From Diadema antillarum (taxonomy: Eukaryota), in contig NW_027271115.1 in assembly GCF_040938485.1 (NCBI RefSeq), positions 3,162,001 through 3,226,000 on the forward strand: a stretch of 64,000 nt of DNA. The letters are read 5' to 3'. The position numbers and the translations under genes were made by a program. Below the pieces are notes generated by a model, which was not told the origin of the DNA, made no database searches, and saw nothing but the letters and a program-made list of their open reading frames with translations. Positions 1 through 64,000 of the stretch are shown here, in pieces; within the stretch, counting starts at the first letter, position 1, and each line of letters starts with the position of its first letter.

Positions 1-463
1 GATTGCCTTGTATTTTCATGATGCCTCTGAAGTGTGAAAATACGATGCATGCATGTAAAAACGTGCAAAAAAAAAAACGCAAAAAAAAAATCCTTTCTAA
101 AGAAAAATGAAGCCATGCTAACAGTAGATTGCATGCAGTATATCTCTAGCATGCTGCATGAGCCATGACATGAAGCCATGTCTGGGGCGTAACATCACGC
201 TAGTGCATCACCCTTTACCCCAAATGCAGAACACACTACTTGTCTATGTACAGGGAATCACTGAGTAAAAACATCCAATAATAGATTTGCCTCTTGTTAC
301 TTGTTCTTATTCATTTTGTGAAAGGTGAAGTAACGATTACCATACCTTTGCGACCATGAAATTAACAGAGCTAGTAGCAATTTGTGAGAAAATCTGTACG
401 TGATGCTCTTGAAAATTAAACCAGGAGTAGTAATCAAGTGTTACGCATTCATCTCTCTTTCAG

Positions 464-560
464 ACAAAACCGGATGCAATATGAGAGGAAGGTGAAAGAG
501 CAAGCGCAGAAGTTTGCCCCAGGAGGCGAGTTTTACCAACAACAAAGCACCAAGGCATAG
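464..560 (+). CDS. UBE2I: SUMO-conjugating enzyme UBC9, last coding exon (rest of gene lies upstream of the window)
   Basis: Acceptor ctctctttcag at 463, then phase-2 exon reading xQNRMQYERKVKEQAQKFAPGGEFYQQQSTKA* (TAG 558-560). Matches the UBC9 C-terminal helix [21 protein letters not shown] recalled for human. Confidence 0.8.
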
Positions 561-1396
561 ACCTTGCTGACGCGGTGGGGGACTGCACATGGGCCACGAG
601 ACTCCCCGCCTCTTTTCCAGAGAAAGAAACAGACTCTGTACTCTTGAATGGTGGCGTAATTCACCAGTGCACCTGACTCTTAACGTGAACAAAAGACCTG
701 GTGAGGAAGAGCAACCAATCAAACTTCTGCCTCAAGTTTTTGGCAGTGGCAATGGAGATGCCGACTGTGCGAGAGGGGAGAATCCTACCAGCTGTGTCAC
801 CGCCAAAAAGCTTGTGGAGTTTTGATAGCCATTGCACAGTTTGTAGTTTGCAACTTTGTCCAGTCGCCTACCTTGTCCTTTTCAGTCTGCGTTTCATCAC
901 AACCTATGTTTCGTATTTTACGCTTCTTTGTTCCAAGAAATGGTGGGGGAAAAAAACAGAGAGAGAGAGGAAAATGATGAGAAAGGAGTGTATTTATTCC
1001 AGTTTAACCAAAGCCTAGTATGCTTTTGTTGTCCCCAGAATTAAAGTAAGTTGGTAAGTTGTAGTATTATGCATGTATTGTTGTCAAATAGTTGTGTAAA
1101 CTTCATGAGGTTTTATCCAATTCAAGTGCTGTTGTGAGATTTGGGGGGCTGTAGACCCACCCTTCACACTTGCAGAAATGGCTTGAAGTCACATGGTTGG
1201 CTGTTCACCATATTCACACTCCCGAAATGGCAGTTCTCTCATCACTAAAGGGCAGGATTTATTGAAGCAGCATGGCCTCTCCCGTGTGATTAATGTTTGT
1301 CCTTCAATCTCAACAATTTGTATCACCAATAGGCTTGTTGCCGTAGGAGTGTCAGTAGACTTTATGGTATAAGACCAGTTCCTCGTCAAGAGATAA

Positions 1397-1555
1397 TACT
1401 GTATAAGCTGTTATTTTCGCGTACTGAAATTTTCGCGAATTAACATTTGGAGGCGCACAGTGACATTTTTGCGTGTTGTTAAATTCGCGGACCGACGGTG
1501 ATTCGCGAAATTCTTGAAAATTAAATCTTCGCGAAAATAACAGTTTTATAAAGTA
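1397..1555. mobile_element. MITE with TACTG-type terminal inverted repeats
   Basis: Left tactgtataagctgttattttcgcg pairs with right cgcgaaaataacagttttataaagta. Confidence 0.75.
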
Positions 1556-3909
1556 GTCAGAGTCATTCCTGTGCTACCAGAGTACCCCCTCTGTGTGATT
1601 TTGGACAGAGGGAGCACTCATATTTAGCTCTCCATTACTGACTTATACATGCACATTTATACAAGATCGCTTATGTAATTATACAAATATGGTGTCCTGC
1701 TTTAATCACTCCTCTTTCGCAAGTATGAACGTGCTCCTTGTTTATAAAGGCCATTGAGAACCTATGAGAGGACAAGCTTTGGATTGTTACACATTGTCAG
1801 GGACTGCAGCACTCTGATACAAGTAGACCATGCCACCTCTGTCTCTGTTTTGCTGAATCTGTCGGAAGGCTGCGAATCTTTATCTGCAGATACGTCAATC
1901 AGCATTTATCCCTTGTGAACGGGCATGTCATGCAGTTGCTAGATTCAATGCCAATCTCAGTTGTAGTGACTCTCATTGGACAGTGTGATTGTGTCTCTGA
2001 GGTAGTCTTGTGTATGTTTAGTTTCTATCGAATTATTTGTACAATATCATGTTTCTTTCAATTTCATACACTAATATATGTTTGGGTTGTTTTGTGTGTC
2101 ACATATCTTAAAGAATAACCATTTGCAAATCGTGTCCTTTTACACTATGTGCACATTTGATGAGTAGAAGTGACTGGGGTTAAAACCACAGCATAGTGTG
2201 GCTATATGGATGAATATTCACCGACAAAAGCACTGCAAAAGTGAAATTTAGAGCTGAGCAGTTATAGACAGCGAGAGAGGTAGAAAGAGAGCAAGTGTGA
2301 TACCAGTACTGGAGATGATATTCGAATTTTGGCAGAGTAAAAGAAAATGTGACAGTTTGGACTCGGTCAGCCATCATTCATATTATCCCTCTGGCTTCAT
2401 GGAATGTTTAAACAGGCCTCAAGGTTGTGACACCATTTTGTTGTGTATGCAAAATGTCATTCAGTGTAGACACATTTCCACAAGAATCAATTTATTTATC
2501 ATACTGCTTGAGGTAGATAGTCTGTGGCCACCTGCAAAGATATATTATCTTGATGGTTAATTAGTAGGAGTTATGGTACAACAGATGAAGCAACAACACA
2601 AGGTACAGTGCAGTCCAAAAATAAAGAGGCAATCTCGAAATGGCCAGAAAACACCCATGTTTAAAAAAACAAAACAAAAAAAAACAAACAGACTCATTGA
2701 CCAATAACTACTCATGACAACTGTACTTGTAATTTTTTTTTTCATAAGAATTCTCATATTGTTACCTTTATTTGACTGCATTCATTCAATTGATGTACTT
2801 GTGTTCAATACTTCTTGAAAGTGACTTTTAAGTCTACACTGTCGCCAGAGGTCTCTTGAAATCTTACAAGTTCATGAATGCTGGACATGTTGGTGTAAAT
2901 CATCAATATCCCATCCTCAGAACAGTTAGAGCAGCTTGTCTTTGAACACTGAAAAATCAAGCAAAAGTGAGCTATGAAGGATACAAGTGTATGCCATGAT
3001 AGAACATCAGGACTGCATGCTTTCACCAATGTGTAGAACATTTGTAGAAGAGACCTATTTTGAAATGACAGTTACACATGTACAATGAATGGTCAAAACT
3101 GTATACTACACTTTGTATGTAAGTATAAGTGTGATTTGAATGCCTGTCTCACATACTCTGCCCATTCAAAATACCTACACTCCTTTGTCTAGTGAAGCAC
3201 TAATATGCCAACTTTTAGTCTCAAAACTTTGCAATACAAAAACAGAAAAAAAAAGGATTATGTAAGTAGATGGAATATACTATATCCATTTTTTAGCCAC
3301 TTGTACAGTGTGCTGTGTCATTGGCCAGTGTGTTTCTACCATGTAGAGACCCACATTAACTTTTTTGGGGAGATTATGAGGGAGGGGTATATTGGCGTTC
3401 TTTACTTCTGTTTTGTATTTTTTTCAGTAAAAACATCAAGGAATCTGTCTAGAATTGTAAGAAATTATGTATTTGTTGAAAAACTTCCAGTGTTTCTATG
3501 AAATTTACAGTTGGTACATTTAACTGTATATGCTTGATCTGGCCTCAAATTCCCTGCTAGTGAACACAAAATTCAGACCAGTATTTGAATTTCTGTGTAT
3601 TTCCTGTTCATCGTGACATATTTTTCCAGCCCTAGTGATACAGGATTAAATTTGTCTGTAAATTATTTGTTCTGTGTAAATTGAATGTTTGTGTCTATCA
3701 CGGCTGTTCGCAGTCATCATGTTTCTTTTGGAATGTGTTTTACCCATGACGGCTTCTGTGTGTATTGGATGTGTTGCATTGGATAATCACTTTATGGCTG
3801 ATTAAACAAATAGGCATCATTCAACCAGTGATCCTTGGAAATGTAAGTTATTCTTCCATGATGCTCAAGAGTGTAGCTTGTCAGGTTTAGAGGGCATCCC
3901 TGCCAAAAA

Positions 3910-3943
<34 letters not shown>

Positions 3944-6900
3944 TGTTTGGCCTTGACAATAATGACCTTTTAAAAACAAAATAACAAAGAATTTTCAATC
4001 AATTTATAGATTTTTTTTTTTTTTGGGGGGGGGGGGGTGGGGTGGGAGAATCACTGGATATGTAGTGCCTGCTCTATAAAGTTATATTTTCGGCAAAGTA
4101 TGTCTATGCATAATAATGTTCTGCATTTGAATGACACAGTGTGTTCTGATTCCAATTTCTTATGTTGAATCATGGCACACGTGTTTGATATACACATGTG
4201 GGTATCATGAGCAGGTCCATTGTCATTGGGTTTCTCCCGGTGTCTTAGGTATGCACAGCAAGCTTGAGAAACAGCTTTTCAGAATTATGTGAACCCGTCA
4301 AAATTTTTAACATGTATTTTTTTTTTATTTATTTTTTTTTTTTTTTGTGCAAATGCCCATGTGAATAGGAGAGTAAACAAGTTGTTGGCAAACATTTTCT
4401 ATTGTGGTAGTGTCAATTGTGTTGTTCACTGTGGGCATCACCTTTCTCCTCTTGCAAGTTTCATGGACTTGTGCTTGTGTAACACCTGGCTTGTATTTTC
4501 TCTTCGGTGATCATCGGAATCGTGTATTCTTGTAGGAGATACATTTCTTCACATCTTTTGTGTACAGTGTATATGGGAACATGCTGCAATGAACATGTTG
4601 AGTCACAAGAGTTTTGTGCATTATGTCATGCAAGGATACAAATACTAGAGCGCTCTGGGATGCGTCACGCCGTGTTCTTGTGTTGTTGCGTTCATCTCTC
4701 TCACTGGCAGCACCAAGAGAATGTGCAGACACTTATGGGCCAAAGTCTACACTCAGATGCTCTCATTGAGGAGATTCGAGGAATCTTCCGCTTACCCCGA
4801 CTGAGAAATCTTTTTTTAGTCAGTATTTTGGCAGATTTTCTGTCCGATTTGGTATTGTGTATCATTCATTCGAGTCTCTATGATGCTGATCAAAAGCTCT
4901 TCATTCATCTGCAGATATTATATTTGACTTGATCAGAGTGAAAGGCAACAGAATTCTATATTCTATATTACACACATACACTAAAAGAAAAAACAGTAGG
5001 CAAAGCCAATGTAAATACAGTAGAAAGGTGTAAGTTACCCCAGCAAGGAAGTTATTGATATTAATTAGAACCATTGATATAAAAAGGAATTTAGAAGGAA
5101 TATGCCAAGTATGTTTTGTACCATTTGTAGAAATGGGGTTTGAGTAGTACGCTTTGGAGCAAAGTTACGAGGAAAATGTTTCAGAAGTACATGAAACGAG
5201 GCATTTTATATCACAATTGTGAAGTAGCTAAATTAATGGGACATTGTGTGCATACTGTCCTTTGCTTACATGGCATCAGAGGTGGTGTGATACATGTATT
5301 TAAGTCTACTGGATATCACATCATATGCTCTGCGATACTAGACAAATAGACGGTTTGTGATCCGCTTATCATCAGGAGTTCTTACACGTTAATGTTCTGC
5401 TTTAATGCACTTTTGATTTAACCATTTCTTACTCTGCTATAAATGATTTCCTTGTTTGGGGTAACTTATCCACAAACTACCTGATGTCTAAAGGCCATTT
5501 TACACGATTGTAAATATCCTTAATCTTACTCGCGACAGTAGAGTATAGTTTAGTTGTTGAAGTAGATATGCCACATGGCAGCCATGTCTATGTCTTGTCG
5601 CATGGGCAGTCCTTAAAGACTTGTTTCATGTGGAATCGAAATGCATTGCAAATTCATGTATTACCCCTCTGTGGGTGAACTTATTACAGGAGTAGTAACC
5701 TCAATGCATCGACAGACAGAGGACATGAATTTTTGTAGTGTTGCTGCAGGGTATGTACCCTTTGGGGCAATCCATTATGGTTGTTCTTACAAGTGAAGTT
5801 CATTTAGTTTTGCGTGGTTATTTATTTTATGTAATTTTTTTACCCAGCTCTAAGACAAAACTTCTCGTGGCTGATAAAAAATTTGATAATCTTTTCCTAT
5901 CATATTCCTCAGCATGATCTCACCTTTTTTTGTCCTTCGGATATCCCCAGATATAGTCCCTTTCATTTAGACTTGTACCACTGATGCAAAGTTAAAGAAC
6001 TCTTTGGTCTATTATTCTTGTTTGGCTGTGTTTTGTATTGTGTATAGGTAATTGAAAACCCATGTCCCTAAGATGCAACCAGTTCTGTCCATGTGTGAGC
6101 GGTTTTTGTCCTTCATGGAGATTGCTTGCCTTAACGTAACTTTGTACTTGCCAGGAAAGAGCTGGCGAGTGTTTATGAAAGATTTCTGCAATGCTGATGG
6201 AATGAATGAACACTTACAGCACCATTAGATGGTGGCAACTTTTTCCTGTCTTTGTAAATCATAGATTTTTTCTGTTGCAAACAGAGAGGATTTAACGACT
6301 CATTAATTGCTGTACTTTTCTTTATATCTTTAACTGAGGGTATTGTTTGTGTGTTTTGGGGTGTTTTTTTTTTTTTTTTTTAACCAAACACTTTGGGACT
6401 CCTAGTCTGTTTAAGCTACAGATACATTTTGCAGCCATAAAATTAAAATTAAAGAACAGTTGCCACTCCCAGAAAAAAAGAAAAAAAAAAGTTTCCAATG
6501 AAATGAGAGAAGATAGATGTAAGATTGTTCCCATAGTGAGTTCTGTATGGGTATCTGATGTTGCAAGGCATTCACCAGACCCTATAGCATTATCATTTAA
6601 GATACCCCTGTAGGTTTGTGTTTAAATGGCCTGATGTATTTGGTATTTTCTTTTCGCTCTAGGTGCATGTACATGAGGTCATTGTCCCTAGTGAATTTCC
6701 CATAATTAAGTTTTGTCCAAGATGTGATATCATTTATCTCTCTCAACGCAATTATGCCATCTGTTACTGCAGCAAGAGTTTGAGTTGAGGCAAGCTCATC
6801 ACGAATTTGGTATTTGTAATGCATGGTCGTACACCCGATATGTTGGAAAGAGCCCTCACAAATTGTTTTCTGTTGTTTGTGGACTTGTGATACTTTTGGT

Positions 6901-7136
6901 TTTGTAATAAATTGCCATCAAGAGCAACCAATTACGATACGTAGCAGAAGTTTATATGTGCCTTTTTTGAGTTGTATAGATGAGTGAACAGTCATCAACA
7001 TTATGTTCTACATCTGTCTATCTGTATAACCACGAGGAATTGTACTTTGCTCCCACAACTCCAGAACAATTGTCTTTTATGTATTAACACTGCTGAGCCT
7101 GCTGCATTGAGTAACATGCACACATAGACAAATTAA

Positions 7137-7221
7137 CCCATTGAGGATAGGCTCATTTTGCTACAACACGCATTTCCCATAGACGCTTGCCCGAGTATGC
7201 TCGGGACTCGTCCTCAACGGG
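7137..7221. mobile_element. 85-bp piggyBac-type MITE
   Basis: TTAA on both flanks; TIR CCCATTGAGGA / TCCTCAACGGG. Confidence 0.75.
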
Positions 7222-9316
7222 TTAAGAACATGTGGGAAATAGGGTCATAGGTTTGGGGTATACCTGTAAGTGTCGTAGTTAAGGAGATGTCATAGTTTTG
7301 ATGGCTTTTCATGATGCTCACCCCGGTTACACTATGTGAGGTATGCATCTACTGTTTACATTGTGAGCAAAGCCCTCAAGGACATAGGTCACTGAACTTT
7401 GGCTAATAGTGTAATTTTCCAACCACAACTGGAGCTATTTAGAGGGGGGGGGGGGGGTATGGAGATTATTAAACACCTGTTCACATGCAGTGATCACTGA
7501 TGAGTCAGGTTACAGGTTACTTAATATATTTGCAAAATATGAATTATCAGCTAGAACTGTAGCTATGAATGACCAGGTGCAAAATGTGAAAAAAAAAAAA
7601 AACATGAACGTAATTTGGCATCTATTTGCTTGAGATGAAAGCTCTTTGAAGGAATTATTTACCATTTGCAGATGAAACAAAAACCCACTTTAGTGCTTCA
7701 AAATAGTTCTAAAATGTGAGTTAGGGGTAGAAACAACCAATTTAAAAGTGATAATTAGTATAATCAATGTTAAGTATTGTTAAATTTACAAAATGTGAAC
7801 AATAGTTGTAATAATGTCTCTAGAATAAACCGTCTATACAGTTATAGTTTATTGAGAAAAATTGTGATATCTCCTTATATTTTAGGCCTTATTGCAAAAT
7901 TTGTATGTGGAAGGATGTTTTGTGATACAACTGACCTACACATATGCATCAATGCGATAACTCTAACAAATATTTTATTAATTCACTGCTTCCAATGGTA
8001 AACATACCTTTAAAGGTCAAAGGTCAGTGGTCACTGTGCATTGACTAAGAACCATTTTCAGCTATACCATCAGCTGTGAATGTCCATTGCCACATGAATA
8101 TGTGGTAAAGAAAAGAAGTAGAAATAAAATTGCATTGAAATAAATAACCTTGAAATAGAAAGGTGAGAGGTCACTGAATGCATTATGATAATTATGGTGT
8201 TGTGATTACAATAATGATCATGATATCATAATAACAGTAAGAAATTATTGCTTATTTGTCATTAGAATCAGCAAGCTGTTGTAGAAGCATGAGGTAGTGG
8301 CAGAAGTATATATAGTGACTATAGCAGCTGTAATTCATAGGCCTACATGTATTGATCATAGCTGTTTAAATAGCAGGCCTACATCATCTCATGTATAGTA
8401 CAGGGTACAGAAGATCGACATAATTCATGACTGTACGAGTATCAAAAACAGAATTGATAACCCTAGTCTACCCTGATTGTTTTTTTTAAATACTTTTTCT
8501 TTAACAATCGGATCTGCTGAAACAACAAGAGGTAGAGAATCAGTCAATTCATGCATGAGTATCCATTTTTTTTAGTGGAATAATTTTTCGTATAAATCTT
8601 TGCAACATTTGGTAGATATATACAGACAGGTTCATGTATTTGTTCTTGTTTGTGTGCATTTTTGTGTTTTTTTGGTTTGTTGTTGTTGTTTGTTTGTTAT
8701 TTTGGGTTTACATAGTCACTCCCTTGCCCTACGTGTAGTCCGAAGGCCAGACGTTTATAAAAGAGCAAAAGCATTTATAAACAAACCGACGAAGCCCGCC
8801 ACTCGCTGAGACAATGACAACAATTAACCCAAAGGCAGACATCCCTCTTTACAGGTCATTGCACGGCCAGGTATATTACTTTCTCTTTCTAGCTGATATA
8901 TGCGACGGCACGAAAACTCGAATTATGCAGATTCAGCAAAATTTGATAACAAATTAATTCACGCTACAACAATTGTTTTTAAAAAAATGAAATGTATATT
9001 TCTCTTCTCAACCCGTACTTATTTCATGATACGAAGAAGAAACATATTCATATAAATTTATCTCCGGATAGATAATTTCGGGGTACATATTACAGGAAAA
9101 AAATAGTTTATTGATACTCGTAGGCCTACTACGGTTGTTTCCGCTTTTGCCATGTGTCATGCTTGCAAAAAAACTCAGCCAGCTTCGCGAGCATTGGTTT
9201 TTTGTCGCGACGTGTAACGTTACTGAAGCCCAATTTCGCTGATCCGCACTGCCACTTCCCATATGCGTACAAGACACACTGATCGAATGTATCATCTCTG
9301 GAGTGCAGCGTTGCAC

Positions 9317-9325
9317 GCCACGTCA
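9317..9325 (-). promoter_or_regulatory. UPRE / CREB3-XBP1-type site TGACGTGGC near KDELR start
   Basis: GCCACGTCA on + at 9317-9325, 44 nt before the KDELR ATG, in a CpG-rich stretch. Motif match only. Confidence 0.45.
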
Positions 9326-9368
9326 ACTCAGCCATCTTCTACATTGACACGAAAGAGAGCAGACCACC

Positions 9369-12300
9369 ATGAATATTTTCCGTTTAATTGGGGATTTGTC
9401 CCATCTTCTGGCAATCATATTGCTGTTATGGAAAATATGGAAAACAAGGTCGTGTGCAGGTAAGTAGAAATGCTTCCTCGTCAATTGTTTGTCTCTTTGT
9501 TTCGTGGAGATTTAGTAGTACTTCCAACTTGTCTGAGCTGCCGTCGCTGCGTTGTGCGGCGAATTCTACGTGTTATTGTATGCTATTTTTATGGTTCGAA
9601 AAAAGAAAACGGCATCTCAAATTGTTTGAAAGTATCCCCAATTCCATGGGCCCTTGGCCTTTTGAGTATGAATATTTACCCATCAACAAGTGTATGACGG
9701 TGTTCAGAGGAATAATGTTGTGACTCATATGCTAAATTGTCCTTTACGTGACATATTTCCGATGACATCAATAGAATTAGAAACGTCAAATCATACATGT
9801 GTCCTGTGTACCAAACTCGCGCCGGTATACACCGCCGCGCCGGCCGGTAGCGCGGTACGGCCTCGCCTCGGTCCCGCCGCAGCAGCATGACAGCATGCAG
9901 CATTGGCAGCAGTAGCTAGCGTATAGCGAGAGCTGCCTGGGCCTGGCCTGGCGAGTTTGGGAGCTAGTTACCAATAACATGTTGTACAAAACAAGTCATG
10001 TAGAAGTACCGAGCTGTGCCTACTTAGTTAATAATCATGTTCAGTTCAGTTCAGTTTATTTTCACTCATCATAAAATACATAAAAATACAAAGACACTTG
10101 CAATTACAATTTAACAAACTTAGAAAAAACTTGTTTCTTGTGAATGGAGATCAGCAAAAAGAACTTCAAAGTCTTATGACACATTAACCCTGGAAATATA
10201 AAATATTACATTAAGAAGGACACAAAACACAAACACAGCCATACAATCAATCATAAAAGAAGTAGATAACGTTTCTAAAGTAGCCTTCAGCGTTCAGGTT
10301 CAAACAAGTCAGTAACAGGAAGAATACAAACTCATAAGATGATCTTTATTTGCGCATTTAAAACCATTAAGGAATGGGATATTTTGAAGAAGGAGTGGTA
10401 AACTATTCCAAAGGATTGGACCGTTAAAAAAGATAGTGTTTCCATAAGCATTTGTTCTGACCAAAGGAAGGTCAAAATGACCGGAGTTTCGCGTATGATA
10501 GTCATAAATACAGCACCCTATCGTTATTAGAAAATAATGATATGTAATTTAATTTTTATTATGTAATTTAATTTGTTCTCTATTTGTTGTAGAAAAGGAG
10601 AAGAAACAATAGTCTCTCCGTTGTATAAATGTAATCGTACCCTTGCATGCTCCGTGCCAAGGAGAAGTTATGCGCCTTACTAGTTTTATAGCAGGTGTTC
10701 ATACATTGTGTCTTTTTAACAACAAAAAAAAAGCATTTCTGTTTAAGTATTCTTCAATCACAACAAACTGAGCAGCAGTTTGTCACTGTCCCTGTCAACA
10801 TTTTTGGCAGCAACTATTTAAAATTTGATGTGCGGAGAATTAGGACGCACGAACAAAAATCATCAAAAATTTTACATTGCAGTTCTTTATTGTTGTTGTT
10901 TTATTGTTGTTTTTGTGTCTTTATTCTTAATTGCAGTTTTATCGCAAAATGAGCTAACACCATTCTTCTTAAGTTGAGATATTTGTGCTAAAAAACGGAA
11001 AATATTTTATACAAAGATACAGGATAGTTTTAATAATATCTTGTAGAATATTCCTTGTTATGTCACCAGTGAGGTACTAGTATTACTGGAAAGATTTAAT
11101 TTTGCTCTGTCTGATGATAGACTTTAAAGGACAAGTTCACCTTCATAAACATAAGGATTGAGAGAATGCAACAATATTAGTAGAACACATCAGTGAAAGT
11201 TTGAGGAAAATTGGACAATCGATGCAAAAGTTATGAATTTTTTAAATTTTTGAGTTGGAACCGCTGGATGAGGAGACTACTACAGCTTGTGAGTCATATG
11301 CGTACAACAGTATAAAGAAAAAGTAAAGAAAATTCAACATATTTTCACTTTTTTCGCATAATAAAAGAGCAATGGACTTGCCTCTTTCTAAAGGCAGGGG
11401 GAATAATATTACCCATAACATTTGTCAGTAACGAGTCGGGGGAATGTGAACTTTTTGCAAAAGATGAAATTTTGTGAAATTCTCTTTATATTTTCCTTAT
11501 ATTGTTGTACGCATACACTATGTGACATCTAAGTTATTCACACACTGCAGTAGTCTTCTCATCCAGCGGTTACTGCACAAAAACTTCAAAAATTCACAAC
11601 TTTTGAACGGATTGTCCAATTTTCCTCAAACTTTCAATGATGTGTTCTACTAATATTGCTACATTCTCTCAATCCTTATGTTTATGAAGGTGAACTTGTC
11701 CTTTAAATACTTTCAAATGGGGCTTAGCTCATTTTGCAATAAAACTCTTCATAGGCCCCTATATGCATTTACAATTAGCCAAACACATTGTCTGAAAGAC
11801 ATTGTATTACCTGAAAGTTCCATACAGGATTTCAACAATTCCTCTGGAATTTAGCTTAAACCTGTTAAAATCAACAACCTCTTCTTAACTAGTCTCCATA
11901 TCAGAAATGTGTGGAAGAGTGACTACATGTACTGTAAAACTGTAGGCACATGGAACGTCAAAGCCAGTGGAATGCTATGCATTGAATCATACTATAGAAC
12001 CTACCCATAAATATGCACAAATTGTGAAGATATTCCACTCTATCAGCTCCCTTGTTATTGGCATAAACTTGTTGTACATACAACTACCTGTGCTTCTCTC
12101 CAGTTTGTCTATTTCTCATGCAGGCTAATGCTCCCAGTCACCTTTCATCAGCACTTTAATTTAGTAGAGGCAGTACCATTTATATGCATAAAGTCATACT
12201 CAGTAAATAGTAGGTCTATATAAGTAGACTGTTACTGTGAAGTTTCTGTTGACTGCCAGAAGGTCTTAATGTAACAAATAAGAATAGAATAGGAGAAACA

Positions 12301-12459
12301 TCATGCTAAATACCCAGCCTAACCAATCACTAACTAGAAATCAATAGGGTTGTTTTGGTAAGTTCAGCATCTACATTAACCTGTCCCTTACTATACTGCT
12401 GTGAAATGAGGGAGAGACTGTTTTATGGGTAGGTTCTGCCTGTATCATGTTTGATTTGT

Positions 12460-12498
<39 letters not shown>

Positions 12499-15400
12499 GT
12501 GTGTGTGTGTGTGTGTGATCCCCCCCCCCCCCCCCCCCAATTACAGTGATGTGTAGGCCTACATGTTGTATGTGAAAGTTTCTCTCCAACTGGAAAAATT
12601 TGTGCTGGCTGTGTTTTTTCCTTCTAAAGCAGTGGCATTCTACAATGCAATCAACTCTGTCCATAGCCAATGAATTGTCATCAATTTCTTGTCTTCAATC
12701 ACACAGAAGCAAGCAAGGATGAATTCAGAAAAGGAATGCCCTTTTGACTTACAGAAATGCGTAGTCTAGTTGCTTGCCACAAATCTTTATTTGTAGAGCT
12801 TGAAGTGTGCCTGTGAGACCTTTGGTCATACCGGGGTCCATGTTCATACGTACCATGCTACAGAGATGACTTTCCTTGCTGAGCAAACAGTAATTACCAT
12901 TTGTATCAAAGTGTAATTTGTCAAATCTGGCATACCTGACTGGTAGAGCCCCTCCTACTGTGGTGTCTTACTAATAGTAAGATGCTTCTTGATTTACAGT
13001 GTACACTTGTATTTTTGTTTACCATTTTGATGTTACTTGTGCTTCCTGCAGTGAAGGCATTTTCCATTTTAAGCAAAGAGCAAATGCTAGATGTTAGACT
13101 TTGGAAAGATTTTAACTTTGAAATGGAAATTAATGCCATGTAAGAAACCATTTTTTTTTTTTTTTTTAAAGGGAGAATGGGGTTGTGCATTTCTTATGTT
13201 TCCTGATTTTTTGCTTGCTTTTCAAACATTTTGTGTCTGTGTTGTTTCATGGTTTATATCAGTGAATGAGGACTTGGGTCATAGGAATCATGTGACGAGG
13301 GGCTTTTCTAAGTTTGATCATGGGATTGTTGTGATGGGTCTCTGCAGAATGAACATTCCTCCCCTCATGTTTTTTTTTTTTTTATTCTGTCACTGCAGGC
13401 ATCTCGGGCAAGTCACAGGTCCTGTTTGCCCTCGTCTTCACCACCCGCTATCTGGACCTCCTCACCAGCTTCATCTCCATCTATAACACGTCCATGAAGA
13501 TCATCTACCTGATGTGTGCCTATGCCACCGTCTACATGATTTACGTCAAGTTCAAGGCGACGTACGACAGCAACCACGACACGTTCAGGATGGAATTCCT
13601 GGTGGTGCCTGTCGGTGGACTGGCATTCCTTGTCAACCACGACTTCTCCCCGCTGGAGGTAACTTTGCTGAAACTCCCCTTTGGTTGCCTGCACTGAGAG
13701 AATGATATAGTGACATAGATGTCATTCTGATTAAGAATTCGGCAGCTATGTGTGCGCGTGTACATGTAGGCTGAAGTGGAATTCATGATCCAAAGCAGAG
13801 CTGTGTCCAATCTGTTGCACTTAATTTCAGTGTATGCCTGCAGTAGGAAACGTGTGTGCAAACTGTCCAGGTATTGATTTGTGAGGAGGTAGCAAAACCA
13901 ACAGCAAAATAAGAACCAGGAAACTTGAGTTTACAAACACGGTAAAAAAAAAATGAAGTTCCTCCTTCCAGACTCATCAAATATCTTCTTCTTCTTTTTC
14001 TTTTTTTTTCCAGAAAGATGAAAGGCATGAACAATTGCATGCCGTAAACAGTACCTGTAACTTTAAGAAAAAATTTTTTTTTTTCTTACAGTGAGTGAAA
14101 ATCTGAATTAAAATCAGAATAGATGATAAAATGACATCAACCCATTTGGCAATATTTATGATCAAACCACCAATTCTCTCCACGTTACAAGTCTGTCTTC
14201 CTTTTTTGCATTTGCATTATTGGATGTAAATTTTATAACAAGTATTTCCCAGGAAAATTATGTTGGTATATTGTTTTGTGCAAATTTGCTATGTACCTGT
14301 ATACATGTTTTCCTGAATTGGGGGGGGGGGGGGGGGGGGAAGAAGAAAAGAGAAGAGGACAAGTGATTGTAAGTGATTGAATAATGCCATTTTTGGAATA
14401 CATTTGTCAAAAATATATCAAATGTCATATGAGCTTACAGTTTGTTGTATGTCATGATATAACCTTTTCTCTTTCCTGTCAGATCCTATGGACCTTCTCC
14501 ATCTACCTTGAATCGGTGGCCATCCTACCGCAGCTCTTCATGATCAGCAAGACGGGCGAGGCAGAGACCATCACCAGCCATTACCTCTTCTGCCTAGGAG
14601 CCTACCGGGCCCTGTACATCGTGAACTGGGTCTACCGCTTCTATGCTGAGGGCTTTTTCGATCTCATCGCCATCGTGGCGGGCTGCGTTCAGACAATACT
14701 TTACTGCGACTTCTTCTACCTTTACATCACTAAAGGTGAGTGTTGACGCTGTCACATGTGCAAGTCTGGGGCTGCTTTTCGGTGAATGAAAGGGGGGTGA
14801 TTGAAACTGCCACCCATCCCTATTGCTATAGCAATTGTCAATCAGCTTCCAGCACTTAGGTAATGTCCATAACATCTGCACTCAAAATGCATTGAAATTT
14901 TTAAAATTGGATATGACCAGGATTATGTGCAGAATGATGTGAGAATACCAAGGAAGCAGCATCTACCAGAAGGTTTTCAGTGGGGAGTTTTTCCTCTTTC
15001 ACTGACATGACATTAAAATGATCTGAAGACTCTTTCCACAAAATATCAAGATTGTGTGTTCTTCAACTATGCCAATTTTTCATCTTGTGTGTGGTCGACC
15101 TCGGCAAGGTTAGCTTCTTGAAACTGCCTTGATTTTGATGTTTGAATGCTGGCAGCCATGACATTTGAGATTCTCGTTAAAGCCAACGGAAAGCATATTT
15201 TTCAGAAGGGCTCAATATTCGTCTTCCACTATTTGGAATTTACTTGCAATATATTGATTTGCCAGGATGAGTTGTTTAAGATCAAAAGAGAAAAAGAATT
15301 TTGATCGTATGCATATGCTTTTTATTCATGAAGAGCCGTCCCCATTCAGTAGTGGGTAGGTGGAACACAGTGTGATGATCAATCGTGCCCTTAGCTTTTG

Positions 15401-15851
15401 TATTTTCCAACAAGCTGCATGTGAATCACTCTAGCGTGGAAGATCATCGGATACTCCTGTGGCCCAAATTGTCTATTATGGAAACTTTATCGATTACAGA
15501 AAATTGCGTACCAAGTACGATAGGGTATGTTCTGAAATCGTACATGTACAATGTAGTTGTTCCAGTGAACCTTTAGGTTTTGGTTGATATTTTACATTTT
15601 CATTGTTACATAATTTAAATCTTGTTATGGTTTCTTTGATACATTTCTTATGCCTAGGGCTACATTTTAAAGCAGAAATCAACAGTTCTGCAGGCATATG
15701 AGCAAATGAGAACTATGTATTCCCTTTAATGTCCTATTTTCTCTATATTTCCTCTTGTATACATCTCTCCCTCACTTTCTCTCACTCTCAAACTCTCCCT
15801 GTCTTTTCTCCCACAGTTATGTATGGTCAGAAGCTGTCGTTACCAGCGTAA
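9369..15851 (+). CDS. KDELR: ER lumen protein-retaining receptor (KDEL receptor), complete, 212 aa
   Basis: Exons 9369-9459 (91 nt), 13399-13658 (260), 14483-14735 (253), 15817-15851 (35); all introns GT-AG; total 639 nt. Reads [51 protein letters not shown]...[19 protein letters not shown]...[25 protein letters not shown]1/2/3 orthology cannot be assigned. Confidence 0.98.
10040..10650 (-). mobile_element. 5'-truncated L2/CR1-class LINE 3' end in KDELR intron 1
   Basis: Minus strand reads [37 protein letters not shown]...FK, typical of a LINE ORF2 C-terminus; ends in aataaa plus a (CTGAA)n tail at 10040-10060. 5' limit approximate. Confidence 0.75.
11128..11702. mobile_element. TTAA-flanked non-autonomous DNA transposon (Kolobok-like AGG ends)
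   Basis: TTAA at 11124-11127 and 11703-11706; ~100-bp TIR beginning AGGACAAGTTCACCTTCATAAAC. Confidence 0.85.
12464..12516. repeat. (GT)n microsatellite followed by poly-C
   Basis: Direct reading. Confidence 0.95.
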
Positions 15852-16855
15852 GGGTGCCACTGTCCCCGAGCTGTAGATTAAAAAGAAAATCTGGCGGAGC
15901 AGACAGCCACACCTTCCTGGGTTGCACTTGCCACATCACTCCTGATGTATGGAGGGTCTGCAGAGCCAGCATGTATAGATTACACATTTTTTTGCTTGCT
16001 TGCTATATTTTTTGTTTTGTTTTCCACATTTGAAATAATGTTCCCCCTTTTTTGGTTTCCGTACATAAAAGAATGTTGTTCTGTACTTTCTGTTGTATAG
16101 CATTTGTTTTGTGTACTTCTTCCTCAGCTTGCATCAATATGTGTTAACTGTTGAATGCACAAAGATGTTTGTTGTGAGGAAGAAAAAATTGTGAGTTTGA
16201 GAATGAGGAGACAGAAGTTTTGGTTATCCTAGGTAGGTGTAGGAAAAAAGCTTGTTATTTAAAAGTCTGCTTTTCATCATACTGTAAATGTTCATGTGTC
16301 CGTTCCATTTCCTTAGTCAGTGGAGTGAGGATGTTGTACAAATGTACATACTGGCAACAAATACTTGATGTGAAACATTTAGATCCATCTATTTTTCATC
16401 TAACGAAGACATGTGCTGTGAAGAAAAGTTCGTTTTTTCCAGGAGCAAGGATTGTTCTGGTAGCATGATGTGCATACATATATGCATTGTAGAGTTACCC
16501 ATGTCATTCGTATGTCTCTAGAGGCTTGTCAAGTAGACTGTCAGTGATAAATAGCTACAAGTCAGTTTGTAGCTAGGTTTTAGTCAGTGCTGATGCCCCA
16601 ATATTGAAGGAAACATTTTGTAAGCTGTTTCTTCAGTATATCGCAAACCATGTCTCATATTTTCGTGATTACTTTTAAACTCTTCAACAGGTAATTGACT
16701 TGGGGTTTTTTTTCACCTTCATAGTGATTTTTGTAGATAATGGTCTTTCTTGTTTCTTGTTTCTTCAATTTTGGACAGTGTAAAGCTTGAACAAACATCA
16801 GGGTATCCTCTCGATCCTGTGATGACAAAGTAGTAAGATGGAATGTTATATTCTC

Positions 16856-16861
16856 AATAAA
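16856..16861 (+). other. candidate polyadenylation signal of KDELR (another at 18237-18242)
   Basis: AATAAA hexamers about 1.0 and 2.4 kb after the KDELR stop; no transcript evidence. Confidence 0.3.
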
Positions 16862-17319
16862 AAGATAAACAGTGAATGCTTACTTTGAGATTATTTTTTA
16901 AGCAACTTGAAAATGGCGGGTTACTTGCGATGTAGGTCAGTCAAGGCTGTGATGCGAGTTCAAGTTGTGCAATTGTTAACTCCAGAGCATCAAGTCCAGT
17001 TAAGTCCATTGCTACACAACCATTGAAACTGAGATCAGTGGCACTGTTGCAAAATGTAGAATCAGGAAGAGAAGCGTATTTCCAGCTATCAAAGGTAATC
17101 CAAACACTTATTACATACATGGTATAGCACTGTATTTACAACAGTAGAGAGCTGTTACACAATACAAGACATCAGAGAAAGGAGAGGAAGTTACGCTGTG
17201 GTTCAGTTTATATATATGTAGTAGCGTGATGCAAAGGAGGAATCTTGTCAAATATATTTTGGCTGACATTGGTTGTACTAGGAAACATTTGTGATGGTAC
17301 ACATACCCACGCACACAGC

Positions 17320-17531
17320 TACTGTAAAACCAGAAATTTTCACATGCATTTTGGCTTCGCGAATTTTGCGAAAGCCAAGATTCGCAAAATTAAAATGCAT
17401 GTGTAAGTTCTTGTCTACTCTATAATGCATTGGATGCCAGTGGCAATTGGTGAAAATTTCATGCTGCGAGTAAGTCCGCCAGCATAATTCCCGAAAAATT
17501 TCATAACACAAATATTTCTTGCATTACAGCA
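17320..17531. mobile_element. MITE, TACTGTA-type termini
   Basis: tactgtaaaaccagaaatttt ... aaatatttcttgcattacagca; internal ttcgcgaa motifs similar to the 1397 element. Confidence 0.6.
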
Positions 17532-20420
17532 TAATTATGACAATCAGTGACAGTGAATCCTGCATAATTTTGACTCCTCTGGACTGAAAAATGGCCTTTG
17601 CTGTAATTGTCCCTTATGTTGAGTATTGATTCCAATTGAATTGTGCTCTCTTGTGAACCCTCAACTTGGTCAGGTTTTTGTTATTTTGTAATCTGACTTT
17701 GTCTACATTCAAAGCTCGTTTGAGTTCAAGCAATAGCCTCATTCAGGTCATCATGTTTCATCACAGCCCTGGCCAACTTTCTACAGTCATTTTTCTGAAG
17801 CAAAACATCCTCAGAATATTATTGATAAGAGTGTATATAGTTGTAGCTATTAAAGTATCAGAACCAGTATACACATAAAATGTGCAAAATGTCTCTTTTA
17901 ACCTCGCCAAACAAATCAATATGTCGTCTGTACCTTCTTTAAATATGCATTTATTTTGTATGCGTGTACTACAAGTATATTATTGCCTGAGATGACAAAT
18001 TTCAAGTTATCTCTTTTTTGTTGTTGTAATCACACAAGAAGGTTAAATGTTTGCTATTCATCTTGAGTGCCTTTCACACTCTGAATTTATTGAGGTATAG
18101 CACTTCAATTAATTTTCTCATGTCAGTTTTCCTCTTACTGAAAGTACATAATATACTGGTCTTTTTGTACTTCAAAGAAACTCAAAGCTACTGTAAGCAC
18201 AAACAAGGATAGTGAATTGCATACACGTACATGTATAATAAAATTGAAGTGTAAACCTCTTGGGAAGTTTGGCTATTGGAAAAACTTAAAATTGAGTAAT
18301 TTTCATAAGGTGATTAGAGCAGTCGCTACTGTGAAACTGCAAGTGTAGATGAGAAAGAATAAAAGGAAATGAATTCCAGCATAAAGATAAAAAGTTTTTG
18401 ATAATCTTATAGAGAGACTGTCATTTGAATATACAAGAATGATTTGTAGCATGAGATAGTGACCTATAAATGTATATTGTCTTTTGTCATTTGAACCACG
18501 CGGCTGCCGCTCGCGTCGAACATTTGACTGATGTTGTGCTCACACTCATATTGTGTATGCATTTACGAAGAAGTCATCTCATATTTATAGGTAAAGTGAT
18601 GGTGAAGTGTAGACTGCTTTGATAGCCTGTATGAATTCATGGACCATGATCAGAATTTTATTTTGAACTCCGCAAAAATGTGTTAGTAATTTTTCTGCAA
18701 GAAGTTTAACAAATGATCCATGTCAGGTAAATTGATTGTTGATATTCATATACTGTACGTATATCTTTATAATTCCTACTGATTTTTTTTTCCTGTTAAC
18801 CATCAATTTTTATATAAATTTTTACCATTCTGGAGAAGTTGAGAATATAGGTAGAATCTTGTTCCTGTATGAATGTTGCACAAGGACAAGTGTAAATATG
18901 ACACAAAGTTCCTTATGTGCATGTTTTCGGCTAGCTAGGTAGTGCCAAGTGGCGTTGCATCCAAAGTTTTCCAGCCAAAATCACCCTTTTCATGTCCACA
19001 TGATGACATGGCTGTTTTCAAGACGTATTAAAATCATGTGATGGGGAGACGTGACCTAGTTCTGACGATGGAGTTTCATTTGTTCACTTGTCTGTGTCTA
19101 TTCGTAAAGAAAGGTTCAGCATGTTGAATGCATGCCTTGAAATGAAAGCCGAGAATTTGATACCTTTATCGTGCGGTAAATGGACTTTCCTTGTCAACAC
19201 TTACATTTTGTATCATGTAGAAATTAATTGACAGTACTAGTCGGTAACTGTGGACACCTTCATCTGCCGTCCTATTACAATATACAACAATCACAAAAGA
19301 TTATGTTAAAAAGAGAAGCAGTTATTGTTCAACATAAAATATTTCCCCTTTTATTTGAACAAGGTGGAAATGACTGATGTTTTATTGGATATTTGCCTTT
19401 GGAACGCTAGTGACATCTTTTGCATCTATTCTAAGATTTATCAACAACAAAGCTGGCTTATGCATTCTCTTCAAGAAGAAAGTTATTCGTACAAGTACTT
19501 CAAAACTTATGATGCATGTGTCACAAGTACAGCAGAACACGCATTATGCATAAATTCAATATTTCTTCCTCACATTGACAATAACGTTTCCTTATTGTTC
19601 ACAAATTAAACTGTGAAATTTATACGTCATCTGTGCACTTCGAAAATGCACAATACAGTATTTACTTGTGTGTGAAAGCAGAGCGCGAGAAGTGAATACA
19701 TGTTACTGTATCAGAATATGGATATGCAATATTATAGTTCTGGAAATTCCCAGAAAATGTGAGCATCTGTCATGTGATTTCAAATCACCAACACATTCGT
19801 ACTTACATGTACTGTAGTTCATGTGAACATCTTACACGTATGTTTCGTGCAGATAGCTCACAGGGTGGCGAATTAGTAATGAAAATGTATGTGCGTCAAA
19901 CTCGTGACATTTGTAATGCTGTATGTCTTGTCGAGTTATTGAGTAGCGGATGCGTACCGCAATGATGCATGGATGGTGTAGTTGAAAGCATACAAGATAA
20001 TGCAGTGGAAACTCAGTATAACGAGATCCTTGAGACCAAGACAACATTTGTTTTTTATGTAAGATACACATATTTTGTTATATCAGTAGTCCATAAACAA
20101 TACAAAAACAAAGGACATTAATTTATTGGGACTGGAGAACTTGGTTTGTTATACATGTATCAGGTATTTTGTTCTATCAGATCTCTTTATATCAAGTTTC
20201 CACTGTATGTACCTTATCATCTCTCATGAAAAGAGGGACACTCACATTAGATAATACCTATTCTCTGAATATCCGCCGCAAAGATCCAGGCCTGGTTTCA
20301 CACTCGTGTGTGTTTGCAGGTTTTAATAACTAAGCTAGGTTGTTAGGATGTTAGCGCTGTTTTTGAATATGGAGAAACTCGTTTCATTTCATTAAATGTT
20401 GGTACATTTGCTATTCAGAA

Positions 20421-21016
20421 TTAAAGAGGAAATCCACGAAAAAAAAAATCGAGAAGGAAAAAAAATCCTCACAGAACGTCCCCCCCCCAAAAAAAAAAAA
20501 AAAATGGATAAGAAATAAGGAAGTTATGACATTTTGAAATTTCACATTTCTTCGGAAAACATTTCTTGACCAGTCCTTGTGAATATTCAAATGAGCATGT
20601 TGATGATTCCTGTGAGTTTTATTTGAAATTCTGGGGGGAAATGACATTTGTAGCTAATGCAGGTAAAAGCATTATTCCCTTACCAAAATATATCGGAGTT
20701 AACATTTGTTCTCTTTTATTGTGGGTGATTTTAAAGAAAGTTTAAATGTGTACAGCTAAAATATGAGATTGTTGTCATTTCTGTATAGGCTATATGAAAT
20801 AAATAAGAAATTGTGAGAGCATGACATCATTAGCTTGCTGATTTGAATATTCATAACAATTGGTCAAGAAGTGTTTTCCGAAAAAAAAAAGAAATTTCAA
20901 AATGTCATAACTTCTTATTTCTTAACCGATTTTGATCATTTTTGCACTATTCTGCAGGGAGTTTTTTCTCTTTCTTATGACACTGATTAAAATGTTGGAG
21001 TGGATTTCTTCTTTAA
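20421..21016. mobile_element. TTAA-flanked non-autonomous DNA transposon (family C)
   Basis: TIR ttaaagaggaaatccac / gtggatttcttctttaa with long internal inverted blocks; related copy at 61050-62060. Confidence 0.8.
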
Positions 21017-21887
21017 AGCACTTGAAAACCGCCCAGTCTTTCTGACTTATGCCCAGTCTATTTTGCTTTTCATTTTCTGCATTAGTAATTAAAAACAAAA
21101 TAAACAAATAAAACAACACAAAAATGACACATGTTCTTGATCTAAACCTCTGAGAATATTTTTACTGTCTTTGACCAGCCCCTATATGGTCGAGAGAAAG
21201 AATGAAAGAAAAAAAAAACACTTCGACACCGGGTTCGACACATCCATTCTCCTATCTTTCTATCACTGTAATGGGCTTGTGGAAGAGATGGTTATAGTGG
21301 GCAATATATGGGGAGGAAGTTACGGACGGATAGATAATAGGATACATTAATTGATGTGATGAATGAGAGGGTGAGAACGAATGAGTACAAGATGCGAGCT
21401 ATAGCCGACAGGAAGCGTTTATATGCAGGATGCGTGGCAGACTTACGTGCTGACTCGACGTAAGGTGTGAATGAATGTGTGGGCAGCACATATCAAAGAG
21501 ATTCTAAGAATCTCAGGTGGGTGTGTGTAGTTGTGTGGGAGGACCTTTGAAGTGCATATAATATAGCAGGCCTATACAGAAAATGCATTATGACACTATA
21601 TTATACGATGTGACTTTACAATGCAATATGTATGATGGTAGATTATTACTTCCACCATCTTTTCAGAGTATGATATTACAGCAGGCCACCTAAAAGTGGA
21701 CTCTTGATTGTAATATTGGTTCCCACTAATTTGCCAAGTGTAAGATGTCGGTCTCAATTTCAAATCAATTGGTTCTTATTGATTCGTTTGAAAGAGTTTC
21801 ATGGTTCACTCCCGTCGGGTCCTATATTTCATACAATATTTTGGAATATGATTACGTAAGCCATATTCGCTACTTATAAAGAGTCCA

Positions 21888-22131
21888 AGGGGCTGTTTTA
21901 TGAAGATTATAAAGTTGATTTCTATCATGAGTCTATGGCAGCCTGTTCAACTCGATTATATCTTTTGATTAAAAAAAAGACCATTTAATTGCAGCAACTT
22001 CATGCTCACACCTGGGCTCTGTTTCATAAAGAGTTAGAATTGATTATAGAGTTGATTTCTATGATGAGGCTATGGCAGCCTGTGTGTGAAGGGAATTAAA
22101 AATCGATTATATCTTTTGATAGAACAGGGCC
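21888..22131. mobile_element. two adjacent related small MITEs with GGGCC-like ends (Harbinger-like)
   Basis: Both share gttgatttctat...tatggcagcctgt...cgattatatcttttgat; second copy bounded by ctgggctctgtttcataaa / atagaacagggccc. Confidence 0.55.
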
Positions 22132-23354
22132 CCGATTGGTTCTTAACTGCCTGTCACCATGTAATTGATAGTGATTGGTTGCAACTTGCAATTATAACCC
22201 AACTGTGCTAAACTGCCCCAACCAATGTAATATAGCAAAGTTTTGTGTTTGATCGTCATTGCTTGGATTGCCCATATCCCTCTCCCCTATACCCATGCCT
22301 TTAAATCAACCTATCGCAGAACTGCCTACGCCATGCAGTCCCTTCCCTTCAATGTTTCCTTGATCTTTTAGCCATGTTATAGAGCAATGGTGTGGTCATT
22401 CAAAAAATGTATAGGCCTACGTGTCAGTTCCAAAAGTGTTTTTTGTTTGTTTGTTTGTTTGTTTGTTTGTTTGTTTTTTAATGCAATCATCATATTGGTT
22501 TGGTTTGAGCGGATAAAACCAGCTAGGCGATTTGGGATAATTGAGTTACTAGCTATATGCAACTGGTACTTCTCCGGCCCTGCATTCTTTCCCTGTACTA
22601 TGGAGCTAATTTTTCAAGAACCCCCTCCCCGCAAGTATATGCGCTTATTAAAAAACAAAAACAAACAAAAAACAAAAACAAAAATGGATTCTTCGCCTCA
22701 TCCTTTGTCCTTATTCTACACAGTAATGTAGTATAACTATGAATACATAGACTACTTTGTGCTATCATAATAATTTTTTATATGCCTTCTTCCCCTTCTG
22801 CTCGTACTTTTTGTTTTAATCATTAATTTTGATTGTCTCGTTCCTTCTGCTCTCATTGAAGTGCAATCGAGCCCTCTCGCATATAACGGATACAATTCAC
22901 TGTGTGGAGATCGAAATGCAGAACAATTCATCTTTCTTTTTATACCCTATGTATATCGTATATAATCATAATAAACACCACTTCGTGTTTTGTTTCTATA
23001 GAGCTAATATTTGGCGCTCCTTGGGAGAAACTTGGCATCACGTTATTGGCCGATATCGCGTCGGTTCGTTTTGATTGTGTGCTCATCAAACAATGAAGAT
23101 CTATGGCTTGAATAGCAGAAGGGATATAATAGTCTTTGGCCAAGGCTTTTAAGATTTTCTTGTACAAAGGGGTGCTTTTGTGATTGACTTTAAAATTTAG
23201 CCGCGATGACCATCCAGCTTTTCTGCAATTTCATTCTGATTTGTTGTTTGTTTGTTTTTTTTTTGCCACTAAAACGGAAACGCGCTTGCGTGGCATTCAA
23301 ATTTCACGACTGCTAAGTTTACATCCAATATGGTCATTCTTCTGTTTAGTTTAC

Positions 23355-23470
23355 GCTGGTTTCCTGATAAAATCAGGCCTAATTGTCCTGACTACTACAG
23401 TAATATATTTGAAACATGATATACTAGTAGTCAGGACAATAATTAGGCCTGATTTTATCAGGAAACCAGC
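23355..23470. repeat. 116-bp inverted repeat (hairpin) upstream of the saposin/KDEL gene first exon
   Basis: gctggtttcctgataaaatcaggcctaatt-gtcctgactacta ... tagtagtcaggac-aat-aattaggcctgattttatcaggaaaccagc. Confidence 0.85.
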
Positions 23471-23639
23471 TTCAACATTGCACCGGAAATGCAATACGCG
23501 CGGTTATTGCACGATTTCTCGTGGAGTATATACTATACCATGTATATGGGATTGGGTATGAGGTCCAATACGTATACGCATTTGTTATCAGTTAACTTTG
23601 CCTTGTTAGCTTTTGGGTTAACGTCTGGTAGATGGATAA

Positions 23640-23857
23640 CAAGCAAATCAATGTCGGATCGAAGTTCGTGGTCTTTTATTACATTTACCCTGAAATGACC
23701 CCAACTTGAAGAAGTTAACGATGAAAACGTACACGCCTCTTTTCCCTGTGTGGTAGCCGGCTCAGGAAAATCTCCTCCTAACTCCCTCACGGCTTAGTCA
23801 GCTTTATGATCCTCACTTCTTCTGCAATACACGTGCGTCTCTCAGGATATAAACAGG
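23640..23857 (+). other. probable non-coding first exon of the saposin/KDEL gene (5' boundary uncertain)
   Basis: Donor CAGG/gtgagt at 23857/23858. The ATG exon opens with acceptor ctttctcacgcag at 24926, only 8 nt before the ATG, so an upstream exon is implied. Confidence 0.5.
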
Positions 23858-24703
23858 GTGAGTTAAAACAATTCAGACTATGATAATTGTTGTCTGCAAG
23901 CACATTTCTCTCACCTATAAAGTTACTCAAGTTCTAGCTGTTCTATGCCGACGTTTAACTGTACGTGGTTGAGTGTATTATCTGATAAGCGAGTTCATAA
24001 CATTGCCTCAGCGAGTAGAAAGGTACCTTTGACGATTCATGGAGATAGCTCCATTGTTGGATGTGATTGTGCCCTACGGTGTTCAAAGCTGAGCAAGTCT
24101 ACTGCAACCTAATAGCAGGGCACATCCTCCCCGAACCTTGTCATGGGGTACAAGTACTAGTAATCTATCGTATACGTGTATAGTCTTTTGGAGGTCGGTC
24201 AGAGTCGGCAGTGCTAGCCCTCGCTGTGCCCTACCAGTACCAATGGTTTATGGAAATGGTGCAGAGCAAATTCTGTTGCACATAACAGTGTACATGTCAT
24301 TGTGTGCTGGGTTACAACAGGGAGGTCACCTCCCTGGTTACAACCACCTCTATACTGGGAGTAATACTAGTAATAGACGGGCATAATTCTATATGGTTGT
24401 GTTCGATCTGCGCTGCGTGGCTCTGATCTCTGTAGCGGGTGTTCAAAAAATACGTGTAAGACGGCATTGATGTTTAACCTTGCCAAGAACAAGAAAGTAT
24501 AGGAGGGCGGTGTTAGCAGTGATACAAACAGGTGGTATAAGCCCAAGATCGGGGAATAAATATATGAACGAGAAATGCTTGTAATATACTTTGCCAAGAA
24601 GGAACCAATCGCCCCCTAGCTTTCATCCAGTGAATATTTTGTACGGGCATCACGGTCGTCACTAAACTTATGTAGATGTTTACCCATAGATGCAATACAC
24701 ACT

Positions 24704-24706
<3 letters not shown>

Positions 24707-24745
<39 letters not shown>
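24707..24745. repeat. (CA)n microsatellite
   Basis: Direct reading. Confidence 0.95.
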
Positions 24746-24749
<4 letters not shown>

Positions 24750-24934
24750 TATATGCCCCTATGATATATATATATATAATTATATATATATTAGGCCTAT
24801 TAAATGTTAAAGGCTGGAAAGAAAAAAGAAATAGGTGTCAAAAATGCAGATAATTGTCCTGCATATAAAAATATGAATCTTCTTACATATTCGCGATCAT
24901 CATAATGTGCACGCTTTCTCACGCAGATCTGAAA

Positions 24935-25080
24935 ATGCAGCTCTCTTCAGTTTTGGTGTCTCATCTCCTGCTTGTTGTGAATCTACTTCATCACGCACAA
25001 GGCGAAATGAAGCCGACTAAATTTGCCAAAGGTTTGTGCTATCACATTATAATGATTATCTTGACATTATGAATGCATGA

Positions 25081-25142
<62 letters not shown>

Positions 25143-27783
25143 GTACGTGTACAGGGTTGCCCAGAAAGAACGGAACACATAAGATCTTTAATTTCAGTAA
25201 TATAGTTGCAAATATATCATTATTTTGCATACTATTGGAAAAGCCATTTCTCTTCCAATAGAATGACACAAAGTTGTTTGGTTGATGCGTTATGATTTTA
25301 GGACCATTTCTGTCAACCCTTGCCATTTTCAAAATGTGATCATTTTGCACTCTCAGAGATACCGAAACCAGCGAGAATTCGGCTTGCCATAGAACTAGTA
25401 GCGTTCACAATGTGTGGAATGTGGGGCGGAGGGTGTAATTGTCATTGTCCGTTATCATTGTGAATAATGTGAATGTCATTGTGAATATCATTGTGAATGC
25501 TACTGGTTCTATGGCAAGCCGAATTCTCGTTGGTTTCAGTATCTCTCAGAGTACAAAATGATCACATTTTGAAAATTGCAAGGGTCGACAAAAATGGTTC
25601 TAAAAATCCTAACACATTGCATTAACCAAAATTAAAGAGCTTGGTGTCATTCTATTGGAAAAAGAGTCGTCTTTCCAAAAGTGTGCAAAATAATGACACA
25701 TTTTTAACAATATTGCTGAAATTAAAGATCTTAGGTGTTCCGTTCTTTCTGGGCCACCCTGTATATATTTATAAAGTAGTAAAAGTTTGAGCCCAAATTG
25801 TTCAGTATAGGACCTAGTTGTTTTTGAATCTCTCAGACATTTCAAAAACGATTTTCATTTAATGAACTTTGGATTCCTCTTAGAACTGAATGCTCTTTCT
25901 CATTATCTCACAAAACAAGTGAAAAATCTGAAGCCCCATATCAACCAAAAATATATCTTCCCTTAAATTACCGTTCTTATTATCAATCACCCGATTGACA
26001 TTCATTATTCAGGTTATCAAATTAGTCTAAAATATGATAACTGGGCGATGTGCTATCAAGTGGTCATCCAATTATCAATTGTTCATAGTTTTGAGTCATC
26101 TGTTTCATTTTAAGGATTGGATGTCTGGGGCGGATCCAGGAATTCCGTAAAAAAAGGGGCGCCTTTACCATATCAAAAGGGTGCACCCCCCCATTTTTTC
26201 ATTTTATTTCTTTTGTTTCAATAAAAATAAAAGGGGGGGGGGCGCACCTGGTGCATCACCGCATGGATCCGCCACTGGTATATTGATAAGTCGGGCAAGC
26301 TTCAGCCACAACCTATACGGAAGTGTTAAACCATCATTATGGAGAGAAAATGCAGAATACTCGAAACGTTTGAATATACAGTGATGTAAGTGAAACAGTC
26401 AGTCGCATATCATTTTTAAAGAAGTTGTATTTAGCTTCCAGCGTACTCGGGCAAACTCTATAGAACATGTTCGTTCCTCTCTTTTTTCCGAAAGAGTTTT
26501 CATAAAAGTAAGGGGGTAATTTCAGCATAATCTAATCCCACAGTTGTTGGTCCCAGCCTTACTGTCTTCTCCATTGACCGATACTTGATGCGGTGACGTC
26601 AATGTTAATTTTCCCAGCCCTAAATTAATCCTTAATCCTATCCCATACCCCTAGTCTATAAGCCCACGTCCATAAACACTTGTTTCGAATTCTTAAATGC
26701 AAAAGTTAGTTCTAGTCTTCTTGATATCATATTCCAGCAGGAAATTAACCCCCATGTGAGTTGTAGAATAAATTTGTTACTTTGTCCATTTGAATCAAAG
26801 GTTGTGTTCATGAAGTCAAACTAATTAAGCGCTTCCGTCATTATTATTATCTAGATCATAATACACCATGACAAATGTCGATTATGTTGAGAAAGTAATG
26901 CTATCATATACTTTCGTATCGAGTGATCGCAAGAAAGTGCATAGTTTCGAAATTTCTGCGTCCTCTTCCTAAATTACCGGATCATTACACTGATTTAAAT
27001 GACACTGACTTGTTCAAAATAAGTCATAAAACTGTGCAATATTGAACGTGTGAGTGATTGATAACACCTGGTTGTCATTAATAAAAACAGACAATCTGGG
27101 CAATCTTTGTACATGTATCTATTATGAATATAATCAGTTGTACTGATATTGCTTATGGAGTGTCGAAAATATAAAGCAAAATTGAATGATTCTTTGATGA
27201 ATATTATCGAGCTGAAATAAAAATGGATTCATCTGGTTGCTCTTTCAGAGGTGGTTTGCGAAGGATGCCACGCAGTAATAGCAGGTATGAACATGGAGCT
27301 CTGCTTTGTACTTAGTTTTATTTTTTTTTTCTCTCCTTGTCATCACATCATCAATAATGCTTCGTAAGCAGTTGTTAACGTCCATGAACTACGCAAAGGT
27401 TTTTTTTTTTTTCAACAACCAAAAAAAGTTCTTCCTTGACTCTATGCTAATTTCTATGTTTATGCTGGTGTCCTTTAATCTTTAGTGTCGTAATTATGAG
27501 ATAATGCGCTTTTGCAAGATTTTATTCGGACAATCGGACAATTCAATGTGGCTTCGATCCGAGATAGGCCTAAAATACACTCAGGGTTATCTGCAGAGTA
27601 TCTGGTTTTGAGAACTCCGAAGAAGAATCGTAACTACAAAATCGAAGTCGATCATACGGCATGATGTTAGATTGACAGATAAGTCGATATATGTAATAGT
27701 GATTGATCATAACCATCTATTATTATGCCCTTGATATAAAAGAATTCAGACAAGAGGTAAAAGAGTGATAGTGTATTTGTGCA

Positions 27784-27833
<50 letters not shown>

Positions 27834-29797
27834 TTTATGTTTGCGTGTAATCTCGATTGACTGCATGTGCAGAGAGTCAATTCTTGTCAAGTCTTTATAA
27901 CTCCTCTTTATACGTCGGAGTTGATGATTACAACTGCTTATACACTTCACACTTTAATGGAGTTATTGCCAGTGAACATTTTGATTTTGTATTTGTTTCT
28001 AGAGGCGAATAAGATCTTGGGGAAGGGGAAAAGGACCGACAAAGTGGTCAAGAACACGATGAAGGCCGTGTGTAATGTCCAGAGGCTGAATTCGTATGAG
28101 TTCAGTCCGCCCAACATGAATAAGGTCTGCGACTATTGGACAAGTGAGTATTACCGTGTGATTTTGATGATTAATGGATGGATACTTATACTGGTAGTAA
28201 CATATATTCTATAGCGGCGGTATCAAACATATTTGTAGTAATGTAAATGATGAATCATAATGTGAATCATAACAGTTACTAATGGCAGTGACAATGATAC
28301 AATGGATCGTCAGTCATCACAAGGGCGGATCCATGAGGGGGGGGGGGGGAGGCGCTTTTACAGAATTAAAAAGGGGCGCACGTGCCCATCCATTTTTTCT
28401 TTTTATTTCTTTTGTTTTAACAAAAACTAAAGGGGAGGGGGCGCCCGGTGCGCCCCCTCTGGATCCGCAAGTGGTCAATAACGATAACAGTAAAAGCAAT
28501 TTATAATTTCCCCATACAAGTATACAATTCATGAACTAGTGATTAAAGAAACAAACCAACAGAGCAGTGATTTTCTCATCATGCTTGCTTATACATGTAC
28601 GAACATTATGTTTTATGAACATTATTACAATCGTATCAATATTCTCGTATCTTTTGCGATTATTGTTTTTATGTATCCTGTTGTGATTTTGTTCATCACT
28701 GTCACCTATAATTGCTGTTCGAATGAATAATTCTTGTTTTCGCTGCAACTGATCGACAGATTGCCATATACATCGACGTATAAAGATAAATAGATATGCA
28801 CCGCGAACATTCAGTTTATGTAAATAGTAGCCATGATACAATCGCATATAATGTGGCTGTGTATATTCCTGTTATTGTTCAAACAATCCCTTCTTCCAAC
28901 TCCGGAAAACAGAAATCGAGAGAGAGAGGGAGAGAGAGAGAGAGAGTAAGAGAGAGAGAGAAAAGAGGAAGAAGAAGAAGAAGAAGAAGAAGAAGAAGAG
29001 AGTGTACAACAAAGCAAAGCAAAAACAAAACCCCACAAATTCAATGATTATGATATTCGTAGAATGAGTATTATTTTCATAGCATAATGTCTTGTGAGCG
29101 CACACGTACATGACGACAGATCATGTAAAATAATATTAACGTTATCAAATGTCGACAAAACCACATAGCACAGGTTCACAATAGATTGATAACTACAAAC
29201 ATTCGCGAGCGACAAAATTATATTGTATAGTCCATGTGGTAATAACTCAATGATTCCTATTAATGATTTACCTTGTTCATTTATCACAATTCTATACTGG
29301 TGGCGGTCTATAAATAGCTGAGTCATTAATTCTAATACCNNNNNNNNNNNNNNNNNNNNNNNNNNNNNNNNNNNNNNNNNNNNNNNNNNNNNNNNNNNNN
29401 NNNNNNNNNNNNNNNNNNNNNNNNNNNNNNNNNNNNNNNNNNNNNNNNNNNNNNNNNNNNNNNNNNNNNNNNNNNNNNNNNNNNNNNNNNNNNNNNNNNN
29501 NNNNNNNNNNNNNNNNNNNNNNNNNNNNNNNNNNNNNNNNNNNNNNNNNNNNNNNNNNNNNNNNNNNNNNNNNNNNNNNNNNNNNNNNNNNNNNNNNNNN
29601 NNNNAATAATAATGTGTTAAATAATACATGGCGTGCCGGTAACAAAGCTTAAAACCCATTCGCCTCTCTTTGCATGGATCCTCTGCTTTCGAACTAATAT
29701 TGAATGATATTTTATGTCCTTTCTCCCTCTGCTTCTATTCCGAAGTTATCTTGTATTTTTATTGGTGAAATTGGACGCTACTTCGACTATTTATCCG

Positions 29798-29830
<33 letters not shown>

Positions 29831-31314
29831 CCACACAAACACACACATGTGTGTACATTATGATATAAATGTGTGTGTGTATTTATTCCTATGTAGGGGC
29901 CTAAGTGAGATAATGTAAATAATGTATCTTTCACATTGTTCGCGTCTAATATCTACTACATACACCTCAAAATTATACTGAAAATCTCCGTCTTCACAAT
30001 GAGATAAAGCCTCGTGACACCCACTGTCAAACATGTTTCTTATGTGGCATCCCTTTGCTTCTTCTGTCCAGCAAACTACATGTCGGAGATCACGGCAGCC
30101 CTGACCAACGGTCTACCCGAGGAGGAGCAGGAGATTGAACTCTGCTTCGTGACCACCGATATCTGTAAAGGAGTCGATCGATCAAAGTTTAGGATCAACA
30201 AGTATCAAGGACCAGTGAGTTCAGAATCGTTTATAGGATGAAAATGAATACAGTATGAATTTAAAAAAAAATGGAGATAGGTTTTATTTTTCCTCTCAAT
30301 ACTCACTTTTGAATGATTATCTTTTTTCTTATTAGAATCCAGCATTCAGTGTGTTACTGAAAATAATTTAAAAAAAATATTTTCGACTTCTATCCTATAA
30401 AGCTATGTCGACTGTTTTTTTTTAATATTATTTTCAGACCCAGAGCAATATAACATTTACTCCCTTATATCAACTCATCAAAGATATTGTCATTTATCAA
30501 GAAGTCGTCTGTTTACTTTAAATTTGTCTAAACACAACCATTAACACCATGTCCCATCTCAAGGTGCAAATGTACATGTAACGCCATCCATTCTTTCAAG
30601 CAGTTATATCCATTTAATGTCGACTGAAGATGACACTTATACAGATATTGCATGCGATGTCAAATAAGAGTTCAATCTATCCCTAGATCTACCTGTCAGA
30701 AATGAAAGTTACAGTTCAGCTTTTGTTTTTGTTGAATGCTATAGGTCCTATAATATATACGGGGGGACTTCCAGTCACTTTGCTAAAGGCGTAATTGTGA
30801 CTATTGTAAACTTTGTAAGGGATGCACCTCGTGACGAGAGAAGTTATGTTTTACAATAATTTCAATACGATATTCCATCAAGTTCTACAATCTTATGGTG
30901 CGTATGATGGGGATAAGTGGGATTTTTGGTAAGCAGAACGAACGAAAAATCTTCTTTTTAAAGTCTTTACAATCCTGCATTTGCAATTATGAGCTTATTG
31001 CTTAATAATTTTTAATTTTGTTAGTTTATCTTTGATATCTCTATATTGTTTTGCTTCTTATTCAGAGCAAGAGGAAAATCCAAGCTGCACTAAAGGCGGC
31101 GAAGGGTGAAACGGACTCCAGCGTTCAGGACGGGGAAGATGATGAGGAGAAAGCTGGCGACGACGTCACAACCACGGAACCAACGCCGACACGGACCGAA
31201 CAGGAAGAAAAGGAAGACGAACCAAAGAAGGAGGGGAAGAAAGAAGAGAAACAGAAGAAAAAGAAAGGCTCGAAGAAAGGAAAGAAATCAAAAGACTCTA
31301 AGGATGAACTTTGA
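24935..31314 (+). CDS. uncharacterised ER-resident saposin-B/Canopy-like protein, 221 aa, signal peptide + C-terminal KDEL
   Basis: Exons 24935-25031 (97 nt), 27249-27284 (36), 28003-28143 (141), 30072-30214 (143), 31066-31314 (249); phases compatible, GT-AG, 666 nt. Protein: MQLSSVLVSHLLLVVNLLHHAQG-EMKPTKFAKEVVCEGCHAVIAEANKILGKGKRTDKVVKNTMKAVCNVQRLNSYEFSPPNMNKVCDYWTTNYMSEITAALTNGLPEEEQEIELCFVTTDICKGVDRSKF...acidic/Lys-rich tail...SKDSKDEL*. Six Cys in saposin order (CxxC...C...C...Cx6C). Confidence 0.9.
25080..25141. repeat. (TA)n microsatellite
   Basis: Direct reading. Confidence 0.95.
25152..25761. mobile_element. TA-flanked Tc1/mariner-type MITE with ~260-bp inverted arms
   Basis: TA|CAGGGTTGCCCAGAAAGAACGGAACAC ... 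GTGTTCCGTTCTTTCTGGGCCACCCTG|TA; central (cattgtgaat)-like tandem; adjoins a (TA)n tract. Confidence 0.85.
26127..26277. mobile_element. short interspersed GGCGGATCC-ended MITE (copy 1)
   Basis: ggggcggatccagg ... tggatccgccactg; second copy at 28322-28474. Confidence 0.7.
27788..27826. repeat. (GT)n microsatellite
   Basis: Direct reading. Confidence 0.95.
28322..28474. mobile_element. short interspersed GGCGGATCC-ended MITE (copy 2)
   Basis: agggcggatcca ... ggcgcccggtgcgccccctctggatccgc; same internal layout as 26127-26277. Confidence 0.7.
28918..28998. repeat. compound (GA)n/(GAA)n microsatellite
   Basis: Direct reading. Confidence 0.95.
29340..29604. other. assembly gap (265 N)
   Basis: Run of N in the intron between coding exons 3 and 4 of the saposin/KDEL gene. 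Confidence 0.99.
29800..29828. repeat. (CA)n microsatellite
   Basis: Direct reading. Confidence 0.95.
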
Positions 31315-31609
31315 TGATCATCGAAACACCTTTTACTTATCTTATCGAGACAAATTTCATAAATGAAAACACAAATTGATACTCACTAATGAGGTGACAT
31401 TATTTCGAATACCGATGAATGTACTATCTGACGCGTACTGAAATGCTTTACTTCTGAATAATTTCGTTTTCGTGCTTAGTGTGTGTGCTAAGTCGCCAAG
31501 AAATGAAACACTCGTTTTACGGATATATACTAATCAGAAAGTGTCCATGTACGCATTTAAATTGTATTCATATCATTTTGTGTCCTTATTTTATCTGAAA
31601 TGTACTCTA

Positions 31610-32420
31610 TAGGTTTTCCCGCCCATTTTCGCCATCATTTGTAATTCAGTTATGTAAAATGTGTTTTCAATTTCGCCTCGGACACTGATGGAATGTGCCA
31701 ATGCTAGTTTTAAGGAATTTTCGTCTTTTGTCGATCAATTTTGAAAAGTTGTCATTAGATTCCGTGCTCTGTCGCCCATTTTCGTCAGCTGCAATATACA
31801 AGTGCGTCGATCACAGCAGCCGAGCACGAGGCAACAAAATTAATTTTGTCTATTGGCATTTATTTTCATCTGAGTTTTACTCTAAATCGTTTTCATACAC
31901 AGTACATTATGCTCTGCAAATTATTGCCATAATACTCAGTACATTTACGTCACTTTAACCATACATAAAAACACATTTTCGTCGCTCATATAATCATACC
32001 TAACACTTTTTTTTTGTTCACAGCACTCACTTTCTCGTAGCTATCCAGTCGACGGAAATGGTTTAAAATCTAGCTGGCTTACCCTCTATATAAGGGCCCA
32101 TAATACTTGGAATTTGAATGACCAAATGATTAATTATGTTTGGAAAATGACGCATTTGATCCTGCACTCCTATATTTACTAAGCGGCAACGACGAATTAC
32201 AGTGACAGCTTTGACGAATATGAATGCTTAGCCTTTCAACTTGATTGACAAAATATGAATATGAAGGAAAATTTGACGAAATTAAACCTATTGAACTTAG
32301 TAAGCTCCTTCGGACGAAATTTAATTGAAAGTTGATGAAATTGAATCGAAAGTTGACGAACTTGAATTGAAAGCTAATGAAATTGAATGAAGAGATGACG
32401 AAAATGGGCAGGAAAGCCTA
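31610..32420. mobile_element. degenerate inverted-repeat element with internal ~20-bp tandem units
   Basis: TIR taggttttcccgcccattttcgccatc / gatgacgaaaatgggcaggaaagccta; ttttcgtc units on the left, gacgaaa / aattgaaagttgacgaa units on the right. Confidence 0.55.
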
Positions 32421-33164
32421 AATCTTCATGACATCAAGTGAGTCGACGATATGTGAATGACAAGCATTAGACCGGTTAAACAGCCTCAATAGCAGAAAAC
32501 CTATATAACGTTACGTTTGTATAGCGTCAAGGCGAATTCAAACGAGAGCCACCACCTATCCGCCAAAACTGATAGGAATATTCAAGACATCTTTTCTGCA
32601 AACAGGCATGGGGCGAGGGTTTAGCTGCAAATCTGATACATTCTCGTGTGAATAGGCTTTCCTTCATGTACCACTCAAAGGCCGGAGTATCATGCGATAA
32701 CTGTTTTTTACTACACAATGCATTTGATTAACAAACTAAAGTAAACGTAAGGATCATTAAAGAATAACTACTGTATGACCATCTGATTTATGGTTCAATA
32801 AAGATCGAGTATACGAGTTTTGCAGTAATCATCTAACTCGTGCGTTCTATCGCAAATTCAAAATACAAATGTACTTTCTCCTCTGAGCCACGTGTCTGAC
32901 GAATAGAAAATACAGAAACAGTTGACGCAGACATTTTTTTTTCCATAAACACGTATATAGTGAGACACAACATGCGCAATCATCACACACGCACATACAC
33001 ACTGGCACACATAAAAACACGCCTCAGTAAATTGGCCCTAACTCGGGCATGTTCGAAGGAAAGACTTGTTCGCCCCTCCAACATGGGCGCATCTCATAGG
33101 CCAGCATTCCTATTGGCTAGGTACAGTACCACCACATTTTTTTTTTTTTTTTTTTAACCAAAAG

Positions 33165-33246
33165 CCTGGATTGGTAAACTTACACCACATACCTGGATTG
33201 GTAAACTTACACTAAATAGGCCTACCTGGATTGGTAAACTTACACC
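33165..33246 (+). repeat. three copies of cctggattggtaaacttacac
   Basis: Identical 21-mers starting at 33165, 33192 and 33225. Confidence 0.9.
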
Positions 33247-33279
33247 ACGGATTTGAATTGTATATCCTCGCTGTGATTA

Positions 33280-33850
33280 CAGAGGGATATACCCGAAATA
33301 TTGGGTGGATTTGGCGAATGTAGAAATACTAGTAATACACATCAGTGAAGTTTGAGGAAAATCGGTCAATCTGTTCATAAGTCATGAAGTTTGGTGGTTT
33401 TGATGGATTCCAATCGATGTAGGCCTATTAATTGGCCAAGAACATAAGAATATGAAGGAAATTGATACATGTAATTCAATATTATATTTTCATTTTTCTA
33501 GAATGATGAAATAGCACTTGACTTTACCCATTTCAGAAAGCTGCGGGAAGAATACTCTGCCTTAACACAGTCATGTCAGTAGCAAGTTGAATGAATGTGG
33601 ACTTCTTTTGAGATGACATTTTGTGAAATTGTCTTTGTTTATTTTCATAATATCCTTGCCTTATCCTGTGATATATCAAATTGTCTTTTCTTTGTCTTCA
33701 TTATGTAGCGATGACAGCACTATGATCTAACGAAAACTTTACAAATTCATAGCATTTGGTCAAATATATTGTAGACTTGATTCTCCTCATGCCTCACTAA
33801 AGTGTAATGCTAATATCTTTACATTCACTGAATCCACAGATATATTTGAA
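33280..33850. mobile_element. diverged relative of the 11128-11702 element
   Basis: Shares cacatcagtgaa(a)gtttgaggaaaat and its inverted counterpart; boundaries approximate. Confidence 0.5.
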
Positions 33851-35612
33851 ATAAATTTTCTTGATTTCCTAAAGAAACACTTAAGGTTTCCAGAAGCAAC
33901 GCAGTCGATTTGACTGCGGTCCTATTTTGCGACCAAGAACGTCTACAGGCAGCTAAACTATTCTTGTAACGGAAATACTTCACAAGCAAAGACTCACGAA
34001 CCTTTGCGCGCGCACGCACACACACACACACACACACTTACAAACAGTGTGAAAGAGATTGATATAAGTTGAAACAGCTACTACTAGTTTATATACACCC
34101 AGAAAACAAAGTGTGCAGAAAGAGGAATGCACATACAATTTACATACACATAATATGAGCTGAAGAACTGATCATATCAGGAAATTTTAATGACTCATTT
34201 CTGATTAAGTTACATGCGCAAAGCCAGTTGGACAATGTTCTTGAAATTAAAGACACCAACTACTTGAGTAGATAAAACTTGATTTCAAAAGATATGTGAT
34301 CAACTGTGAGAAGAAAACTGATTTATGTGATGAACCAATCCATAAATGCACATTTAAGAATTAAAAAAGAAATCATGCAAGTAATGAAAGAAAAACGGTA
34401 CCCCTCTTTCCATGCTCTTTTATGTGAAGAACATTATGGAGCAGAAACATCTATACTAACTAGTGCAAAGCTGTGTACTCTTTCTTTTAAGTTTGCAACT
34501 ACATGTACAGTAATTCATACCGAACCCTAATGCGTAAAAAGATGCAATCAAACGTAAGCCAGATAATCAAACATAAGTCAGGTGCAAAGTCATCAGCCAA
34601 TGAGAGTTGAGTATTCAGAGATTTATGTTTGATTTTCTAACTCATGTTTGATTTTTTTTTTAATCTCACATCATAAGTAACAGGGCCCTGGTACATTAAA
34701 ACAGGTATGCCGTAGAAAGCTGACTGCTATAGGGTTTGGATTTGATAGCACGCATCATCAAGCAGCAGCACGCCAGGAGATGTGTCCACATGGAGTGGAG
34801 CAAAGGGGGAGTGCTACAGTTGTGAGTGCCATTCCTGAAACCTGGCAGGGTGATGATATAATTACTGCAAGGTGCTTTGAGCACCCGAGGCGGTGGAAAG
34901 ATGCTACACAACTATGACTTCCCGGAGCTCATTACTGTCATAATTACTGGTATATGTGCATCTATCTCCATATGGCATGCTAGAGTACAGGTAAATGCAC
35001 AGGTGGTGTGCAGCAATTAATCTCTCTTAACAAATCAAGAGTACATACTCTCCAGGCACAGACATACTGAGAAATAGACATACATGTACCGAGCACTCCA
35101 AGTGACAAACATGTTACTGTACATAACTATACAGTGTAGGTTGTAATGCATGCCTCTATCTCACGAGGGTTACAACATTACGACTCGTAATAATCTATTC
35201 GATACAATAAATGCCATAAATTGAAAACTTTATCACAAGCTGGTGCTATTTTGTTTGAATTTTCACCTTCATGGCATGGTTTTGGCAATTTCATTTCATT
35301 TCAATTCTTAGTCTCATATTACAAAAGTAAGAAAATGCTTTCAATGTCAGCCTAAAATGCATGTAGCTGAATTGTCTTCTCATTCAAACATCGCACATGA
35401 TGAAAGTTAGGATGAACAAGAATACTTCTAACCAGCAACAGTAGCTTACTTTGCAAGTGTCCACTCCATGTGAAGATACCTACCAGAACACAATTAAGCT
35501 CTGCCTACATATGATCATGAATATCTAAAAAACATGGAAATTTGATTCCTTAAAAAAGAACAGTATCAACATAGATATAACCAAAACTAAACCACTTTGT
35601 ACTAACATCACG

Positions 35613-35618
35613 TTTATT
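35613..35618 (-). other. candidate polyadenylation signal of GNPTG
   Basis: AATAAA on the minus strand about 1.7 kb past the 37300 stop (another at 36363-36368). Confidence 0.25.
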
Positions 35619-37020
35619 GTTGTCTGGACTGCACAGTAAAGTTGTTGTATTTGAATAATTCAATCTGTATCTCTATGATTTTCTTTCTAAGCACCTCTTT
35701 CAGCTGCAGAATGCTATCTTATTGCCTTGAACTCATTGGAAACATTATGAGAATTCCAAAGCCAGTTGTGAGCTTGGCATTTCATAGGGTAAAGGTTGCT
35801 CATGTACATGGGGCAATAACACTTCCTTCCAGAAGTCCTCATGGATTTCATCTGAGCAAGTTTGATCAAAATCATACGAGTGTGAATTTAGAACTGTGTC
35901 TGCTTTGATCCGAGTTAATTTGTCAGCCACAGGCTTTCAGTTCTAATTCAGTCTTCAAAGAACTAGAAACGCATATCAAGAATTGTAGGGATTCCAGTTA
36001 CTTAGTAGTTCCTCAACAGCACGTTTTTAGTTGTTGGGCTTCAACAACTAAAATTAAAAAGTTTAAAAAATATGGGGGGAGGGGACACAGATCTAGCAGC
36101 TATACTATTGCAAGCAGAATGGTGACGAGCAGTAACACATTTCATATTATGCTTCGAAGAACACAAGAATATATGCTTTATAACACTTAACTTCTCCAAC
36201 ATTCTAGCAGAGTAATGGAAATGAATCATATCCCACAATACTCCCTGAATACGCTTTAAAAAATCTCAGTGATACAATTCACTAAAAATATTTTGCTGAA
36301 ATGTAGCTGAAGTTCAAAATAAATGATGAGAAATATAACAAAATATTGAATGGCACGGAGTCTTTATTTTTTGCTGATTGCAGAAATTATTTCAAAATGT
36401 TCAGGCATTTGCAAAATGATCTAAAAATTTTATCATCAAGAAAATATCTCAATAAAAGTAGTATTCTGTTTTTTCAATGGCTACACAGAATTGATAATAC
36501 TCCACCTACAAAAAGAAGAAGAAAAATCTGTCTAGTTTGAAACAATGGTTCACAAATCCAACTGACTAGCAATGAATAAATAAGCCTCGAGTATGACTCT
36601 ACAAACAACAACACCACTACCGAACCTTGCTGTAGATGATACAAATGTGTACATAATCAGAAATATTGAACAATTTGGAATGTTTGTGCTCAGAGTCAAG
36701 CAAATCGCTGGACTTGCCACATGAAGTCAACCAATCCTGCCAAGCTGCCACTGACCTCGTTGTCATGGAGACAGCAGTTTGCATTGGCCCAGCTTTGAAA
36801 CAAACATCTACATGATATCTCCATGATTGTAGCATCACAGGCCCTCTCACAGGTGCACCAAAAATCTCAGATTGCCATAACGCTTTAAATGTGCCCTTGC
36901 TATTGTTAGACCAAGCTCCTGGGCAGGCCCCACTTACTGCTTGGCAAAGAAGAACTCACTGTCTCCAGTGCACCGTATGGTAAGGGTTATCGTCCTGGCA
37001 TCCAAACGGTTCAAACATGG

Positions 37021-37136
37021 TACAGACACCAAAGCTATCCCAGTCTCCATTTCTGGTGTATCAGCTTCAAAACATGGCAGATGTCCTACACTGTGTCTGA
37101 TGTTGCCTCATCATTAATTTGCTTAAAAACTTTAAC
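37021..37136 (-). repeat. duplicated conserved non-coding element, copy 1 (candidate structured RNA)
   Basis: Identical 26-mer atcagcttcaaaacatggcagatgtc at 37060-37085 and 38298-38323, with co-linear but diverged flanks. Confidence 0.8.
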
Positions 37137-37299
37137 ACCACAAAGAGCTTTGTCTTTTCTTTTTTTTTTCCTAAGGTGAAGAATGCAACATAGTAACAAT
37201 TTTTCTTTTCTTGGCTACAGTTGTGCAGGAGACAGTCAGAAGTTGCAATCGCAGAAGTTACATGTACATCACAGGTGATCACATGACCATCAGTTGGTG

Positions 37300-40200
37300 C
37301 TACATGTCATCATAAGCGTCATAATCGTGGTGGAAGTTCATGGACATGCCGTTGACTGTAGGAACAAGAATGAAGCAAGGATATAAGATGCATTTACTGG
37401 AGGAGTTTGGCATGCACGCTATACAAATGATTCACACCATAATTTACAGGGAATATGTTTGGAATGATAATTGTTGTAAGTCTGATTAAAGAACCACTTT
37501 ACATTATCATTAAAACAGAGAGTGATACTGAGTGATAAATGACATGCACTGATATCTCATTATCAATCCGCATGAATTCCTTTAAATTACAAAGTGCTAA
37601 TGTCAGACTCATTATTTACGATTCATTCTAACAGAGTATTTCATCTATTCTTGAAATGAACTATCACTGTCTATCTCACTGCAACATAATTATAGATAAG
37701 GGAGTCATAACCTGGTAATGCACTACAAAGTACAATGTAGGCATTCCAAAGAATCCACAGCACAACAAATAATACAGAATTACATTATCATACCAATACA
37801 CAAAAATAAAATATATAATACTTAGTATACATGAGAACAACGGAAGGATATATACAGATATGTTTCCCTTGGTTGAATAAGATGATCCAACATGCCATGT
37901 GAATAGTGATTAATATGCTCATGCTGCCCTTTCATGTGTAAAAGTCTATAACAATGTATATGTATATTGCATTATAAAAACACATATTTTCCTCCTCATG
38001 CAACCATGCCTTTAAGTAGTAAATGTACATGTAGGTGAGTATGCATGCAGGGGCACTTTGTGAAATAAGGGTAGTTAAAAAGTGTGGACTATCCTTTCTA
38101 TTAGCATAAGAAGAAGACAAGGACAAAAACAAATAAAATACATTGTACATGTATCACAAACACGACTGAGACATGAAAAAGGTTTTGAGAAGCGAGGCAT
38201 GCAAGTACAATGTAGTCCCCATGGGCATGGCATGCAAACATGCTAGCATGCATGTACAGACACCAGAAACTATCTCAATCTTCGTCTCTGGTGAAGGATC
38301 AGCTTCAAAACATGGCAGATGTCACACGTCCCGTCTTGCTGCTGAAATCAAATGCTGCCTGATCATAGATTTGCTCCAAAACTTTGGCAACTCAGGTAGG
38401 CAAAACAGAATTTTTACAAGACACTCGAGTAGGGGATCAATTCCAGTAAACGGTATAGCAGTCAGATCCCTGCATGTTACAAAATCACTGTTCTGTTTGC
38501 TTTAGTAATCCCTGCCAATCTATGCGATATTTCATATGTATACAGCAAAAAGAAACCAGAACATGCAATAGCTGCACAATGCCTATTAGGCCAGGCCCCC
38601 CCCCCCCCAATTTAACCATGCTTTGTCAAATTTCTTCATCACTGATTTCAAATCAATTGAGATTCACACGTAGATTGACAGTAAAGTAGATAGGCCTGGG
38701 AAGCAGTCACCATTTTAAGTACCAGGTACTATAACAATGCTCTGTGTTGAAAAATCAAAATACTTTAAGAATCTATTCGGGTTTCTTTGATAAGTTAAAA
38801 TTGTATATCTTCCTAAAATGCAAATATATATTACGCAAATGTCACATTATAACCCTAAATACATTGCTCGCTGATAATCTCCTATCCTATGCTATGCGGA
38901 GAAAAGTGCAGTTTGTTGTCAAATTGAGACCAGTTTTCCCCATATTTGATCTGAACATTTTGAGCACATTCTCGGACCTTTGCACATCTTGCATATGCTT
39001 GATCCATAAGTTTGCTTTTATTTTTCACCTGCATGCTACTTTACATCATGCTGGTCACATCTCAACCAGCACAATGGTTGCCACATCTTCAAATATCTGA
39101 AGTGGGTATAATGGTGATTGTTACAAAAAACCTCGCATGACATACGAACGAAAACAGACATAAAGGCACAAGATTCTATAATACTTCACATACATGTATA
39201 AGCACTATTGAATGCAATGGAATATGAGCATTTAAATCTAGTCTTTTCATTTATATACACAACAGTATTGTTGTAGTAACATTCACATTGCATTAAAAGA
39301 ACAGAAAGAAAAGAGGCATCGTCAAATTATGACAAAAGAAATTACTGGAAGGAAAAGCAAAGGGAAATTTTACAGATCAGCATGCACTGAGAGAACAGAG
39401 ATACTGCCTGTGCGGATGGAGGATAAGGAATTTTGAGCAGTGTTATACATAGCACACTGCTGCTGTTATAAGAGTCAGTCTGTTATGTGGTTAAAATAAT
39501 GATACTGGAGAATTAATGATGCTCTTTTGATTCAACATTAGCTGTGTACCACATGACAACATGCCAAGTAGAAAATCATGTCTAGTTCCATGTCTCCCTT
39601 CTACAGAAGTAAATCATTTCAAGAATCTAGGCCATTTCTTATCCAAGAGAAAGGACTGTTTTTCACTGGTGCTTTTTTTTTTCTTTCTTTCTTCAAGGAA
39701 TGAATTGTAACTGTTTGAATTCACTAGTTCTTAGTGTTTGTTATGCAATGCATTTTGGCATTCATTACACTCATGTGTAAAAGGACACTAGAAATTTAAT
39801 TTCCATATGATATTTTCTTTCTTTTGCTTTTGTTTCCTTGAGGGAGGAGGAGGAGAAAGAAGAGTAGATGGGGAATGACTTTACAGAGGTGACATACTTA
39901 CATCGCTTTCAAAAGAAAATGGTTCCAAAATTACGAAAACTCAACCACATGCATTTTTCATGCATGACTGCTCTTAACTGAATTCTATATCAAATTATGT
40001 CTGAGGAAGTAGCGATGGCAAATGTCAGTGAGTGTGCAAAAGTTTTGGTTTGATGAGATGGGGTAGGATCATGGGCAGAAGGTCGACCTCGCTTTAAAAC
40101 TGAACGATTTTCTTCCCTGATATCTAAAGGGCAATTCTGAAGAAAATCCTGAAATAAGACTTTGTCTAGAGACTGAACATCAAACAACACCACGTCGTCA

Positions 40201-43200
40201 AAGTCTTGATTTATATCGTCTTGATTAATCAAGCTCAAATTTTTGAAGGTATACAGCAGAAATTTATGACAGCTGCTTCAGGGAAAGAAATCATTCAGTC
40301 TTGAAACTAAGACACAGCCATGCTACCCACGATGCAACAGTGCAGTCATTCACAGCGCCTTACGCTTTTTTATTTTGCAGGGGGGATGACACACACAGCG
40401 ACTTTTCAGAGATCTATATACGAGAGAGAAATGGTATACCTTGTGTGACGGCACAGAAAAAGACTGCTCAACAGTGAATTTTATGACTAAAAATCTAAGA
40501 GACAGGGATAGAGTAAGATCAGAGGACGGATATATGAACATAGAAAGAGAGAGAGAGAGAGAGTTCGAGAGTTCAAGTGACCGTGAGAGACGCAACTTTC
40601 TGAATGAATCTGTTCAACTAGACAAAGTGTTGACACAACATATACAACCAGTCATTTGATGTTATGACAGTTCAACAGTGAAATTTTAGAGAAACTTAAA
40701 TGATATGCGAACATGAATATGGGATACGACCTTAGATAACAGACGTATTATGCTAGTGTAAAGATGACATGTTATATGATATACAGAGAATCTGTTCTAC
40801 CTAGCCCTTACGTTGTCTTCTTTAATGATTCACATGGCCCAAATTCATTTGAAAGGGTAATCAGATTTAAACAATCAAGGCTTCAATATGTTTGTTTTGT
40901 GCCCTTTTGCAGATTCATATGCTCAATTTCCAAGGAAATACACAGAGCTAGTATGTCAGAGAGTTAAGATCAAAGCTTAGAATCATAGGAAACACAACTG
41001 GACAATGCAAAATGTGACATTAGAGTCAAGCATGCAGTAATCAAACATTCAAGAGCAACAAGAACTGCTGGCTATCACAGTGTTATCATATATACGGTAA
41101 CTAGTAATCTAGAGATATGTTTATGATTAGTAGAAAGATCTGTACCAGTAAAGGACTATCAATTCACTTTCAATTTTCAATTGTTTAAACTTTGCTACTT
41201 CTTTTTTTTTTTAATTAGATGAGCATCATGATGCATAATCCCAAGCTACAATTAGGAGATATTGGTACTAAATGATTGTACAAAGACAACAGTTCAGAGC
41301 CGACATAAGGCTTGTGATTGGTGCTAAATTCGAAGGGCATGTCATTAAATGAACACCAATTAAACAAGGTTTATAAAAGCACTTAATTCTCCATTCATAC
41401 TGGTATAGTGCAAACACATCATTAAAACGTATTTGCACTACATGTCTGCTAAACAGTTATTGAGAACTTAAAGATCGGGGAATCTGGCTGCCAGTGTTGG
41501 CAAATGAGCAAACTTTGCCAAGACTTCGCACTCTCAAACTTTGCGATTTTTTGCCAGTGTGACCGCAGCTACTTGTCTTGTCTCTTACAGTGTTTGGGAC
41601 TAAGATTCCTTCAGACAGTCTCAAAAGTATCCTACACTGAGATACACCAAGTAGCAAGAGGAAACTGTCAGTAAATACACATGCAATCAAAATATTTTGA
41701 GAAAGCAATATCCAAAAATATGTTTAAACCATAAATTTTGGAAAAGTGATGAGAACACCTTTCAAAGTGTGCTACTAATTGGTGTTTCACCAAAACAATG
41801 TCCGCCTCAAACGTAGCACCTTTCAAGCTCCCGAATGCAATGGTTGTCAGTATACATGTATTTCCAAATTATGAATGCAATTTGAAATAGCTTTTCTATA
41901 TTATATATTCATATATCATGTATGAATAATCTATTCACATGAATGATGTCTCACTGGACAAAAATCCTGTTCAAAATGCATACTGCTAAAAGGGCTGCCA
42001 ACCTCTATCAAAAAAATTGTGTACTTCTGCACAGAAAAAAAAACAACAACAACTGTGGGAAAAATTATATCATTTTGATTTTATTAAAATGGAAATATTA
42101 CACACACTGCATACAGAATAATAGTTTAAAAAAAAAAAACCTTAAAACACACTTTACATTTACTTCTCTTTTTTCTAATGAGAGGCAAAATCATTTAACA
42201 GCCCCTATTGGCTTATTTCTAATGATTAGAAAATTAATTAAAAAGCACACACACACCATAATGTTCTTATTTCTATTGAGAAACACGCACACACACAAAA
42301 AACTATCACAAAGACAACTAGTTGGCAGCTATAAGGGTGGGGCTAATGCACTGAACTCTACTAGTGGATTGGGCGTACGTGCGCAGTGCACAGAAAGATG
42401 GCGTCTGCCATTTTGAGACTCCCACACCAAGAAGCGAGCATGCGCTGGCCCCGCTCACTTCTGTTTATGGTGTAGACCAGAGTATTATAGAAGCAGACGC
42501 AGCGAACTTTTGAAACGGAAATCACTGTGGTGGGAATTGGTCTCAAAATGGCTGCGGTGGCTTCATAAATGCGTGCCATTTAACAGTGATGCGGGCTGAG
42601 CTCATAATAGCCTATCAGCCACTAGTAGGTTGTCCTGCGCATATACGCCCGTTCAATACAGTAGGGTTCAGTGGGCTAAGGAGTTATCTAAGACACCATT
42701 CTAAAATTGTGTGAGTGAGAGATGGAGAGAGGAAAGCAAAAGAGAGGGTGAGAGAGTTAGGGTATTCTTCCATCAGGACTTACCTGGTTCATTGCGCCTG
42801 GAATCCAGCTCGGATTTTAATCTCTCCACTTCTGATTTCAGTTTAGTGTACTCCTAACAAATGATGACAAAATCAAATAGTGTGAATTTAATCAGCTATT
42901 GGCATGTTGGTACTCCCTCACAGTGTAAGAAGAATGAGTAAGTTTCCATAAAGTTTGGCTATTTGCAAAATTTCTCCATGGATATCAACTGAGTTTGACA
43001 TCAATGCGTCATTTGTTATTGGGGATCATAAACATACCAACCTCTTCTTCAAACGTCTCTTGATATCTCCACATTCACTTATGTAATGTTTCACAGTATT
43101 GTACGTTTTGATTGGCACCAAAATTCCTGTCGTTTATTTTTCACTCATTGATCTAATGTCACTTCAATCCTTACCTTCTGTGCAATCTGTTTCTCATTGA

Positions 43201-46200
43201 TGGCACTTTCATGAATTGCCGCAATAGATGCATGAATAAACAAATTTGAGGTTGAATCCACCAGCCTCTATTCAAGCACAGAATCGTAACAGAGGATGAT
43301 TTCTGAAAGCCTTTAATATATGAGATATTAGGGTTGATGATGGTATATACCAAGAACCTCTAAACCTTTACAATACAAGGCAGTTGCATAAAAGGAACCT
43401 CACCACTAATCCCCAGACAAGCAGTGCTGTAGCATTTTTTCAAAAATCATATTTTGGGGTCATCCATTTCACCTCGTCATTTTCACAACTCCTAAGCTTG
43501 CTGGCTGAATGTTGTTTCCTTGCCTTTAAACACAATGTTTTGTGGACTCCCTGTTTTTTGGGTTTTTTTTCCCCACTACTGTAAAATGAGTAAGGGTCAC
43601 CTCTTTGCACATGTCCAGCGAGGTGAAGTCATCGACACTGCGGTCAGTCTCCTGCTTGATTGGAATCGGCTTGACCTTCGGGTCTCTCACCAGGCCGGCT
43701 GATTCCAGGATCTTGTGCAGCATCTTGTCATAGCCCTTCACGAGCGTTAGAGGTATGGGGTGTTAGAGAAGAGGTAATCAATCAAGCATGTCAAATTAGA
43801 GTGAGATTCTTGAGTGAGACACTGCAAGGGAGTGGAGTTATACAACCAAGAAGGGGGGGGGGTGGTGGTGGTGTGGAAGGGGGTGTCTCCCCTACTACAA
43901 ACATTCCCACATCCAAATCAGGGAGATTCCACACAGCAATCAGGGGGATATCTGTGTGGTACATGCATTTCAGTGGGAGAAAATAATTCCCAAATCAGGG
44001 AGATTTTATTATTCTCTTGTTCAGACATGAACAGATTTTGACATTTTCAGGGAGACTTCCTGCAGAATCAGGGAGATTTGGCAGCTCTGCAGTAGGGAAC
44101 TTTGACAATCTATTTTACATTTTAAATGGTGAAATTTGGCGCATACTTTAGTCATGATTTCACGACATACATGGAGTGGGTGCGCCTGCAGGAAAATCAA
44201 CAAACTTTGAGCTTGGGCACGTCGAATATCAGAGATTTTGGAGACTTTTTTTTTTTTACTTCTAACTTTAGGGGCTTAGCGCGAGAAATTGGTAATCAGA
44301 GGAAGACAGTTCTAATTGGGTAAATTACGTGAGTCTCGCACTGATTGGAGGAGTTTGCAGGCCTGCTATCATGACACCAGTTCAATCAACTCAACTAATT
44401 TCGATGAAAAGTCACAACGGCATTTTTAATTGTAGTTTCTTCTGGCTGGCCAGTAAATGACATCATTCTAAAAAAACCCAGAAAGTTTAGCATTGGAATT
44501 AAGACCCTGCCGTGACACACGGGTCGACCATGAACAATAGTTAGCATTACCTTCTTTGTGATCTCCTCTCTGTATAATCTTGATTCTAGAACATTCCACT
44601 CTTCCTGTAACTCTACACTCAGTATTGGATACACTGCGATGGATATAACAAGTCATAAAAGAGAAGATTGATACGAGGGCAGAGAGAAAACAATGAACAA
44701 AATGAATGAAAAAACATTGGTACATTAAAGGAGCTAACTAAAATGTCATTGTTTACTTTCATTACTGAAGAAAATCAGTAAATCTTTTTTAATTTTTTTT
44801 TTCCTATTCATTCTAATACATTTAATTTTCTTTATGGTGTCACTTTGGTACAACTGCTATTCATAATATCTATCCCTTCAATCTAGAAATGACAATTATA
44901 TCATAACCGCAGTTGTCTGTAGCTGATGAGGAGATTTGAACTGACCATATGTTTTCAAAAATCTGAAGAAGCTATAGTGTCACAACAAATCGTCCCTGAA
45001 ATGAAAAGATTTCTTATCTCAATTGGCATATATATTTCAAAAAACCTCCAAACTCAATTTTGATTTGAGCTTTGAAACATTACAAATCATTAATGTAATC
45101 CAAAACAATGTCTATACCCTATTTCACATCGACATTAACGTTACTTTGCAAAAATGTTGCAAAAATGAAAAAGTCTTTTGGCTCTCCTGAAAATACATGA
45201 TTTTTTAGATACAAAGTGTCTTCACAACAGGGACTATATAGCATCTTAATTTACGGTGATGTGGACAAAATAATCATGCATAATTGCCATGTCAGAGCTA
45301 CAATACACTCATATTGGTAATTTTTTCAGTTTCATGTAATGGAGCAATGGTTGCCATGGTTACCTAATAATGAGTGATTATGGCAAACAAGCGGCGATTT
45401 GAAGATCATCAGATATTCACACGTATGAGGCTCTCCAACACTGGCTATTTCATGCTTAGTACCACACTTTAGCTGTACCTATGGGGGGTCAAAGTTCAAG
45501 AAAGGATAGAGGTCAGGAGGGTGGAGAGAGAAAGGATATAAATGATACATTTATGTTTGAAGATTTTAAAGGTGGGATAAGACTGAGAGAGGCTTGTAAT
45601 CACAAAAGAATTTCATTCACTGGAAGGTTACGATATTACATCCATTCTGTGATTGCAAAAACAATTATGATGAGCGCAGATGCCCCATTCTTGTGGTTTT
45701 TTTAATAAATAATCAAGCTGGGTAGACAGTTTTCACTGATGCATATTACATGTTTCATATGGATATCATGATGAATTGAACGATGTACGTCTGGCAAATA
45801 CAGAGTAGCAAGCTATTGCTGCAAGCGAATGCTATTCTGAAGACTGAACACTGACATTTACCTGAAAAAAAAATAAACCAAACATGATGTATACACAAGT
45901 CATGAACTTTCCACGAAATTTGAAATTGGTCATCAATATTTGCAAGCATGACTACAGAAAATACTCTGAAGATGAATATACAACAAAAAAAAAATCCCTT
46001 TCTCTTTAAGGTTTTAATTCAGACAGATATTTGATTATCATATCTATTTTTATATTTACTTTCTCATAAGAACTGAAAGTGAATGACAGAAATGATTTGA
46101 TTAGCATGCAGCAGAGAAACTGAAAAGCTGCACCCTTTTATGGGCAATATAAGAACAGAGATTCATACTCACAGTTACTTGTCTATTTTTTTGCCCACAC

Positions 46201-49200
46201 TCGTCTCCATTTCTGAAGATCATCGATTGGAATGTGTTGTTGGCAACACCCCACTCTTCATATATTCTGTGAGTGCAACAAGAGATGACGAACACCATGG
46301 CATTAGACACATTTGCAAATTTGCATTTCTAGTCTTACTGGTCACTATAGACTCTTTATACTTTTTAATCTGGGCAATCTCCAAAATGTTTTAATCTGCC
46401 CTCTCTATCCTGTCCCATTTTAAAATAGTCTTGGAAACGATGTCAAAAATCAAATGTGAGGGCAACATGATCCCTAATCAGACAGAAAAAAATAAAAGTA
46501 CTATAATTGCAGCATTATTTGTCCCAAAAACACCAATCACATCACTTGACTATTTACCCTGTCCAACATATAATTTACATCTTTTAGGCTTTACTTTACT
46601 GACAGGAACTGGTTTGTTTACTTATTTAATCATATTTTTTCTTTCTTTCTTTTTAGGAGGGGGTGAGAAGTCATAGGGAAAAAGCCTAGTTCTGAGAATT
46701 TTGTCATTGATGACATATAACATTTAGTTTGCTTGGAACAATGTAATGTGACTGCAATGCTCCATATGTCTTTTGTGTTGCATTACATTTGAATGCAACG
46801 AATGGCAGCTTTGTACATCCTAGAATCACTTCAGGGAAATTTATGATTAAAGAATCATAGGAATTGGCTCTTCAATGTGAAAGTTTTTTATAGTGTCTGA
46901 TGACACAATAAAGATAAAAGCAAAACCTCTTATGTGTCATAGGTATTATTTTGCTGTACAGAGATATTACACCACGAGAGAATAAGAGTATTTACACATT
47001 TAAATAACAATGATGTCAAGGCACTTTCTTACCCTAGAATTCCACTGTATGGGTTCCATCTTAAGCTCTGCTCATGTTGTGTGACATTTTGAAATGGACA
47101 AAGCTCATACTTGTAACTGTCGTGTAAGCAAAGAGAATCACACCAATCTGACATTAGTAAGGAAAAACTGTGTAAAAGTGTCAATACCAGCTACAAGACT
47201 TTTTTTTTAAAAATCACAGACTAATACAGCAAAAACTGGTCATATGAATAAATTTCTTACTCATAAAACTGGCATAAGTCAAATACAATTTACAATTATG
47301 TTGACGACCAAAAACTTCTGGGAATTTGTCTACATCCAAGATAAAACACACCAAGAGTTGTGTTAAGTGCAGATGAAGACACTGCAGTGTAGCTCAAAGA
47401 ATAATATTAACACAAATAACACAATATCAAATACTCCAAAGGTTGCAAATAACTATGACAGACTTAAATGTGCATTTGCTTTGTCTTAAGATATTTCAAG
47501 ATTCTTGCAAATGTTCTTTCTACAGCACACTGTAATTAGTTGGCTCTGCTAAAATGGACAAGGTCTTTTCAATCTCATTGTTCATCATATTGGTGTTTGG
47601 ATGTATGTGAAGAAAAGAAAAGGGGCGATTTTACTCACTTTGCTTCTACCTTTGAAAAACACCTTCCAAGTAGGCGCCGTAAATGAGGAGGACCTGCAGT
47701 GGAATGTATAAAACATAAGTATGTTAGTTCAAAGGTCACATAACACTGACAGTTGAGGTCATGTTATATTGAGCTCACAAGAAAATCTGTAATAGTGCAT
47801 GTTAGTATGCACAGGATATCAACATTTCAACAGTCATTTTGCAACATCACAGGTTAATGATTAGCGACATTATCAATGAAAATAAACCTTCTTACTCCAT
47901 GGCATCATTTTATTTCCACAAAAGAATAATACGTGCTGAAATGTTACACTTGCTAACCATGTTGCAAACCACCACTGATGGTGAATACATACAGTATGTG
48001 GTGGAAATTTATTCATCTTACCTGAAAAATTGGATGCTTGGACTTTTGGGACAAGAACTTTTGGCTGTGATGGAGCATTCCACTGCTGATTTCTGCACGT
48101 ACAATAAAATCAAATAAAATGGTTTAATCCAGAGTATGCAATGTAAATGCTTAGAATGTGAAGTGCAATAATGTTAAAGATGGCTAAACATACAAGTAAG
48201 TTAGCAACAAATGTACAGTATTAGCAAACAACAGCAAACATCAAAGGAGAACTTTCAGCATAAAAACAAATTTATCTGTCATCCCTATTCATTACCTACA
48301 TATTCAAATCTTAATCTGTCCCAATGGCATACTTCATACACTTCCCCGTTGTTGGTATTTACATTGGCATTCAATAATGAATATATTCCATGGTTTGTAT
48401 CAAACAATACTGTACATTAATTCTCCTTACTATTGTAATATTTTTCTCCTACACTGAAAAGAAGCAAAAAGGATCTTCAAGGGACTGTACAGTACTGGCT
48501 GAGGTGAGGATTCAGCTTGTAATGTTTTGCAAGTTATTTAGAAAATACTCTAAGAAATGTACAAGAGCATACAATTCTACGGGAAATCAATAATTTATTT
48601 GATGAAAATCGGTTTGAAATGACTGAGATATCCAAAAACAAGGTAAAACAAAGAGATCCTAATAAAGGTCATGGCCTGTCAATTTTATTAGGATCGTTAG
48701 GTCTCAACCAACACTATGCAATGCCTTTAACATTCTACTTGTACATCAATGCATTCAGAAAGTGCAAACATGAGAATTTGACAAACACTTTGGAGGTAAA
48801 AACTTCACAAAGAGCAAATCTACTCATCTCACCCAAGATTAATTGGCTCCTCAACAAGTCTCATGCGAATCTCTTCACTGAAAACTGCACCTGCACAGAG
48901 TAAAAGAGTCATATTTTATGCATTAAAATTACATATATGTACAAACAAAATGTCTACTACACGGGATCTTGAGCAATAAAAGTTTGCACACAAATTTCCA
49001 TGTCCTGAACTATATACTGTAAAAGAGAATTCAGCTCAACAAACATGCTATTTTAGAATGAAAGCAATGGCATGAGGCATGCGCAAAGGACAGGAAAATA
49101 TCTAGTACGGTAATGGACCAAGAAGAAGTGACGACTGAGTGAGAGATTACAACAGCTGTGTCTGGTGTTGTATTCAACATCATGCTTGAGATTAGCTTTA

Positions 49201-61049: not shown

Positions 61050-62060
61050 AAGAAATAGAAAAATATTCCCTACAAAATGATTTTAAAAATGACAAAAATC
61101 GGATAAGAAAAAAAGGAAGATAGGACATTTTGAAATTTTACATTTTTTCGGAAAACATTTCTTGACCAGTCCTTATGAATATTATTATCTATATTCAAAT
61201 GACCGAGTTGATGATGTCATACATTGTAGTTTGTACCCTCACAATTTTTCATGTGTGTTATATGAAATTTGAAAAACAAATTATTTTTAGCTAATACAAG
61301 TAAAAGCGTGTTCCTATACCAACATGTACTGTATATCAGAGTATAATAACATTTGTTCTTTTTTATTTTGTGTGGTTTTAAAGAATATTTCAAGTTTTGG
61401 TACCTCAAAAGTTTCCCTGAGTTTCCTTGTCTTAGTTTGTGTTTCAGGTTAAAGTACCTTTCATATAACTAACACTGTGAGACTTAGATACTCGCCCCAA
61501 AGTGCTCTCATGTCTTAGTAATCATGCAATAATGGTTTCGTACCAGAGCAGAGCAGGCTCTGAAAAATTCGAACGAGCCGTTAGTTTGACTCGACGCGGT
61601 ACCACGAGAATACACGTATTGTACAAGACCATTATTGCATGATTACTAAGACATGAGAGCACTTTGGGGCGAGTAAGTCTCACAGTGTTAGTTATATGAA
61701 AGGTACTTTAACCTGAAACACAAACTAAGACAAGGAAACTCAGGGAAACTTTTGAGGTACCAAAACTTTATATTATCTTTAAGACAAGATTTATATTTAT
61801 ACAGCTGAAATATGAGATTTTTGTCATTTCTGTATGAAATGAATAAGAAATTGTGAGAGCATGACATCGTCAACTTTCACTGATTTGAATATTCACAAGG
61901 ACTGGTCAAATAATGTTTTCTGAAAAAATGTGACATTTCAAAATGTCATATCCTCCTTATTTCTTATCCGATTTTTGTCATTTTTGTATCGTCCTGTAGG
62001 GAATATTTTTCTCTTTCTTTTGAAGTTTATTTATTTTTGCTGGGTGGATTTCCTCTTTAA
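61050..62060. mobile_element. family C element with nested foldback MITE (61392-61768)
   Basis: Outer sequence matches 20421-21016 (right end gtggatttcctctttaa); insert has ~145-bp arms aagttttggtacctcaaaag... / ...cttttgaggtaccaaaactt. Confidence 0.8.
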
Positions 62061-62837
62061 GGAGAACTGCTTTAAGGCACTTCATGAACACATATGATCT
62101 ATGTTCTGATTCCTCCATATAATGCCAATATCTGTCATCAGAGTATTTGCTTGCCTGCCCTCCCAAGGCTCCATTGTCGTTGCATGTCGACCATCTGATT
62201 CCTTATTTGCCCTTTTAATAGTGGGTGCAGAGGTACTGTGTGAGTGAGTGTGTGAACACACCATGGTGCAGTGTCCTGGTATAATTGATTTTGGGTATAT
62301 TAATGACCACCCTACGAGTAGACTGGTTTGCCGTGATGCTGGCAGCTCTGGAATCAATAACTTGGCAGTTATTACGTAAGAGTGGGATTAATGAAGAGCA
62401 AGATTGATTTCTGTTCTATTTTTTACCCCTTGCAAGATTGTGGCGGCCAGTGATTACACGTACAGTATGCATGTAAATAGAGCCACTTTGCATACCCATG
62501 TACGTCAGTGTTATGACGTATGCTGTCTACGTTGTCACTTGGTTGCAGATTTCAACACTTCAAATTGCATGAATAGTCAGTTTAAAAACTGCATTCACAG
62601 TCATGATTCCTTTATTCGGGCTTGTAATGTGGTAATTGTGTATTTTTACATACTGTCTGTACAATATGTCACTAGAAGACAAACTAGTAAGCAATGCAAA
62701 AAAGATGAGATAAGTTCACATGGTGCAAGTGAGCAGTTACAAATAAACAAACAAACAAACAAACAAACAACATTGTGATCAAGGATTAAAATGAGTATCA
62801 TTTAATCAAACTTGATACATTTAAAATGATCTGCTAC

Positions 62838-63040
62838 AACTATGAGAATGAATTTGCTGGGAGCTAGTGTATCGCCTTGAAGTGCTCCAGCCAAGATCTC
62901 AAAAAACTCTGTTTTGCCATCGGAAGTGATGATCTTGGTTCTGGTGTTGATTTAGAGCAGGGATATCAGGTCAACGATCTTCTTTGGGATGCCATATTAT
63001 ACCAAAAAGATTTTCTTGAGTGTGCCCCGATCAACAGAGT
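62838..63040 (-). mobile_element. non-LTR retrotransposon reverse-transcriptase remnant
   Basis: YGIPKKIVDLISLL*INTRTKIITSDGKTEFFEILAGALQGDTLAPSKFILIV: the RT YGIP and QGDTLAP motifs with an in-frame stop. Confidence 0.8.
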
Positions 63041-64000
63041 TTTATAATATTAAAAGTCAGGCCATCATTTATTTCATTAGATATGTTGTCACTTCCACAG
63101 ATACAGTATATGTTGTGCATTCATTGCTGTGAGACCAGCGTTGTGCAACTTTGTGAAATGTTACTACACTAGGTATAAATGACAATATACAAACATATTT
63201 CCACTGAAACATTTCATATACATGGTCCTTTATCAAAAAAAGAAAAAAGAAGAAGAAGAAGAAGAAGAAATTACATGATCCTGAAATTACTACAAACTGT
63301 ACGTGTACACGTACATCTAATGTTACATGTAAAACTGTAAGGATATGATTATCGGCAAAGTTGACACTAAAAGCTGCACACTGAGTGGGCTACCCAGTAT
63401 TCACCATATTGCTGTTTTTAAAGGATGAGATTTAAAGTTGCAAATGTTTCTTTATATCCTCTTTAAAAAAAAAAAAAATCATAATGTTCACTGCCTATTT
63501 CTCTTCTATACTCTGTTACTATCCATCCAATTAGGTGATGTTAGAACAGGCAAGGTACAAGAATGTTCGTATGGGCTGAATACATTATGAAACTGGCCTT
63601 TTGAAAGATGATGCTGGACCTTCAAAGTTAATGACTATTTGATTCCAAGCCAACTTTCAATTTGCTAGAGCTGGGGAGAAGGGTTTAGCCATGATGTGCC
63701 TGCATGCATGCTCATTTAACACACATACCGGGTACTACAATGTAGTTGATACCTTTGTGTGTTTGTGGTATAAAAGTAGGAAAAGTGCTTTTTAATTTAT
63801 CAGTGCATACATGTACATTGTATATAATGTACAATGCAATACATTGTATCCAGTGGAAAAAGCGCTCTAAAATATCAACTATCATTATATTTTTGGAAAG
63901 AAGAATGTTGAGTGAAGTACATTGAAATAGGAAATATCTATTACCAGATGGAAAAAAGGAATGAATTTAATAATACATACACTGTAGATGACAGTTTGTA

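What the first reader, a model, noticed from the sequence alone, without database searches (positions are those of the whole stretch)
24935..31314. Orphan ER-resident saposin-fold protein with an acidic/basic tail and KDEL
Seen: a five-coding-exon gene largely missed by the ORF track (includes a 36-nt micro-exon carrying CEGC). It encodes a signal peptide, six Cys in saposin order, a YEFSPPNM motif, an acidic stretch, a Lys-rich stretch and KDEL. Known: Canopy (CNPY2-4, Seele) and MZB1 are ER saposin-like co-chaperones, and CNPY2 ends its domain with Cx6C as here, but they carry long insertions that this compact domain lacks. Inference: a distinct, perhaps undescribed family of ER saposin-like chaperones or lipid-binding factors.
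Basis: partly seen in the sequence, partly recalled or inferred. Interest (0 to 1): 0.72.

Follow-up and report, generated by a model that had tools for sequence, protein, structure and literature searches.

The report
Echinoderm ER-retained compact saposin-like protein
This is a real, strongly conserved sea-urchin gene for a small saposin-fold protein that is kept in the endoplasmic reticulum; it belongs to an unnamed family found so far only in echinoderms, and its function has not been tested.

Summary
Five GT-AG coding exons (24935-31314, + strand), including a 36-nt micro-exon, splice into a 221-aa ORF. It has a signal peptide, six Cys in saposin order, invariant YEFSPP, an acidic then Lys-rich tail, and KDEL. 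The spliced product is identical to the annotated 'uncharacterized protein' XP_071482568.1 of Diadema antillarum.

The N gap (29340-29604) lies inside intron 3. Orthologues read straight across the exon 3/4 junction, so it hides no coding exon of this isoform.

Orthologues exist in echinoids, asteroids, an ophiuroid and crinoids, one gene per species, with the same intron positions where checked. All are unnamed and all end in K/S-D/E/T-EL. dN/dS against D. setosum is 0.012 over residues 1-140.

No Pfam family reaches threshold (SapB_1 and DUF3456 only sub-threshold). The AlphaFold model is a four-helix saposin fold. It is closest to NK-lysin, saposin D and granulysin (Z 9-10) and less close to pERp1/MZB1 (6.6) and MANF (6.4).

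Verdict: a distinct, echinoderm-restricted family of ER-retained saposin-like proteins, not an orphan and not a recognisable Canopy orthologue. Function is inferred only: probably a partner-specific luminal cofactor, alternatively a lipid binder.

The scan had not noted this before on other DNA.

The parts
23806..23857 (+). Upstream 5' exon; its 5' end was not determined. It carries an in-frame ATG at 23806 and a GT donor at 23858. It is probably 5'UTR, and is annotated as coding only in the 241-aa model P0014.
   Evidence: The peptide of P0014 residues 1-17 is found exactly here, followed by GTGAGT. In D. setosum the exon is conserved as DNA but has 4-nt and 1-nt indels, so it is not under protein constraint. 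Orthologues start at the downstream Met.
24935..25031 (+). Coding exon 1 (the acceptor of the exon is at 24927). It holds the start codon, the signal peptide (aa 1-23, 24935-25003) and the conserved mature N-terminus K-P-T-K-F-A-K.
   Evidence: hydrophobic core at aa 6-20; helix 2-21. The start aligns with the start of the orthologues.
27249..27284 (+). 36-nt micro-exon carrying Cys36 and Cys39 (C-E-G-C) at the start of helix 1.
   Evidence: A 36-nt exon at the same position is found in S. purpuratus, D. setosum, Antedon and Amphiura.
28003..28143 (+). Coding exon 3: the rest of helix 1, helix 2 with Cys68, the invariant loop Y-E-F-S-P-P (28095-28112), and the start of helix 3 with Cys87.
   Evidence: An exhaustive HMMER search with this exon found the orthologues.
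29340..29604 (.). Assembly gap (265 N) inside intron 3. It does not touch the coding sequence.
30072..30214 (+). Coding exon 4: helix 3, helix 4 with Cys116, Cys123, and the conserved post-domain motif G-V-D-R-x-x-F-R-I-N-K-Y-x-G-P (aa 125-139; the block counted, aa 124-139, is 30167-30214).
   Evidence: 12 of 16 columns invariant.
31066..31314 (+). Coding exon 5: a basic amphipathic helix (aa 141-155), a disordered acidic then Lys-rich tail, KDEL (31300-31311) and the stop codon (31312-31314).
   Evidence: (pLDDT below 50 from aa 156).

Best explanation
This is a functional single-copy gene of Diadema antillarum for a soluble ER-luminal protein, belonging to a family so far seen only in echinoderms. 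Shown or directly read: an N-terminal signal peptide; a compact four-helix saposin-like (SAPLIP) domain at about aa 33-124, with six Cys at the saposin positions; a very conserved 15-residue extension after the last Cys; a disordered charged tail of very variable length; and a C-terminal KDEL-type tetrapeptide in every family member examined. Inferred from the saposin pattern: the disulfides are C36-C123, C39-C116 and C68-C87. Inferred mechanism: the protein is imported into the ER and oxidised to three disulfides. It is then retrieved from the early Golgi by the KDEL receptor, so it acts in the ER lumen. The most conserved parts are not only the hydrophobic core. They also include an exposed loop (YEFSPP), the mature N-terminus (KPTKFAKE) and the post-domain motif (GVDRxxFRINKYxGP). 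For that reason I think it most likely docks onto a specific, conserved luminal protein partner and works as a client- or chaperone-specific cofactor. That would resemble what the ER saposin-like proteins Canopy/MZB1 do with GRP94 and MANF does with BiP. The Lys-rich tail may add electrostatic binding to acidic partners or membranes.
For: - Gene reality: the ORF splices cleanly and is identical to an annotated protein.
- Intron positions, including the micro-exon, are conserved across three echinoderm classes.
- dN/dS is 0.075 overall and 0.012 for aa 1-140, with 19 synonymous changes against 1 non-synonymous.
- Family: ten proteins from echinoids, asteroids, an ophiuroid and crinoids, with 40 invariant columns.
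- Fold: AF2 pLDDT block means are 78-91 across the four helices (59 in the YEFSPP loop).
- The top matches are all saposin-fold proteins: NK-lysin Z 9.9, rmsd 1.7 A over 78/78 residues; saposin D 9.5; Na-SLP-1 9.2; granulysin 9.0; saposin C 8.2; pERp1 6.6; MANF 6.4.
- A profile of the family hits saposin C in the PDB at E 0.004.
- ER retention: the C-termini are KDEL, KEEL, SDEL or KTEL in all ten.
- Partner-binding inference: 7 of 13 loop columns and 12 of 16 post-domain columns are invariant, against 0 of 78 in the tail.
- The domain net charge is only -1 to +2.
- Known ER SAPLIPs act as co-chaperones (PMC6566547).
Against: - No expression data could be obtained.
- No partner, lipid or localisation has been tested.
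- The second AF2 model (Amphiura orthologue) was of low confidence (mean pLDDT 51), although it has the same helix order.
- The alignment is shallow (10 sequences).
- Structurally the domain is nearer to lipid-interacting saposins and NK-lysin than to pERp1/MZB1, which fits a lipid role at least as well.
- No ER-stress element above chance was found in the window.
- KTEL (Amphiura) and SDEL (Patiria) were not checked here for receptor binding.
Confidence: 0.5

Rival explanations
1. The protein is ER-resident, but the saposin domain works on lipids. It would bind, extract or present a lipid, or remodel the luminal leaflet of the ER membrane. The polybasic tail would hold it on acidic lipids.
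For: The best structural matches are the lipid- and membrane-active SAPLIPs: NK-lysin, saposins D, C and A, granulysin and Na-SLP-1. The only sequence-level similarity to a solved protein is to saposin C. The Lys-rich tail is net +5 to +8 in six of the ten members.
Against: The tail is almost absent in Amphiura and net neutral in Diadema and Patiria. The strongest conservation is in exposed, polar or aromatic linear motifs rather than in the amphipathic faces. No lipid assay has been done.
Confidence: 0.27
2. It is a strongly diverged true member of the Canopy/MZB1 (DUF3456) family that lost the H2-H3 insertion, and it works as a GRP94 co-chaperone.
For: There are sub-threshold DUF3456 hits in the three starfish orthologues: E 0.0076, 0.12 and 0.54, with the same alignment range. 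It shares CxxC and Cx6C spacing with CNPY1, 2 and 5, and it has charged tails before the retrieval signal, as CNPY3 (poly-Lys) and CNPY4 (poly-Glu) do (PMC6566547). It also has an ER retrieval signal.
Against: The best DUF3456 score is 17.1 bits against a cut-off of 21.1, and seven of the ten members gave no listed hit at the thresholds used (four scanned at E<=1, the rest at E<=10). The family profile does not hit pERp1 in the PDB at E<=10, while it does hit saposin C. Z to pERp1 is 6.6, against 9-10 for classical saposins. Sea urchins carry a separately named Cnpy4 gene (PMC12630818; I did not verify that gene's identity).
Confidence: 0.15
3. It is a secreted or lysosomal saposin/NK-lysin-like effector (antimicrobial or sphingolipid activator), and the C-terminal tetrapeptide is incidental.
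For: It has a compact saposin fold, and the best match is NK-lysin.
Against: The xxEL terminus is kept in all ten family members examined, across about half a billion years by my own estimate, while the preceding tail is free to vary. The domain is near neutral, unlike cationic lytic SAPLIPs (the charge of NK-lysin is from my own knowledge). There is one gene per species, with no expansion of the kind typical of immune effectors.
Confidence: 0.05

Closest known systems
Canopy family and MZB1/pERp1 (CNPY1-5; Pfam PF11938 DUF3456)
   Same: They are soluble ER-luminal SAPLIPs with a signal peptide, six Cys including an N-terminal CxxC and (in CNPY1, 2 and 5) a C-terminal Cx6C, and a KDEL-type terminus. 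CNPY3 and CNPY4 carry poly-Lys or poly-Glu stretches just before the retrieval signal (PMC6566547).
   Different: No member reaches the DUF3456 threshold. The H2-H3 connection is a 13-residue loop instead of the roughly 40-residue insertion. The family-specific invariant motifs (YEFSPP, GVDRxxFRINKYxGP) do not appear in that paper's description of CNPY-specific regions. Structural similarity to pERp1 (Z 6.6) is lower than to classical saposins.
Classical compact SAPLIPs: saposins A-D, NK-lysin, granulysin, hookworm Na-SLP-1
   Same: The domain has the same size, four helices and Cys spacing. Z is 8.2-9.9 with rmsd 1.7-2.6 A over the whole target chain. There is weak sequence similarity to saposin C (E 0.004) and to SapB_1 (E 0.027).
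   Different: Those proteins are lysosomal, granule-stored or secreted (my own knowledge). This one has a conserved ER retrieval signal, a conserved post-domain motif and a charged tail, and its domain is near neutral. The Pfam SapB thresholds are not met.
MANF/CDNF
   Same: They are ER-resident proteins with a KDEL-like terminus and a saposin-like N-domain. MANF binds the BiP nucleotide-binding domain (PDB 6ha7, listed). Z is 6.0-6.4.
   Different: MANF has a second SAP-like C-domain with its own CxxC and eight Cys in total (my own knowledge). Nothing like that is present here.

Membership tests
SAPLIP superfamily (saposin fold) | Six Cys in the order C-x2-C ... C ... C ... C-x5/6-C | tested here: met
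   Cys are at 36, 39, 68, 87, 116 and 123. C68, C87, C116 and C123 are invariant; C36 and C39 are present in every full-length member.
SAPLIP superfamily (saposin fold) | Bundle of four or five helices that superposes on solved saposin-like proteins | tested here: met
   The AF2 helices are 29-50, 57-69, 83-103 and 108-119, with pLDDT block means of 78-91. NK-lysin gives Z 9.9 and rmsd 1.7 A over 78/78 residues, and the top 14 entries are all saposin-fold proteins. Caveat: the second model was of low confidence.
SAPLIP superfamily (saposin fold) | Disulfide pairing C1-C6, C2-C5, C3-C4 | not testable with these tools
The pairing is inferred from the superposition and needs mass spectrometry or a solved structure.
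SAPLIP superfamily (saposin fold) | Pfam SapB_1/SapB_2 above the gathering score | tested here: not met
   The best SapB_1 score is 14.9 bits (E 0.027) against a cut-off of 25.2, and there is no SapB_2 hit. UniRef's name for two orthologues ('Saposin B-type domain-containing') is the source's own label and was not re-tested.
Canopy/MZB1 (PF11938 DUF3456) | Pfam DUF3456 above the gathering score (21.1 bits) | tested here: not met
   The best score is 17.1 bits (Acanthaster orthologue). The Diadema, Strongylocentrotus, Lytechinus, Antedon, Anneissia and Amphiura proteins gave no listed hit at the thresholds used.
Canopy/MZB1 (PF11938 DUF3456) | Long family-specific insertion between helices H2 and H3 | tested here: not met
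   Only 13 residues (70-82) separate H2 and H3. The Canopy alignment omits about 40 residues there, e.g. 93-133 (PMC6566547).
Canopy/MZB1 (PF11938 DUF3456) | Signal peptide plus C-terminal KDEL-type retrieval signal | tested here: met
Canopy/MZB1 (PF11938 DUF3456) | Association with GRP94 and its clients | not testable with these tools
   This needs a pull-down experiment.

The most novel reading that the evidence does not exclude
This would be a third, independent lineage of ER-resident saposin-like cofactors, beside Canopy/MZB1 and MANF, confined to echinoderms. It would use a classical compact saposin domain plus two new invariant docking motifs (the YEFSPP loop and GVDRxxFRINKYxGP) to serve a conserved ER chaperone or client. 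It has stayed next to a PRKCSH/MRH-domain gene in all four echinoderm classes with a readable locus.
Probability: 0.3. Interest if true: 0.55.

Novelty: new variant of a known kind. Interest (0 to 1): 0.36.

Why it matters
ER-resident saposin-like proteins (Canopy, MZB1, MANF) are few, and how they work is poorly understood. A compact, single-copy member would be a simple system for asking how a saposin fold is used in ER protein folding or lipid handling. This one is extremely conserved, lacks the Canopy insertions, and sits in sea urchins, where embryos can be manipulated experimentally. It also shows that micro-exon genes of this kind are easily missed by ORF-based scans. Otherwise it is an ordinary, already annotated, lineage-restricted gene of unknown function.

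Tried and rejected
- Pfam and PDB searches on single exons gave only noise.
- RNA evidence: the look-up of sequencing runs listed no RNA run, so read laying could not be used.
- Two long proteins hit by the exon-3 search (P0002, P0006) carry a repeated 'EFSSPY..DYWS'-like motif without the Cys pattern. Their score comes from many weak repeats, so I rejected them as relatives.
- A profile word search added no relative outside echinoderms.
- I considered a thioredoxin-like oxidoreductase because of the CxxC. I rejected it because the fold is a saposin fold and the two Cys sit at the saposin positions.
- An ERSE (CCAAT-N9-CCACG) scan of the window found no more matches than chance, and none near the 5' exon.
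- The N-terminally extended 241-aa model: the extension is not conserved as protein in D. setosum and is absent from the orthologues, so I treat it as 5'UTR.
- The second AF2 model (Amphiura) was too poor for a fold search.
- I did not type reference CNPY, MZB1 or saposin sequences from memory, so no hhalign comparison or phylogeny against them was run.
- I did not read the other contigs of this genome across the N gap.
Full report
**Observation**

I read 24500-31800 and spliced the proposed exons in a script. After correcting three boundaries by a few bases, the exons are 24935-25031, 27249-27284, 28003-28143, 30072-30214 and 31066-31314. Each intron starts with GT and ends with a polypyrimidine tract plus AG.

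The 666-nt CDS gives 221 aa. It has a hydrophobic N-terminus (aa 6-20) and Cys at 36, 39, 68, 87, 116 and 123. YEFSPPNM lies at 76-83. The tail has 23 acidic and 23 basic residues, acidic first and Lys-rich last, and the protein ends in KDEL.

**The gap**

The only N run in the window, 29340-29604, lies inside intron 3 (28144-30071). Exon 3 ends in phase 1 and exon 4 starts in phase 1. All orthologues align over '...VCDYWT|xxY...' without any extra residues. The second annotated copy in the same assembly (P0014) has the same residues there. The gap therefore does not interrupt or hide coding sequence of this isoform.

**Identity of the gene and of the genome**

Single exons gave nothing in Pfam or the PDB. 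The claim rests on absence of relatives, so I spent the exhaustive HMMER search on the exon 3 peptide. It returned four true relatives. From these a word search, a cluster look-up and a profile search gave the family:

- Strongylocentrotus purpuratus LOC115923535
- Lytechinus variegatus LOC121423325
- Diadema setosum
- Diadema antillarum (two records)
- Antedon mediterranea and Anneissia japonica (crinoids)
- Acanthaster planci, Patiria miniata and Asterias rubens (asteroids)
- Amphiura filiformis (ophiuroid)

All are 'uncharacterized protein' in NCBI. UniRef calls two of them 'Saposin B-type domain-containing protein'.

My spliced model is identical to P0013, XP_071482568.1 of D. antillarum. 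The assembly GCA_040938485.1 carries the gene on two contigs with the same neighbours. The span from the upstream ATG to the stop in the window (7509 nt) equals the gene span on JBFRCO010000227.1.

No relative outside echinoderms was found, and none from holothurians. Absence is limited by the 46-aa query of the exhaustive search and by the word index of the other searches.

**Support for the gene model without RNA**

No RNA run was listed, so the junctions could not be tested with reads. Three other lines support the model.

- The same five coding exons, including a 36-nt second exon, occur at the same residues in S. purpuratus, D. setosum, Antedon and Amphiura.
- Between D. antillarum and D. 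setosum there are 25 synonymous and 8 non-synonymous differences (dN/dS 0.075). For aa 1-140 the counts are 19 and 1 (0.012), and for the tail dN/dS is 0.27.
- Intron 2 is about 90% identical over its first 400 nt.

An upstream exon ending at 23857 splices to an acceptor at 24927 and has an in-frame ATG at 23806; this is the 241-aa model P0014. In D. setosum that exon has 4-nt and 1-nt indels, and the orthologues start at the downstream Met. I therefore take 24935 as the start and the upstream exon as 5'UTR.

**Anatomy and conservation**

Forty alignment columns are invariant in ten sequences. By segment:

| Segment | Invariant columns |
|---|---|
| H2-H3 loop (YEFSPP) | 7 of 13 |
| Helix 3 | 8 of 21 |
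| Helix 4 | 7 of 16 |
| aa 124-139, after the last Cys (GVDRxxFRINKYxGP) | 12 of 16 |
| Tail | 0 of 78 |

The mature N-terminus K-P-T-K-F-A-K-E-V-V-C-E-G-C-H-A is nearly invariant in all full-length members.

Tails range from 16 aa (Amphiura) to 82 aa (Diadema). The long acidic stretch is confined to echinoids and is longest in Diadema. Most tails are net basic. The last four residues are KDEL, KEEL, SDEL or KTEL. The domain itself is near neutral, at -1 to +2.

**Fold**

AlphaFold2 with the ten-sequence alignment gave four helices (29-50, 57-69, 83-103, 108-119) with pLDDT block means of 78-91 (59 in the YEFSPP loop). It also gave a short helix at 132-135, a basic helix at 141-155 and a disordered tail.

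Foldseek's top hits were saposin C, granulysin, NK-lysin, saposin A and saposin D, with target TM-scores of 0.66-0.76. The E-values were weak, as expected for about 80 residues. The Foldseek-independent search of 48,161 chains gave these matches:

| Match | Z | rmsd, aligned residues |
|---|---|---|
| NK-lysin | 9.9 | 1.7 A, 78/78 |
| Saposin D | 9.1 | |
| Granulysin | 9.0 | |
| Na-SLP-1 | 8.8 | |
| Human pERp1/MZB1 | 6.6 | |
| CDNF | 6.0 | |

The second look agreed and added saposin C at 8.2 and MANF at 6.4. The tool warns that Z below about 13 can be unspecific for helical bundles. Here, though, the top 14 entries are all saposin-fold proteins, they cover whole chains, and the Cys pattern agrees.

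A second model for the Amphiura orthologue was of low confidence (mean pLDDT 51) with the same helix order. I did not search with it.

**Family tests**

With full-length proteins, no Pfam family passes its cut-off.

- SapB_1 reaches 14.9 bits (E 0.027, cut-off 25.2).
- DUF3456 reaches 17.1, 13.2 and 11.1 bits in the three starfish proteins only (cut-off 21.1).
- A profile of the family hits saposin C in the PDB at E 0.004, and does not list pERp1 at E<=10.

Schildknegt et al. (PMC6566547) describe Canopy proteins as ER SAPLIPs with the following features:

- CxxC at the N-terminus;
- Cx6C in CNPY1, 2 and 5;
- family-specific sequence between H2 and H3;
- poly-Lys (CNPY3) or poly-Glu (CNPY4) before the retrieval signal;
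- termini HDEL, PDEL, PEDL or REEL;
- a proposed role as GRP94 co-chaperones.

The present protein shares the logic (ER location, SAPLIP domain, CxxC, Cx6C, charged tail). It lacks the insertion and fails the family model. A sea urchin (Hemicentrotus) has a separately named Cnpy4 (PMC12630818). That suggests this gene is not simply the echinoderm Canopy, but I could not verify that gene's sequence.

**Context**

In the window the last large exon of a KDEL-receptor gene lies upstream (14384-14743, PF00810, E 1.6e-26). A PRKCSH/MRH-domain gene of about 294 aa lies downstream on the minus strand, from about 37300.

- The order KDEL receptor, this gene, PRKCSH gene is the same in S. purpuratus.
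- The PRKCSH-domain neighbour is also present in D. setosum, Antedon and Amphiura.

I read this as conserved microsynteny supporting orthology. I do not infer a functional link from it.

**Mechanism**

Shown: the gene, its conservation, the fold prediction and the retrieval-type terminus.

Inferred: import into the ER, three disulfides in the saposin pattern, and retrieval by the KDEL receptor.

The choice between a protein-partner cofactor (my preference, 0.5) and a lipid or membrane role (0.27) rests on where conservation lies. It is concentrated in exposed linear motifs and a loop rather than on the amphipathic faces, the tail varies freely, and the domain is neutral. This is an argument, not a test.

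**Novelty**

No paper in the held library mentions the loci or an echinoderm ER saposin. The gene is annotated but unnamed. It is a new variant within a known kind (ER-resident SAPLIPs) and of moderate interest.

Noticed in passing
window 14384-14743 (+): This is an exon of a KDEL-receptor gene (PF00810 ER_lumen_recept, E 1.6e-26), about 9 kb upstream of the 5' exon of this KDEL-bearing protein's gene. The same order is seen in S. purpuratus and on the second D. antillarum contig. It is a curious adjacency of receptor and ligand-type genes. I take it as synteny only.
   Followed up: partly
window from about 37300 onward (-): A PRKCSH/MRH-domain gene (294-300 aa product; possibly GNPTG-like, which is my guess from its size) is the downstream neighbour. 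It lies on the opposite strand in both Diadema species, Antedon and Amphiura, and on the same strand in S. purpuratus.
   Followed up: partly
window 25150-25763: A roughly 615-nt foldback element lies in intron 1. Its outer arms are 130 nt (85% complementary) and its inner arms 117 nt (91%), which looks MITE-like.
   Followed up: no
window 26186-26245 and 28385-28444: Two copies (87% identical over 60 nt) of a short element flanked by G-rich and GGATCC-containing ends sit in intron 1 and intron 3. It is probably a dispersed MITE.
   Followed up: no
window 54928-55266 (+): This is an exon with the start of a BTB_2 (KCTD-type) domain (E 2.5e-06).
   Followed up: no
L001 versus window: The same assembly holds the gene on two contigs (129 kb and 4.19 Mb) with identical protein and neighbours. 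The start-to-stop span is 6301 nt on the short contig against 6380 nt in the window. This is probably an uncollapsed haplotype. I did not read the intron to see where the 79 nt differ.
   Followed up: no
P0002 (2827 aa): This is an unrelated long protein with about a dozen repeats of an 'R-E-F-S-S-P-Y...D-Y-W-S' motif that mimics the YEFSPP...DYW stretch, plus a PRDM4-type zinc knuckle. Its source is unknown.
   Followed up: partly
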